Positions 1-64,000 of a stretch of DNA of 64,000 bases are shown here, piece by piece; the stretch's first letter is position 1, and every line of letters begins with the position of its first letter. The notes under the pieces were generated by a model. The model was not told the origin of the DNA, made no database searches, and worked only from the letters and a program-made list of their open reading frames with translations. Source of the DNA: Pseudomonas aeruginosa PAO1 (GTDB lineage Bacteria > Pseudomonadota > Gammaproteobacteria > Pseudomonadales > Pseudomonadaceae). The translations under genes were made by a program, and so were the position numbers. The stretch is from assembly GCF_000006765.1 (NCBI RefSeq), contig NC_002516.2. One strand, written 5' to 3'.

Positions 1-1154
1 GCCACCAGGCCCCAGAACGCCGAGCCGATGGACAGCAGGGTGAAGCCGGAGGCGGTTACCATGAAGGTCACCAGCGCGGCCTCGCGCTGGCGCTCGTCGG
101 CCATCGAGTTGGCCAGGCCGTTCATGATCGAGCCGAGCAGGGCGATGGCGGCGATGGACAGTACCAGTGCCTTGGGGAACGCCGCGAACAACGCTGCCAG
201 GGTGGCGCCGAAGGTTCCTGCGACGCAGTTGAAGAAGCCGCACCAGAGCGCCGCGGTATAGCGCTTGTGCGGGTCCTCGTGGGCCGAGGGACCGGTGCAG
301 ATCGCCGCGCTGATCGCCGCCAGGTTGATCCCGTGGGAGCCGAACGGTGCCAGCAGGATCGAGGCGATGCCGGTACTCGAGATCAGCGGCGAGGCCGGCA
401 CCTGGTAGCCGTCGGCGCGCAGCACGGCGATGCCGGGCATGTTCTGCGAAGCCATGGCGACGATGAACAGCGGGATGCCGATGCTGATGGTGGCGGCCAG
501 GGAGAAGCTCGGCGTGGTCCACTCCGGTACCGCCAGTTCCAGGCGGAACCTGCTGAAGTCCAGTTGGCCCAGTATCCCGGCCAGCAGCACCCCCACCAGT
601 AGCGCAGCGAACACCGCATAGCGCGGCGAGAAGCGTTTGCACAGCAGATAGCTGAAGAACATCGCCAGCACCAGCAGGGTCTGTTGCTCGGCGGCGTTGC
701 AGATCTCGATGCCGATGCGGAACAGCACCCCGGCCAGCAGCGCCGAGGCCAGCGAGGAGGGAACCTGGCGCATCAGGCGTTCGAAGCTGCCGGTGACGCC
801 GCACAGGGTGATCAGGAGGGCGCAGACGATGAAGGCGCCGATCGCCTCGCTGTACGGCACTCCGGGCAGGCTGCTGATCAGCAGCGCCGCGCCGGGGGTG
901 GACCAGGCGATCACGATCGGCACCCGGTAGCGCAGGGTCAGGCCGATGGTCGCCAGGCCCATGCCGATCGACAGGGCCCAGATCCACGAGGAAATCTGCG
1001 CGCTGCTGAGACCGGCGTTCTGCCCGGCCTGGAACATCAGTACCAGCGAGCTGGTGTAGCCGGTGAGCATGGCGACGAAGCCGGCCACCACGGCGGCGGG
1101 AGAGGAGTCGGCGAACGGACGCAGACGAGGCTGGGGCTGGGTGGTTTCGGTCAT
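1..1154 (-). CDS. Benzoate/H+ symporter BenE (YdcO) family transporter, 3' end truncated by window edge
   Basis: Manual translation from ATG at 1154: MTETTQPQPRLRPFADSSPAAVVAGFVAMLTGYTSSLVLMFQAG...AWSTPGAALL...MASQNMPG. These are BenE-family motifs with many TM segments. Absent from the ORF track because it runs off the edge. Confidence 0.85.
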   Translation of the reverse strand, partial: MTETTQPQPRLRPFADSSPAAVVAGFVAMLTGYTSSLVLMFQAGQNAGLSSAQISSWIWALSIGMGLATIGLTLRYRVPIVIAWSTPGAALLISSLPGVPYSEAIGAFIVCALLITLCGVTGSFERLMRQVPSSLASALLAGVLFRIGIEICNAAEQQTLLVLAMFFSYLLCKRFSPRYAVFAALLVGVLLAGILGQLDFSRFRLELAVPEWTTPSFSLAATISIGIPLFIVAMASQNMPGIAVLRADGYQVPASPLISSTGIASILLAPFGSHGINLAAISAAICTGPSAHEDPHKRYTAALWCGFFNCVAGTFGATLAALFAAFPKALVLSIAAIALLGSIMNGLANSMADERQREAALVTFMVTASGFTLLSIGSAFWGLV

Positions 1155-1384
1155 GCCGGGTACTTCCATGGAGTGTGCGGGACGACCGGGCACGGCGGTG
1201 GGCGGAGCCACGGGGCAGGTTGCGCGAGGCGCGGAGTGCCGATCATCTTTTTCTGTTTTGCGCAGCCTAAACAGCCGGCCAGGGGCTGTCCCGGTACAGC
1301 CGCGGACATAGTTGGCCATACAGTCGCAGCTGCCGGAAGCTGGCGGAGCTGGTAACTTCCCGGCATTTGCCGAGGAGCTTCGCC

Positions 1385-2020
1385 ATGGATGCAAACCCCT
1401 ACGCCACGCCGCGTGTCGAATTGGTCGAGCAGGGCATACCGGATGCTTTCCGCCGGCGCTGGACGCCCGCGCAACTGCGCATCCTCGCCTGGCTCTGCCT
1501 GGCCTCGATAGCCGGCGGCGTGGTGCTGATGGTGCTCAGCCTGCTGGAGGTATTCGGCGACGGCGCCGCGTTCAGGGTCTACGCCGACTGGCTGGGCCTG
1601 CTCCTCAGCCTGCTCGGCGCCTACCTGCTGCTGCGGCTCAAGCACCTGGTCGAGTCGCGCTTTCGCGGCCCCTCGCTGGCCTGGCCGGTATGGTTGTCGA
1701 TTCTCCTGACCCTGCTGGGCGAGGGCTGGAGCCTGCTGGCGGTTACCGACGATGCGCTGCAGGGCTGGAACTGGCAGGCGCTGGTGTACTTCGCGCTGCT
1801 TGCGCTGATCGGCGCTACCACCCTCTGGCTGGGCCTGCGTCTGCTCAAGCAGGAAAACCTCTATCCGTCGCTGCGGATCATGGCCTGGCTGGACATCGCC
1901 GGCGGCGCGATGCTGGCTTCGGTGCTGTTGCTGGTGCTGGCGGTACTGCCGCTGCTGGCCGCCACCGTGGCCATGGCGCTGGCCTGCTGGCGCGCGGCGC
2001 GGGAGTTGGAGCGGAGCTAG
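1385..2020 (+). CDS. Hypothetical multi-pass membrane protein (211 aa, N-terminal NPY-x-TP motif)
   Basis: ATG at 1385 within track ORF 1367..2020. About 5-6 hydrophobic segments and typical Pseudomonas codon usage. Confidence 0.75.
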   Translation: MDANPYATPRVELVEQGIPDAFRRRWTPAQLRILAWLCLASIAGGVVLMVLSLLEVFGDGAAFRVYADWLGLLLSLLGAYLLLRLKHLVESRFRGPSLAWPVWLSILLTLLGEGWSLLAVTDDALQGWNWQALVYFALLALIGATTLWLGLRLLKQENLYPSLRIMAWLDIAGGAMLASVLLLVLAVLPLLAATVAMALACWRAARELERS

Positions 2021-2070
2021 CGGGCAGCCGGTCGGCTTGTCGAGCGTCCATGCGCCAGGCCCATGGGGCG

Positions 2071-2547
2071 TCAGTCGGCGGCCTCCGTCGCCGCTTCGCC
2101 GCGGCTGCCTGCATGCGCCCGAGCCAGGGTGCGATTGACCGCCAGCCAGCCGGAGACCGCTTCGCCGCCGGCTTCCTCGAAGCAGCGTTGGAGCAGCCGC
2201 GACTGCTCGCGACGCAGCGCCTTTTCCAACCGCACGCCCTCGGCGGTGAGGCCGAGGAGGCGTTTGCGCTTGTCGTCGTCGGCGGTGGCGCTGCCGATCA
2301 GGTTCATCTCCAGCAACTGGCGCAGCGGGATGTTCAGCGCCTGCTTGGTCACGCCGAGCAGGGCCAGCAGTTCCTTCACGCTGAGGCCCGGATAGCGGGC
2401 GATGAAGAACAGCACGCGGTGGTGCACACGTCCCAGGCCGCGGCGGGCGAGCATCTCGTCAGGCTTGGTGGTGAAGGCCTGGTACGCGAAGAAGAAGGCT
2501 TCCATCATGGCCTGCTGCTGGACGGCGTGGTTTTTCAGGTCAGGCAT
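2071..2547 (-). CDS. MarR-family transcriptional regulator
   Basis: 158 aa with wHTH signature (LSVKELLALLGVTKQALNIPLRQL...DDKRKRLLGLTAEG). Confidence 0.9.
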   Translation of the reverse strand: MPDLKNHAVQQQAMMEAFFFAYQAFTTKPDEMLARRGLGRVHHRVLFFIARYPGLSVKELLALLGVTKQALNIPLRQLLEMNLIGSATADDDKRKRLLGLTAEGVRLEKALRREQSRLLQRCFEEAGGEAVSGWLAVNRTLARAHAGSRGEAATEAAD

Positions 2548-2580
2548 ATTGACGCTTCCGGGTGCGGCATCGTAGTTTCG

Positions 2581-2595
2581 GTCAAGCAGTTTGAC
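2581..2595. promoter_or_regulatory. Candidate MarR operator, GTCAA-N5-TTGAC inverted repeat
   Basis: Perfect inverted repeat in the 81-bp divergent gap between marR and the aminotransferase. A further TTGAC at 2549-2553 also resembles a -35 box. Confidence 0.45.
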
Positions 2596-2628
2596 TCATT
2601 TTTCCCCGCCTACGCTACCGGTGATCCC

Positions 2629-3795
2629 ATGCCCTTCTCTGAACGCATCTCCCGCCTGAAAAGCTCCTTGATCCGCGAAATCCTTGCCGCGGCGCAGCGT
2701 CCGGAGGTGATGTCGTTCGCCGGCGGGCTGCCGGCCGAGCCGATGCTGCCGAAGGTGCAGTGGGAGCAGATGCCGGCCTCCATGGGCCAGTACGGCATGA
2801 GCGAAGGCGAGCCTGCCCTGCGCGAAGCCATCGCCGCCGAAGCGCGTGCCCTCGGCGTCCCCTGCGAGGCGAGCCAGGTGCTGATCGTCAGCGGTTCGCA
2901 GCAGACCCTCGACCTGGCCAGCAAGCTGTTCATCGATCCGGGCACCGAGGTGCTGCTCGAGGCGCCGACCTACCTCGCCGCGCTACAGGCCTTCCAATTG
3001 TTCGGCGCCGATTGCGTGACCGTGCCGCTGGGTGCCGAGGGCCCCGACCTGGTTGCCCTGCGGCAGCGCCTGGAGCGACACAAGCCGGCCTTCGCCTACC
3101 TGATCCCGACTTTCCAGAATCCGTCCGGCGTGCGCTACAGCGAGGAACGCCGCGACGCGGTGGCGGCGCTGCTAGACGAATTCGGCGTGACCCTGATCGA
3201 AGACGAACCCTATCGCGAACTGGTGTTCGACGAGGGCCGCGCAACCCCGCTGGTCAGCCGCCTGCGCAAGTCCAGCTGGATCTATACCGGCACGGTGTCG
3301 AAGACCCTGCTGCCGGGCCTGCGCGTCGGTTTCCTGATCGCCACCCCGGACCTGTTCCCCCACCTGCTGCGGCTGAAACAGTCGGCCGACCTGCATACCA
3401 ACCGGGTAGGGCAGTGGCAGGCGCTGCAATGGTTCGGCAGCGAGGCCTACCGCCAGCACCTGGCCGAACTGCGCGAGTTCTACCGGGTTCGCCGCGACGC
3501 CATGCAGGAGGCGCTGCTGGAGCACTTCGGCGAGCTGGCCGAATGGAATATCCCGGAGGGCGGGCTGTTCTTCTGGCTGACCCTCAGGCAGCCGCTGGAT
3601 ACCCGCACCCTGCTCCAGCCGGCGCTGGCCGCCGATGTCGCATTCATGCCCGGCGAACCTTTCTTCGCCGAGCCGGAGCAGAACCTCGGGCGTCTGCGGC
3701 TGAACTTCAGCCACGTCGCCCCGGAGCGCCTGCACGAAGGCCTGCGGCGCCTGGCCAAGGTCGTCCGCGACGCCCAGGCCGCCGAAGCGGCCTGA
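2629..3795 (+). CDS. PLP-dependent class I/II aminotransferase (LysN/MocR-like AAT domain)
   Basis: ATG 2629, 388 aa. Motifs SFAGGLP, YLIPTFQNPSG, IEDEPY and GTVSKTLLPGLRVG (PLP lysine). Confidence 0.9.
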   Translation: MPFSERISRLKSSLIREILAAAQRPEVMSFAGGLPAEPMLPKVQWEQMPASMGQYGMSEGEPALREAIAAEARALGVPCEASQVLIVSGSQQTLDLASKLFIDPGTEVLLEAPTYLAALQAFQLFGADCVTVPLGAEGPDLVALRQRLERHKPAFAYLIPTFQNPSGVRYSEERRDAVAALLDEFGVTLIEDEPYRELVFDEGRATPLVSRLRKSSWIYTGTVSKTLLPGLRVGFLIATPDLFPHLLRLKQSADLHTNRVGQWQALQWFGSEAYRQHLAELREFYRVRRDAMQEALLEHFGELAEWNIPEGGLFFWLTLRQPLDTRTLLQPALAADVAFMPGEPFFAEPEQNLGRLRLNFSHVAPERLHEGLRRLAKVVRDAQAAEAA

Positions 3796-3850
3796 ACCCT
3801 CATCGGCGCTCCTCCGAGGGCGCCGGCCATCCGATCCGAGGAGCGACACG

Positions 3851-4453
3851 ATGTACAAGGTCTACGGTGATTACCGTTCGGGCAACTGCTACAAGATCAA
3901 GCTGGCCATGTCGCTGCTCGGCATCGACTACCAGTGGGTACCGGTGGACATTCTCAAGGGCGAGACCCAGACCCCGGAGTTCCTGGCGAAGAACCCCAAC
4001 GGCAAGATACCGGTGCTGGAGCTGGAGGACGGCAGTTGCCTGTGGGAGTCCAACGCCATCCTCAACTTCCTCGCCGACGGCAGCGCCCTGTTGCCCAGCG
4101 AACCGCGCCTGCGCACCCAGGTGCTGCAATGGCAATTCTTCGAGCAATACAGCCATGAGCCCTATGTGGCCGTGGCGCGCTTCATCAAGCTCTACCTCGG
4201 CCTCCCGGAAGCCCGCCGCGCCGAGTTCGAAGAGAAGAAGATCGGCGGCTACAAGGCCCTCGACGTCATGGAGAAACAGCTGTCGCGCACGCCATTCCTG
4301 GTCGGCGAACAGTTCTCCATCGCCGATATCACCCTCTACGCCTACACCCATGTCGCCCATGAAGGCGGCTTCGACCTGACGGCCTACCCGGCGATCCGCG
4401 CGTGGATCAAGCGAGTGGGGGAGGTGCCGGGGTATGTGGGGATGCTGGATTGA
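3851..4453 (+). CDS. Glutathione S-transferase family protein
   Basis: 200 aa. SGNCYK N-terminus, NPNGKIPVL, LWESNAIL and SIADITLY motifs. Confidence 0.92.
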   Translation: MYKVYGDYRSGNCYKIKLAMSLLGIDYQWVPVDILKGETQTPEFLAKNPNGKIPVLELEDGSCLWESNAILNFLADGSALLPSEPRLRTQVLQWQFFEQYSHEPYVAVARFIKLYLGLPEARRAEFEEKKIGGYKALDVMEKQLSRTPFLVGEQFSIADITLYAYTHVAHEGGFDLTAYPAIRAWIKRVGEVPGYVGMLD

Positions 4454-4569
4454 GGGGAGCTTCGATCAGCGGTTGGCGAGGCAGTGATTTCTGTCATGAG
4501 CGGGAGTTTCGGGTAGAGCGAAATTTTTATGCATCGGGCTGGATGCGCGTTTTTCCTGATTATTCGTAG

Positions 4570-4965
4570 CTCGCTTTCCTGGCGCTGCTGTTGGTACCCG
4601 GCGCTGCGCTGGTGGCGGGTCAGTTGCTGGCCGTTGAGGTCGATGCCCAGGAGGGCATCGACCGACTGGCCGCGCTAGCCGACCCGACTACTGTCGGGCA
4701 GCTTTCTCGCCAGTAGGCGCACAGCACTGTCGAGCGGGTAAGCGGTGCGCAATTCTCTGTCGTCGCCGTACGCGGCCTACCGCATAAGTTGGTCATCGAG
4801 GGCTTGGCGATAGGCGCTGCGGCGGTCATCGAATCCTGCTTTCCTGACTGCTCGGGTCGCTATCGATTTCCGCCCAGCCGGTGCGGTACGGGCGTGTCCA
4901 GGGTAAACGCAGCGGTGCGTCCCGCCTGCAGTCGGTCACGGCGCAACTTCCTCGCCGGTGGCCAT
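4570..4965 (-). pseudogene. Decayed Rhs (YD-repeat) core fragment
   Basis: One minus-strand frame reads ...KAGFDDRRSAYRQALDDQLMR*AAYGDDRELRTAYPLDSAVRLLARKLPDSSRVG*RGQSVDALLGIDLNGQQLTRHQRSAGYQQQRQES. In-frame stops lie at 4936-4938, 4777-4779 and 4675-4677. It resembles Pseudomonas Rhs core as recalled, not searched. Confidence 0.7.
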
Positions 4966-4993
4966 GGGACCGCCCATCTCGATTAATTTCTCT

Positions 4994-5010
4994 AACAATT
5001 CCCGTGCCAG
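4994..5010 (-). promoter_or_regulatory. Near-consensus sigma54 (RpoN) -24/-12 promoter facing away from tssA2
   Basis: Minus strand reads CTGGCACGGGAATTGTT against consensus YTGGCACGRNNNTTGCW. The only deviation is C to T at -12. Confidence 0.55.
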
Positions 5011-5095
5011 TCTTTTCGTGGCTCTTTTAATCAATCTCATTCAATGGCTTATTGTTATCCATGTCTCATTCTGAAAAGAAATATAACAAGTGAAT

Positions 5096-5218
5096 TGAGC
5101 AAGAAGTTGCGCAGTGCTGTGCAACTTTTTGCGCAGTAGTGTTCAGGCCAGTATTTTCAAGGGCTGTGGACTGTTATTGGGGATGTTTCTTGGTTTTCAT
5201 TGTGCAACTTCTTGCACA
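5096..5218. repeat. Three copies of an 18-bp palindrome TGnGCAA-N4-TTGCnCA (5096-5113, 5118-5135, 5201-5218)
   Basis: TGAGCAAGAAGTTGCGCA, TGTGCAACTTTTTGCGCA and TGTGCAACTTCTTGCACA. Copy 1 (reverse-complemented) and copy 2 each match copy 3 at 16/18. Confidence 0.8.
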
Positions 5219-5322
5219 ATCGCTATTACGCTCTAAATCAGCTGTTGGTCCGCTTGGAAGGCCTATGTTTCGAGGCTCTCCGGAGAAATCCATACTGCCT
5301 GCCTTATTTTTTATAAATTGTT

Positions 5323-5342
5323 AACTACCTGTTTTGGTAGGG
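5323..5342 (+). promoter_or_regulatory. las/rhl box upstream of H2-T6SS
   Basis: AACTACCTGTTTTGGTAGGG fits NNCT-N12-AGNN and resembles the lasB operator. H2-T6SS is known to be quorum-sensing activated. Confidence 0.7.
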
Positions 5343-5436
5343 TTTTCCAAATGGCCATCAATGTCGTTATGATGGCTATAGCCAAGCCGTAAAGGGCATG
5401 GACGCAGACGCCTGACGTTTGGCTGAAAATCTTTCA

Positions 5437-5450
5437 TTGATTCGTATCAA
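5437..5450. promoter_or_regulatory. Anr/Dnr (FNR-type) box
   Basis: TTGAT-TCGT-ATCAA is a perfect consensus, extended by TTCA/TGAA flanks (5433-5454). Confidence 0.75.
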
Positions 5451-5625
5451 TGAATAGGAAAATTCCCAAAGAGGGAATGTCCTGTTGCTTGCCAGTTTTT
5501 ATGTTGTTTTCATGGAAAAGGCAAAGAGCTCTTCAGACTATTGGGATTTTCGTTCGGTTTTTATGCCAACTAGTTGAATTGTTAAGATATTCATTGGCGC
5601 ACATGGTGTGCATTGAAGGGTTAGG

Positions 5626-7182
5626 ATGACCTATTCGAGCAAGCTCTCCTCGCATTATCTGGAACTCGCGGAACAGCCGATTTCAAAGGATGTCTTTGCG
5701 GGTGAGGATGTGCGTTTTTCCAGCGAATACGAGGCGCTGGAAAATGAGCTGGGCAAGGCGCTCTCGCTCCATGAGAACGGCCAGACCGACTGGTTGAAAA
5801 TCCTGGAAAACAGCGAAGCGCTGCTTCGTGCCCAATCCAAGGACCTGCGTGTTGCAGCCTGGTTGACCTGGGCCCTCTACCAACGGGAATCCTTTCCCGG
5901 TTTGCTGGCCGGACTGGGATTGCTGGAACGTCTGTGCAGCCGGCATTGGGTCGAGATCCATCCGCTCAAGGCGCGCACTCGCGCCGCGGCCATTGCCTGG
6001 CTGGTGCCCCGGTTGGAGCAGGCGCTGAACGAGAACGTACCGATCAAGGAGCAACTCCCCCTGTTCCGGCGTCTCGCCGAGCACCTGGAAAAACTCGATA
6101 CCGCGCTGACCGCGCAACTGGGCGACGACGCGCCCTTGTTGCTGCCGATCAGCCGACGCCTTTCGGGCATGCTCCAGCGCGCCGCCGACAACCAGCCCGA
6201 ACCTGGCGTGGTCGGCGCCGTGGTGGCCCAGGTCAAGCAGGCGGCCAGCCAGTTGCTGGCGCCGGGTGCGCCCATCGACAACGAGCGCGACGCCCACAAG
6301 GCCATGCGCGCCCAGCAGGAGGCCGCACGCCCCCTGTGCGCCTGGTGGCTGAAGCAGAAAGCCACCGATCTGCGCGCGCTGCGCCTCAACCGGACGATGC
6401 TCTGGCTGCCCATCGAGTCCATGCCCGAGCGCAATGCCGAACAGGTCACCGCGCTAAGGGGAGTGCCGGCGGACAAGCTGAAAAGCTACCAGGAGCGTTT
6501 CGCCCAGGGCCTGTACGCCGATCTCCTGGTGGAGCTGGAGGCGAGCCTGGCACGGGCGCCGTTCTGGTTCGACGGCCAGCGCCTGGTCTGGGAGTGCCTG
6601 CAAGGGCTCAACGCCGAGCAGGCGATGCGGGAAGTCGAAATGCATTTCGCCTTGCTCCTGCAGCGTCTGCCGGGGCTGGTGGAGCTGCGTTTCCACGACG
6701 GCAGCGCATTCGCCGATGCGGCCACCCGTGGCTGGATCAGCGCCCATGTCATGCCCCATCTCCAGAACGACAGTGCGCCGCGCAAGGTCGAGACCGTGGC
6801 CCTGCAGGCCGAATGGGACGTCGCCCTGGACGAGGTCCAGCCGGTGTTGCGCAAGGACGGCCTGAAGGCGGCGGTACAGGTGTTGAAGCAGGGCATGAAG
6901 CGCGCCCACGGCGGGCGAGCCCGGTTCTTCTGGCAACTGAGCCTCGCGCGACTGTGCTTCCTGGCGAAGAAGTACGAGCTGGCCAAGACCCAGCTGGAGA
7001 GCCTCGACCATCAGTTGCACGAATCGGGATTGCACGCCTGGGAGCCCGATCTGGCGCTGGATGTACTGCACCTGCTGCATAGCTGCTGCGAGCTGTTGCC
7101 GCAGAACCACGCCGTGCGAGAACGCAAGGAAGACATTTATCGCAGGCTGTGCCACCTCGATCTCGAGGTGGTGCTCGAATAG
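5626..7182 (+). CDS. tssA2: T6SS TssA (HsiA2), ImpA-N plus VasJ-type C-terminal region
   Basis: 518 aa. GEDVRFSSEYEALE, SKDLRVAAW and PFWFDGQRL motifs. First gene of the H2 cluster. Confidence 0.93.
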   Translation: MTYSSKLSSHYLELAEQPISKDVFAGEDVRFSSEYEALENELGKALSLHENGQTDWLKILENSEALLRAQSKDLRVAAWLTWALYQRESFPGLLAGLGLLERLCSRHWVEIHPLKARTRAAAIAWLVPRLEQALNENVPIKEQLPLFRRLAEHLEKLDTALTAQLGDDAPLLLPISRRLSGMLQRAADNQPEPGVVGAVVAQVKQAASQLLAPGAPIDNERDAHKAMRAQQEAARPLCAWWLKQKATDLRALRLNRTMLWLPIESMPERNAEQVTALRGVPADKLKSYQERFAQGLYADLLVELEASLARAPFWFDGQRLVWECLQGLNAEQAMREVEMHFALLLQRLPGLVELRFHDGSAFADAATRGWISAHVMPHLQNDSAPRKVETVALQAEWDVALDEVQPVLRKDGLKAAVQVLKQGMKRAHGGRARFFWQLSLARLCFLAKKYELAKTQLESLDHQLHESGLHAWEPDLALDVLHLLHSCCELLPQNHAVRERKEDIYRRLCHLDLEVVLE

Positions 7183-7217
7183 GGCTTCGCGCCCTCAATT
7201 CTCAAGGAGAAAAAGCC

Positions 7218-7724
7218 ATGGCCAAAGAAGGCTCGGTAGCCCCAAAGGAACGCATCAACGTCACCTTCAAGCCCGCCACTGGCGGTGCCCAGGAAGAAAT
7301 CGAACTGCCGTTGAAGCTACTGGCGATCGGCGATTACACCCAGCGCGCGGATGAGCGCAAGGTGGAGGACCGCAAGCCGATCGGCATCGACAAGATGACC
7401 TTCGACGAGGTCCTGGCCAAGCAGGAGCTGGGGCTGACGCTGAGCGTACCCAATCGTCTCCAGGAGGAGGGCGGCAGCGACGAGCTGGCGGTGGGGCTGC
7501 AGATCAACTCGATGAAGGACTTCAACCCGGCCAGCATCGTCGAGCAGGTGCCCGAGCTGAAGAAGCTGATGGAGTTGCGCGATGCGTTGGTGGCCCTCAA
7601 GGGCCCGCTGGGCAACGCCCCGGCGTTCCGCAAGGCCATCGAAAGCGTACTCGCCGACGACGAGTCCCGTAGCCGTGTGCTGGGCGAGCTGGGGCTGAGC
7701 GCCGCCCCCTCCCAGGACGCCTGA
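7218..7724 (+). CDS. tssB2: T6SS contractile sheath small subunit TssB (HsiB2)
   Basis: ATG 7218 after an AAGGAG SD, 168 aa. PKERINVTF, ELPLKLL and DFNPASIVEQVPEL motifs. Confidence 0.95.
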   Translation: MAKEGSVAPKERINVTFKPATGGAQEEIELPLKLLAIGDYTQRADERKVEDRKPIGIDKMTFDEVLAKQELGLTLSVPNRLQEEGGSDELAVGLQINSMKDFNPASIVEQVPELKKLMELRDALVALKGPLGNAPAFRKAIESVLADDESRSRVLGELGLSAAPSQDA

Positions 7725-7752
7725 GCCACCCCCTAGCCAAGGAAGCAGATAC

Positions 7753-9228
7753 ATGAGCACCAGTGCCGCACAGCAAGGCCGGAACCAGAACGGCGAATAC
7801 AACATTCTCGACAGCATCATCGCCGAGACCCGCCTGAGCCCGGACGACGAGGCCTACGACATCGCCAAGCGCGGCGTCTCCGCCTTCATCGAGGAATTGC
7901 TCAAGCCGCAGAACGACGGCGAGCCGGTGAAGAAGGCGATGGTCGACCGGATGATCGCCGAGATCGACGCCAAGCTCAGCACGCAGATGGACGAGATTCT
8001 CCATCATCCCGATTTCCAGGCGCTGGAGTCGGCCTGGCGCGGCCTGCAACTGCTGGTCGACCGCACCAACTTCCGCGAGAACATCAAGATCGAGATTCTC
8101 AGCGTTTCCAAGCAGGACCTGCTGGACGATTTCGAGGACTCGCCCGAGGTGATGCAGTCCGGCCTGTACAAGCACATCTACACCGCCGAATACGGCCAGT
8201 TCGGTGGCCAGCCGGTCGGCGCCATCATCGCCAACTACTACATGTCGCCCAGTTCGCCCGACGTCAAGCTGATGCAATACGTCTCCAGCGTGGCCTGCAT
8301 GGCCCATGCGCCATTCGTGGCGGCCGCCGGTCCGAAGTTCTTCGGCCTGGAAAGCTTCACCGGCCTGCCGGACCTGAAGGACCTGAAGGATCATTTCGAA
8401 GGCCCGCAGTTCGCCAAGTGGCAGAGCTTCCGCCAGTCCGAGGATTCCCGCTACGTGGCGCTGACCGTACCGCGCTTCCTGCTGCGCACGCCCTACGATC
8501 CGGAAGAGAATCCGGTCAAGTCGTTCGCCTACAAGGAGACCGTGGCCAACAGCCACGAGCATTACCTGTGGGGCAACACCGCCTATGCCTTCGGCACCAA
8601 GCTGACCGACAGCTTCGCCAAGTATCGCTGGTGCCCGAACATCATCGGGCCGCAGAGCGGCGGTGCGGTAGAGGACCTGCCGTTGCACCACTTCGAGAGC
8701 ATGGGCGAGATCGAGACCAAGATCCCCACCGAGGTGCTGGTGTCCGATCGCCGCGAGTACGAACTGGCCGAGGAAGGCTTCATTTCCCTGACCATGCGCA
8801 AGGGCAGCGACAACGCCGCGTTCTTCTCCGCTAGCTCGGTGCAGAAGCCGAAGTTCTTCGGCATCAGCGCCGAAGGCAAGGCCGCGGAGCTGAACTACAA
8901 GCTCGGCACCCAGTTGCCGTACATGATGATCGTCAACCGCCTGGCCCATTACCTGAAGGTCCTGCAACGCGAACAGCTGGGGTCGTGGAAGGAGCGTACC
9001 GACCTCGAGCTGGAGCTGAACAAGTGGATCCGCCAGTACGTCGCCGACCAGGAAAACCCCAGCGCCGAAGTGCGCGGCCGTCGCCCGCTGCGCGCTGCAC
9101 AGATCATCGTCAGTGACGTCGAGGGCGAGCCGGGCTGGTACCGCGTCAGCCTGAACGTGCGCCCGCACTTCAAGTACATGGGGGCGGACTTCACCCTGTC
9201 GCTGGTCGGCAAGCTGGACAAAGAGTAA
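7753..9228 (+). CDS. tssC2: T6SS contractile sheath large subunit TssC (HsiC2)
   Basis: 491 aa. ILHHPDFQALESAWRGL, YLWGN and QLPYMMIVNRLAHYLK motifs. Confidence 0.96.
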   Translation: MSTSAAQQGRNQNGEYNILDSIIAETRLSPDDEAYDIAKRGVSAFIEELLKPQNDGEPVKKAMVDRMIAEIDAKLSTQMDEILHHPDFQALESAWRGLQLLVDRTNFRENIKIEILSVSKQDLLDDFEDSPEVMQSGLYKHIYTAEYGQFGGQPVGAIIANYYMSPSSPDVKLMQYVSSVACMAHAPFVAAAGPKFFGLESFTGLPDLKDLKDHFEGPQFAKWQSFRQSEDSRYVALTVPRFLLRTPYDPEENPVKSFAYKETVANSHEHYLWGNTAYAFGTKLTDSFAKYRWCPNIIGPQSGGAVEDLPLHHFESMGEIETKIPTEVLVSDRREYELAEEGFISLTMRKGSDNAAFFSASSVQKPKFFGISAEGKAAELNYKLGTQLPYMMIVNRLAHYLKVLQREQLGSWKERTDLELELNKWIRQYVADQENPSAEVRGRRPLRAAQIIVSDVEGEPGWYRVSLNVRPHFKYMGADFTLSLVGKLDKE

Positions 9229-9240
9229 GCGGAGCTTTCC

Positions 9241-9648
9241 ATGACTGGATACGGCAGCCTGTTCGAGCGCCTGAACGGCGACGCGGATAAGCGCGTCGGC
9301 TGGAGCCGCGAGGTTTCCGCCATGGCGTCGGTGGCTGCCCATCTGGGCAAGATGCTCAGCACCCGGGCGGGCAGCGTGCAGACGCTGTCCGACTACGGGT
9401 TGCCCGATCTCAACGACATGCGCCTGAGCCTGCACGACTCCCTGAGCCAGGCCCGCTCGGCCATCGAAGGTTTCATCGAGGCTTACGAACCGCGCTTGAG
9501 CGACGTGCGTGTCGTTTCCCTGCCACGCGACAACGACCAGCTCCGCCTGGCCTTCAGCATCGAAGGGTTGCTGGAGGTGGAAGGTTTCAAGCGCCAGGTG
9601 AGTTTTTCCGCATGCCTGGATGGCAGCGGCCAGGTGAAGGTCAGCTAA
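9241..9648 (+). CDS. tssE2: T6SS baseplate TssE (gp25-like, HsiF2)
   Basis: 135 aa. LSTRAGS, DYGLPDLND and YEPRL motifs. Confidence 0.92.
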   Translation: MTGYGSLFERLNGDADKRVGWSREVSAMASVAAHLGKMLSTRAGSVQTLSDYGLPDLNDMRLSLHDSLSQARSAIEGFIEAYEPRLSDVRVVSLPRDNDQLRLAFSIEGLLEVEGFKRQVSFSACLDGSGQVKVS

Positions 9649-9658
9649 GGAGGTTTCG

Positions 9659-9982
9659 ATGTCCGGCAAACCCGCAGCCCGCGTTTCCGATCCCACCGCT
9701 TGTCCGCTCCCCGGGCACGGCAGCAATCCCATCGGCGTCGGTTCCGCCGACGTGTTCTTCGACGGCCTCGCGGCGGCCCGCCAGGGTGACGCCTCGGCCT
9801 GGCGCTGTACCGCTTCGATGCCTGGTTCGTCCATGAGGTCTTCTGAGATGGGCGCGAATCGGGTCGATTACGGAAAGACAACGGACACCGTGGGTTTCCG
9901 ATCTTCAGGCCAGAAATGTCATTGCGGTTTTGGCGGCAGCGGTCAGACGACTGCCATCAGTGAAACGATATCCAGCAGGTAA
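9659..9982 (+). pseudogene. Degenerate or internally deleted PAAR-domain ORF (107 aa, still open)
   Basis: MSGKPAARVSDPTACPLPGHGSNPIGVGSADVFFDGLAAARQGDASA is a clear PAAR N-half and similarity is lost afterwards. Strong SD AAGGAGG. Confidence 0.75.
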
Positions 9983-9985
9983 GCC

Positions 9986-11773
9986 GTGTCCTTCAATCAT
10001 TACTACCAGAGCGAACTCACCGCACTGCGCCAGCTGGGGCGCCGTTTCGCCGAGCGTAGCCCGGCCCTGGCCCCGTTTCTCGGGCAGGTCGGACGCGATC
10101 CGGATGTCGAGCGCCTGCTCGAGGGCTTTGCCTTCCTGACCGGGCGGTTGCGGCAGAAGCTGGACGACGAGTTGCCGGAACTCAGCCACTCGATGATGCA
10201 CCTGCTGTGGCCGAACTATATGCGCCCGCTGCCGGCTTTCAGCATTCTCCAGTTCGACCCCCTGACCCGCCCGGGCGGGGCGCTGCGCGTGGAGCGCGAT
10301 ACGCCGGTCGAGAGCCGGCCGGTGGGCGAGGTCGCCTGTCGCTTCCGTACCTGCTACGCCACCGAAGTCCTGCCGCTGGTGCTGGAGGCGCTCAACTATT
10401 CGGTGACCGGCGAGGGTGCGCTGCTCGGCCTGCGCCTGGCGATGAACTGCGACGGGCATCTCGGCGAGCTGGGCCTGAGTCGGCTGCGCCTGCACCTGGC
10501 CGGCGAGCGCTACATCAGCCAGATGCTCTACCTGTGCCTGCTGCGCAACCTGGAGAGCATCCAGCTGATTCCGCTGGACGCCCATGGGCGGCCGCTGGAT
10601 GGCGTGGCCGGCAAGCCGATGTCGTTCCGCCTGACGGGCGAGCGGGTGCAGCCGGTGGGGTTCGCCGAAGACGAGGCGTTGATTCCCTATCCGCTGAATA
10701 CCTTCCGTGGCTATCGCTACCTGCAGGAATACTTCGCGTTCCAGGACAAGTTCCTGTTCGTCGACGTGGATGGCCTTGACCTGCTCGGCGCGCTGCCCGA
10801 GGAAACCCTCAAGCAGGTCCGCGGCCTCGAGTTGCGCTTCGATATCCGCAAGAGCGGCATCCAGCGCCTGCACCCGACGCTGGAGAACGTCAAGCTGTAC
10901 TGTACGCCGGTGGCCAACCTGTTCCGCCACGATGCGCTGCCGATCCGCCTCGACGGCAAGCAGGACGAGTACCTGCTGATGCCGGCCGAATACAGCCTGG
11001 AGGACTGCGGGGTGTTCTCGGTAGAGGGCGTCACCGGCTGGCGGCCGGGCGGGCTCGGCTACCAGGCCTATGTGCCGTTCGAGTCCTTCGAGCACGATCC
11101 CAGCTTCGACGTCCCGGAAGCACGGCCCCACTACAGCGTCCGGCAACGGACCTCGTTGCTGCACGATGGCCTGGACACCTACCTGAGCTTCGGCATCCGC
11201 CATCCCGAGCAGATCGAGACGCTGTCGGTGGAACTGACCTGCACCAACCAGAACCTGCCCCAACGGCTGCGCCTGGGCGATATCTGCGTCGCTTGCGAAG
11301 GTACGCCGGAGTTCCTCGGTTTCCGCAATATCACCCCGGCGACGCCGAGCTACGCGCCGCCGCTGAACCGCGATTTCCTCTGGAAACTGATCAGCAACAT
11401 GTCGCTCAACTACCTGTCGCTGGCCAACGTCGACGCACTCAAGGTGATCCTCGAAACCTACGACCTGCCGCGCTACTACGACCAGCATGCGGCGAAGGTC
11501 AGCAAGCGCCTGCTGGGCGGGCTCAAGGCGGTCCGCCACGAGCATGTCGACCGCCTGCATCGGGGCCTGCCGCTGCGCGGCTTGCGTACCGAGCTGACGA
11601 TCGATCCGGAAGGCTACATCGGCGAGGGCGACCTGTTCGTGTTCGCTTCGGTTCTGAACGAATTTTTCGCGCTTTACGCCAGCATCAACTCCTACCACGA
11701 GTTGCGGGTGAGGAGCACACAGGGAGACGTGTACCAATGGAAACCGCGCATGGGTTTGCAGCCCCTGCTGTAA
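9986..11773 (+). CDS. tssF2: T6SS baseplate TssF (HsiG2), GTG start
   Basis: 595 aa. YYQSELTALRQLG, DPDVERLLEGFAFLTGRL, LYCTPVANLF and LNEFFALYASINS motifs. Confidence 0.94.
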   Translation: MSFNHYYQSELTALRQLGRRFAERSPALAPFLGQVGRDPDVERLLEGFAFLTGRLRQKLDDELPELSHSMMHLLWPNYMRPLPAFSILQFDPLTRPGGALRVERDTPVESRPVGEVACRFRTCYATEVLPLVLEALNYSVTGEGALLGLRLAMNCDGHLGELGLSRLRLHLAGERYISQMLYLCLLRNLESIQLIPLDAHGRPLDGVAGKPMSFRLTGERVQPVGFAEDEALIPYPLNTFRGYRYLQEYFAFQDKFLFVDVDGLDLLGALPEETLKQVRGLELRFDIRKSGIQRLHPTLENVKLYCTPVANLFRHDALPIRLDGKQDEYLLMPAEYSLEDCGVFSVEGVTGWRPGGLGYQAYVPFESFEHDPSFDVPEARPHYSVRQRTSLLHDGLDTYLSFGIRHPEQIETLSVELTCTNQNLPQRLRLGDICVACEGTPEFLGFRNITPATPSYAPPLNRDFLWKLISNMSLNYLSLANVDALKVILETYDLPRYYDQHAAKVSKRLLGGLKAVRHEHVDRLHRGLPLRGLRTELTIDPEGYIGEGDLFVFASVLNEFFALYASINSYHELRVRSTQGDVYQWKPRMGLQPLL

Positions 11774-12744
11774 GCGCGCTGGCCCGGGGCATTCGCGAGT
11801 ACTCGCTGTTCCAGGCGGTCCTGCTGGTCATGGATCGCCTGCGCCAGGAACATCCCGGCCTGGGAGACGAGGCGCTCTACGATCAGTTGGAATTCCAGGC
11901 CAATCCTAGCCTCGGCTTCCCGGGCAGCGATGTCGATCGGGTGGAGTTCTTCGAAGAGCGCGGCATGCTGCGGGCGCGGCTGCGTTTCAACCTGATCGGC
12001 TTGTTCGGTGCCAGTTCGCCGTTGCCGGCGTTCTACAGCGAGCAGGCTCTGGGCGACAGCGAGGAGGGCAATCCTACGCGGAACTTCCTCGATCTCTTCC
12101 ATCACCGCCTGCATCGGCTGCTGTTGCCGATCTGGCGCAAGTACCGCTACCGGGTGAGCTTCCAGAGCGGCGCGAGCGATGCGTTTTCCGCCCAATTGTT
12201 CGCCCTCGTCGGATTGGGCGGGGAAGAGATCCGCAAGGCCAGGGAACTGAACTGGAAACGCCTGATGCCCTACCTGGGCCTGCTCAGCCTGCGGGCGCAC
12301 TCGGCGGCCTTGATCGAGTCGGTGCTGCGCTACTACTTCAAGCATGCCGAACTGGTCGCCGAGCAGTGTATCGAACGGCGCGTCGCGATCCTCGAAGAGC
12401 AGCGCAACCGGCTCGGCCTGTTCAACAGCCAGCTTGGCGAAGACGCGGTGCTGGGCGAACGGGTCCGCGACCGCAGCGGCAAGTTCCGCATTCATATCCG
12501 CCAGCTCGACTGGCAGCGCTTCCACGAGTTCCTGCCGATCGGTCCCGGCTACCAGCCGCTTTGCGCGCTGGTTCGCTTCACCCTGCGCGACCCGCTCGAC
12601 TACGACATCCGGCTGGTCTTGCGCCACGAGGAAATCCGTGAGTTCCGCATCGGCGCGCAGAACGCCTGCCGCCTTGGCTGGACCAGCTGGCTGGGCCGGG
12701 AGCGCGCCGATGGCGTGGTGACGCTGGGCAGCAAGATTCATTAA
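11737..12744 (+). CDS. tssG2: T6SS baseplate TssG (HsiH2)
   Basis: ATG 11737 overlaps the tssF end, 335 aa. LIGLFGASSPLP, FLDLFHHRL and LGWTSWLG motifs. Confidence 0.92.
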   Translation: METAHGFAAPAVSALARGIREYSLFQAVLLVMDRLRQEHPGLGDEALYDQLEFQANPSLGFPGSDVDRVEFFEERGMLRARLRFNLIGLFGASSPLPAFYSEQALGDSEEGNPTRNFLDLFHHRLHRLLLPIWRKYRYRVSFQSGASDAFSAQLFALVGLGGEEIRKARELNWKRLMPYLGLLSLRAHSAALIESVLRYYFKHAELVAEQCIERRVAILEEQRNRLGLFNSQLGEDAVLGERVRDRSGKFRIHIRQLDWQRFHEFLPIGPGYQPLCALVRFTLRDPLDYDIRLVLRHEEIREFRIGAQNACRLGWTSWLGRERADGVVTLGSKIH

Positions 12745-12750
12745 GGATGG

Positions 12751-15384
12751 ATGAGCATGATCAACGTAGACCTGCAACAACTGATTCAGGCGCTGGATGC
12801 CGACACCCGGCGCGACCTCGAAGGCTCGGCCGAGCGCTGCGTAGCCCGTGGCGGCAGCAAGGTACTGGTGGAGGACCTGTTGCTGGGTCTGCTGGAGCGT
12901 CCCCAGGGACTGCTGGCGCGCGCCCTGCAGGATGCCGCGGTGGACGCCGGCGAACTCAACGCCGCGTTGCAAGCGCGGGGCGAGCACAGCGCCTCGCGCA
13001 ATCCGGTGTTCGCGCCCGAGCTGGTGCAGTGGCTGCAGGATGCGCTGTTGCTGGCCAACCTCGAACTGGGCCGTAGCCAGATCGACCAGGCGGCATTGAT
13101 CCTGGCCCTGCTACGCAACCCGTTGCGCTATGCCGGCAGCCGCTACCAGCCGCTGCTGGCGCGGCTCGACATCGAGCGGTTGAAGGATTTCGCGCTCTCG
13201 CAGCCGCTGGAGGGCGCGCCCAGCGGCAAGCCGGGCGGCGGCGAGTCCCTGTTGCAGCGTTTCACCCACAACCTTACCCAGCAGGCGCGCGACGGCAAGC
13301 TCGATCCGGTGCTCTGTCGCGACGGGGCTATTCGCCAGATGGTCGACATCCTGGCCCGTCGGCGGAAAAACAACCCCATCGTGGTCGGCGAGGCTGGCGT
13401 CGGCAAGACCGCCATCGTCGAAGGCCTGGCCTCGCGGATCGCCGCAGGGGAAGTGCCGCCGGCGCTGAGGGACGTCGAGCTGTTGTCCCTCGACATGGGC
13501 CTGTTGCAGGCCGGTGCCAGCGTGAAGGGCGAGTTCGAGCGGCGCCTGAAAGGCGTCATCGACGAAGTGAAGGCAGCGCCCAGGCCGACCATCCTGTTCA
13601 TCGACGAGGCCCATACGCTGATCGGCGCGGGCGGTCAGGCCGGCGGCTCGGATGCCGCCAACCTGCTCAAGCCGGCCCTGGCACGTGGCGAGTTGCGCAC
13701 CATCGCGGCGACGACCTGGGCCGAATACAAGAAGTATTTCGAGAAGGACCCGGCGCTGGCCCGGCGCTTCCAGCCCGTGCAGTTGCATGAGCCGAGCGTT
13801 GCCGAGGCGGTGACGATCCTGCGTGGCCTGGCCCGGGTTTACGAGGAAAGCCACGGTATCTACCTGCGCGACGACGCGGTGGTGGCCGCCGCCGAACTGT
13901 CCGCCCGCTACCTGGCGGGTCGCCAGTTGCCGGACAAGGCCGTCGACGTCCTCGACACCGCCTGTGCGCGGGTGCGCATCAGCCTGGCGGCGGCGCCGGA
14001 GAGCCTCGAGCGCCTGCGCGGCGAGCTGGCCGAAGGCGAGCGCCAGCGCCAGGCCCTGCGCCGCGATGCCGAGGCAGGCCTGCCGATCGACCACGATGCC
14101 CTGCAGGCGCTGGAGGAGCGCCTGGCCCAGGCGGAAAGCGAGCGGCACGTACAGGAGGACCAGTGGAGCCGCCAGCGCGAACTCGCCGAGCGCCTGCTCG
14201 CCCTGCGCCAGCAATTGGCCAGGGCCCGCGAGGCGAACCGGGAAGAGCAGGGCAGCGAGGCGGACGCGGAGGCTTTCCCGGCCGACGAGCATGGCGGTGT
14301 CGAAGCCTTGGAAAAGGCCCTTCACGAAACCCGCCAGGCACTCGCCGATGCCCAGGCCCAGGGGCGGCTGGTCAGCTTCGAGGTCTGCCCGCGCCTGGTT
14401 GCTGAGGTGATCGGCGCCTGGACCGGCGTACCGGTGGAACAACTGGCGCGGGAACACAACGCCAAGGTGATGGGGTTCGCCGACGACCTGCGGACGCGGA
14501 TCCGTGGCCAGGAACAGGCGGTCAGCGCCCTGGACCGCGCGATGCGCGCCACCGCGGCCGGGCTGAACAAGCCCGATGCGCCGGTCGGCGTGTTCCTGCT
14601 GGTGGGCCCGAGCGGGGTGGGCAAGACCGAGACCGCGCTGGCGCTGGCCGACCTGCTGTATGGCGGCGAGCGTTTCATCACCACCATCAACATGTCCGAG
14701 TTCCAGGAGAAGCACACCGTCTCGCGCCTGATCGGCGCGCCGCCCGGCTATGTCGGCTATGGCGAGGGTGGCATGCTCACCGAGGCGGTACGCCAGAAGC
14801 CCTATTCGGTGATATTGCTGGACGAGGTGGAGAAGGCCGATCCGGACGTGCTCAACCTGTTCTACCAGATCTTCGACAAGGGCGTGGCCAACGATGGCGA
14901 AGGGCGCGAGATCGATTTCCGCAATACCTTGATCCTGATGACCTCCAACCTCGCCAGCGAGCACATCGCCGCGCTTTGCCAGGACGGCGCGCGGCCTTCC
15001 GCCGAACTCCTGGAGGAAACCATCCGGCCGGCGCTCAGCCGGCATTTCAAGCCGGCGCTGCTGGCGCGCATGCGCGTGGTGCCTTACTACCCGGTGGGCG
15101 GCCCGGTACTGCGCGAGCTGATCGAGATCAAGCTGCAACGCCTCGGCGAGCGCCTGGCGCGCCGTCAACTGGCTTTCGACTACAGCCAGGCGCTGGTGGG
15201 CCACCTGGCCGAGCGTTGCACCCAGAGCGACAGCGGCGCACGGTTGATCGACCACCTGCTGGACACGCACCTGCTGCCGCTGGTGGCCGACCGTTTGCTG
15301 GAAGCGATGGCGCGCGACGAGCGTCTCGAGCGGGTCCATGCGACGCTGGGCGAGCACGGGCGCGTGCTCTGCGAGTTCGCCTGA
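12751..15384 (+). CDS. clpV2: T6SS AAA+ ATPase ClpV2 (TssH)
   Basis: 877 aa with two Walker A motifs ([16 protein letters not shown]) and two Walker B motifs ([16 protein letters not shown]). Confidence 0.97.
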
Positions 15385-15394
15385 GGTGGGTGCG

Positions 15395-16906
15395 ATGTTC
15401 AGCCGCGTACCGCAACCCCTGGCCTTCGCCGAAGCCCTGCTCGCTCAGTTCGGCGCGCTGTCGCGGGAAACCGACATCACGGCCCTGCTGGGCGGTTTCG
15501 CACGCGCAGTCGGCGAACTCAGCGGCTGCGAGCTGAGCCAGTTGTATCTGCTCGACCAGACCCATACCGCGCTCACCCTCAACGCCGAATGCCGGGACGG
15601 CCTGTTGCAGGCGCTGGAGCCGTCGAGCCTGCCGGCGGACTACACCGGCGAGCAGTTGCTGCAGTTCGCCCTGTGCCAGAACCGCGTGGTCAGTCTCGTC
15701 GACCTGCCGTCGCGGCTGCACGAGACCGGCTTCCTGCCGGCAGGGGAGCAGCCCTGGCTGTCCCTGCTCTGCGTTCCGCTGGTGAGCCCGGAGAAAACGG
15801 TCGAGGGCATGGTGGTCTGCGCTACCCGGCGGCCATTGGACCTGCAGGGATTCGCCCATCCACTGGGCCAGCTGGGCTCGTTCGTGCTGGCCCAGCTGCA
15901 TCTGCTGCAACGCCTCTCGCAACCCTCCGGCGAGCCGCAGGGACCGTCCAGCGCACCGGTGGTCAGCGGCTACGGGCTGATCGGCAGGAGCGCGGCGATG
16001 CGTGAGACCTGCCGCCTGATCAGCAAGGTCCTGCACAACCCCTATACCGTGTTGCTGCAGGGCGAGACCGGCACCGGCAAGGAGGTGGTCGCACGGGCGA
16101 TCCACGAGTACGGCCCGCGGCGTGCACAGGCGTTCGTGGTGCAGAACTGCGCGGCGTTTCCGGAAAACCTGCTGGAAAGCGAGCTGTTCGGCTACCGCAA
16201 GGGCGCCTTTACCGGTGCCGAGCGCGATCGTCCCGGGTTGTTCGATGCCGCGGATGGCGGAACCCTGCTGCTCGACGAAATCGGCGACATGCCCCTCTCG
16301 CTCCAGGCCAAGCTGTTGCGCGTGTTGCAGGAAGGCGAGATTCGCCCGCTCGGCGGCAACGATACGCACAAGGTCGATGTACGCATCATCGCCGCTACCC
16401 ACCGTGACCTCGCCCTGCTGGTACGCGATGGCAAGTTCCGCGAAGACCTCTACTACCGGCTGGCGCAGTTTCCCATCGAGTTGCCGCCGTTGCGCCAGCG
16501 CGAGGGCGACGCCCTCGAACTGGCCCGGCATTTCGCCGAGCGCGCCTGCGTGTTCCTGCGCCGCGCGCCGCTGGGCTGGTCCGCGGAAGCGCTGGAACTG
16601 CTCGACGGCTATGGCTTTCCCGGCAACGTTCGGGAGCTGAAGGGATTGGTGGAATGCGCGGTACTGCTCTGCGAAGGCGAGATGCTGCTGGCCGAACACT
16701 TTTCCCTGCGCGCGCCCCCGGAAGCGGAGGCGCCGCTCAAGCTGCGCGAGCATCTGGAGCAGATCGAACGGGACCTGCTGCTCGCCTGCCTGCGCAGGAA
16801 CGCTGGCAACCAGACCCTCGCCGCGCGCGAACTGGGTCTGCCGCGACGAACCCTGATCTATCGCATGGGACGCCTGAACATTCATTTCGGCGATCCCCGG
16901 ACCTGA
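15395..16906 (+). CDS. sfa2: Sigma54-dependent enhancer-binding activator Sfa2 (GAF-like, AAA+, HTH)
   Basis: ATG 15395, 503 aa. GETGTGKE, ESELFGYRKGAFTGA and C-terminal NQTLAARELG HTH. Confidence 0.94.
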   Translation: MFSRVPQPLAFAEALLAQFGALSRETDITALLGGFARAVGELSGCELSQLYLLDQTHTALTLNAECRDGLLQALEPSSLPADYTGEQLLQFALCQNRVVSLVDLPSRLHETGFLPAGEQPWLSLLCVPLVSPEKTVEGMVVCATRRPLDLQGFAHPLGQLGSFVLAQLHLLQRLSQPSGEPQGPSSAPVVSGYGLIGRSAAMRETCRLISKVLHNPYTVLLQGETGTGKEVVARAIHEYGPRRAQAFVVQNCAAFPENLLESELFGYRKGAFTGAERDRPGLFDAADGGTLLLDEIGDMPLSLQAKLLRVLQEGEIRPLGGNDTHKVDVRIIAATHRDLALLVRDGKFREDLYYRLAQFPIELPPLRQREGDALELARHFAERACVFLRRAPLGWSAEALELLDGYGFPGNVRELKGLVECAVLLCEGEMLLAEHFSLRAPPEAEAPLKLREHLEQIERDLLLACLRRNAGNQTLAARELGLPRRTLIYRMGRLNIHFGDPRT

Positions 16907-16994
16907 AGCCCATGATCGAGATTTCCTTCCAACCAGCCCAGCCGGGCGCGCGCCTGGAGCGCGGCGTCCGCGGCCCTTCCATGGAGACTCCCTG

Positions 16995-17135
16995 ATGCCT
17001 GTTCGTCACTGGCCCGCCGTGCTTCTGGCCCTGGCCGTCCTCTGCGGCCTCGCCGGTTGCAGCGGCAACTACAAATTCAACGACGGCGACTATCGCCCGC
17101 TTGGCGATCCGCAGGCGGTCAATCGCGGCAAGTGA
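16995..17135 (+). CDS. Small T6SS-associated lipoprotein (OrfX-type, 46 aa)
   Basis: MPVRHWPAVLLALAVLCGLAGCSGNYKFNDGDYRPLGDPQAVNRGK with a GGAG SD and an LAGC lipobox. Below the ORF-track cutoff. Confidence 0.8.
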   Translation: MPVRHWPAVLLALAVLCGLAGCSGNYKFNDGDYRPLGDPQAVNRGK

Positions 17136-17152
17136 CCGCAAGGAGCGATCTC

Positions 17153-18346
17153 ATGGAACTGGTATTGGAAATGCTCAGCGCCAAGCAATTCGTACCGACG
17201 GAGCTATGCAGCAAGACCTTCGGCAGGAACGGCGGCCTCATCGGCCGCGGCGGTGAGTGCGATTGGGCGATTCCCGATCGCAAGCGGCACCTGTCCAAGC
17301 AGCATGCGCGGGTCAGCTATCGCAACGGCGCGTTCTACCTGACCGACACCAGCAGCAACGGCATCCGCGCCGGCAACGGCAGCCGCCTGCCGCATGGCGA
17401 GCCGCAGCGCATCGAGCAGGACAGCGTCTTCCTGCTCGGCGACTTCGAGATCCGCGCGCGGTTGCTGCGCGAGCCCGACGAGCTCGCCATGGACGTCGGG
17501 CGGCCGCAGCCGGCGGGCAGCATCATTCCGGACGATGCCTTCCTGGCCCTCGATCCGTTGCAGGCGCTCGACCAGGACGGTGCAGATGCCTACGAACTCG
17601 ACGACCTGAGCGCGATCGCCCAGCCCAGTCATGAGGCCGGGGCGCGTGCGGACTACGCGCGGATCGACATGGAAAGCCTGGTCGTACCGGAGCTGGTGCC
17701 CGCCCCGGCGGCTCCGCAGGAACCCGTGGAAAGTCCGCCTCCGGAACGCGACGAAGCCTTCTGGCAGCGTTTCGGCCAGGCGCTCGGAGTGGACCTCGAA
17801 GGCCTCGACGGCGCTGCGCGCGAAGCGCTGGCGATCGACGCCGCCGGTTTGCTGCGGCAGTGCATCGGCGGCTTGCAGCAGAGCCTGCGGACCCGCAGCG
17901 AACTGAAGAACGAACTGCGCCTGTCGCTGAGCACATTGCGCGATACCGGCAAGAATCCCTTGCGCTTCAGCGCCGATGCCGGCGAGGCGCTGGGTCATCT
18001 GCTACGGGATGGCAAGCCTGGCCAGTTGAGTGGCGAACAGGCCGTCGCACGCAGTTTCCGCGACCTCCAGGCACACCAGGTGGCGCTACTCGGCGCCAGC
18101 CGGGCGGCGGTGCGCGCGACCCTCGAGCATTTCTCGCCGCAGCAGCTGGCCCTGCGTTTCGAGCGCGACGGTCGCCGGCCGTTGCTGGCCACCTCGGGCA
18201 GCCGCTGGCGTGCCTATGGTCGCTACCACCAGTCGCTATGCCAGGACGACGATTGGAGCGAGCGTCTGTTGGCGCGTGATTTCGCCCAGGCCTACGAAGA
18301 GCAGGTTCGCCTGATTTCCACCCTCTACACCGAGCACCAAGGATGA
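17153..18346 (+). CDS. fha2: T6SS FHA-domain protein Fha2 (TagH)
   Basis: ATG 17153 after AGGAG, 397 aa. FHA motifs IGRGGECDW, LSKQHA and DTSSNG, plus C-terminal KNPLRF and AHQVALL. Confidence 0.92.
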   Translation: MELVLEMLSAKQFVPTELCSKTFGRNGGLIGRGGECDWAIPDRKRHLSKQHARVSYRNGAFYLTDTSSNGIRAGNGSRLPHGEPQRIEQDSVFLLGDFEIRARLLREPDELAMDVGRPQPAGSIIPDDAFLALDPLQALDQDGADAYELDDLSAIAQPSHEAGARADYARIDMESLVVPELVPAPAAPQEPVESPPPERDEAFWQRFGQALGVDLEGLDGAAREALAIDAAGLLRQCIGGLQQSLRTRSELKNELRLSLSTLRDTGKNPLRFSADAGEALGHLLRDGKPGQLSGEQAVARSFRDLQAHQVALLGASRAAVRATLEHFSPQQLALRFERDGRRPLLATSGSRWRAYGRYHQSLCQDDDWSERLLARDFAQAYEEQVRLISTLYTEHQG

Positions 18347-18351
18347 TCGCC

Positions 18352-18858
18352 ATGTCTCGTCGCCCGATCCCGCCAGCCAGGGCGCTGGCCATGCTCGCCG
18401 TCCTGGCGCTGCTGGCCGGCTGTTCCACGCTGTCGCCGTATTCCAGACTGACCAAGCTCGACCTCGCCCTGAGCGCCGGCGAGCGGGTCAATCCCGACCT
18501 CAATGGCCGGCCGTCGCCGGTGGTAGTGCGGCTGTTCGAGCTGAAACACCCGGTGGCGTTCGAGAACGCCGACTTCTTCAGCCTCTACGAACGTCCCAAG
18601 GAGACCCTGGACCCCGACCTGGTGACCAGCGAGGAGCTGGAGCTGCGTCCCGGCGAGCGGGTCGAACTCAAGCTCAGCGTGGAGGAGGGGAGCCGCTACG
18701 TGGGCGTGCTCGCCGCCTACCGCGATCTCGGCGAGGCAAGCTGGCGCTACGTGGTGCCGGTCACGGCGAAAGAGCTGACCCGGGTAGAGCTGAAGCTGGG
18801 CCAGAAGGGCATCCTGAATGCCGGCGAATTGCTCGGCAAGGCGGGTGACGCGCGATGA
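18352..18858 (+). CDS. tssJ2: T6SS outer-membrane lipoprotein TssJ (Lip2)
   Basis: LAGC lipobox, NPDLNGRPSPVVVRLFEL and GVLAAYRDL motifs. Confidence 0.92.
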   Translation: MSRRPIPPARALAMLAVLALLAGCSTLSPYSRLTKLDLALSAGERVNPDLNGRPSPVVVRLFELKHPVAFENADFFSLYERPKETLDPDLVTSEELELRPGERVELKLSVEEGSRYVGVLAAYRDLGEASWRYVVPVTAKELTRVELKLGQKGILNAGELLGKAGDAR

Positions 18859-20186
18859 ACGTGCACAAGATCGTCTGGCAGGAAGGCATGCTGCTGCGCC
18901 CGCAGCACCTGCAACACAACGACCGCTACTACGACAACCAGATGAAGGCCCGGACCCAGTTGCTGGGCAGCTACAACTGGGGCTTCCTCGCCCTGGAGCT
19001 GGACCGCCAGTTCCTCAACATGGGCAAGCTGGTGATCAGCCAGGCCTCCGGCGTATTGCCCGACGGCAGCCTGTTCGAACTCGGCGGCAACACCGAGCCG
19101 CTCGCCCTCGACGTGCCGCCCAATACCTCGAACGTGCCGATCTACCTGGCCCTGCCGCTGGTCACCGGCAACCACATCGAGGCGCGCCGGCCGGAGCAGG
19201 CCGAGGTCCTGGCGCGCTATACCGCCTATGACCTGGAGGTGGCGGACTCCAACGCCGGCGAGGATTCCATGGTGCAGGTCAGCTGCGCGCGGCCGGATTT
19301 TCGCCTGCTGCTCGGCGAGCAGCAGAGCGACCAGGCCTACGTCAAACTGAAGGTGGCGGTGGTGCTGGATTCCACGCCGGACGGGGTGATCAGCCTCGAC
19401 CCCGACTTCGTGCCGAGCTACCTCCACGCCCACGCATCCGCCTACCTGCTGTCCTGCCTGAAGGAGGTGATCAGCATGCTCGGCCATCGCGGCGACACCA
19501 TCGCCGAGCGTATCCGGTCCAATGGCAAGGTCGGCGGCGCGGAGGTTGGCGATTTCATGATGCTGCAACTGATCAATCGCACCGAGTTGCTGCTGCGCCA
19601 CTACCTGGGATTGGAGCAGGTGCATCCGGAGCAGTTGTACCGGGTGCTGCTGACCATGCTCGGCGACCTCGCCACCTTCGGCAGCGAGAGCAAGCGTCCG
19701 CGCCTGGACAGCCGTTACCAGCACAGCGACCAGGGCGCCAGCTTCCGCAGGCTGATGGAGGCGATCCGCCAGGTCCTGTCGATGGTGCTCGAGCAGCATG
19801 CCATCGAACTGCCTCTCCAGGCCCGCCAGTACGGCATCCTGGTCTCGCCCCTGCACGACCACAAGCTGCTCGGCAGCGCCTCGTTCGTGCTCGCCGCCAG
19901 TGCCAATTGCGAGTCGGAGGAACTGCGCCAGCGGCTGCCCGCGCATCTCAAGGTGGGTGCGGTCGAGCACATTCGCCAACTGGTCAACCTGCACCTGCCG
20001 GGGATCCGGGTCAAGCCGCTGCCGGTGGCGCCGCGGCAGATCCCGTTCCACTCCAACAAGACCTATTTCATTCTCGAACCCAACGCCGAGGACATGGCCC
20101 AGCTGGAGCGCTCCGGCGGTTTCGCGTTCCACGTATCCGGCGAGTTCTCCGAGCTTGAACTGAAATTCTGGGCCATCAGGAACTGA
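18855..20186 (+). CDS. tssK2: T6SS baseplate TssK (HsiJ2)
   Basis: 443 aa. VWQEGMLLRPQHLQ and LELKFWAIR motifs. Confidence 0.95.
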   Translation: MNVHKIVWQEGMLLRPQHLQHNDRYYDNQMKARTQLLGSYNWGFLALELDRQFLNMGKLVISQASGVLPDGSLFELGGNTEPLALDVPPNTSNVPIYLALPLVTGNHIEARRPEQAEVLARYTAYDLEVADSNAGEDSMVQVSCARPDFRLLLGEQQSDQAYVKLKVAVVLDSTPDGVISLDPDFVPSYLHAHASAYLLSCLKEVISMLGHRGDTIAERIRSNGKVGGAEVGDFMMLQLINRTELLLRHYLGLEQVHPEQLYRVLLTMLGDLATFGSESKRPRLDSRYQHSDQGASFRRLMEAIRQVLSMVLEQHAIELPLQARQYGILVSPLHDHKLLGSASFVLAASANCESEELRQRLPAHLKVGAVEHIRQLVNLHLPGIRVKPLPVAPRQIPFHSNKTYFILEPNAEDMAQLERSGGFAFHVSGEFSELELKFWAIRN

Positions 20187-20188
20187 AC

Positions 20189-21058
20189 ATGATCAAGGAA
20201 AGGGAATACCACGAGGACGAGAAGACCGTCCTCCTCGATCACCAGGGACAGGTACCGGCCCAGGGGCCGCTGACCGATTTCGCCGAACCGCCGCGCTTCG
20301 AACAGCTCGAGGAGCGGATGATCTACGCGGCGCGCCTGCGTCCGGGCGAGGCCTTCAACGTCAGCCTGAACCCGCTGGTGGCGGCGGCTTCCGAACTGCT
20401 TTCGGAAGTGGTCCGGCTCAAGCACAGCACCGTGCTGGAGAACCTTGCGGCGCTCAAGGAGCGGTTGACCTCCGCCATGAAGCTCTTCGAATTCCGCGCC
20501 GTGCAGGATGGCGTGGAAAACAGCCAGGTCATGGCGGCGCGCTACGTGCTGTGCACGGTGGTCGACGAGGCGGTGGTGACCACCCCGTGGGGCAACGAAA
20601 GCGAATGGTCGAAGATCAGCCTGCTGAGCAGCTTCCATAACGAGACCTTCGGCGGCGAGAAGTTCTTCCAGTTGCTCGACCGGCTGTCGAAGAACCCGGT
20701 CAAGCACCTGCCGATGCTGGAGCTGATGTACCTCTGCCTGGCCCTCGGCTTCGAGGGCAAGTACCGGGTGATGGCTCGCGGCGTGCTCGACCTGGACGGT
20801 ATTTCCGATGCGCTCTACCGGCAGATCCGCCAGTTGCGCGGCGACGTGCCGCGCGAACTGTCGCCGCACTGGCAGGGGCTCAGCGACCAGCGTCGCGGCC
20901 TGGTGCGGATCGTGCCCTGGTGGATGGTGGCGCTGTTCACCCTGGTCTGCCTGGTGGTGATGTATTCGGGATTCGCCTGGGTTCTCGGCGAACAACGCGA
21001 CACGGTGCTGCAGCCTTACCAGTCGCTCGATGCGGCGGCAGGACAGCCCGGTTCGTAA
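20189..21058 (+). CDS. tssL2: T6SS membrane protein TssL (DotU2)
   Basis: 289 aa. ARYVLCTVVDE, GGEKFF and LALGFEGKY motifs with a single C-terminal TM. Confidence 0.95.
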   Translation: MIKEREYHEDEKTVLLDHQGQVPAQGPLTDFAEPPRFEQLEERMIYAARLRPGEAFNVSLNPLVAAASELLSEVVRLKHSTVLENLAALKERLTSAMKLFEFRAVQDGVENSQVMAARYVLCTVVDEAVVTTPWGNESEWSKISLLSSFHNETFGGEKFFQLLDRLSKNPVKHLPMLELMYLCLALGFEGKYRVMARGVLDLDGISDALYRQIRQLRGDVPRELSPHWQGLSDQRRGLVRIVPWWMVALFTLVCLVVMYSGFAWVLGEQRDTVLQPYQSLDAAAGQPGS

Positions 21059-21073
21059 ACACAGGGACGCGAA

Positions 21074-24000
21074 ATGAAAAACTTCTTCAAGAAAGTCGGC
21101 GCCTTCCTGCGCAAGACGTGGGTCTGGACGCTGTTGCTGGTACTCCTGGCGGCATTGCTGGTGTGGTTCGTCGGGCCGCTGCTGGCGGTCGCCGACTACA
21201 AGTTCTGGGAAAGCCCGACCTCGCGGTTGCTGAGCATCAGCCTGATGTTCCTGGTCTGGGGGCTGGCGATGGTCTTCGTCAGCTGGCGCGCCGGAGTGCG
21301 GCGCAAGGCCGTCGAGGACAGCGACGAGGGCCAGGAGCGCCTGCGCCGCGACGGTCTGATCGAAGACGAACAGAAGGAATTGCGCAGCCGCTTCAAGGAC
21401 GCCTTGCGCACCCTGAAGACCTCCAGCCTGTACCGCGGCCGCAGCGAGCGCTGGCGCAACGAGCTGCCCTGGTACCTGCTGATCGGCCCGCAGGGAAGCG
21501 GCAAGACCAGCCTGCTGGACTTTTCCGGACTGGAATTCCCGATCAACCGGATCGACCGCAAGCTGACCCGCGACACCGCCGGCACGCGCTACTGCGACTG
21601 GTACTTCGCCGACCACGGCGTCCTGATCGACACCGCCGGGCGCTACCTGACCCAAGCCGACGGCGAGGTCGACGGGGGCGCCTGGGCGACCCTGCTCGGC
21701 CTGTTGCGCAAGCGCCGCCGCGCACGGCCGCTGAATGGAGTGATGGTGTCGATTCCGGTGGAAACGTTGCTCAGCGACGACGAGATGGCGCTGGATACGC
21801 TGGCTCGCCAGGTGCGCGCGCGCCTGCAGGAAATCCAGCAGACCCTGCACCTCGATCTGCCGGTCTACCTGGTGCTGAGCAAGGCCGACCAGTTGCTCGG
21901 CTTCGACGAGTTCTTCGACCAGTTGAGCCGCGAGGAGAGCGACCAGGTTCTGGGCACCAGCTTCGGCAAGGAGCAGAACGGCACCGATGTGACGGTTCTG
22001 CGCCAGGCGTTCGAGGACCTTCTGCGACGTCTGAACAGCCAGGTGATCATGCGCATCCACCAGGAGCGCGATACCCTGCGTCGCGGTCGCATCCTCGACT
22101 TCCCGCACCAGCTTGGCCAGATCGGCGAGCGGTTGTGCCTGTTCGTCGAACTCGCCTTCACTGGCAATCGCTACCAGCGCGCCAGCCGCCTGCGCGGCTT
22201 CTACCTGACCAGCGCGCCGCACCTGGCCCAGCAGCTGGATGAAGACACCGCCGGCATCGGCGCCAACCTGGGGATCGCCAGCGGCCTGTTGCCGACCCTG
22301 CGCAACGGGCGCTCGCGCTTCATCCATCACCTGCTGAGCCAGGTGATCTTCCCCGAGGCCAACCTGGCAGGTCTCGATCGCCGCGAACGCACGCGCATCC
22401 ACTGGGGCCAGCGCGCCCTGTACGTCGGTTCGCTGGCGCTCCTTCTGCTATTCGGCCTGCTCTGGGCTGGCGGTTTCTCGGCCAACCACGAGCGCCTGGA
22501 GCGGCTACGCGAGCTGGCGCAGCAATGGACCCAGCAGCGCCAGGCGCTTGGCGAGCGCGATGACGCCATGGCGGCGCTGAAGACGCTGGATAGCAGCTAT
22601 GCGGCGACCACCGTGTTTCCGCCCAAAGGGGAAGTCTCGCTGCACGAGCGCGCCGGGCTGTACCAGGGCAACGAGGTCAACCCGCCGCTGGCCGCGGCCT
22701 ATCGCCGCGAGCTGGAGACGCAACTGCTGCCGCGCGTGGCGCGGATGCTCGAAGCGCAGATCCGCGGCAACATGCAGAATCGCGAACGCCTGCTCAACAG
22801 CCTGCGGGCCTACCTGATGCTGAATCTGCGCGAGCGCCGCGAGAACGGATGGCTCAAGGACTGGGTGGCTACCGACTGGTCGCAGCGCTATGCCGGCAAC
22901 GGCACCGTGCAGAATGGCCTGAACACGCATTTCGCCCGTCTGCTCGAGCAACCGTTCAGCTATCCGCTGAACGAGACCCTGGTGGCCCAGGCACGCCAGG
23001 TGCTGCGCAGCGAGTCCCTGGCCAACGTGGTCTACCGGGTGCTGCGCGAACAGGCGCGAAGCCTGCCCGAGTATCGCTTCGGCCAGCACCTGGGGCCGCA
23101 GGCCGGTCTGTTCGTCGGCACCGACTACGTGATCCCGGGCTTCTACACCCAGCAGGGCTACCAGCAGTACTTCGTGGTCCAGGGCGCCAGCCTGGTCAAC
23201 GACATCCTTCGCGACAACTGGGTCCTGGGCGAGGGCAGCGGGATCAGCGACATGGACCTGCGGCGCCTGATGGTCGAACTCGAGCAGTTGTATTTCCGCG
23301 ACTACGCGAACTTCTGGAGCGAGGCGGTCGGACGCCTGGGCCTGCTGCCGTTCAACGATGCCGGCGAGGGCGCCGACCAGGTTTCCGGGCTGCTCGCCGC
23401 CAACTCGCCGATCCTCCAGTTGTTGCTGGAGGTCCGTGAGAACACCCGTTTCCCGGTCCTGGCGGAGAGCGCCGAGGCGCTGGCAGAGGCCAGCGACAAG
23501 GCCGCGGAAAAGGGCGGCAAGCTGGGCAAGGCGGCCGCCGCGGCGGCCGGCAAGGCCAGGGACGCGTTGGCGAAGAACCTGCCGGATACCGCGAAGAAGT
23601 CCCTGCAACGCCGCTTCGAGCCCCTGCATCGCCTGCTCGACGATAACAACGGCCCGGCGGCCGACCTCACCCCGCTGTTGCAGGCGCTCAACGAGTTGCA
23701 GTTGCAACTCGCCGGACTGGCGCGCGCCAGCCAGCCGGAGCAGGCGGCTTTCGACATGGCGAAGAGCCGCATGGGCGGCCAGCGCGATGCCCTGAGCAAC
23801 CTGCGCAACGCCTCCGCGCGACTGCCGCGACCGCTCGGCGGATGGTTCAGCGTGCTGGCCGAAGACGCCTGGCGGCTGGTCCTCGGCGATGCCTACCTGT
23901 ATCTCAACCAGCGCTACCAGAGCGAGCTGTACGGTTTCTACAGCAAGGCGATCAACAAGCGCTACCCGTTCAACGCGCACAGCGCCAGCGATGTCGCGGT

Positions 24001-24601
24001 CAGCGATTTCCGCGAGTTCTTCAAGGCGCAGGGCGTCGCCGAACGCTTCTTCGAAACCTACATGCGGCCCTTCGTCAGCGGCGACCCGGGCAGTTACCGC
24101 CTGCGCAGCGTGGACGGTTACAGCCTGCCGATGTCCAAGGTCTATCTCGACCAGATGGGCACGGCCCAGCTGATCCGCCAGAGCTTCTTCGCCGAGAACC
24201 CGGCCGAGCCACAGGTGCGCTTCCGCCTGGAGCCCTATACCCTCGATCCTGGCGTCAGCCGCGCCGAGTTCCGTTTCGACGGTCAGTCCATGGAGTACCG
24301 CCACGGCCCGATCGTGCCGATGTCGTTCAAGTGGCCCAGCGACGCCGACGGCGGCCGCACCAGCCTGGTGCTGGAGAAGATGGCCGGACGACCGGTGGGA
24401 ATCGAACGCAATACCGGGCCCTGGTCGCTGTTCAGGCTGTTCGACCTGATGCAGACCGAGTACCTCAGCGGGCGTGACGTGATGGTGCTCAAGGCCGACC
24501 TGGGCGGCCTGCGCGCCAACTACCTGCTGCTCGCCCAGCGCACGCCGAATCCGTTCGATCTCGCGGTCCTGCGCAGCTTCCGCATGCCGGTGCAGCTCTG
24601 A
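21074..24601 (+). CDS. tssM2: T6SS membrane protein TssM (IcmF2)
   Basis: 1175 aa. Walker A GPQGSGKT, IDTAGRY, LRGFYLTSA and GPWSLFRL motifs. Confidence 0.96.
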   Translation: MKNFFKKVGAFLRKTWVWTLLLVLLAALLVWFVGPLLAVADYKFWESPTSRLLSISLMFLVWGLAMVFVSWRAGVRRKAVEDSDEGQERLRRDGLIEDEQKELRSRFKDALRTLKTSSLYRGRSERWRNELPWYLLIGPQGSGKTSLLDFSGLEFPINRIDRKLTRDTAGTRYCDWYFADHGVLIDTAGRYLTQADGEVDGGAWATLLGLLRKRRRARPLNGVMVSIPVETLLSDDEMALDTLARQVRARLQEIQQTLHLDLPVYLVLSKADQLLGFDEFFDQLSREESDQVLGTSFGKEQNGTDVTVLRQAFEDLLRRLNSQVIMRIHQERDTLRRGRILDFPHQLGQIGERLCLFVELAFTGNRYQRASRLRGFYLTSAPHLAQQLDEDTAGIGANLGIASGLLPTLRNGRSRFIHHLLSQVIFPEANLAGLDRRERTRIHWGQRALYVGSLALLLLFGLLWAGGFSANHERLERLRELAQQWTQQRQALGERDDAMAALKTLDSSYAATTVFPPKGEVSLHERAGLYQGNEVNPPLAAAYRRELETQLLPRVARMLEAQIRGNMQNRERLLNSLRAYLMLNLRERRENGWLKDWVATDWSQRYAGNGTVQNGLNTHFARLLEQPFSYPLNETLVAQARQVLRSESLANVVYRVLREQARSLPEYRFGQHLGPQAGLFVGTDYVIPGFYTQQGYQQYFVVQGASLVNDILRDNWVLGEGSGISDMDLRRLMVELEQLYFRDYANFWSEAVGRLGLLPFNDAGEGADQVSGLLAANSPILQLLLEVRENTRFPVLAESAEALAEASDKAAEKGGKLGKAAAAAAGKARDALAKNLPDTAKKSLQRRFEPLHRLLDDNNGPAADLTPLLQALNELQLQLAGLARASQPEQAAFDMAKSRMGGQRDALSNLRNASARLPRPLGGWFSVLAEDAWRLVLGDAYLYLNQRYQSELYGFYSKAINKRYPFNAHSASDVAVSDFREFFKAQGVAERFFETYMRPFVSGDPGSYRLRSVDGYSLPMSKVYLDQMGTAQLIRQSFFAENPAEPQVRFRLEPYTLDPGVSRAEFRFDGQSMEYRHGPIVPMSFKWPSDADGGRTSLVLEKMAGRPVGIERNTGPWSLFRLFDLMQTEYLSGRDVMVLKADLGGLRANYLLLAQRTPNPFDLAVLRSFRMPVQL

Positions 24602-25329
24602 TGCAACGCACCGAGCCCTGGCGCAGCGCGGCACGCACGGATCGCGGCAAGGTCCGCGCGCGCAACGAGGATGCCTTCCTGGACTGCCCGGATCGCGGGC
24701 TCTGGGCGGTCGCCGATGGCATGGGCGGGCACCAGGCCGGCGACCTGGCCAGCCGGATGATCGTCACCAGCCTGGCGGAACTGCCGGCCCGGGCGGGATT
24801 CGACGAGCGCCTGAACGCGATGCGCCAGTGCCTGCACTGGCTCAACCGGCGCCTGGGCGAGGAACTCACCCTCAGCGCCGAACGCGGCGACAGGATCATC
24901 GGCAGTACGGTGGTGGCGCTGGTCGTGGAGGGTTCGCGGGCGGCCTGCGTGTGGGTCGGCGACAGCCGCTGCTACCTGTGGCGCGGCCAGCGGCTGTACC
25001 AGCTGTCCCGCGACCACTCGCTGTTGCAGCGACTGGTCGACGAACGGCGGATGGATATCGAGCAGGCCCGCGCCTATCCCTCGGCGCGCGCGCTGACACG
25101 TGCCGTCGGCGCCAGCGAACAACTGGTGCTGGACGTGTTGGAACTGGAGGTGCATCCCGGGGATGTCTTCCTGCTCTGCAGCGACGGGCTCTACGAAGAG
25201 CTGAGCGCCGATGCGCTGGGTCGCGCGTTGAGCCTGGCATCGCCGCAGGTGGCGGTGGAGCGGCTGTTCGACGGTGCCCTGAGCGGCGCCGCACGGGACA
25301 ACCTGACGGCCGTGGTGATCCGCCAATGA
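24601..25329 (+). CDS. stp1: PP2C-family Ser/Thr phosphatase Stp1
   Basis: 242 aa. RNEDAF, VADGMGGH, VGDSR, LCSDGL and DNLT motifs. Confidence 0.94.
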   Translation: MQRTEPWRSAARTDRGKVRARNEDAFLDCPDRGLWAVADGMGGHQAGDLASRMIVTSLAELPARAGFDERLNAMRQCLHWLNRRLGEELTLSAERGDRIIGSTVVALVVEGSRAACVWVGDSRCYLWRGQRLYQLSRDHSLLQRLVDERRMDIEQARAYPSARALTRAVGASEQLVLDVLELEVHPGDVFLLCSDGLYEELSADALGRALSLASPQVAVERLFDGALSGAARDNLTAVVIRQ

Positions 25330-26315
25330 ACGAACCGCTGTCGTCGCTGGAGCTGCTGCCGGAGGAGGAGGGCGGCGCGAACCTGACCTATTTCGCCTTC
25401 GCCGCCCCGACCGCCTCGGCGCCGGACCTGCCGGCGGTGTTGCCCGGTCCGCTGCCGGACGTTCTTTCCGGGCGCTACCGTCTGGAGCGGATGCTCGGCG
25501 CCGGCGGCATGGGGACGGTCTACCGTGCCCGGGACCTGCTCCATGAGCAGTTCGGCGACCCGGCGCCGCTGGTAGCGCTGAAGCTGCTCAACGAGTCGGT
25601 CGCCGAGTCACCCGACGCCAGCGCCTTGCTCTATAGCGAGTTCGCCCTGACCCGGCGCTTGCGCCATCCGAACGTCGTGCGTCTGTTCACCTTCGACGTC
25701 GACACCGCATGCCAGCGCGCCTACATCGTCATGGAACTCATGCCTGGCCTGCCGCTCGACCGCCTGCTCTGCGAGCGTCCCGAAGGCCTGCCCTGGTCCG
25801 AGCTGAGCGCGATCGCCCGGCCGTTGCTGGATGTTCTGGCCTACGTCCACGAACAAGGAGTACTGCATGGCGACCTGAAGCCGAGCAACGTGATGCTCGG
25901 CGAAGAGGGCGTGCGGCTCTTCGACTTCGGCCTCGGCCAGGCGCAGGCAGGCATCCTGGATGGCCTGCCGCAGCTCAGCCGGGGCCGCATCGACGCCTGG
26001 ACTCCGGGCTACGCCGCTCCCGAACTGCTCGAGGGTGCGCCATTGTCGCCGGCGGCCGACCTGTATGCGCTGGCCTGCGTCCTCTACGAACTGGCCGATG
26101 GTCGCCATCCGTTCCGCCGCCTGCCCTCGAACCAGGCCCGGGAGCAGGGGCTGGAGCGCCAGCTGCGCGCGCCCAGACACCTGCCTCGGCGCTGCTGGCC
26201 GGCGCTGCGTACCGCCCTGAGCCTCGACCCCGAACGGCGCTGCATCGGCGTCCGCGAATTGCAGGAAGCGCTGGGCGCGCGGCGTTCCTGGCTGGCCGGC
26301 GTTCTTGCCCGTTGA
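25326..26315 (+). CDS. stk1: Hanks-type Ser/Thr kinase Stk1
   Basis: ATG 25326 overlaps the stp1 stop, 329 aa. GAGGMG, VALK, HGDLKPSN, DFG and APE motifs. Confidence 0.94.
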   Translation: MNEPLSSLELLPEEEGGANLTYFAFAAPTASAPDLPAVLPGPLPDVLSGRYRLERMLGAGGMGTVYRARDLLHEQFGDPAPLVALKLLNESVAESPDASALLYSEFALTRRLRHPNVVRLFTFDVDTACQRAYIVMELMPGLPLDRLLCERPEGLPWSELSAIARPLLDVLAYVHEQGVLHGDLKPSNVMLGEEGVRLFDFGLGQAQAGILDGLPQLSRGRIDAWTPGYAAPELLEGAPLSPAADLYALACVLYELADGRHPFRRLPSNQAREQGLERQLRAPRHLPRRCWPALRTALSLDPERRCIGVRELQEALGARRSWLAGVLAR

Positions 26316-26342
26316 GCCGGCGGCGCTCGGTTTGCAGGACCT

Positions 26343-26723
26343 CTACGGCCGCTCTCCGCAAGCGCTCTGCAGGGCGATACGATTGCCTTCGCTGTCCCTG
26401 ATCTCGGCGATGAACACGCCGTCGCCAAGCGGCGTCTTCGGGAAGAGGATTTCGCTGCCTTCGCCGAGGGCCCGGGCAATGACGGCATCCAGGTCCGCGA
26501 CATTCAGGTAGATGATCGCCCCATGTAGCGTAGGCACGTAGACGTCGCCCTCGGCGAGTGCGCCGCTGGCACCGTCACGGCCTTCCTCGAAGGGGAAATG
26601 CGCCATTCTGCTTCCGTGCAGGGTGGCTACCTCGCCGAACGCCACTCCGAACACCGAGGCGTAGAAACGCATCGCCCTCTCCAGGTCGGACACCGGTATT
26701 TCCACGTGCGCGATCAGGTTCAT
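26343..26723 (-). CDS. VOC/glyoxalase-family protein
   Basis: 126 aa. HVEIPVSDLERAMRFY and DSEGNRIAL motifs. Confidence 0.88.
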   Translation of the reverse strand: MNLIAHVEIPVSDLERAMRFYASVFGVAFGEVATLHGSRMAHFPFEEGRDGASGALAEGDVYVPTLHGAIIYLNVADLDAVIARALGEGSEILFPKTPLGDGVFIAEIRDSEGNRIALQSACGERP

Positions 26724-26874
26724 TTCCTTCCTGTCCTGTCGGGACCACTGGTGACGCTGCTTTCCGGCGACGATGGCCGATGTTCAGCCGCGCGAAACCG
26801 AGCGGATCGAGCGGGCATGCCGCCGCGAGGGGGGCGAATGAATTCATGCGAAATTCATTAACATCTTGTCCCGC

Positions 26875-26888
26875 TTGATCGGCGTCAA
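26875..26888. promoter_or_regulatory. Anr box upstream of the hemerythrin gene
   Basis: TTGAT-CGGC-GTCAA, one mismatch to consensus, about 80 bp before the ATG. mhr is known to be Anr-regulated. Confidence 0.75.
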
Positions 26889-26968
26889 TACCCGTACTGC
26901 GTCACAAAAATACCCTGGCCCCAGGCCGTTCGGAAAGGCCGTTCGCTGTTCGCTTGGGGGAAGTCATC

Positions 26969-27430
26969 ATGGCGCATCTGGTCTGGCAGGATGACCTGAA
27001 TACCGGTATTCAGGTCATCGACAATCAACACAAACGCATCGTCGAGATGATCAATCACCTGCACGACGCCCAGCAAGGCAAGGAACACGCGGCGATCGCC
27101 GAGGTGATCGAGGAGCTGGTGGACTACACGCTGTCGCACTTCGCCTTCGAGGAAACCCTGATGGAGGACGCCGGCTACCAGTTTTCCCGGGCGCACAAGA
27201 AGATCCACGAGCTGTTCATCCGCCGGGTCTCCGAATACCGGGTGCGCTTCCAGGCCGGCGAGGATGTCGGCGACGAACTCAAGGGCTTGCTCTCGCGCTG
27301 GCTGTTCAACCACATCCGCAACGACGACGCCGGATATGTGGATGCGGTACGCCACAGCATGTCCGAACTGGTCAAGGACAAGAGCGAGGGCGGTTGGTTG
27401 TCGCGCTCGATGAAGCGCTTCTTCGGCTGA
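26969..27430 (+). CDS. mhr: Bacteriohemerythrin (microoxic hemerythrin Mhr)
   Basis: ATG 26969, 153 aa. Di-iron ligands in DNQHK, HFAFEE, HKKIH and NHIRNDD. Confidence 0.9.
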
Positions 27431-27451
27431 TCGCCGGGGAGGGAAACGCAA

Positions 27452-27478
27452 AACCGGCCCAGTGGGGCCGGTTCTTTC
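27452..27478. terminator. Intrinsic terminator between convergent mhr and folE2
   Basis: Hairpin AACCGGCCC-AGTG-GGGCCGGTT with an A-run before and CTTT after. Confidence 0.7.
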
Positions 27479-27494
27479 GCCAGCGGACCTGGCC

Positions 27495-28040
27495 TCAGCG
27501 GATCAGGCTGAGGAATTCGCTGCGGGTGGCTGCGTTGTCGCGGAATTCGCCGAGCATCACCGAAGTGACCATGGACGAGTTCTGCTTTTCCACGCCGCGC
27601 ATCATCATGCACATGTGCTGGGCCTGGATCACCACCGCGACGCCGAGGGCGCCGGTGACCTGCTGGACCGCCTCGGCGATCTGCCGGCTCATGTTCTCCT
27701 GGATCTGCAGGCGGCGGGCGTACATGTCGACGATCCGCGCGACCTTCGACAGGCCGAGCACCTTGCCGTTCGGGATATAGGCCACGTGGGCCTTGCCGAT
27801 GAAGGGCAGCAGGTGGTGCTCGCAGAGCGAGTACAGCTCGATGTCCTTGACCAATACCATTTCGCTGTTGTCGGAGCTGAACAGGGCACCGTTGACGACT
27901 TCTTCCAGGCTCTGTTGGTAGCCGCGGCACAGGTACTTCATGGCCTTGGCGGCACGCTTGGGCGTGTCCAGCAGACCTTCGCGGTTAACGTCCTCGCCGA
28001 GCTGGGTGAGGATCGAGGAGTAGTGTTGTTCCAGGGACAT
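27495..28040 (-). CDS. folE2: GTP cyclohydrolase I
   Basis: ATG 28040, 181 aa. [26 protein letters not shown] and HMCMMMRG motifs. Confidence 0.94.
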
Positions 28041-28117
28041 GGGCGTTCCAGTCAGACGATTACCAGCGCGGAGGGTAGGACGTCGCCGGGCCGCTGGCAA
28101 GACTCGGCGCTTGCCGG

Positions 28118-28675
28118 CTACTCGTCGCGGCCTTCGAGCATGGTCCTGCGCAGCATCACGTAGACCGAGCCGGTGCCGCCGTGGCGTGGCAGGCAGGAGG
28201 TGAAACCGAGCACCTGCGGGTGCTGGCGCAACCAGGTATTGACGTGGCTTTTCACCAGCGGGCTGCGTCCGTCCTTGCGCGCGGCCTTGCCATGGGTCAC
28301 GCGCACGCAGCGGATTTCCAGGCGGGTGGCCTCGGCAAGGAAGTCCCATAGCGTCTGCCGGGCCTTCTCCACGCTCATGCCGTGCAGGTCGAGGCTACCG
28401 TCGAAGGGCACCAGGCCCTGCTTGAGCTTGCGCAACTGGCTTTCCTGGACGCCGTCGCGGGCCCAGGACAGCTCGTCCTCGGGGCCGACGTCGATGACGA
28501 ACTGGTCGGACAGGCCATCGACGCGGATTTCGTCGTTGCGCACGCTGGCATTGAGCTGGCGCTGCTTGAGTTGCTGGCGGTCGTTGCGAGGTTTGCCGGT
28601 ATCGGCTCGATCGACCGAGATGCGCTTGACGCCGCGCATCTCGCTCTTGAACAGGGAAAAGTCGTCGTCTTGCAT
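28118..28675 (-). CDS. Smr-domain endonuclease (SmrB-like)
   Basis: 185 aa. N-terminal [19 protein letters not shown] and HGGTGSVYV motifs. Confidence 0.88.
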
Positions 28676-28731
28676 GGGAGCCTCCGCGAAGCGGCGCAGT
28701 TTACCGGATCGGCCGGACGCCGGCAGCCCGC

Positions 28732-29052
28732 TCAGTCGCGCTTTTTCATCAGGTTCGGCGACAGGCTCAGGTCGCTGTTGCGGCGGCTGCGGCGGCGGCT
28801 GAAACGCCAGAAGAACACGCCGAGGCAGAGCGACAGCAGGCCAAGGGCCAGCAAGACGCCGCCAGCGGCGGGTTCGATATGCAGCATGCCGACAGCCGGC
28901 TGGCGGCCGATCAAGGCCGAGGTGCCGGCCAGCGACAGCAGCACGCCCAGGCTCGCCACCAGGGCCGCGAACGCCGCCGCCAGGCGCCAGCGCCAGACTC
29001 TCGGCCGGCGCGGGCGCAGCCGGCGCGCATCGAAACTATCGGACAACTTCAT
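28732..29052 (-). CDS. Small two-TM membrane protein (106 aa)
   Basis: ATG 29052 (MKLSDSFDARRLRPRRP), two hydrophobic helices and basic termini. Confidence 0.7.
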   Translation of the reverse strand: MKLSDSFDARRLRPRRPRVWRWRLAAAFAALVASLGVLLSLAGTSALIGRQPAVGMLHIEPAAGGVLLALGLLSLCLGVFFWRFSRRRSRRNSDLSLSPNLMKKRD

Positions 29053-29224
29053 CCCGACTTCCTCGTGTGTCATCGGGGCTAGGACCGGAACCTTCCGGCC
29101 GGGTTCCCGGATTCCCGGGAGCCGTGGGCAAACCGTGCGCCACTCGTCTTCTCGCCGCAAGCCATGGCCCTGCAGGCAGACTAGTCCTCCGCAGGGCGGG
29201 ACGGGAGGGCGGCTGGATGGGCGG

Positions 29225-29821
29225 TCAGAGCAGTTCCCGGGCCTGGGCGACGATCGCCGCGAAGTTGTCGCCGAGGGCGGCGATCTCGGCGCGTTGCAGA
29301 TCCGCGGCGCTCAGGACCCCGCCGTTCAGGGTGGGTATGTCGCGGGTGGCGCAGGCGCTATCGGCGAGGGTGCAGCGGTAGCCGTAGTCCTTGGCCGCGC
29401 GCACGGTGGTGCTGACGCTGGAATGGGTCATGAAGCCGCAGACGATCAGGTCGAGACGGCCGTGGTTCTGCAGCAGGTCGTGCAGCTCGGTGCCGGAGAA
29501 GGCATTGGGCAGGCGTTTCTCCACGACCTTTTCCCCGGCTTCCGGTTGCAGTTCCGGGAGGAACTGGCCGCGCGGCCCTTGCGGATCGAACAGGCCGCCC
29601 TGGATACCCAGGTGGCGTACATGCACGATGGGCGTACCGCTGGCGCGGGCCGCCTGCACCAGCACGCCGATCTCCGCGGCGGCGGCGTCGAGGCCTGGCA
29701 GGCGCAGGGCGCCGCTGCGGTACTCTTCCTGGGCATCGATGATCAGCAAGGTGCTCTGCCGAAGGGGGGCTGGCGGGTAGCCGCGTCCGCTGATCTGCAA
29801 AAGGGTGAGCGGATGAGGCAT
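29225..29821 (-). CDS. Isochorismatase/cysteine-hydrolase family protein
   Basis: ATG 29821, 198 aa. LLIIDAQEEY, EKRLPNAF and GFMTHSSVSTT motifs. Confidence 0.88.
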   Translation of the reverse strand: MPHPLTLLQISGRGYPPAPLRQSTLLIIDAQEEYRSGALRLPGLDAAAAEIGVLVQAARASGTPIVHVRHLGIQGGLFDPQGPRGQFLPELQPEAGEKVVEKRLPNAFSGTELHDLLQNHGRLDLIVCGFMTHSSVSTTVRAAKDYGYRCTLADSACATRDIPTLNGGVLSAADLQRAEIAALGDNFAAIVAQARELL

Positions 29822-29991
29822 GTCACTACTCCTGAGAAGGCACATGCCTTTCATTCTGGCCCCTATCGGCGAGCCTGTGAACCTTTGCCGCATGCGCACT
29901 AAAGTGGTATGGACTTCCCGCGCTGGAGGCCAGCTCCGGCGCGATCGGCTAGAATGTCGCCCTTTTGTGCGTTGCGAGGAGCAATTCCGTC

Positions 29992-30906
29992 ATGTCCGAG
30001 TCCCGTCTGCTCACCCTGCGCGACTACATCCGCTGGGCTGTCAGCCGTTTCCACGCCGCCGGCCTGTTCTTCGGTCACGGCACCGACAATGCCTGGGACG
30101 AGGCGCGCCACCTGGTTCTGGGTTCCCTGCACCTTCCCTGGGAAATTTCTGACAGCTACCTGGATTGCCGCCTGGAAGACGATGAACGCGCCGAGTTGGC
30201 GGAGATCCTCCGGCGGCGCATCGAGGAACGGATTCCGGCGGCCTACCTGCTGGGCGAAGCCTGGTTCTGCGGGATTCCCTTCAGCGTCGACGAACGCGTG
30301 CTGGTGCCGCGCTCGCCTATCGCCGAACTTATCGAACAGCGCTTCGCGCCCTGGCTGCCGGCCGAGCCGGCGCGAATCCTCGACCTCTGCACCGGTTCCG
30401 GCTGCATCGGCATCGCCTGCGCCTATGCGTTCGAGCAGGCGGAGGTGGTGCTCGCCGACCTGTCCTTCGATGCGCTGGAGGTGGCCAACGTCAATATCGA
30501 GCGCCACGACCTCGGCGAGCGGGTCTACACCGTCCAGGGCGACGGTTTCGCCGGGCTTCCCGGCCAGCGCTTCGACCTGATCGTGTCCAATCCGCCCTAC
30601 GTGGATGCCGAGGATTTCGCCGACATGCCGGCGGAGTTCCATCATGAGCCTGAACTCGGCCTGGCCTGCGGCGACGACGGCCTGGACCTGGTGCGACGGA
30701 TGCTCGCCGAGGCGGCCGACCACCTCAGCGAGAAAGGCCTGCTGATCGTCGAGGTGGGCAACAGCGAGGTCCATGTGCAGGCGCTGTATCCGGAAGTGGA
30801 CTTCACCTGGCTGGAGTTCGAGCACGGCGGCCACGGGGTGTTCATGCTGTCCGCCGCGCAGTGCCGCGAGCACCGGGAACTGTTCCGTTCGCGCTTGGAA
30901 AAGTGA
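29992..30906 (+). CDS. prmB: Ribosomal protein L3 N5-glutamine methyltransferase
   Basis: ATG 29992, 304 aa. [20 protein letters not shown] and SNPPY motifs. Confidence 0.95.
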
Positions 30907-30930
30907 TCGGAGGCGGCTGGTGCCGCCGGT

Positions 30931-31710
30931 TCAGTGAGTGGCGATCCAGATCAGCAGGCCGGCCTGGAACACCGCGAAGGCGGTCAGGCAGGCGATGGTG
31001 AAGCGCAGGCTGGTGTCGTCGCGGCGGTAGTGGTTGATGCGCTGTTCCAGTTGGCGGATCTCCGCATCCTGGGCCTGCAGGGTCTGCTCGGCCTGTTCCA
31101 GCATCGCCGCGGCGTCCAGCAGCGGCACGATCTGCACCTTGTCCTTGTGCCAATCGCTGTGCAGCTCACTGACCCGGCCGGCGCTGTAGCGGGCCTTGAG
31201 CAACCGCTGGTCCTCATAGCTGACGTCGAAGCCCTGGGCGCGGATGAAATGGTCGCGGCGCAGGCGTGCGTCTTCGGTCAGGCCATCCTTCAGCGCCAGT
31301 GCGCCGCCTTCCACCTTGTAGTGGGCCCAGCGTCGTTGCGCCCAGGCGATCGCCTGGGCCAGCAGGAAACGGCCCAGCCCGCGGTTCAAGGGTTCCAGGC
31401 TGAGCCCGGCGTCCGAACCGAAACGCACTTCCTTGTTGCGATGATCGGCCCAGACCTCCAGCAGGTTCTGCTCCTTGCGCAGCATCAGGCCTGGCACCTG
31501 GATGCTCAGGCGCAGCAGGCTCTGGTCCGCGCTGTGCCGTTCGACCCTGCCGAGCTGGACGAAGCGCAGGGGGCGGGCGCCGGTCGCGCGGTCGGTGGGC
31601 AGTGGCGCCAGGCGGAGCAGGCGGAAATGCTCCGGGGCCAGTTCGGCCCAGGGGTGCGGCGGTTTCTTCTCGGCTTCTTCTGCGGCCGGTTGGGTATCGC
31701 TATCGATCAT
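30931..31710 (-). CDS. Hypothetical protein with GNAT-like motifs, coiled coil and C-terminal TM anchor
   Basis: 259 aa. NRGLGRFLL, FIRAQGF, a heptad-rich stretch and a hydrophobic tail. Confidence 0.75.
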   Translation of the reverse strand: MIDSDTQPAAEEAEKKPPHPWAELAPEHFRLLRLAPLPTDRATGARPLRFVQLGRVERHSADQSLLRLSIQVPGLMLRKEQNLLEVWADHRNKEVRFGSDAGLSLEPLNRGLGRFLLAQAIAWAQRRWAHYKVEGGALALKDGLTEDARLRRDHFIRAQGFDVSYEDQRLLKARYSAGRVSELHSDWHKDKVQIVPLLDAAAMLEQAEQTLQAQDAEIRQLEQRINHYRRDDTSLRFTIACLTAFAVFQAGLLIWIATH

Positions 31711-31787
31711 CGGACATCCTCTGGCCGGCCGCCTTCACGGGCCGGCTTTCAGAACTTGTCGGCGCGGGAAGCGATTTCTGTAGCGGC

Positions 31788-32771
31788 TCAGCGGCCTTTT
31801 TCCGCCTCTGCGCCGCGCAGGATGAAGCGGCTGACCGCCTCGACCAGTTGCCGGGCCAGCGGCAGGTTCGGGTCGTTGTAGGCGGAAAGCTGCTGGAGAC
31901 CGGTGCTCGGGGCGATCCGCAGGATGTGGTTCATGCCGTCGATGAGCACCAGTTGCGAGTCGGGCTTGGCTCGCTGGAGCGCCTCGGCGTCGGCGACGCC
32001 GACCTGGATGTCATTGCGGCCCTGGACGATCAGGGTCGGGATGCGCAGGCGGCCGAACGCGCGGGCCGGGTCTTCGCGGAACAGCGAGATCAGGTACGGC
32101 TGCACGCTGGGGCGGAGCAGGTTGGCGAGCGCCGGCGGGATATCGCCGCGGGTCTCCCCGGCCTTCAGCGAAGCCAGCACCGAGTCGGCCTGGCGCAGTT
32201 GCGCCGGCGGCAGGCGACCGCGCAGTTGCTCGCGCAACACCCGGTCGATGGGTTGGCCGCTGCCGGCGATGGCGATCAATTCCTCGGCCGGCGTGCGAGG
32301 CGCCGCCAGGCTGGCGATCAGCGCGCCTTCGCTATGGCCGACCAGGATCAGCCGGGAGAAGCGCGGGTCGCGGGCCAGCCGCTCGCTCCAGGCGACCACG
32401 TCGTCGACATAGACGCCGACGCTGAGGTCTTCCTCGCGCGGCGCCGCCGCCAGGCTGCGGGCGACTCCACGCTTGTCGTAGCGCACGCTGGCGATTCCGC
32501 GTTCGGCCAGGGCCTCGGCGAGACGCAGTAGGTAGCGGTTGTTGCCGCCGAAGGGGTTGTTGCCGTCGCGGTCGGTGGGACCGGAGCCGGCGACCAGCAG
32601 GACCACCGGCGGCGGCACGGCGCTGCGCGGCAGCAGCAAGGAGCCGCGCAGCACGCCGTGCCCGGTGTCCAGGTCGTAGGGGCGGTGCAGGATGCTGTTG
32701 GGAGCGGCGTGGGCCAGGCTGGCGAGCAGGCAGAACAGGGCGAGGAGGGCGCGCGGCATGGAGGTCTTCAT
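31788..32771 (-). CDS. Alpha/beta hydrolase with signal peptide
   Basis: 327 aa. AGSGPTDRDGN, GHSEG nucleophile elbow, GRND and GMNH, with an N-terminal LASLAHA-type cleavage site. Confidence 0.85.
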   Translation of the reverse strand: MKTSMPRALLALFCLLASLAHAAPNSILHRPYDLDTGHGVLRGSLLLPRSAVPPPVVLLVAGSGPTDRDGNNPFGGNNRYLLRLAEALAERGIASVRYDKRGVARSLAAAPREEDLSVGVYVDDVVAWSERLARDPRFSRLILVGHSEGALIASLAAPRTPAEELIAIAGSGQPIDRVLREQLRGRLPPAQLRQADSVLASLKAGETRGDIPPALANLLRPSVQPYLISLFREDPARAFGRLRIPTLIVQGRNDIQVGVADAEALQRAKPDSQLVLIDGMNHILRIAPSTGLQQLSAYNDPNLPLARQLVEAVSRFILRGAEAEKGR

Positions 32772-32878
32772 GGGCCGATGATAGCGCTTTGATCGCGTCC
32801 TCCGGGGAAGGTTCGCAGGCCCGTCCTTGACGGGTATACTCCGATGTCTTTCCCTCTCGTCCTCACGCGGAGCCTCGC

Positions 32879-33970
32879 ATGTCCGGCAACACCTACGGCA
32901 AGCTCTTCACCGTCACCACCGCAGGCGAAAGCCACGGCCCGGCGCTGGTCGCCATCGTCGATGGGTGCCCCCCGGGGCTGGAACTGTCCGCCCGGGACCT
33001 GCAACGCGACCTCGACCGGCGCAAGCCCGGCACCAGCCGGCACACCACCCAGCGCCAGGAAGCCGACGAGGTGGAGATTCTTTCCGGGGTGTTCGAGGGC
33101 AAGACCACCGGCACGCCGATCGGCCTGCTGATCCGCAACACCGACCAGAAGTCCAAGGACTACTCGGCGATCAAGGACCTGTTCCGCCCGGCCCATGCCG
33201 ACTACACCTACCACCACAAGTACGGCGTGCGCGACTACCGCGGCGGCGGCCGTTCCTCGGCGCGCGAGACCGCCATGCGCGTGGCCGCCGGGGCTATCGC
33301 CAAGAAATACCTGGCGGGCCTGGGCATCCAGGTGCGCGGCTACATGAGCCAGCTCGGGCCGATCGAGATTCCGTTCAGGAGCTGGGACAGCGTCGAGCAG
33401 AATGCCTTCTTCAGCCCCGACCCGGACAAGGTGCCGGAGCTGGAGGCCTACATGGACCAATTGCGCCGCGACCAGGATTCGGTCGGGGCGAAGATCACCG
33501 TGGTTGCCGAAGGCGTGCCGCCGGGCCTGGGCGAGCCGATCTTCGACCGCCTGGACGCCGAACTGGCGCATGCGCTGATGAGCATCAACGCGGTGAAGGG
33601 CGTGGAGATCGGCGCCGGCTTCGCCAGCATCGCCCAGCGCGGCACCGAGCACCGCGACGAACTGACCCCGCAAGGCTTCCTGTCGAACAATGCCGGCGGC
33701 ATCCTCGGCGGGATCTCCTCCGGCCAGCCGATCGTCGCCCACCTGGCGCTGAAGCCGACCTCCAGCATCACCACTCCCGGGCGCTCGATCGATACCGCCG
33801 GCGAGCCGGTGGACATGATCACCAAGGGCCGTCACGACCCGTGCGTCGGCATCCGCGCCACGCCGATCGCCGAGGCGATGATGGCCATCGTCCTGCTCGA
33901 CCAATTGCTGCGCCAGCGTGGGCAGAACGCCGACGTGCGCGTCGACACGCCGGTCCTGCCGCAGCTGTGA
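32879..33970 (+). CDS. aroC: Chorismate synthase
   Basis: 363 aa. GESHG, RPAHAD, RSSARET and GRHDPCV motifs. Confidence 0.97.
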
Positions 33971-34013
33971 GGGCTGTGGCAGGCAGCGATGCGGGACGGG
34001 TGAACGGCGGATC

Positions 34014-35165
34014 GTGACCAGCGCGGTTCCCTACTGGCGCCTGTCCAGCTTCTATTTCTTCTATTTCAGCCTGCTCGGCGCCACGGCGCCGTTCCTCGCC
34101 CTGTATTTCCATCACCTGGGCTTCCCCAGCCCGCGCATCGGCGAGCTGGTGGCGATTCCCATGCTGATGCGTTGCGTCGCGCCCAACCTGTGGGGCTGGC
34201 TGGGCGACCGCAGCGGCCAGCGCCTGGCCATCGTGCGCTTCGGCGCGGTATGCACGGCGCTGGGCTTCTCGCTGATCTTCGTCAGCCACAGCTACGCCTG
34301 GCTGGCCTTGGTGATGGCGTTGCACGCGTTCTTCTGGCACGCCGTGCTGCCGCAGTTCGAGGTCATCACCCTGGCCCACCTGCGCGAGCGCAGCGCCAGC
34401 TACAGCCGGATTCGCCTGTGGGGCTCGATCGGTTTCATCTGCACCGTGGTCGGTCTCGGCGCGCTGTTCGAGCGCCTGAGCCTGGATGTCTACCCGGCGA
34501 CGCTGCTGGGTATCATGCTCGGCATCGTGCTGTGCAGCTGGTGGGTGCCCAATGCCCAGCCGGCCCATCGCGAACCGCGCGAAGGCGAGGGCGGCTTCCT
34601 CGCCCAGTTGCGCCAGCCGGGCGTGCTGGCGTTCTACCTGTGCGTGTGCCTGATGCAGCTGTCCCATGGGCCGTACTACACCTTCCTGACCCTGCACCTG
34701 GAATCGCTGGGCTACAGCCGGGCGCTGATCGGTCTGCTCTGGGCGCTGGGGGTGGTCGCCGAGGTCATGTTGTTCCTCGCCATGCCACGCCTGCTGCAAC
34801 GCTTCAGCCTGCGCCAGGTGCTGGCCGCGAGCTTCCTGCTGGCGTCGTTGCGCTGGCTGCTTCTCGGCAACCTGGCCGACAGCCTGGCGCTGCTGGTCTT
34901 TGCCCAGACGCTGCATGCCGCCACCTTCGGCAGTTTTCATGCGGCTGCCATCCATTTCGTGCAGCGTAGCTTCGGCCTGCGCCAGCAGGGCCAAGGCCAG
35001 GCCCTGTATGCTGCGCTGGCCGGTACCGGCGGAGCCCTGGGCGCGCTGTATTCCGGCTATAGCTGGAACAGCCTGGGCCCTGCCTGGACCTTCGCCATCG
35101 CCAGCCTGGCAGCCTTGCTGGCAGCCGCTATCATCAGTACCCGTTTGCAAGAGGTGCGGGCATGA
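34014..35165 (+). CDS. MFS transporter (MFS_1-like/HcaT-type)
   Basis: GTG start, about 383 aa and about 12 TM segments. YSRIRLWGSIGF motif. The start position is uncertain. Confidence 0.85.
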   Translation: MTSAVPYWRLSSFYFFYFSLLGATAPFLALYFHHLGFPSPRIGELVAIPMLMRCVAPNLWGWLGDRSGQRLAIVRFGAVCTALGFSLIFVSHSYAWLALVMALHAFFWHAVLPQFEVITLAHLRERSASYSRIRLWGSIGFICTVVGLGALFERLSLDVYPATLLGIMLGIVLCSWWVPNAQPAHREPREGEGGFLAQLRQPGVLAFYLCVCLMQLSHGPYYTFLTLHLESLGYSRALIGLLWALGVVAEVMLFLAMPRLLQRFSLRQVLAASFLLASLRWLLLGNLADSLALLVFAQTLHAATFGSFHAAAIHFVQRSFGLRQQGQGQALYAALAGTGGALGALYSGYSWNSLGPAWTFAIASLAALLAAAIISTRLQEVRA

Positions 35166-35779
35166 ACGACAACCGTGAACAGCTGACCCAGCAGATCATC
35201 GACGCCGGCCGGTTCCTCTACGGCCGCGGCTGGTCGCCGGCAACCAGCAGCAACTACTCCGCGCGCCTGGACGAACAGCGCGCGCTGCTCACCGTCTCGG
35301 GCAAGCACAAGGGCCAGTTGGGCTTCGACGACGTGCTGGCCACCGACCTGGCCGGCAACAGCCTGGAACCGGGCAAGAAACCCTCGGCGGAGACCCTCCT
35401 GCACACCCAGCTGTATGCCTGGAACCCGGCGATCGGCGCGGTGCTGCATACCCACTCGGTGAATGCCACCGTGCTTTCCCGCCTGGTCCGCGGCGACCGC
35501 CTGGTGCTGCAGGACTACGAACTGCAGAAGGCCTTCGCCGGGGTCACCACCCACGAAGGCCAGGTCGAGGTGCCGATCTTCGACAACGACCAGGACATCG
35601 CCCGCCTGGCCAGCCGCGTGCAGCCCTGGCTGGAGGCGCATCCGCACTGCCCGGGGTATTTGATCCGCGGCCACGGGCTGTACACTTGGGGCGCGCGCAT
35701 GAGCGATGCCCTGCGTCAGGTGGAAGCTTTCGAGTTTCTGTTCGAGTGTGAACTGAAAGTACTGAGTCTGAGCCGATGA
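35162..35779 (+). CDS. mtnB: Methylthioribulose-1-phosphate dehydratase
   Basis: 205 aa class II aldolase fold. [21 protein letters not shown] and GHGLYTWG motifs. Confidence 0.93.
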
Positions 35780-36321
35780 GCAGCCTTACCGTCTATCACG
35801 AGAACCAGCCGGAGCAGCCGCTGAAGCTGCTGACCCATGCCGAGGACATCGCTTCGACCCTGGCCGAGGTCGGCGTCCGTTTCGAACGCTGGGAAGCCGC
35901 CGCGCCGATCGCCGCCGGCGCCAGCCAGGACGAGGTGATCGCCGCCTACGCCCACGAGATCGAGCGGCTCAAGCGCGAGCGCGGCTACATCACCGTGGAC
36001 GTGGTCAGCCTGAACAGCGACCACCCGCAGAAGGCCGAATTGCGCGCCAAGTTCCTCGACGAGCACCGCCATGGCGAAGACGAGGTGCGCTTCTTCGTCG
36101 CCGGGCGCGGCCTGTTCGTCCTGCATATCGAGGAGCATGTCTACGCCGTGCTCTGCGAGCGCAACGACCTGATCTCGGTGCCGGCCGGCACCCGCCACTG
36201 GTTCGACATGGGCGAGCACCCGCATTTCGTCGCCGTGCGCCTGTTCAACAACCCGGAGGGCTGGGTCGCCCAGTTCACCGGCGACGACATCGCCAGCCGC
36301 TTCCCCCTGCTGGAAGACTGA
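35776..36321 (+). CDS. mtnD: Acireductone dioxygenase
   Basis: 181 aa. [12 protein letters not shown] and HWFDMG cupin ligands. Confidence 0.95.
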
Positions 36322-36392
36322 GCGAGGCACCGTCCCATCCGTCACCATCCGCGCCCCCGGTCCTGCCGGGGGCGGTTTCATCCGGAGTCCGC

Positions 36393-37142
36393 ATGACCAT
36401 CAAAGCCATTCTCACCGACATCGAAGGCACCACCAGCGCGGTCAGCTTCGTTTTCGACGTGCTGTTTCCCTATGCCGCCCGGCACCTGCCGGACTTCGTC
36501 CGCGAACACGCCGGAGAGACCGAGGTAGCCGCACAGTTGGCGGCGGTGCGTGCCGAGAGCGGTGAGGCGGACGCCGATGTCGAGCGGGTGATCGCGATCC
36601 TCCTGCAATGGATCGCCGAGGACCGCAAGGCGACGCCGCTGAAGGCCCTGCAAGGCATGGTCTGGGCCCAGGGCTACCGCGACGGTCAGTTGAAAGGCCA
36701 CGTCTACCCGGACGCGGTGCAGGCGCTGCGCGAGTGGAAGGCCCGTGGGCTGGACCTGTACGTCTATTCCTCCGGCTCGATCCAGGCGCAGAAGCTGATC
36801 TTCGGCTGTTCCGAGGCCGGCGACCTGGGCTCGCTGTTTTCCGGCTACTTCGACACTACCAGCGGGCCGAAGCGGGAAAGCGCCTCCTATGCGCGGATCG
36901 CCGGGGCCATCGGCCTGCCGGCCGCGGAAATCCTTTTCCTTTCCGACGTGGTGCAGGAACTGGATGCCGCGCGCGACGCGGGCATGCGCACGCTCGGCCT
37001 GGCCCGCGAAGGCGGCAGCCTGGACGGCCATCCGACGGTGGCCAGTTCGCCGACATCCTCGTGGAGTGAACGCGCCGGCTATCCTGAGGGAACACTCTTG
37101 CTCGGGAGCATCGCGCCATGGGTTCCACCCTCAGCGGGCTGA
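36393..37142 (+). CDS. mtnC: Enolase-phosphatase E1 (MasA) with a frameshifted C-terminal extension
   Basis: HAD motifs DIEGTT, YSSGS and FLSD. The expected terminus FADILVE* lies in another frame at 37046-37069. Confidence 0.93.
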
Positions 37143-37309
37143 TCAGCCTGGTCATCCTGGCCCTGGATATCTGGGCCATCGTCAACATCCTGAAAAGCGC
37201 TGCGGAAACCGGGATGAAGATCATCTGGGTCCTGGTGATCATCGTCCTGCCGGTGCTCGGCCTGATCATCTGGGCCATCGCCGGCCCGCGCGGCAACGTC
37301 AGGCTGTAG
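37118..37309 (+). CDS. Small two-TM PLDc_N-domain membrane protein (63 aa)
   Basis: GGGAG SD at 37104-37108. The sequence LDIWAIVNI...[23 protein letters not shown] fits the PLD nuclease N-terminal pattern. Confidence 0.8.
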
Positions 37310-37324
37310 CCTCCCGCCGCGGCG

Positions 37325-38218
37325 TTAGCCGCCTGCGGCGTAGTGGTGCCACAGGTGGATCGCGGCGTAGGCGCGCCAAGGCCGCCAGGCCTCGGCGCGG
37401 GCCTTCAGGCTGCGCGCATCGATGCCTTGCGGCCCCCAGACCGTGGATTTCAGCAGGCCGAGGTCGGCGGCGGGGAAGGCGTCGGCTTCGCCCATGGCAC
37501 GCAGGGCTATGTATTCGGCGGTCCAGGGGCCGATGCCGGGCAACGCGCAGAGGCGCTCCACCAGGGCCTCGGGGCCGTCCGCCAGGTCCAGGCTCAGCTC
37601 TCCCGAGGCGATCGCCGCGGCGAAGCGTTGCAGCGTCTGTACCCGCTTGCCGGGCATGCCGATGCCGTCGAGGTTGGCTTGCGCCAGCGCGGCGGGCGTC
37701 GGGAACAGGTGGCTGATGCCGTCGTAGCCGAGATCTTCCAGCGGCTCGCCGAGGCGCTGGATCAGGCGCCCGGTGATGGTCACCGCGGCCTTCACCGTGA
37801 CCTGCTGGCCGACGATGGCGCGCACCGCCTGTTCGAAGGGATCGAAGGCCACCGGCAGGCGCAGTCCCGGATTGGCGGCCACCAGCGGGCCGAGCAGGGG
37901 ATCCCCGGCGAAATGCCGGGCGATGGCGGCCGGGTCGCTGTCCAGGTCGAACATCCGGCGGACCCGTGCCTCGAGTTCGGCGGCCAGGGCATGGGCGGAC
38001 GGGCTGAGGCTCAGCGCCAGGACCTGGCGTTCCGCCAGCGGTCGCACCTCGAACCAGGCCGGGCGACCGTTGGCCCGGAAGCTGCGGGCATAGTGGTCGT
38101 CACCCAGGCTTTCGACACCGGCGAGCAGGCGCAGGGCGAAATGCTGGTGGAACTGGCGCCATTCCCAGGGTGACTGGTAGGGCAGGTGCAGGACGAGGGG
38201 AGAGGTAGGCTGGCTCAT
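37325..38218 (-). CDS. alkA: DNA-3-methyladenine glycosylase II
   Basis: ATG 38218, 297 aa. AIVGQQV, HhH motif [16 protein letters not shown] and WRPWRAYA. Confidence 0.93.
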
Positions 38219-38366
38219 GGGCAGACGATACCTGTCCGGCGCAGCCGGCGCCATCCGCCGGCGGGGTTCGACCTGTCATTGCCGCCAGCGTAGAATGCGC
38301 GCCTTTCTTCGCGGCGCGGGCAAGTCCCGCTGCCAGATTGCAGCCTTACCAGGGAGATCCCGGCCC

Positions 38367-39227
<861 letters not shown>

Positions 39228-39239
39228 CGCTTCACCAAG

Positions 39240-39261
39240 AAGGGCCGCAAGGCCCTTTTTC
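39240..39261 (+). terminator. Rho-independent terminator after speE
   Basis: AAGGGCC-GCAA-GGCCCTT followed by a T-run. Confidence 0.85.
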
Positions 39262-39294
39262 ATGCGTCGCTCCGACATCCCCTGTTACTGCCAG

Positions 39295-39310
39295 CTAACA
39301 TTTTTTTCAC
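39295..39310 (+). promoter_or_regulatory. Candidate ColR response-regulator box
   Basis: CTAACATTTTTTTCAC matches the P. putida ColR consensus YYNAYNNYTTTTTSAC as recalled. Confidence 0.5.
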
Positions 39311-39387
39311 AATCGATCCGGGAAAATCTGCGCGCTTTTTTCCGTTGCCATGGCTATAAATGGCAGTTTTGTCCTTGAGTGCATCGA

Positions 39388-40257
39388 ATGCTGACCAAAC
39401 GATTGCGCCAGAGCGGCGTAGTAGTCTCCTGCCTGCTCGGTAGCGTCCTCTTCATCGCCCTGGCCTTCCTCGGCTGGCAGCGTTTCGCCCCGGCAGCCAC
39501 CGTATCCGGCTGGACCTACCGGGTAGTGCTCGAGGACATTCCCCACGTCAGCGCCCTGGCCCGCGACCCGGACGGCCTGCTCTACGTGAGCCAGGAGTTG
39601 CAGGACGGCAAGGGCCTGGTGTTCCGCATCGCCGCCGATGGCAGCCGCGATACGGTGCTCGACGGGCTGTCCAAACCCGACGGCATGGCCAGCTTCCGCG
39701 ACGGCATCGCGATCAGCCAGGAGCAGGGCGCCTCGCCGGTGTTCTGGTGGCATGCCCAGCAGGCCCGGCCGCTGTTCGACGGCATCCAGGTGGAGGGCGT
39801 CGCCAGCGACGGCCGCTACCTGTACGCCGCCGAGGATCGCGACCTGGACGGGCGGATTCTCCGCTACGACCCGGAGACCGGCGGACTGACGGTACTGCGC
39901 GAGGGATTGCAGCGCTCCGAAGGGGTGGCCGCCTGCCCGGACGGAAGCGTCTTCTACACGGAAAAGAAACGTGGCCACGTCATGCGTCTGCATGAGGGGG
40001 CCGAGGACGAGGTGGTGCTGAACGGACTGAATGCACCGAGCTTTTTGCTGTGCGACAGCGAAGGCCTGTGGATCACCGAGGACTCGACGCATAACGCGCG
40101 AGCCTTGCTGCTGCCGCCCGACGGGCCGCTGCAGGTGATCGTACGGCGCCTGCGTTCCGCACAGTCCCTACTGCCCATCGGGCCCGGCCGCTACCTGCTG
40201 GCCGAGCAGGGGCGGGACCGCATTCTCGAAATCGAACGACAGAAGAGCGAATTGTAA
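39388..40257 (+). CDS. Membrane-anchored beta-propeller protein (NHL/SMP-30/strictosidine-synthase-like)
   Basis: One N-terminal TM followed by repeated blades (GLSKPDGM, GLQRSEGV, GLNAPSFL). An alternative GTG start lies at 39379. Confidence 0.75.
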   Translation: MLTKRLRQSGVVVSCLLGSVLFIALAFLGWQRFAPAATVSGWTYRVVLEDIPHVSALARDPDGLLYVSQELQDGKGLVFRIAADGSRDTVLDGLSKPDGMASFRDGIAISQEQGASPVFWWHAQQARPLFDGIQVEGVASDGRYLYAAEDRDLDGRILRYDPETGGLTVLREGLQRSEGVAACPDGSVFYTEKKRGHVMRLHEGAEDEVVLNGLNAPSFLLCDSEGLWITEDSTHNARALLLPPDGPLQVIVRRLRSAQSLLPIGPGRYLLAEQGRDRILEIERQKSEL

Positions 40258-40259
40258 AC

Positions 40260-42362
40260 ATGGACCAAACGGAAGTCCGAACCACCCAATCGCCCCCACG
40301 GCTGTTCCAGCCCACCATCCGCAGCCACCTGGCGTTCACCGCGCTCAGCGCGCTGGTGCTGCTGGTCATGTTCAGCCTGCTGCGCCTGGCCTTGCTGATC
40401 TACAACCGCGAACTGATCGGCGCGACCCCGGCGAGCACCTTCCTCGAGGCGTTCGGCAACGGCGTGCGTTTCGACCTGCGGGTCGTCGTCTATGCCGTGG
40501 CGCCGCTGGTGCTGTCGTTGTTCGCGGTACGCGCGATGGCCGCTCGCGGCCTGTTCCGTACATGGTTGACGCTGTTCGCCAGCATCACCCTGTTCCTCGG
40601 CGTACTCGAACTGGACTTCTACCGCGAGTTCCACCAGCGCCTGAACAGCCTGGTCTTCCAGTACATGTCGGAAGACCCGAAGACCGTCATGAGCATGCTC
40701 TGGTACGGCTTCCCGGTGGTCCGCTACCTGCTGGCCTGGGCCTTCGCCACCTGGGTGCTGTACCGGGTGTTCAAGGCCATCGACCTGGTGACCCGCCCGA
40801 GCCAGCGCAAGCCGCGCGAAGACAGCGTGATCGCCCGGCCGAGCGCTGCCGCGCCCTGGTACGTGCGCGGCGTGGTGCTGTTCCTCTGCGTGCTGGTCTG
40901 CGTCCTCGCCGCCCGCGGCACCCTGCGCCAGGGCCCGCCGCTGCGCTGGGGCGATGCCTTCACCACCGAGTCCATGTTCGCCAACCAGTTGGGCCTGAAC
41001 GGCACCCTGACCCTGGTCAAGGCGGCCAAGGAGCGCTTCTCCGAAGACCGCGCGAACATCTGGAAGGCCACCCTGGACGACAAGGTCGCCCTGGAGACCA
41101 CCCGGCAGATGTTGCTGACCCCCAACGACAAGCTGGTGGACGCCGATGAGGCCGCGGTGCGCCGCGAGTTCACCCCGCCGGCGGCGAATACCCTGCCGAT
41201 CCGCAACGTGGTGGTGGTCCTGCTGGAAAGCTTCGCCGGCCACTATGTCGGCGCCCTGGGCGCGCCGGGCAACATCACGCCGTATTTCGACAAGCTGTCG
41301 AAGGAAGGCCTGCTGTTCACCCAGTTCTTCTCCAACGGCACCCATACCCACCAGGGCATGTTCGCCACCATGGCCTGCTTCCCCAACCTGCCGGGCTTCG
41401 AATACCTGATGCAAACCCCGGAGGGCGGCCACAAGTTCTCCGGCCTGCCGCAGTTGCTCAGCGCCCGCCAGTACGAGGACGTCTACGTCTACAACGGCGA
41501 TTTCGCCTGGGACAACCAGTCCGGCTTCTTCAGCAACCAGGGCATGACCACCTTCATCGGCCGCAACGACTATGTCGACCCGGTGTTCTCCGATCCGACC
41601 TGGGGCGTCTCCGACCAGGACATGTTCGCCCGTGGCAACGAGGAACTGGACAAGCTGGCGAGCACCGGCAAGCCGTTCTATGCGCTGTTGCAGAGCCTCT
41701 CCAACCACGTGCCCTATGCGTTGCCGAAGGACCTGCCGGTGGAGCGCGTGACCGGCTACGGTTCGCTCGACGAGCACCTGACCGCCATGCGCTATTCCGA
41801 CTGGGCGCTGGGCCAGTTCTTCGAGAAGGCGAAGAAGTCGCCGTACTACAAGGACACCCTTTTCGTGGTGGTCGGCGACCATGGCTTCGGCAGCCCCGAG
41901 CAGCTCACCGAGATGGACCTGCACCGCTTCAACGTGCCGCTGCTGCTGATCGCCCCCGGCATCCAGGAGAAGTTCGGTACCCACCTGCCGACCGTCGGTA
42001 CCCAGGTCGACATCGTGCCGACCATCATGGGCCTGCTCGGCGGCGAGACCGTCCACCAGTGCTGGGGCCGCGACCTGCTGAACCTGCCGGAAGGCGACAC
42101 GGGCTTCGGCGTGATCAAGCCGTCGGGCAGCGAGCAGAACGTCGCCATCGTCTCCGGCAACCGCATCCTGGTGCGGCCGAAGGACGGTGACGTGCGCGTC
42201 TACGATTACCAACTGGGCGGCGATGCCAAGGCGGTGATCACCAAGGAAGTGCCGGACCAGGCCGAGCTGCAGAAGAAGCTGGAGTCGTTCATCCAGACCG
42301 CGACCAAGAGCCTGCTGGAGAATACCGCGGGCGTGGTACACGGGATCCCGGACAAGGACTGA
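40260..42362 (+). CDS. LtaS/OpgB(MdoB)-family phosphoglycerol or phosphoethanolamine transferase (alkaline phosphatase superfamily)
   Basis: 700 aa with about 5 N-terminal TMs. LLESF, SNGTHT, SNHVPY and GDHG metal and nucleophile motifs. Confidence 0.88.
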   Translation: MDQTEVRTTQSPPRLFQPTIRSHLAFTALSALVLLVMFSLLRLALLIYNRELIGATPASTFLEAFGNGVRFDLRVVVYAVAPLVLSLFAVRAMAARGLFRTWLTLFASITLFLGVLELDFYREFHQRLNSLVFQYMSEDPKTVMSMLWYGFPVVRYLLAWAFATWVLYRVFKAIDLVTRPSQRKPREDSVIARPSAAAPWYVRGVVLFLCVLVCVLAARGTLRQGPPLRWGDAFTTESMFANQLGLNGTLTLVKAAKERFSEDRANIWKATLDDKVALETTRQMLLTPNDKLVDADEAAVRREFTPPAANTLPIRNVVVVLLESFAGHYVGALGAPGNITPYFDKLSKEGLLFTQFFSNGTHTHQGMFATMACFPNLPGFEYLMQTPEGGHKFSGLPQLLSARQYEDVYVYNGDFAWDNQSGFFSNQGMTTFIGRNDYVDPVFSDPTWGVSDQDMFARGNEELDKLASTGKPFYALLQSLSNHVPYALPKDLPVERVTGYGSLDEHLTAMRYSDWALGQFFEKAKKSPYYKDTLFVVVGDHGFGSPEQLTEMDLHRFNVPLLLIAPGIQEKFGTHLPTVGTQVDIVPTIMGLLGGETVHQCWGRDLLNLPEGDTGFGVIKPSGSEQNVAIVSGNRILVRPKDGDVRVYDYQLGGDAKAVITKEVPDQAELQKKLESFIQTATKSLLENTAGVVHGIPDKD

Positions 42363-42380
42363 CCCGTAGCAAGCATGTGA

Positions 42381-42405
42381 AAGGGGCCTTCGGGCCCCTT
42401 TTTTT
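42381..42405. terminator. Bidirectional intrinsic terminator between the transferase gene and pscU
   Basis: AAGGGGCC-TTCG-GGCCCCTT plus TTTTT, with an A-run on the other side. Confidence 0.88.
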
Positions 42406-42467
42406 CGGCGCCAGGTCGCAGCGTCTTTCGTCGCCGGTGCCGCGGCGGCTGCCCTGCCCGATAGCGA

Positions 42468-43517
42468 TCAGGGCGTATCCGTCTGCTGGCTTTCCAGCCA
42501 GCGCAGGACTTCGGCGGTGGCCTGGATCAGGTCCGCCGGTATGTACTGGTCGACATTGCCGTCGCGCAGCAGCGCCCGTGCCAGCGGAATTCGTTGCAGC
42601 ACCGGGATTCCTTCTTCCTCGGCGATGCGCCGGACCCTCAGGGCCAGGGCGTCGGTGTGCTTCAGGGTGACCAGCGGCAGGGGCGTTTCGCCGCGTCGAT
42701 AGCGTATGCCGATGGCGACGTGGGTCGGGTTGGCGACGATCACCGAGGAGCGCCGGACATCCGCGCGCAGGTTGCTCGATTGCAGTTCCTGATGGAATTG
42801 CCGGCGCTTGCTCTTGATCTCCGGACTGCCCTCCATCTCCTTGTACTCGCGCTTCACTTCGTCCTTGCTCATGCGCAACTGCTTGTAGTGCTGGTGGCGT
42901 TCGAAGGCGTAGTCGGCGACGGCAATCGCCAGGAAGCCGACCGCGCAGACCAGCATCAGTTGCCTGAGCATCAGCCCGCTCACCGGTGCCACGCAGTCCA
43001 GCCCGCAGGCGGGAATCCGCAGGAGGCTGGCCAGGTTGCCCTGCAAGGTCAACCAGACCAGCAGGGAGAGCAGGGCGACCTTCAGGGTCGACTTGAGGAA
43101 CTCCACCAGGCTCCGGATGGAGAAGATCTTCTTCGCGCCCTCCACCGGGTTGATCTTCTTCAGGTCCGGCTTGACGCTGTCGAGGCTGAGCAGGAAACCG
43201 TACTGGCCGACATGGCTGAGCACCACCACCAGCGCCGCGACCAGCAGGACCGGCGCCAGCAGGTAGAGGAGCTCCTGGAGAAGGTTCTCCAGGATGGTCT
43301 CCAGCGCCTGGCGAAACGGCAGGTCGATGTACTCGGCGGGCAGCAGGAGCAGCTTGCCGAGATGCTCCAGGTAGTAGTCGGAAAAGCCCATCAGCAGCGC
43401 CACCAGCGACAGGATCAACGCGCTGGAGACAATTTCCTTGCTCTTCACCACCTGGCCTTGCCGGCGGGCGTCGCGCAGCTTCTTCGCCGTGGGCTGCTCG
43501 GTCTTCTCGGCGCTCAT
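42468..43517 (-). CDS. pscU: T3SS export apparatus switch protein PscU (SctU)
   Basis: ATG 43517, 349 aa. EKTEQPTAKK and the NPTH autocleavage motif. Confidence 0.96.
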   Translation of the reverse strand: MSAEKTEQPTAKKLRDARRQGQVVKSKEIVSSALILSLVALLMGFSDYYLEHLGKLLLLPAEYIDLPFRQALETILENLLQELLYLLAPVLLVAALVVVLSHVGQYGFLLSLDSVKPDLKKINPVEGAKKIFSIRSLVEFLKSTLKVALLSLLVWLTLQGNLASLLRIPACGLDCVAPVSGLMLRQLMLVCAVGFLAIAVADYAFERHQHYKQLRMSKDEVKREYKEMEGSPEIKSKRRQFHQELQSSNLRADVRRSSVIVANPTHVAIGIRYRRGETPLPLVTLKHTDALALRVRRIAEEEGIPVLQRIPLARALLRDGNVDQYIPADLIQATAEVLRWLESQQTDTP

Positions 43518-44302
43518 GGCGTCTCCAGCACGGGACGCAGCAGGCGCAGCGGGTCGACGGCGAGCAGCAGGGCATCGTAGGCGTGCTCCATGAGGATGCC
43601 CAGGTAGAGCACCAGCAGCAGGCTGGCCACCAGGCTCTTGATCGGCATGGCGAGGATGAACACGTTCAGCGACGGGGCGAAGCGGCTGACCAGCGCCAGG
43701 CCGAACTCGGCGAGGAACATGGCGATCAGCAGCGGCGCGGCGAACAGCGCGCAGAGCATCAGCATCTGCGAGAACTGCGCGTAGAAGAAGGCCACCCATT
43801 GGCTGCCGAGCTGCGGGAAGAAACTGCTCACCGGCCAACTGGCATAGCTCCTGAACAGCGAGCCGACCAGCGCGAGGAAGGCGCCGCCGGAGAAGAACAG
43901 GGTGATCAGCGTCTGCGTCAGCAACAGCCCGGTGGGGCTGGTCTGGCTGCCCAGGCTGGGGTTGAAGGTCGAGGCGAGTGCCGCGCCACGCTGGTTGTCG
44001 ATGATGAAGCCGGTCGCTTCCATGGCCCAGAAGGGAATGGTGGCGACGAAGCCGATGAGCAGGCCGAGCAGCACTTCCTTGCCGATCAGTAGGGCGATGT
44101 CCAGCGCGCCGAGGGCCGGCGGCAGGCTGCCGGCGACGATCGGGTAGGCGAACAGCGCCAGCGAACAGGCCACGCCGTTGCGCACCAGGCCGCCGCCCAG
44201 GGTCTGCTTGGCCAGCACCGGCAGGACCACGAAGCAACTGATGATCCGCGGCAGCAGCAGGCTGTAGGTCAGCAGCAGTTGCTGCAGGTCCTGGACGCTC
44301 AT
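43514..44302 (-). CDS. pscT: T3SS export apparatus PscT (SctT)
   Basis: ATG 44302, 262 aa. IIDNQRGA and RFAPSLNVF motifs. Confidence 0.95.
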   Translation of the reverse strand: MSVQDLQQLLLTYSLLLPRIISCFVVLPVLAKQTLGGGLVRNGVACSLALFAYPIVAGSLPPALGALDIALLIGKEVLLGLLIGFVATIPFWAMEATGFIIDNQRGAALASTFNPSLGSQTSPTGLLLTQTLITLFFSGGAFLALVGSLFRSYASWPVSSFFPQLGSQWVAFFYAQFSQMLMLCALFAAPLLIAMFLAEFGLALVSRFAPSLNVFILAMPIKSLVASLLLVLYLGILMEHAYDALLLAVDPLRLLRPVLETP

Positions 44303-44565
44303 CGCACCAGCGGCACCTTCAGCAGGGTCATTTCGGCGAAACGGTACAGCTCGCCGCCCAGCCAGCCGCTGGTGGCGAACAGTACCACCACCACGGCCAC
44401 CAGCTTGGCGACGAAGCCGAGGGTCTGCTCCTGGATCTGGGTGAGTGCCTGGACCAGCGATACCAGGGTGCCGATCAGGGCCGCGACCAGTACCGGCGGC
44501 AGCGACAGGACCAGCACCAGCCACAGGGTCTGGTTGGTGAAGTGGAGGATGTCGGCGCTGCTCAT
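44299..44565 (-). CDS. pscS: T3SS export apparatus PscS (SctS)
   Basis: 88 aa. QALTQIQEQTLGF motif. Confidence 0.95.
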   Translation of the reverse strand: MSSADILHFTNQTLWLVLVLSLPPVLVAALIGTLVSLVQALTQIQEQTLGFVAKLVAVVVVLFATSGWLGGELYRFAEMTLLKVPLVR

Positions 44566-44567
44566 GG

Positions 44568-45221
44568 TCAGCCTCCGTAGCTGATGACCAGGCCGTGGGT
44601 CAGCCGCGCCCAGCCGTCGAGGAGGACGAACAGGAGCAGCTTGAACGGCAGGGAAATGGTCATCGGCGACACCATCATCATGCCCATCGCCAGGAGGATG
44701 TTGGAGATGATCAGGTCGATGGCGATGAAGGGCAGGTAGATCAGGAAGCCGATCTCGAACGCACGGGTCAGTTCGCTGACGGTGAAGGCCGGCAGCAGGA
44801 TCAGCAGGCTGTCCGGGTCGAGCCGCTCGGCGTATTCGCTGGGCCAGACCTGGCGGGTGCTTTCCATGAAGAAGGTGTGTTCGCGCTCCTGGATCTGCCG
44901 CTTGAGGAAGTTCCGGTAGGGCGCCATGCCCTCGTCGAGAAAGCGTTCCACCGATGCCGAGTCGCTCAGGCTGACGTCGTGGTTGCGCAGGTAGTCGCGG
45001 GTGGCGAAGCCGACCGGTGCCATCACGTACAGGCTGAGGATGATCGCCAGCCCGTACATCGCCATGTTCGGCGGAATCTGCTGGACGCCCAGGGCGTTGC
45101 GCAGCAGCGAGAATACCACGGTCATCTTGATGAAGGAGGTCGCCATCACCGCGATGAACGGGACCAGCGCGAGCAGGGCCAGGCCGAGGATCAGGCCGAG
45201 CTCGTCGGGCAACTGGATCAT
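44568..45221 (-). CDS. pscR: T3SS export apparatus PscR (SctR)
   Basis: ATG 45221, 217 aa. LGVQQIPPN and ISLPFKLLLFVLLDGW motifs. Confidence 0.96.
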   Translation of the reverse strand: MIQLPDELGLILGLALLALVPFIAVMATSFIKMTVVFSLLRNALGVQQIPPNMAMYGLAIILSLYVMAPVGFATRDYLRNHDVSLSDSASVERFLDEGMAPYRNFLKRQIQEREHTFFMESTRQVWPSEYAERLDPDSLLILLPAFTVSELTRAFEIGFLIYLPFIAIDLIISNILLAMGMMMVSPMTISLPFKLLLFVLLDGWARLTHGLVISYGG

Positions 45222-46147
45222 GCTTCGTCGTGTCCGAACAGGCGGGTTACGCGCACCCCGAGCCGATCCTGGAGCCTGACCAGTTCGCCGATACCGAGGC
45301 AGCGCTGGTTGGCGAGGATGCGCACTTCGCCGTCCAGGGCACTGTCGAGATCGAGCAGCGAGCCTGGCTGCAGGGTGGAGAGGGTATGCAGGTCCAGGGT
45401 GCGGCGGCCGACCTCGAAGCTGACCGGGATCGGCAGTTGGTCGAGTTCGTGCAGGTCCTCGCCGTCGGCGAGGGAGGGGGTGTCGTGCATGTCGAGCAGT
45501 TCCAGTTGCGTGGAGTGGAGTTGGCAGCGCGCCCAGGGGCGTCCTTCGAGAACCCCCAGCAGCGCTGCGTCGGGGCGATGACCGGCAGGCAGCAGCAACA
45601 GGTCGCCGGGCTCCAGGGTGCGCAGCTCGCTGGCGTCCAGCGGCAGGCCGGGCCATTGCAGCGACAGGCGCAGCGGTATGGCCAGGCGTTGCGCCGAGGG
45701 GCGCGGCGGCAGGCGTGCCAGCAGCGTCGCGGGATCGCCGTCGAGCCAGAGCGCCAGGCGCTGGTCGTCGCGTTCCAGGCTCAGACGCAGGCCCATCGCA
45801 GCGCGTGGTTGCGCCGGGCTCAGGCCGTACCAGACCAGGCCGGGAAAGACGTTGCCTTCGCGCTCCAGCAAGGCCAGTTGCAGGGCCGCCGGCAGGCTGG
45901 CGAAGGCTGCCTCCTGCAGGTTCGGCGCGAGCCAGCGGGCCAGCGCCGGGGCCTGGCAGAGAAAGCGCAGGGGCAGGCCGTCCCACGCCAGGCTCAGTTC
46001 GAGATCGACGTCGGGGGCGGCCTGGGCGATGTCCAGGCGCGCTTGCAAAGCGTTGCCGACATAGTGGCGACGGCAACGTGCGAGACGTCGCTGGAGATCC
46101 AGTTCGGCGCGGCTGGCGAGCGGCAGGTCGAGGTCCGCACCGTTCAT
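45218..46147 (-). CDS. pscQ: T3SS sorting platform/C-ring protein PscQ (SctQ)
   Basis: ATG 46147, 309 aa with a C-terminal SpoA domain (GELVRLQDRLGVRV). Confidence 0.94.
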   Translation of the reverse strand: MNGADLDLPLASRAELDLQRRLARCRRHYVGNALQARLDIAQAAPDVDLELSLAWDGLPLRFLCQAPALARWLAPNLQEAAFASLPAALQLALLEREGNVFPGLVWYGLSPAQPRAAMGLRLSLERDDQRLALWLDGDPATLLARLPPRPSAQRLAIPLRLSLQWPGLPLDASELRTLEPGDLLLLPAGHRPDAALLGVLEGRPWARCQLHSTQLELLDMHDTPSLADGEDLHELDQLPIPVSFEVGRRTLDLHTLSTLQPGSLLDLDSALDGEVRILANQRCLGIGELVRLQDRLGVRVTRLFGHDEA

Positions 46148-47253
46148 TCGGCTTGCCACTCTTCATGCAGGTAGCGACGTTGCCGCGAGCGCTGGCCGCT
46201 GTCCTGCTGCTGGTTGAAGGTGAGTTGCACCGGTTGTTCCGGATGCAGCCGTTGCAGGCGTTCGAGCAACTCGCCACGGGCTTGCTGGAGCAACGCCAGG
46301 CTGCCGGGGCTGGCACTGATCTCGATCTGCAACTGGCCATGGCCATGCAGGACCTGCACCTCCACGGCGCCGAGCTGGGGCAGTCGCACCTGCAGGCGCG
46401 CCGCATGGCTTTCGGCTGCGCTGGCGACCTGGATGCGCCCCTGCACGGCATCGAGCAGGCGCGCGAGATCGGCCAGCGGCAGTGGCCGGCTCCCGCTCGA
46501 TGCCAGCAGGCGTGCCAGCAGGCGGTCGCCGGGGGTTTGCATGGCAGGCAGTGGCACAGGCGCTTGGTCGTCGGGGGGCAGTGCGGATGGATCGGTTTCT
46601 CCGGGTTGCCGACGCTCCTCTCCGCGGCCTTCGCCGCCCGCTGTCGGCGCGGGCGGCGAAGCCTGGACACTGGCCTGCGCCGTGGGCGCGACCTCGGCTG
46701 CGGTTTTCGCCGGGAAGCCGGGGCCGGGCTGTGGCCGCTCATGCGTCCGACCTGCGATTTGCGGGTGGGAGGACACCGGCACCAGCGGCGGTTCGTCGAC
46801 CGGAGGCGCCGAAACGCTGGCCGGCTCCCGGGCTTGCGTGGACGCCGCGACGCGCGCGGAGACCGCCGGCGCTTGCCGTGCTACCGATCCGGACGGCGAC
46901 ACTGTTGGCGTTGGCGTTGGCGTTGGCGTTGGCGTTGGCGTTGGCGTTGGCGTTGGCGTTGGCGTTGGCGTTGCGTCCGCGGCAACTGGCATGGGGGGCT
47001 GCCGAATGGTCGGCGGCCGGTCGGCGGCAGGCGCCGCGGGCTGGTCGGCGAGAGGCGTCGAGGTCGGCGCGTCGGCTGTCGCGGCGGCCTCCGTCGTTTC
47101 GTCGCCCTTGTCGAACGGTGGCCTGGGCGCCGGCGGTCGGTGCGCGGGCAGGGCCTGTTCGAAGGCGATCTGCTGCGCGCGCAGCGGCGGAAGGGGGGCA
47201 AGGGTGTCGGACGACACGAGCGGAGCCGTATCCACGGCGTTCAGCTTGAGCAT
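46144..47253 (-). CDS. pscP: T3SS needle-length regulator PscP (SctP)
   Basis: ATG 47253, 369 aa. Pro/Ala-rich region with a C-terminal T3S4 domain (LPQLGAVEV). Confidence 0.93.
   Translation of the reverse strand: MLKLNAVDTAPLVSSDTLAPLPPLRAQQIAFEQALPAHRPPAPRPPFDKGDETTEAAATADAPTSTPLADQPAAPAADRPPTIRQPPMPVAADATPTPTPTPTPTPTPTPTPTPTPTVSPSGSVARQAPAVSARVAASTQAREPASVSAPPVDEPPLVPVSSHPQIAGRTHERPQPGPGFPAKTAAEVAPTAQASVQASPPAPTAGGEGRGEERRQPGETDPSALPPDDQAPVPLPAMQTPGDRLLARLLASSGSRPLPLADLARLLDAVQGRIQVASAAESHAARLQVRLPQLGAVEVQVLHGHGQLQIEISASPGSLALLQQARGELLERLQRLHPEQPVQLTFNQQQDSGQRSRQRRYLHEEWQAE
46904..46973. repeat. 6-bp tandem repeat (GTTGGC)x11 plus a partial unit, encoding (Thr-Pro)11 in PscP
   Basis: Counted directly in the sequence. 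Confidence 0.97.
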
Positions 47254-47717
47254 GGCCAGGTCTCGTGGCGGGTGAATTCTTCCAGTTCGCCTTCCTCGCT
47301 GCGTTCGCGCAGCCCCTGGCGCTCGGCGTCGACGTGGCGCTCCAGTTCGGCGAACTTCTCCAGTTGCCGCTGGCGTTCCAGCAGCTCTCGCCGGCACTGC
47401 CGCAGGCGCTCGCGCTCCCCTTCGAGGCGCTGCGCGGCCTCGGCGCAGTCCTGTTCCAGGCCGGCTTCCTTTTCCCGCAGCAGCCCTACCTGCTGCTGCC
47501 AGGCTTCCAGGCGCCGGCGGTCGAGCATGGCCGCCTGGCAGGCGAGAAACAGCCGTTGCTCTTCGGCCAGTCGCCAGTCGCGGTAGTCCCGTTGCGCCGC
47601 CTGGCGCTCGGTGTGTTCCTGCGCCGCGGCGCGAACCCGTAGCAATTGGCGGCCCTGGGCGCGCTCGGCCCGGTCCAGGCGCAGGCGTCGGACGCGCAAC
47701 AGCAGAGCCAGGCTCAT
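47241..47717 (-). CDS. pscO: T3SS stalk protein PscO (SctO)
   Basis: ATG 47717, 158 aa, charged coiled coil, lying between pscN and pscP. Confidence 0.92.
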
Positions 47718-49036
47718 GCGCAGAGGCTCCGCAACTGCGCGCAGGCCTGTGCGTAATCGCTGGTTTCGTGGGTACCCTGGCGCAGCCACTGGCGGATCGC
47801 CCCGATCTTCTCGATGGCCCGGTCGGCTTCACTGTCCTGGCCTTTCTGGTATTCGCCGATCTTCAGCAGCAACTCGACTTCCTCGTACTTCGCCAGCCAT
47901 TCGCGCAAGCGTCCGGCCGCATGGCGCTGATCGTCGTCGACGATCTGGTTCATGACCCGGCTCACCGAGTGCAGCACGTCGATGGCCGGATAGTGGTTGG
48001 CGGCGGCCAGCTTGCGCGACAGCACGATGTGCCCGTCGAGAATCGAGCGGGTCTCGTCGGCCACCGGCTCGCTCATGTCGTCGCCTTCCACCAGTACGGT
48101 GTAGAGCGCGGTGATCGAGCCCCGCTCGGATTGCCCGGCACGCTCCATCAGGCGTGGCAGCGCGGCGAACACCGATGGCGGATAGCCGCGGCGTGTGGGC
48201 GGTTCACCGGCCGCCAGGCCGATTTCGCGCTGGGCCCTGGCGAAGCGGGTCAGCGAGTCCATCAGCAGCAGGACGCGGCGTCCCTGGTCGCGGAAATACT
48301 CGGCGATGCTGGTGGCGACGAAACCGGCCTTGGCGCGCTCCATCGCCGGTCGGTCGGAAGTGGCGACCACCAGCACCGAGCGGCGCAGCCCCTGTTCGCC
48401 GAGGTCGCTTTCGATGAACTCGCGGACTTCGCGACCGCGTTCGCCGACCAGGGCGAGTACCGTCACATCCACCTCGGCATTGCGCACCAGGCTGGCCAGC
48501 AGGGTGCTCTTGCCGCCGCCGGCGGCAGCGAAGATGCCCATGCGCTGGCCTTCGCCGCAGGTCAGCAGGCCGTCGATGGCGCGCACACCCAGCGATAGCG
48601 GCCGCTCTATCAGGCGCCGGCTCATCGGTTGCGGGGCATCCCGGTAGACCGGATACCAGGCCGCCGGCTCGGCCGGCGGGCTGCCGTCGAAGGGGCGGCC
48701 GAGACCGTCGAGCACCTGCCCGAGCAGGTGCTCTCCGACCGCCACGCGATGCATGCCGCCGGTAGGGCTGACTTCGGTGTTGGAGGAAACCCCGAGCATC
48801 TCGCCGAGCGGGGTGAGCAGCGCCTGGTGCTGCTGGAAGCCGATGACCTCGGCGAGCAGCGCCAGGCTCTGGTCGGGATTGCGCAACTGGCAGAGTTCGC
48901 CGATGCGCACGCCGGGCACCACGGCCTTGAGCAGGGTTCCGGTGACCTGGGTGACCCGCCCGCGGATCTGGATCGGCCGGCAGCCTTCGATGGCGTGGCG
49001 CATCCGGACGATGAGAGGAGAGAGAGGCGCGGGCAT
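47714..49036 (-). CDS. pscN: T3SS ATPase PscN (SctN)
   Basis: 440 aa. AAAGGGKST Walker A, MDSLTRF and [12 protein letters not shown] motifs. Confidence 0.97.
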
Positions 49037-49066
49037 GGCGGATCGGTTCGGCTGGAGTCGGCGCGC

Positions 49067-49119
49067 ACTATAGAGAAAGCCTCGCGCGACGAATTTCAGT
49101 GCCAGCCGGGAGTTTTTAG
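49067..49119 (-). promoter_or_regulatory. ExsA-dependent promoter PpscN
   Basis: Minus strand reads TAAAAA...GGC...CTGAAA-N21-TATAGT, the ExsA promoter architecture. Confidence 0.75.
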
Positions 49120-49139
49120 AAATCGGTTGCCGCCGCGGC

Positions 49140-49192
49140 TAAAAAAAACCGGCCGATATTGGCATCGGCGGCACCGGGCCGGTTCCTATACT
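49140..49192 (+). promoter_or_regulatory. ExsA-dependent promoter PpopN
   Basis: A-tract 49141-49148, GGCC, TTGGCA-N22-TATACT. Confidence 0.75.
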
Positions 49193-49226
49193 GCGCCGCC
49201 TTTGCAGACCAGGAACCACAGCCACG

Positions 49227-50093
49227 ATGGACATCCTCCAGAGTTCCTCCGCCGCGCCCCTCGCGCCGCGGGAAGCGGCCAACGCCCCCGCGCAGCAGGC
49301 TGGCGGCAGCTTTCAGGGCGAGCGCGTCCACTACGTTTCCGTTTCGCAGTCGCTGGCCGATGCCGCGGAAGAGCTGACCTTCGCCTTTTCCGAGCGCGCC
49401 GAGAAATCCCTGGCCAAGCGCCGCCTGAGCGACGCCCATGCGCGCCTGAGCGAAGTCCAGGCCATGCTGCAGGAGTACTGGAAGCGCATTCCGGACCTGG
49501 AAAGCCAGCAGAAGCTCGAGGCGCTGATCGCCCACCTGGGCAGCGGCCAACTGAGCAGCCTGGCGCAGCTCAGCGCTTACCTGGAGGGCTTCTCCAGCGA
49601 GATCAGCCAGCGCTTCCTGGCGCTGTCGCGGGCGCGCGACGTCCTGGCCGGGCGGCCGGAGGCGCGGGCGATGCTGGCGCTGGTCGACCAGGCGTTGCTG
49701 CGGATGGCCGACGAGCAGGGCCTGGAGATCGAACTCGGCCTGCGCATCGAGCCGCTGGCCGCCGAGGCTTCCGCCGCCGGTGTCGGCGATATCCAGGCGC
49801 TGCGCGATACCTACCGTGACGCGGTACTTGACTACCGGGGCCTGTCGGCGGCCTGGCAGGACATCCAGGCGCGCTTCGCCGCGACGCCGCTGGAGCGGGT
49901 CGTGGCCTTCCTGCAGAAAGCCCTGAGCGCCGACCTGGACAGTCAGTCGAGCCGGCTCGATCCGGTGAAGCTGGAGCGGGTCATGAGCGACATGCACAAG
50001 CTGCGCGTGCTCGGCGGCCTGGCGGAGCAGGTGGGGGCGCTCTGGCAGGTGCTGGTGACAGGGGAGCGGGGCCATGGCATACGGGCCTTCTGA
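49227..50093 (+). CDS. popN: T3SS gatekeeper PopN (YopN homolog)
   Basis: 288 aa. SLADAAEELTFAFSE motif. Confidence 0.95.
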   Translation: MDILQSSSAAPLAPREAANAPAQQAGGSFQGERVHYVSVSQSLADAAEELTFAFSERAEKSLAKRRLSDAHARLSEVQAMLQEYWKRIPDLESQQKLEALIAHLGSGQLSSLAQLSAYLEGFSSEISQRFLALSRARDVLAGRPEARAMLALVDQALLRMADEQGLEIELGLRIEPLAAEASAAGVGDIQALRDTYRDAVLDYRGLSAAWQDIQARFAATPLERVVAFLQKALSADLDSQSSRLDPVKLERVMSDMHKLRVLGGLAEQVGALWQVLVTGERGHGIRAF

Positions 50094-50352
50094 ATTGACC
50101 GGCGCAGTCATCGCCTTGCTCGAGAAGCGCTGGGTCGGCGTCGCCGAGGTGCAGGCGTTGCTCGAGCCGTTGCCGCTGGCCGACGTCGCCCGGCAGATCC
50201 ATTTCTTCCGCGAACTGAAGCGTCTCTACCGCCTGTTGCCGGTCGAAGTGTTCGGCGACGACGAGCAGCGCCAGAATCTTTTGAATGCCTGCCAGATGGC
50301 ACTCGACCTGGCGATCGAGCGCGAAGAGGAGCAGCAGCATGGACTGGGTTGA
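50074..50352 (+). CDS. pcr1: Pcr1 (TyeA homolog)
   Basis: 92 aa overlapping the popN end. TyeA-like FFRELKRL...QRQNLL. Confidence 0.93.
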   Translation: MAYGPSELTGAVIALLEKRWVGVAEVQALLEPLPLADVARQIHFFRELKRLYRLLPVEVFGDDEQRQNLLNACQMALDLAIEREEEQQHGLG

Positions 50353-50710
50353 GCTGGCCGTCGCGCAGTTCTGCCAGGACCTGCGGGTGAGCGTACCGGC
50401 GCCGCTGGCGCGCGTGGTGCAACTGGATTTCGAGGACAGCGGCACCTTGCAGCTGGAACGCCATGGCGAACAGTTGTCGCTCTGGCTGGCCTGTGACCTG
50501 GCCTGGCACCAGGCCTATCGCGGAACGCTGCGGGCGTTGCGCCTGTGCCATGCGCGCGCGGCCGGGAGCCTGCCGCTGCGTTGCGCCTGGAGCGGCGAAT
50601 CGCGCCTGCTGCTGTGCATCACCCTGGAAGCCCGGCAGGTCGGCATGCCGACGTTGCACCAGGCCTTGCAGGCGCTGCGCTCGGCGCGCAGCGAAGTGCT
50701 CGCCGCATGA
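50339..50710 (+). CDS. pcr2: Pcr2 chaperone (SycN homolog)
   Basis: ATG 50339 (MDWVELAVAQFCQDL), 123 aa. Confidence 0.9.
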   Translation: MDWVELAVAQFCQDLRVSVPAPLARVVQLDFEDSGTLQLERHGEQLSLWLACDLAWHQAYRGTLRALRLCHARAAGSLPLRCAWSGESRLLLCITLEARQVGMPTLHQALQALRSARSEVLAA

Positions 50711-51072
50711 GCCGGGTCGGTGCCTGGCACATCGGCATCGAACGACTCGACCTGGCGCATGCCGAGCCGTTCGCGCCGCCCCTGCCGGAGCGCCATCTGC
50801 TGGCGCCCGACGGCCGGCCGGTGGAGACCCACGTCGCCAGCCTGTATCCCGCGCAGCAGGCGCAACAGCGCCTGTTCGACTACGCCCGGCCCCAGCTGGA
50901 GTTCCACGGCCTGCTGCGCCCCGGCGACTTCCGCCAGGCGCTGCGCGATCTCCGCCTGGCCCTCACGCTGCCCCGCCAGCCGGCCCTGCAGGCCGCGGCC
51001 TGCCTGCTCGGCGAGCGCGATGAAGACGAGCGACTGCTGCAAATGGCCCTGAACCTGTTGCACAAGGTATGA
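50707..51072 (+). CDS. pcr3: Pcr3 (YscX homolog)
   Basis: ATG 50707, 121 aa ending LLQMALNLLHKV. Confidence 0.9.
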   Translation: MSRVGAWHIGIERLDLAHAEPFAPPLPERHLLAPDGRPVETHVASLYPAQQAQQRLFDYARPQLEFHGLLRPGDFRQALRDLRLALTLPRQPALQAAACLLGERDEDERLLQMALNLLHKV

Positions 51073-51076
51073 ATCG

Positions 51077-51406
51077 ATGACGTTGAAACCGACGCAACAG
51101 CGCCTGTTGCTGATGCTGGGCTGGTTGCACCTGCAATGCGGCCAGCCGCGACGCGCCCAGGTGTTGCTGGAGGCCTTGCTGAGCGTTGCGCCGGAGCGCC
51201 GCGACGGGCGCCGCGCCTTGCTCCTGGCGTTGCTCCAGCAAGGCCTCGGCGAGCCCGCCGTGCGCCTGTGCCGGCAGTTGCAGGAGGATGGCGAGGAGGA
51301 GCCCGGTCTGTGGCGTTGCCTGAGCCGTGCCGAACAGCTCGCCGGGCGTCTCGACGCGGCGCGTGCCGCGCACGCCCGGGCGCTGGAGCTGGAGGCGCGG
51401 GAATGA
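51077..51406 (+). CDS. pcr4: Pcr4 TPR chaperone (YscY homolog)
   Basis: 109 aa with TPR-like helices. Confidence 0.9.
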
Positions 51407-53523
51407 ACGACCTGAGCGGGCTTCTCGGCCGGGTCGGCGAGCGCAAGGACATCCTGCTGGTGGTGTTGCTGCTGGCGGTGGTGTTCATGATGGTGCTGCC
51501 GCTGCCACCGCTGCTGCTGGACATCCTCATCGCCGTCAACATCACCATCTCCGTGGTCCTGCTGATGATGTCGGTGTACATCGGCTCGCCGTTGCAGTTC
51601 TCGGTGTTCCCGGCGGTGCTGCTGATCACCACGCTGTTCCGCCTGGCGCTGTCGGTGAGCACCACACGGATGATCCTGCTGCAGGCCGACGCGGGGCAGA
51701 TCGTCAACACCTTCGGCAGCTTCGTGGTCGGCGGCAACCTGGTGGTGGGCATCATCATCTTCCTGATCATCACCATCGTGCAGTTCCTGGTGATCACCAA
51801 GGGTGCCGAGCGGGTCGCCGAGGTCAGCGCGCGCTTTTCCCTGGATGCCATGCCGGGCAAGCAGATGAGCATCGACGGCGACATGCGTGCTGGCGTGATC
51901 GATGTCAACGAGGCGCGGGCGCGGCGCGCGGTGATCGAAAAGGAAAGCCAGATGTTCGGCTCCATGGACGGCGCGATGAAGTTCGTCAAGGGCGACGCCA
52001 TCGCCGGGCTGATCATCATCGTCGTCAACATCCTCGGCGGCATCGCCATCGGCGTCACGCAGAAGGGCCTGAGCACCGCCGACGCGCTGCAACTGTACGC
52101 GGTGCTGACCGTCGGCGATGGCATGGTCTCGCAGGTGCCGGCGTTGCTGATCGCCATCACCGCCGGGATCATCGTCACCCGGGTGTCTTCCGACGAATCG
52201 GCGGACCTCGGCAGCGACATCGGCGAACAGGTGGTGGCGCAGCCCAAGGCGCTGCTGATCGGCGGCCTGTTGCTGGTGCTGTTCGGCCTGATTCCCGGTT
52301 TCCCGACCCTGACCTTCCTGGCTCTCGCGCTGCTGGTTGGCGGCGGCGGCTACTTCATGCTCTGGCGCCAGCGGGCCCAGGCCAGCGCCGGTTCCCGCGA
52401 CCTGCCGGCGTTGCTCGCGCAGGGCGCCGGAGCGCCATCGGCCAAGGCGCGTGGCAAGGCTGGCGGCGGCAAGCCGAAGGCCGGGCGTCTCGCCGAGCAG
52501 GAAGAATTCGCCCTCACCGTGCCGTTGCTGATCGACGTCGATGCCAGCCTCCAGGAACGTCTCGAGGCGATGTCGCTGAACGAGGAGCTGGTGCGGGTAC
52601 GACGCGCGTTGTACCTGGATTTCGGCGTGCCGTTCCCGGGTATCCACTTGCGCTTCAACGAAGCGATGGGCGATGGCGAATACCTGGTGCAGCTACAGGA
52701 GGTCCCGGTCGCGCGCGGATGCCTGCGGCCGGGCTGGTTGCTGGTGCGCGAACGCGCCGCGCAGCTGGAATTGCTCGCGGTCCCCCACGAGCCGGCAGAG
52801 CTGCAGGTGCCGGGAGAAGAGGCGAGCTGGGTGGAGCAGGCGCATCAGGATCGCCTGGAGCGTTCCGGCTGTGCCTGCCTGGGCCTGGAGCAGGTGCTCA
52901 CCTGGCACCTGTCCCATGTGCTGCGGGAGTACGCCGAGGATTTCATCGGCATCCAGGAGACGCGCTACCTGCTGGAGCAGATGGAGCAGGGTTACGGCGA
53001 GCTGGTGAAGGAGGCGCAGCGGATCGTTCCCCTGCAGCGGATGACCGAGATTCTCCAGCGCCTGGTCGGCGAGGACATCTCGATCCGCAACATGCGGGCG
53101 ATCCTCGAGGCGATGGTGGAGTGGGGGCAGAAGGAGAAGGACGTGGTGCAGCTCACCGAGTACATCCGCAGCAGCCTCAAGCGCTACATCTGCTACAAGT
53201 ACTCCAGCGGCAACAATATCCTTCCCGCCTATCTGCTGGACCAGGCGGTGGAGGAGCAGATCCGCGGTGGCATCCGCCAGACCAGCGCCGGCAGCTACCT
53301 GGCCCTCGACCCGGCGATAACCCAGGCCTTCCTCGAGCGCGTGCGGCAGACCGTCGGCGATCTCGCGCAGATGCAGAACCGGCCGGTGCTGATCGTTTCC
53401 ATGGATATCCGCCGCTACGTGCGCAAGCTGGTGGAGAGCGACTATGCCGGGCTGCCGGTGCTGTCCTACCAGGAGCTGACCCAGCAGATCAACATCCAGC
53501 CGCTTGGCAGGATCGTGTTGTGA
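51403..53523 (+). CDS. pcrD: T3SS major export gate PcrD (SctV/LcrD)
   Basis: ATG 51403, 706 aa. [22 protein letters not shown] and FHIPEP family motifs. Confidence 0.97.
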
Positions 53524-53954
53524 GCGCCGATCCGCTGATTCCCTGGTTTCTCGCCCGCGGCCTGGCGGTGCGTCCGCATTGCCTGCGCGACACCTCGATC
53601 GCGCTCGGCTGGCAGGTCCTGGCCCATGGCTGCGAACTGGCCTGGCGCTGCGACGGCGAGCGGGTCTGGATCGTGATGTTGCGTCGGCGGCAGGCGCGCA
53701 GCGGATTGGCCAATCCATTCGCCGCGCTGTACCTGCTGGCGGAGGCCACGCTCGATACGCTGGGGCCGCGCCAGCGTCTCTACGGCAAGGTCCTGGCGCT
53801 GGCCGGCAGCCCACTGCCTGGCGAGCGCATGGCGCGCTTCTATCGCCGCTGGACCGGCGCCGCCGAGCCCGCCGACGGCTGGTTCGAGCTGGAGGCCGGG
53901 CGGGTGGTGACGCAGCGAAGCCTGCGAAAACGACAAAAACCCGACCGTGCCTGA
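53520..53954 (+). CDS. pcrR: PcrR (LcrR homolog), GTG start
   Basis: 144 aa. GLANPFAAL and RMARFYRRW motifs; located between pcrD and pcrG. Confidence 0.88.
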
Positions 53955-53983
53955 CAGGCTCCGGCAACGTCGATCCCTACCAT
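53933..53983 (+). promoter_or_regulatory. ExsA-dependent promoter PpcrG
   Basis: AAAAA 53935-53939, GAC, CTGACA-N21-TACCAT. Confidence 0.75.
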
Positions 53984-54278
53984 GGGCGACATGAACGAAT
54001 ACACCGAAGACACCCTGCGGGCGACCGTCCAGGCCGCCGAACTGGCGATTCGCGACAGCGAGGAACGCGGCCGCCTGCTGGCGGAAATGTGGCAAGGCCT
54101 GGGGCTTGCCGCGGACGCCGGCGAGCTGCTGTTCCAGGCGCCGGAGCGAGAGCTGGCGCGAGCCGCCGAAGAGGAGCTGCTGGCCGAACTGCGGCGCATG
54201 CGCAGTTCCCAGCCGACGCAGGGCGAGCAGGGTACCCGGCCGCGGCGTCCGACGCCGATGCGTGGCTTGTTGATCTGA
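53982..54278 (+). CDS. pcrG: PcrG (LcrG homolog); the true start may be the ATG at 53991
   Basis: 98 aa ending RRPTPMRGLLI. Confidence 0.93.
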   Translation: MGDMNEYTEDTLRATVQAAELAIRDSEERGRLLAEMWQGLGLAADAGELLFQAPERELARAAEEELLAELRRMRSSQPTQGEQGTRPRRPTPMRGLLI

Positions 54279-54287
54279 GGAATCACG

Positions 54288-55172
54288 ATGGAAGTCAGAA
54301 ACCTTAATGCCGCTCGCGAGCTGTTCCTGGACGAGCTCCTGGCCGCGTCGGCGGCGCCTGCCAGTGCCGAGCAGGAGGAACTGCTGGCCCTGTTGCGCAG
54401 CGAGCGGATCGTGCTGGCCCACGCCGGCCAGCCGCTGAGCGAGGCGCAAGTGCTCAAGGCGCTCGCCTGGTTGCTCGCGGCCAATCCGTCCGCGCCTCCG
54501 GGGCAGGGCCTCGAGGTACTCCGCGAAGTCCTGCAGGCACGTCGGCAGCCCGGTGCGCAGTGGGATCTGCGCGAGTTCCTGGTGTCGGCCTATTTCAGCC
54601 TGCACGGGCGTCTCGACGAGGATGTCATCGGTGTCTACAAGGATGTCCTGCAGACCCAGGACGGCAAGCGCAAGGCGCTGCTCGACGAGCTCAAGGCGCT
54701 GACCGCGGAGTTGAAGGTCTACAGCGTGATCCAGTCGCAGATCAACGCCGCGCTGTCGGCCAAGCAGGGCATCAGGATCGACGCTGGCGGTATCGATCTG
54801 GTCGACCCCACGCTATATGGCTATGCCGTCGGCGATCCCAGGTGGAAGGACAGCCCCGAGTATGCGCTGCTGAGCAATCTGGATACCTTCAGCGGCAAGC
54901 TGTCGATCAAGGATTTTCTCAGCGGCTCGCCGAAGCAGAGCGGGGAACTCAAGGGCCTCAGCGATGAGTACCCCTTCGAGAAGGACAACAACCCGGTCGG
55001 CAATTTCGCCACCACGGTGAGCGACCGCTCGCGTCCGCTGAACGACAAGGTCAACGAGAAGACCACCCTGCTCAACGACACCAGCTCCCGCTACAACTCG
55101 GCGGTCGAGGCGCTCAACCGCTTCATCCAGAAATACGACAGCGTCCTGCGCGACATTCTCAGCGCGATCTAG
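54288..55172 (+). CDS. pcrV: Needle-tip V antigen PcrV
   Basis: 294 aa, from MEVRNLNAARELFLDELL to LNRFIQKYDSVLRDILSAI. Confidence 0.98.
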   Translation: MEVRNLNAARELFLDELLAASAAPASAEQEELLALLRSERIVLAHAGQPLSEAQVLKALAWLLAANPSAPPGQGLEVLREVLQARRQPGAQWDLREFLVSAYFSLHGRLDEDVIGVYKDVLQTQDGKRKALLDELKALTAELKVYSVIQSQINAALSAKQGIRIDAGGIDLVDPTLYGYAVGDPRWKDSPEYALLSNLDTFSGKLSIKDFLSGSPKQSGELKGLSDEYPFEKDNNPVGNFATTVSDRSRPLNDKVNEKTTLLNDTSSRYNSAVEALNRFIQKYDSVLRDILSAI

Positions 55173-55180
55173 AGGTATCC

Positions 55181-55684
55181 ATGAACCAGCCGACCCCTTC
55201 CGACACCGACCAGCAACAGGCGCTGGAGGCCTTCCTGCGCGACGGCGGCACCCTGGCGATGCTTCGCGGACTCAGCGAGGACACCCTGGAGCAGCTCTAT
55301 GCGCTGGGCTTCAACCAGTACCAGGCGGGCAAGTGGGACGACGCGCAGAAGATCTTCCAGGCACTGTGCATGCTCGACCACTACGACGCCCGCTACTTTC
55401 TCGGCCTGGGCGCCTGCCGCCAGTCCCTCGGTCTCTATGAACAGGCCCTGCAGAGCTACAGCTACGGCGCGCTGATGGACATCAACGAGCCGCGCTTTCC
55501 CTTCCATGCCGCCGAGTGCCACCTGCAACTGGGTGATCTCGACGGAGCCGAGAGTGGCTTCTACTCGGCCCGGGCCCTGGCCGCGGCACAGCCGGCGCAC
55601 GAGGCCCTGGCCGCGCGTGCCGGCGCCATGTTGGAAGCCGTAACCGCGAGAAAGGATCGAGCATATGAATCCGATAACGCTTGA
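55181..55684 (+). CDS. pcrH: Translocator chaperone PcrH (TPR, SycD family)
   Basis: 167 aa with TPR repeats. LDHYDARYFLGLGACRQ motif. Confidence 0.96.
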   Translation: MNQPTPSDTDQQQALEAFLRDGGTLAMLRGLSEDTLEQLYALGFNQYQAGKWDDAQKIFQALCMLDHYDARYFLGLGACRQSLGLYEQALQSYSYGALMDINEPRFPFHAAECHLQLGDLDGAESGFYSARALAAAQPAHEALAARAGAMLEAVTARKDRAYESDNA

Positions 55685-56837
55685 ACGCGCCGGACTGCCC
55701 TACGGGGTGGCCGACGCCGGGGATATCCCGGCGCTCGGCAGGCCGGTCGCGAGGGATGTCGAGAGTCTGCGGGTGGAGCGCCTGGCGGCGCCGGCCGCGG
55801 CTTCCGCGAGCGGCACGGGGGTGGCGCTGACGCCGCCGTCCGCAGCCAGCCAGCAGCGCCTGGAGGTCGCCAATCGTGCGGAGATCGCCAGCCTGGTGCA
55901 GGCAGTGGGCGAGGATGTCGGACTGGCGCGGCAGGTTGTGCTGGCCGGCGCTTCGACGCTGTTGTCCGCCGGCCTGATGTCGCCGCAGGCGTTCGAGATC
56001 GAGCTGGCGAAAATCACCGGCGAAGTCGAGAACCAGCAGAAGAAACTCAAGCTGACCGAAATCGAGCAGGCGCGAAAGCAGAACCTGCAGAAGATGGAGG
56101 ACAACCAGCAGAAGATCAGGGAGTCGGAAGAAGCCGCGAAAGAAGCCCAGAAGTCCGGTCTGGCAGCCAAAATCTTTGGTTGGATCAGTGCAATAGCTTC
56201 GATCATCGTCGGCGCAATCATGGTGGCAACCGGCGTCGGCGCGGCCGCGGGTGCACTGATGATCGCGGGCGGTGTCATGGGAGTGGTCTCCCAGTCGGTA
56301 CAGCAGGCAGCCGCGGACGGATTGATCAGCAAGGAAGTGATGGAAAAGCTCGGCCCGGCACTGATGGGTATCGAGATGGCCGTCGCGCTGCTGGCGGCGG
56401 TGGTCAGCTTCGGCGGCTCAGCGGTCGGCGGGCTGGCCAGGCTGGGCGCGAAGATCGGCGGCAAGGCGGCCGAGATGACCGCCAGCCTGGCGAGCAAGGT
56501 CGCCGACCTGGGCGGCAAGTTCGGCAGTTTGGCCGGCCAATCGCTGTCGCACTCGCTGAAACTCGGCGTGCAGGTTTCCGACCTGACCCTGGACGTCGCC
56601 AACGGCGCGGCCCAGGCCACTCATTCGGGATTCCAGGCGAAGGCCGCGAACCGCCAGGCCGACGTGCAGGAATCGCGTGCCGACCTGACCACCCTGCAGG
56701 GCGTGATCGAGCGCCTGAAGGAAGAGCTGAGCCGCATGCTGGAAGCATTCCAGGAAATCATGGAGCGGATCTTCGCCATGCTCCAGGCCAAGGGTGAAAC
56801 CCTGCACAACCTGTCCAGCCGACCGGCAGCGATCTGA
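55665..56837 (+). CDS. popB: Major translocator PopB
   Basis: 390 aa with two hydrophobic segments, YopB-like. Confidence 0.96.
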   Translation: MNPITLERAGLPYGVADAGDIPALGRPVARDVESLRVERLAAPAAASASGTGVALTPPSAASQQRLEVANRAEIASLVQAVGEDVGLARQVVLAGASTLLSAGLMSPQAFEIELAKITGEVENQQKKLKLTEIEQARKQNLQKMEDNQQKIRESEEAAKEAQKSGLAAKIFGWISAIASIIVGAIMVATGVGAAAGALMIAGGVMGVVSQSVQQAAADGLISKEVMEKLGPALMGIEMAVALLAAVVSFGGSAVGGLARLGAKIGGKAAEMTASLASKVADLGGKFGSLAGQSLSHSLKLGVQVSDLTLDVANGAAQATHSGFQAKAANRQADVQESRADLTTLQGVIERLKEELSRMLEAFQEIMERIFAMLQAKGETLHNLSSRPAAI

Positions 56838-56848
56838 GGAGACGTCAC

Positions 56849-57736
56849 ATGATCGACACGCAATATTCCCTGGCGGCTACCCAGGCCGCGATCCCCTCCG
56901 AGCCGATCGCTCCCGGCGCCGCCGGGCGTTCCGTCGGCACGCCGCAAGCGGCTGCGGACCTGCCGCAGGTGCCGGCCGCGCGGGCCGACCGGGTCGAACT
57001 GAACGCTCCGCGCCAGGTGCTCGACCCGGTGCGCATGGAAGCGGCCGGCAGCGAGCTGGACAGCAGCGTCGAGCTTCTGCTGATTCTCTTCCGCATCGCG
57101 CAGAAAGCGCGCGAGCTGGGCGTGCTCCAGCGCGACAACGAGAACCAGTCGATCATCCACGCGCAGAAGGCGCAGGTGGACGAGATGCGCAGCGGCGCCA
57201 CGCTGATGATCGCCATGGCGGTGATCGCTGGCGTCGGCGCATTGGCCTCGGCGGTGGTCGGCAGCCTCGGCGCGTTGAAGAACGGCAAGGCCATCAGTCA
57301 AGAGAAGACCCTGCAGAAGAACATCGATGGGCGCAACGAACTGATCGACGCGAAGATGCAGGCGCTTGGCAAGACCTCCGACGAGGATCGCAAGATCGTC
57401 GGCAAGGTCTGGGCGGCGGACCAGGTGCAGGACAGTGTGGCGTTGCGTGCGGCGGGCCGTGCCTTCGAGAGCCGCAACGGCGCCCTGCAGGTGGCCAACA
57501 CGGTGATCCAGTCCTTCGTCCAGATGGCCAACGCCTCGGTCCAGGTGCGCCAGGGCGAATCGCAGGCGAGCGCCCGGGAAGGAGAGGTCAACGCCACCAT
57601 CGGGCAGAGCCAGAAGCAGAAGGTCGAGGACCAGATGAGCTTCGATGCCGGCTTCATGAAGGACGTCCTGCAGCTCATCCAGCAGTACACCCAGAGCCAT
57701 AACCAGGCCTGGCGTGCGGCGGCCGGAGTGGTCTGA
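56849..57736 (+). CDS. popD: Minor translocator PopD
   Basis: 295 aa with the DRVELNAP chaperone-binding motif and one TM. Confidence 0.96.
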   Translation: MIDTQYSLAATQAAIPSEPIAPGAAGRSVGTPQAAADLPQVPAARADRVELNAPRQVLDPVRMEAAGSELDSSVELLLILFRIAQKARELGVLQRDNENQSIIHAQKAQVDEMRSGATLMIAMAVIAGVGALASAVVGSLGALKNGKAISQEKTLQKNIDGRNELIDAKMQALGKTSDEDRKIVGKVWAADQVQDSVALRAAGRAFESRNGALQVANTVIQSFVQMANASVQVRQGESQASAREGEVNATIGQSQKQKVEDQMSFDAGFMKDVLQLIQQYTQSHNQAWRAAAGVV

Positions 57737-57755
57737 GCCGTCTCCGCGCGGGAGG

Positions 57756-57782
57756 AAAAGGCCACAGCGATGTGGCTTTTTT
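57756..57782 (+). terminator. Probable terminator after popD
   Basis: GCCACA-GCGA-TGTGGC followed by TTTTTT. Confidence 0.7.
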
Positions 57783-57784
57783 CT

Positions 57785-57836
57785 TAAAAGAAAAGTCTCT
57801 CAGTGACAAAAGCGATGCATAGCCCGGTGCTAGCAT
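57785..57836 (+). promoter_or_regulatory. ExsA-dependent promoter PexsC
   Basis: TAAAAGAAAA...GTGACA-N22-TAGCAT. Confidence 0.8.
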
Positions 57837-57861
57837 GCGCTGAGCTTTAGGAGGCGCCCCC

Positions 57862-58299
57862 ATGGATTTAACGAGCAAGGTCAACCGACTGCTTGCCGAG
57901 TTCGCAGGCCGTATCGGTTTGCCTTCCCTGTCCCTCGACGAGGAGGGCATGGCGAGCCTCCTGTTCGACGAACAGGTGGGCGTCACCCTGTTGCTGCTCG
58001 CCGAGCGCGAGCGTCTGTTGCTGGAGGCCGATGTGGCGGGCATCGATGTGCTGGGCGAGGGGATCTTTCGCCAGCTCGCCAGCTTCAACCGCCATTGGCA
58101 CCGTTTCGATCTGCATTTCGGCTTCGACGAGCTGACCGGCAAGGTCCAGTTGTATGCGCAGATTCTCGCAGCGCAACTGACCCTCGAATGCTTCGAGGCG
58201 ACCTTGGCCAATCTGCTCGATCACGCCGAGTTCTGGCAGCGCCTGCTGCCGTGCGACAGTGATCGCGAGGCGGTCGCTGCGGTCGGCATGAGGGTTTGA
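57862..58299 (+). CDS. exsC: Anti-anti-activator and chaperone ExsC
   Basis: 145 aa CesT-type chaperone. Confidence 0.95.
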   Translation: MDLTSKVNRLLAEFAGRIGLPSLSLDEEGMASLLFDEQVGVTLLLLAERERLLLEADVAGIDVLGEGIFRQLASFNRHWHRFDLHFGFDELTGKVQLYAQILAAQLTLECFEATLANLLDHAEFWQRLLPCDSDREAVAAVGMRV

Positions 58300-58307
58300 G
58301 CGGCCCC

Positions 58308-58553
58308 ATGAAAATCGAATCGATTTCGCCGGTGCAGCCGTCCCAAGACGCTGGAGCCGAGGCGGTGGGGCATTTCGAGGGGCGTTCGGTGACCCGCGCG
58401 GCCGTTCGCGGCGAGGACCGTTCCAGCGTGGCCGGGCTGGCGCGCTGGCTGGCGCGCAACGTGGCTGGCGATCCGCGTAGTGAGCAGGCCTTGCAGCGTC
58501 TCGCCGACGGTGACGGCACGCCGCTGGAGGCGCGCACGGTCCGGCGCAGGTGA
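58308..58553 (+). CDS. exsE: Secreted regulator ExsE
   Basis: ATG 58308 (MKIESISPVQPSQ), 81 aa. VGHFEGRSV motif. Confidence 0.93.
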   Translation: MKIESISPVQPSQDAGAEAVGHFEGRSVTRAAVRGEDRSSVAGLARWLARNVAGDPRSEQALQRLADGDGTPLEARTVRRR

Positions 58554-58975
58554 GGTGCTGGATGCTGTTGCCGCTGGCGTTGCTGCTCGGCGGTTGCGTC
58601 AGCCAGCCCGCGCCGATGTCGCCGAAGGTGACGGTGGGGGGTTCGGTGGGCGGCGTTTCCCTGCAGGCGCGCCAGGCGCAACTCAGGCTGCGCCTGTATG
58701 CCGTCGTTCAGGGAAGGATGCAAACGATTGCCGAGCGGCGCTACCGGGTGTCCGGGTTGCCGTTGCGCTATGCCTTCGATCTGGAGGTCGACAGGTTGGA
58801 GGGCGAGGCATTGTACCTGCGTACCGAGCTTTCCTGGGTGGGCGTCGCGGCGGTCCAGGCGAGTGCCTGGCAACAGGTGGCGGCGGGCGTCGATGAGCGG
58901 GTCCGGCTGGTTCGGCGCGACTGTTTTCCGAATTGTACGGCCGCTCGCCCGGAAGAAAGATCTGGCAACGATTGA
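58550..58975 (+). CDS. exsB: Pilotin lipoprotein ExsB (YscW homolog)
   Basis: LGGC lipobox. Start is GTG 58550 or ATG 58562. Confidence 0.92.
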   Translation: MRCWMLLPLALLLGGCVSQPAPMSPKVTVGGSVGGVSLQARQAQLRLRLYAVVQGRMQTIAERRYRVSGLPLRYAFDLEVDRLEGEALYLRTELSWVGVAAVQASAWQQVAAGVDERVRLVRRDCFPNCTAARPEERSGND

Positions 58976-59123
58976 TACATTGCCTGCTGTTTCGGAAAGT
59001 GCGTATGGAGATTAAAGAAGTGCAAGTCTCGTTCGTTTTCAGGGAAGGCCTCGAATAATAAAACTGGTACTTTTGTTCCGCTTCTAAAGAAGGCTGGATT
59101 AATTGGCGGAAGCCGACTCGCTC

Positions 59124-59165
59124 TGCGAATCAGCGCACGTCGGATAATCCTGATTATTATAAAAT
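59124..59165 (+). promoter_or_regulatory. Vfr-dependent promoter PexsA
   Basis: CRP/Vfr-like site TGCGA-ATCAGC-GCACG (59124-59139) and -10 TAAAAT (59160-59165). Class II spacing gives a start site near 59172, about 100 nt before exsA. Confidence 0.6.
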
Positions 59166-59272
59166 CGACTCCGTGCTCATGGCTTTGAAAATCAATAAAA
59201 CGGAGCGTATTCATGCCTCTCCGCTAGGCGGGGCATTCAAGGTACGACGGGAAGTGTTGGGGTTCTTATAAT

Positions 59273-60109
59273 ATGCAAGGAGCCAAATCTCTTGGCCGAA
59301 AGCAGATAACGTCTTGTCATTGGAACATTCCAACTTTCGAATACAGGGTAAACAAGGAAGAGGGCGTATATGTTCTGCTCGAGGGCGAACTGACCGTCCA
59401 GGACATCGATTCCACTTTTTGCCTGGCGCCTGGCGAGTTGCTTTTCGTCCGCCGCGGAAGCTATGTCGTAAGTACCAAGGGAAAGGACAGCCGAATACTC
59501 TGGATTCCATTATCTGCCCAGTTTCTACAAGGCTTCGTCCAGCGCTTCGGCGCGCTGTTGAGTGAAGTCGAGCGTTGCGACGAGCCCGTGCCGGGCATCA
59601 TCGCGTTCGCTGCCACGCCTCTGCTGGCCGGTTGCGTCAAGGGGTTGAAGGAATTGCTTGTGCATGAGCATCCGCCGATGCTCGCCTGCCTGAAGATCGA
59701 GGAGTTGCTGATGCTCTTCGCGTTCAGTCCGCAGGGGCCGCTGCTGATGTCGGTCCTGCGGCAACTGAGCAACCGGCATGTCGAGCGTCTGCAGCTATTC
59801 ATGGAGAAGCACTACCTCAACGAGTGGAAGCTGTCCGACTTCTCCCGCGAGTTCGGCATGGGGCTGACCACCTTCAAGGAGCTGTTCGGCAGTGTCTATG
59901 GGGTTTCGCCGCGCGCCTGGATCAGCGAGCGGAGAATCCTCTATGCCCATCAGTTGCTGCTCAACAGCGACATGAGCATCGTCGACATCGCCATGGAGGC
60001 GGGCTTTTCCAGTCAGTCCTATTTCACCCAGAGCTATCGCCGCCGTTTCGGCTGCACGCCGAGCCGCTCGCGGCAGGGGAAGGACGAATGCCGGGCTAAA
60101 AATAACTGA
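59273..60109 (+). CDS. exsA: AraC-family T3SS master activator ExsA
   Basis: 278 aa with a C-terminal double HTH (IAMEAGFSSQSYFTQSYRRRFG). Confidence 0.97.
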   Translation: MQGAKSLGRKQITSCHWNIPTFEYRVNKEEGVYVLLEGELTVQDIDSTFCLAPGELLFVRRGSYVVSTKGKDSRILWIPLSAQFLQGFVQRFGALLSEVERCDEPVPGIIAFAATPLLAGCVKGLKELLVHEHPPMLACLKIEELLMLFAFSPQGPLLMSVLRQLSNRHVERLQLFMEKHYLNEWKLSDFSREFGMGLTTFKELFGSVYGVSPRAWISERRILYAHQLLLNSDMSIVDIAMEAGFSSQSYFTQSYRRRFGCTPSRSRQGKDECRAKNN

Positions 60110-60148
60110 CGTTTTTTGAAAGCCCGGTAGCGGCTGCATGAGTAGAAT
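60097..60148 (+). promoter_or_regulatory. ExsA-dependent promoter PexsD
   Basis: TAAAAA...GAC...TTGAAA-N21-TAGAAT. Confidence 0.8.
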
Positions 60149-60206
60149 CGGCCCAAATTGCAGGCTCTGACGAGCGCGCAATGTAGTGAGGAAGCCAAGG
60201 CAGAGA

Positions 60207-64000: not shown

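What the first reader, a model, noticed from the sequence alone, without database searches (positions are those of the whole stretch)
5096..5218. Three 18-bp palindromes: candidate Sfa2 enhancer (UAS) sites
Seen: TGAGCAAGAAGTTGCGCA, TGTGCAACTTTTTGCGCA and TGTGCAACTTCTTGCACA, with consensus TGnGCAA-N4-TTGCnCA. The first two are 22 bp apart (about two helical turns). Their centres lie about 120, 145 and 225 bp upstream of the predicted sigma54 start. Knowledge: this is the usual geometry of tandem enhancer-binding-protein sites, and the cluster encodes such a protein (Sfa2). Inference: this defines the Sfa2 operator, which could be used to find the whole Sfa2 regulon. A related half-site pair GCACA-TGG-TGTGC lies just before the tssA2 RBS (about 5600-5612).
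Basis: partly seen in the sequence, partly recalled or inferred. Interest (0 to 1): 0.7.

Follow-up and report, generated by a model that had tools for sequence, protein, structure and literature searches.

The report
Conserved enhancer triad of hcp2 promoter
The three palindromes are real and belong to a promoter layout conserved across Pseudomonas: they sit upstream of the sigma-54 promoters of hcp2-type type VI secretion genes and are most likely where the activator Sfa2 binds, though in this strain the hcp2 gene they served has been deleted.

Summary
Three 18-bp dyads lie at 5096-5113, 5118-5135 and 5201-5218. They are the only matches in 64 kb (0.25 expected by chance).

The window is a PAO1-type Pseudomonas aeruginosa H2-T6SS locus. 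In PA14-type strains the same, identical dyads lie between divergent hcp2 and tssA2.

The dyads belong to the hcp side. A sigma-54 box on the minus strand (4994-5009) puts their centres about 121, 143 and 226 bp upstream of its predicted start.

The same layout (spacing 83 and 22 bp, fixed distance to the sigma-54 box) recurs upstream of hcp2-type genes. Of 75 such loci from many Pseudomonas species, 49 have three sites and 14 have two. P. aeruginosa hcpA and hcpB, both Sfa2-dependent, also carry it.

An unbiased 18-mer scan of metagenomes again recovered hcp, vgrG and tssA neighbours.

Best reading: this is the upstream activating sequence for the cluster-encoded enhancer-binding protein Sfa2, with three dimer sites on one helical face. 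Binding itself is inferred, not shown.

In this strain hcp2-vgrG14-rhs is deleted, so the enhancer and promoter are orphaned. I found no sigma-54 box facing tssA2.

The extra "half-site pair" at about 5600 is not supported. This is a known kind of element, partly anticipated by Allsopp et al. 2021.

The parts
5096..5113 (.). Dyad site 1, the site nearest the minus-strand sigma-54 promoter (centre about -121 from its predicted start). Sequence TGAGCAAGAAGTTGCGCA.
   Evidence: Identical in PA14-type strains. Corresponds to the proximal site of the conserved hcp-promoter triad.
5118..5135 (.). Dyad site 2, the middle site (centre about -143), 22 bp from site 1. Together with site 1 it forms four 7-bp half-sites at an 11-bp period in alternating orientation.
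   Evidence: inverted repeat I2. Conserved position.
5201..5218 (.). Dyad site 3, the distal site (centre about -226), 83 bp from site 2. A perfect 8+4+8 palindrome if the flanking T and A are included (5200-5219).
   Evidence: Conserved position.
4994..5009 (-). Sigma-54 type -24/-12 box (TGGCACGGGAATTGTT read on the minus strand). It is the hcp2 promoter, orphaned in this strain, with a predicted start near 4983 reading leftwards.
   Evidence: aligned with the box 80 bp upstream of hcp2 in L005/L007. The same box type sits at -87 to -78 from the hcp ATG in 73 of 75 loci. RpoN ChIP peaks at these promoters are reported in PMC8855297.
5026..5035 (.). A/T-rich block containing ATCAA (plus strand) between the dyads and the sigma-54 box. 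A weak candidate for a DNA-bending (IHF-type) site.
   Evidence: Moderately conserved in 77 loci. A full IHF-type pattern sits at the same offset in only 15 of 79 sequences, and the core pentamer in about 26. Low confidence.
15395..16906 (+). sfa2, encoding the cluster's enhancer-binding protein: a weak GAF match, a sigma-54 interaction AAA+ domain and a Fis-type HTH. It is the proposed binder of the three dyads.
   Evidence: Gene calls in identical loci. Recognition helix nearly invariant in 113 orthologues.
5626..7182 (+). tssA2, first gene of the H2-T6SS structural operon. It is divergent from the orphan promoter and is a possible second target of the enhancer; this is unproven.
   Evidence: (ImpA_N + VasJ). 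A sigma-70 start 246 bp upstream of the ATG was mapped in PMC3411052. No plus-strand sigma-54 box was found.
4609..4965 (.). Degenerate rhs-like remnants. They mark the place where hcp2-vgrG14-rhs of PA14-type strains is missing, and they are what the orphan promoter now reads into.
   Evidence: 75-83% identity to two separate parts of the rhs gene of L005..

Best explanation
The three dyads are the upstream activating sequence (enhancer) of the sigma-54-dependent hcp2-family promoter, and the protein that binds them is most likely the H2-T6SS-encoded enhancer-binding protein Sfa2.

Proposed mechanism (inferred):
- One Sfa2 dimer binds each 18-bp dyad through its C-terminal Fis-type helix-turn-helix.
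- The three dyads lie on one face of the helix (22 bp is about 2 turns, 83 bp about 8 turns), so three dimers can assemble into the active AAA+ hexamer.
- DNA looping, perhaps helped by the A/T-rich block near 5030, brings the hexamer to RpoN-holoenzyme held at the -24/-12 box (4994-5009, minus strand).
- ATP hydrolysis opens the promoter.

This module precedes hcp2 in PA14-type strains and also the orphan hcp-vgrG-effector islands, which would tie those islands to the core cluster that encodes Sfa2.

In this PAO1-type window the hcp2-vgrG14-rhs operon has been deleted. The enhancer and its promoter survive as an orphan next to tssA2.

Shown here: the sites, their non-random occurrence, the sigma-54 box, the conserved layout and its association with hcp/vgrG/tssA, and the presence and conservation of sfa2.
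Taken from the literature: Sfa2 and RpoN are required for these operons, and RpoN occupies the promoters.
Inferred: Sfa2 binds these dyads; three dimers template a hexamer; IHF assists.
For: 1. Non-random occurrence: 3 hits against 0.25 expected, with no other hit at 1 mismatch or fewer in 64 kb.

2. Position: the centres lie about 121, 143 and 226 bp upstream of the predicted start of a sigma-54 box. The dyads and box are retained in PA14-type strains, where the box lies 80 bp upstream of hcp2.

3. Conservation:
- In 75 hcp2-family loci from GTDB species representatives, the interval -340 to -140 from the hcp ATG holds 3 sites in 49 loci, 2 in 14, 1 in 8 and none in 4.
- That is 183 sites in 15,000 positions, against 11 in the other 447,041 positions. 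Six of those 11 are the triads of a second hcp gene.
- Site centres cluster at -97, -119 and -201 from the GG of the box.
- In a 79-sequence alignment the three dyads and the sigma-54 box are the most conserved blocks.

4. The layout follows hcp, not tssA. Most loci are orphan hcp-vgrG islands. In the 12 loci with a divergent tssA the distance to tssA varies from about 400 to 785 bp while the distance to hcp stays fixed.

5. It is present at other Sfa2-dependent P. aeruginosa promoters. hcpA has sites with 0 and 2 mismatches, and hcpB with 0, 1 and 2 mismatches, with the sigma-54 box at -73. PMC8855297 reports a small Sfa2 regulon made almost entirely of H2 core and H2-linked hcp/vgrG operons.

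6. Unbiased scan. Among 80 metagenome loci holding the most frequent observed 18-mer, all 21 multi-site loci with enough sequence have an Hcp2-like gene at the canonical distance, and 9 more are cut by contig ends. The exceptions carry vgrG or tssA of H2-type clusters next to the sites.

7. A protein site rather than a hairpin. Changes at the two symmetric variable positions (3 and 16) usually occur on one side only, for example 10, 8 and 6 copies of one-sided variants against 1 two-sided variant.

8. The binder exists and is conserved. Sfa2 carries Sigma54_activat and HTH_8 domains. Orthologues of 69-76% identity occur in the same species, and in two cases on contigs of the same length as the triad-bearing contig (Pseudomonas sp. 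H9, sp. PH1b). The recognition helix is nearly invariant in 113 orthologues while the linker and tail vary, which matches a nearly invariant DNA motif.
Against: - No binding assay exists. The library holds no paper that defines an Sfa2 operator, including a 2026 review.
- The one published Sfa2 ChIP-seq signal was described by its authors as poorly enriched. It lies 2132 bp from the RpoN site, inside tssA2. No sequence between 5219 and 7885 comes within 3 mismatches of the motif. So either that peak is not the high-affinity site or Sfa2 binds something else.
- The -12 element lacks the canonical GC: it reads TTGT here and mostly TTGA in other species.
- In this strain the promoter has no hcp gene to drive.
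- The Sfa2-dependence reported for the tssA2 operon is not explained, because I found no sigma-54 box facing tssA2, either here or conserved in 12 orthologous regions.
- hcpC could not be fetched.
- A conserved Fis-type recognition helix is common to many enhancer-binding proteins, so one search is only weak support.
Confidence: 0.75

Rival explanations
1. The dyads are a conserved operator for a different DNA-binding protein, such as a repressor, an anti-activator or another enhancer-binding protein. Sfa2 would then act from elsewhere (for example the intragenic ChIP site) or from solution.
For: The only published Sfa2 ChIP signal is not at the dyads, and no motif lies under it. Several other regulators are reported for this promoter region: LasR/RhlR, Fur, Anr/Dnr, CueR, PhoB, AmrZ and MvaT.
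Against: The published sites of those regulators that I could place map elsewhere. The las-rhl box is centred near 5333 and the Anr box is at 5437-5450, and their patterns do not match the dyads. In orphan hcp islands the dyads and the sigma-54 box are the only strongly conserved upstream blocks. A sigma-54 promoter needs an activator, and genetics point to Sfa2 alone for these operons. The islands share no neighbouring regulator gene.
Confidence: 0.12
2. The triad is a bidirectional enhancer.
For: PMC8855297 reports that a tssA2 transcriptional fusion and the core H2 genes depend on Sfa2, and these are the only motif copies in the whole cluster. In some other H2-type clusters a pair of the same dyads, spaced 24 bp, lies 40-110 bp upstream of tssA (L115, L151, L168). 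This suggests that the same factor regulates tssA directly in those lineages.
Against: No plus-strand sigma-54 box lies between the triad and tssA2. The best candidates either lack GG or sit 31 bp from the ATG, downstream of any usable leader, and none is conserved in 12 orthologous regions. The mapped tssA2 start in PAO1 belongs to a sigma-70 promoter with a las-rhl box. The distance from triad to tssA varies about two-fold between species.
Confidence: 0.3
3. The dyads are chance palindromes or remnants of a mobile or repeated element, with no regulatory role.
For: The region is A+T-rich relative to the genome (GC 0.48 against about 0.67) and adjoins a deletion scar with rhs remnants.
Against: Shuffles never give 3 hits. 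The sites are identical in strains with and without the deletion. They keep position, spacing and spacer orientation across dozens of species. They are roughly 500-fold enriched in one 200-bp interval.
Confidence: 0.01

Closest known systems
'Repeat and inverted repeat elements' marked in the hcp2/hcpA/hcpB/hcpC promoter alignment of Allsopp et al. 2021 (PMC8855297, Supplementary Figure S9)
   Same: Same organism and same promoters. [quoted passage not shown]
   Different: The sequences are in an image and are not given in the text held. No motif, spacing, distance to the -24/-12 box or cross-species conservation is stated. The authors place the main Sfa2 site 2132 bp away. Whether their marked repeats are exactly these dyads could not be checked.
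Tandem dimer sites of NtrC-class enhancer-binding proteins upstream of sigma-54 promoters (the glnAp2-type enhancer; my own knowledge plus the description in PMC9972734)
   Same: Dyad-symmetric sites roughly 100-150 bp upstream of a -24/-12 promoter, phased on one helical face and read by a C-terminal Fis-type HTH. The closest solved relatives of Sfa2 are ZraR, NifA and NtrC-family proteins.
   Different: The half-site sequence and spacer length differ, and there is a third site 83 bp further upstream. Sfa2 has a GAF-type N-terminus rather than a receiver domain (PMC8855297).
The three-site enhancer of NorR at norVW (my own knowledge; not fetched or tested here)
   Same: Three dyads upstream of a sigma-54 promoter, bound by a GAF-domain enhancer-binding protein. 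Three dimers are thought to template one hexamer.
   Different: Unrelated motif, spacing and signal. The resemblance comes from memory and is a lead, not a test.
VasH-dependent hcp promoters of Vibrio auxiliary T6SS clusters
   Same: An enhancer-binding protein with a GAF domain, encoded in the core T6SS cluster, activates sigma-54 hcp promoters in distant auxiliary clusters.
   Different: The Vibrio promoters are described with a canonical -12 TGC, whereas the Pseudomonas hcp2 family has TTGA/TTGT. I did not fetch or compare the VasH sites.

Membership tests
Enhancer (UAS) of a sigma-54 promoter bound by an enhancer-binding protein | Lies upstream (typically 80-250 bp) of a -24/-12 promoter | tested here: met
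   Box at 4994-5009 on the minus strand. Dyad centres at about -121, -143 and -226. The same offsets recur in 75 loci. The -12 element is non-canonical (TTGT/TTGA).
Enhancer (UAS) of a sigma-54 promoter bound by an enhancer-binding protein | Dyad-symmetric sites, more than one, in helical register | tested here: met
   Three 7+4+7 dyads with spacing of 22 and 83 bp. This spacing is conserved.
Enhancer (UAS) of a sigma-54 promoter bound by an enhancer-binding protein | [quoted passage not shown] | tested here: met
   sfa2 at 15395-16906 carries Sigma54_activat (E 3e-71) and HTH_8 (E 4e-13). Orthologues occur in the species that carry the triad.
Enhancer (UAS) of a sigma-54 promoter bound by an enhancer-binding protein | Sites co-occur with the promoters of the activator's regulon and not elsewhere | tested here: met
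   Found at hcp2, hcpA and hcpB and nowhere else in the 64-kb window. Roughly 500-fold enrichment. The unbiased metagenome scan recovers hcp, vgrG and tssA contexts. hcpC was not obtained.
Enhancer (UAS) of a sigma-54 promoter bound by an enhancer-binding protein | Direct binding by the activator, and loss of activation without the sites | not testable with these tools
   No binding data are held. The published Sfa2 ChIP signal is weak and lies elsewhere.
Anr/Dnr (FNR-type) box | Pattern TTGAT-N4-ATCAA, as printed in PMC9769707 | tested here: not met
   The dyads do not fit it. The published hsiA2 Anr box maps to 5437-5450.
Las-Rhl box | A roughly 20-bp dyad centred 40-60 bp upstream of a sigma-70 start (PMC3411052) | tested here: not met
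   The mapped start is 246 bp upstream of the ATG (about 5380) and the box is centred at -47 (about 5333; CT-N12-AG at 5325-5340). The dyads lie 170-275 bp upstream of that start.
Fur box | The 19-bp A/T-rich pattern printed in PMC3411052, overlapping a -10 element | tested here: not met
   The dyads are G+C-rich in their half-sites and bear no resemblance to it.
Terminal inverted repeats, REP-type repeats or transcribed hairpins | Dispersed copies, or compensatory changes that keep base-pairing | tested here: not met
   Copies occur only at hcp/tssA/vgrG upstream regions. Variation at the symmetric positions is mostly one-sided.

The most novel reading that the evidence does not exclude
The triad is a hexamer-templating enhancer: three dimer sites supply six protomers, held in fixed helical register across the genus. 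In PAO1-type strains it has outlived its own operon. It now works either as a bidirectional enhancer for the divergent tssA2 operon or as a decoy that titrates Sfa2 away from the hcpA/B/C islands, while its orphan sigma-54 promoter fires antisense towards the glutathione S-transferase gene. The 24-bp-spaced pairs right next to tssA in other H2-type clusters would be a second, previously undescribed arrangement of the same operator.
Probability: 0.25. Interest if true: 0.6.

Novelty: new member of a known kind. Interest (0 to 1): 0.45.

Why it matters
Sfa2 and RpoN are known to switch on the H2-T6SS and its scattered hcp-vgrG-effector islands, but no operator sequence for Sfa2 appears in the literature I could search, up to a 2026 review.

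A defined 18-bp dyad with a fixed three-site layout has three uses:
- It gives a sequence-level handle for predicting the Sfa2 regulon in any Pseudomonas genome, including new effector islands.
- It explains how distant islands are tied to the core cluster.
- It shows that PAO1-type strains carry an orphaned enhancer and promoter where PA14-type strains have hcp2-vgrG14-rhs.

It is a routine kind of element (an activator UAS), so the gain is annotation and testability rather than a new principle.

Tried and rejected
1. A sigma-54 promoter facing tssA2. A weighted scan of 4400-5700 and of 12 orthologous tssA-hcp intergenic regions found none that is plausible or conserved. The plus-strand candidate at 5191-5206 overlaps site 3 and is not conserved. 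The candidate at 5595-5610 would start transcription after the ribosome-binding site.

2. The 5599-5611 repeat as a related Sfa2 half-site pair. It has the wrong half-site length and spacer, more than 3 mismatches, and weak, patchy conservation. Orthologous leaders carry different small repeats at that place. As RNA it folds into a small hairpin, but the z-score is only -1.45. It is left unassigned.

3. A motif under the published Sfa2 ChIP peak, about 2.1 kb from the RpoN site: none found.

4. An IHF site between the dyads and the promoter: only weak, partial support.

5. Literature search for the dyad letters, PA1663 motifs and Sfa2 binding assays: nothing relevant. Bernard et al. 2011 is not held. 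The ChIP peak table of PMC8855297 was cut when stored.

6. Fetching hcpC. The exact Hcp2 protein could not be looked up. Three N-terminally extended Hcp entries led to roughly 2-kb contigs with no usable upstream sequence, apparently broken at the repeated hcp gene; L097 and L098 had no sites and no sigma-54 box, and the hcp start was not located in L096. These were discarded. L011 (P. paraeruginosa) is a further hcp2-type island but not demonstrably hcpC.

Note on method. The sigma-54, Anr and Fur patterns were used as printed in papers read here. The IHF pattern was my shorthand for the one printed. In my private reasoning I also recalled a few short textbook operator patterns of other regulators from memory, as leads.

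Full report
**What is there**

Shuffled sequence gives a mean of 0.25 and never three. The next-best sequences in the window have two or more mismatches.

Sites 1 and 2 together form four 7-bp half-sites at an 11-bp period in alternating orientation. Site 3 lies 83 bp further on. The region is an A+T-rich island (GC 0.48) in a genome of about 67% GC.

**Context**

The window is a Pseudomonas aeruginosa H2-T6SS locus of the PAO1 type:
- A glutathione S-transferase gene ends at 4453.
- tssA2 (ImpA_N + VasJ) starts at 5626.
- tssB2 and tssC2 follow.

Looking up the exact TssA2 protein returned two kinds of locus. Eight places had the same arrangement as the window. Two PA14-type places had hcp2-vgrG14-DUF4123-rhs transcribed divergently from tssA2, with a 697-bp intergenic region.

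Aligned, the two types are collinear from about window position 4990 rightwards, and the three dyads are identical in both. To the left, the window carries only short, diverged rhs-like fragments at 4609-4965. So in this strain the hcp2 operon has been lost and its upstream region retained.

**The promoter the dyads belong to**

A weighted scan with the sigma-54 consensus printed in PMC9993120 finds one good box in the intergenic region. It is on the minus strand at 4994-5009 (TGGCACGGGAATTGTT). In PA14-type loci the aligned box lies 80 bp upstream of the hcp2 ATG.

Its predicted start is near 4983. PMC8855297 reports RpoN ChIP peaks and 'clear RpoN binding sites' at hcp2, hcpA/B/C and the central H2 promoter.

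**Comparative test**

I used Hcp2 from a PA14-type locus to fetch 80 hcp2-type loci from species-representative genomes, almost all Pseudomonas. The same dyad recurs at the same three positions, about 292, 209 and 187 bp before the hcp ATG.

Results for the 75 loci with enough upstream sequence:

| Sites with 1 mismatch or fewer, in -340 to -140 from the hcp ATG | Loci |
|---|---|
| 3 | 49 |
| 2 | 14 |
| 1 | 8 |
| 0 | 4 |

- That interval holds 183 sites in 15,000 positions. The remaining 447,041 positions hold 11, six of which are the triads of a second, tandem hcp gene (L034, L055).
- Site centres cluster at -97, -119 and -201 from the GG of a sigma-54 box, which itself sits 78-87 bp before the ATG in 73 of 75 loci.
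- The most frequent observed site is TGCGCAAGAAGTTGCGCA (72 of 183), followed by its mirror form with the spacer reversed (35).
- Ten of the twelve specified positions are 96-100% constant, and the two symmetric variable positions (3 and 16) 86-87%.
- The 4-bp spacer is GAAG or CTTC in most sites.
- The commonest order is GAAG, GAAG, CTTC from distal to proximal, which is also the order in the window when read in the hcp direction.

In a 79-sequence alignment the dyads and the sigma-54 box are the most conserved upstream blocks.

Most of these loci are orphan hcp-vgrG islands. In the 12 loci with a divergent tssA, the triad keeps its distance to hcp while its distance to tssA ranges from about 400 to 785 bp. 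The triad is therefore an hcp-promoter module.

In P. aeruginosa the module is present at three promoters:

| Promoter | Mismatches per site | Sigma-54 box (from ATG) |
|---|---|---|
| hcp2 | 0, 0, 0 (three perfect sites) | -80 |
| hcpA | 0 and 2 | -73 |
| hcpB | 0, 1 and 2 | -73 |

A further island in P. paraeruginosa also has it. hcpC could not be obtained.

PMC8855297 shows that the Sfa2 regulon is small (49 genes) and consists almost entirely of the H2 core cluster and the H2-linked hcp/vgrG operons. This matches the distribution of the motif.

**Unbiased check**

I scanned metagenome contigs for the most frequent 18-mer alone, which returned 80 loci:
- 21 had several sites and an Hcp2-like gene at the canonical distance.
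- 9 multi-site loci were cut by contig ends.
- 43 single hits in contigs of all G+C contents look like chance matches.
- The informative exceptions were all T6SS-related. In L106 a vgrG lies directly downstream of the sites. Three H2-type clusters (L115, L151, L168; TssA 51-71% identical to TssA2) have a pair of dyads 24 bp apart, 40-110 bp upstream of tssA.

**The candidate binder**

[quoted passage not shown] Its closest solved relatives are ZraR, NifA, NtrC-family proteins and FleQ.

Orthologues of 69-76% identity occur in the species that carry the triad. These include Pseudomonas sp. H9 and sp. PH1b, on contigs of the same length as the triad-bearing contigs. Across 113 orthologues the recognition helix is almost invariant while the preceding linker and the C-terminal tail vary. 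This is consistent with an almost invariant DNA motif, but it is weak evidence on its own.

Variation at the two symmetric variable positions of the dyad is mostly one-sided. That is expected for a protein site and not for a hairpin.

**What does not fit**

- The authors of PMC8855297 obtained only a poorly enriched Sfa2 ChIP signal, 2132 bp from the RpoN site and inside tssA2. I find nothing motif-like between 5219 and 7885.
- The -12 element of the whole promoter family lacks the canonical GC.
- The reported Sfa2-dependence of the tssA2 operon remains unexplained. I found no sigma-54 box facing tssA2, here or conserved in 12 orthologous regions. The start mapped in PAO1 belongs to a sigma-70 promoter with a las-rhl box (the box fits 5325-5340).
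- The inverted repeat at 5599-5611 is not a copy of the motif, is poorly conserved, and is not a significantly stable RNA hairpin.

**Verdict**

The identity of the binding protein remains an inference.

The element is a standard kind, an activator UAS for a sigma-54 promoter. It was partly anticipated by a supplementary figure of PMC8855297, which marks 'repeat and inverted repeat elements' as possible Sfa2 sites.

What this work adds:
- the explicit motif;
- the three-site geometry and its fixed register to the promoter;
- its genus-wide conservation;
- the recognition that in PAO1-type strains the module is orphaned by deletion of hcp2-vgrG14-rhs.

Noticed in passing
window 4454-4990: PAO1-type strains lack hcp2-vgrG14-DUF4123-rhs, which lies between the GST gene and tssA2 in PA14-type strains. 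What remains is 75-83% identical fragments of two separate parts of an rhs gene (4609-4701, 4672-4850 and 4863-4965). The orphan sigma-54 promoter points into them, antisense to the GST gene.
   Followed up: partly
window 4994-5009 and L011-L095 (about 80 bp upstream of hcp): The hcp2-family sigma-54 boxes have a near-perfect -24 element, but the -12 element reads TTGA or TTGT instead of the canonical TTGC in essentially all 75 loci. This is a family-wide departure from the consensus.
   Followed up: partly
L093 165-178, L094 62-75: The 14-mer reported as a Dnr-type motif in the hcp2 promoter (PMC9769707) lies on the opposite strand, directly over the -24 element of the hcp sigma-54 box.
   Followed up: partly
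L115 172-278; L151 1485-1526; L168 7638-7679: In three metagenomic H2-type clusters, a pair of the same dyads spaced 24 bp (not 22) lies only 40-110 bp upstream of tssA, with no hcp nearby. L151 and L168 also share a sigma-54 -24-like remnant about 200 bp further upstream. This may be a second arrangement of the same operator.
   Followed up: partly
L106 3634-3734: Two dyads 83 bp apart lie about 210-300 bp upstream of a 690-aa VgrG gene with no hcp in between.
   Followed up: no
L034 and L055, 1714-1836 and 2707-2832: Pseudomonas brassicacearum has two tandem hcp genes (69-73% and 93% identical to Hcp2), each with its own complete triad.
   Followed up: no
window 5457-5467, 5485-5493 and 5158-5167: Other blocks are conserved among the 12 tssA-hcp intergenic regions: GGAAAATTCCC and TTGCTTGCC upstream of tssA2, and CAAGGGCTGT between dyads 2 and 3. 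None is assigned to a factor.
   Followed up: no
L045, L047, L048, L052, L053, L060: Species of the P. corrugata/mediterranea group keep only the proximal site, with a G+C-rich spacer. L046, L071 and L090 have no site within 1 mismatch, and neither does L075 in the 2345-bp contig held. This is possible lineage-specific rewiring.
   Followed up: no
window 5599-5611: A small 5+3+5 inverted repeat sits just before the tssA2 ribosome-binding site. Orthologous leaders have different small repeats at the same place. It may be an RNA-level feature of the RsmA-controlled leader, but the fold is not significant.
   Followed up: partly
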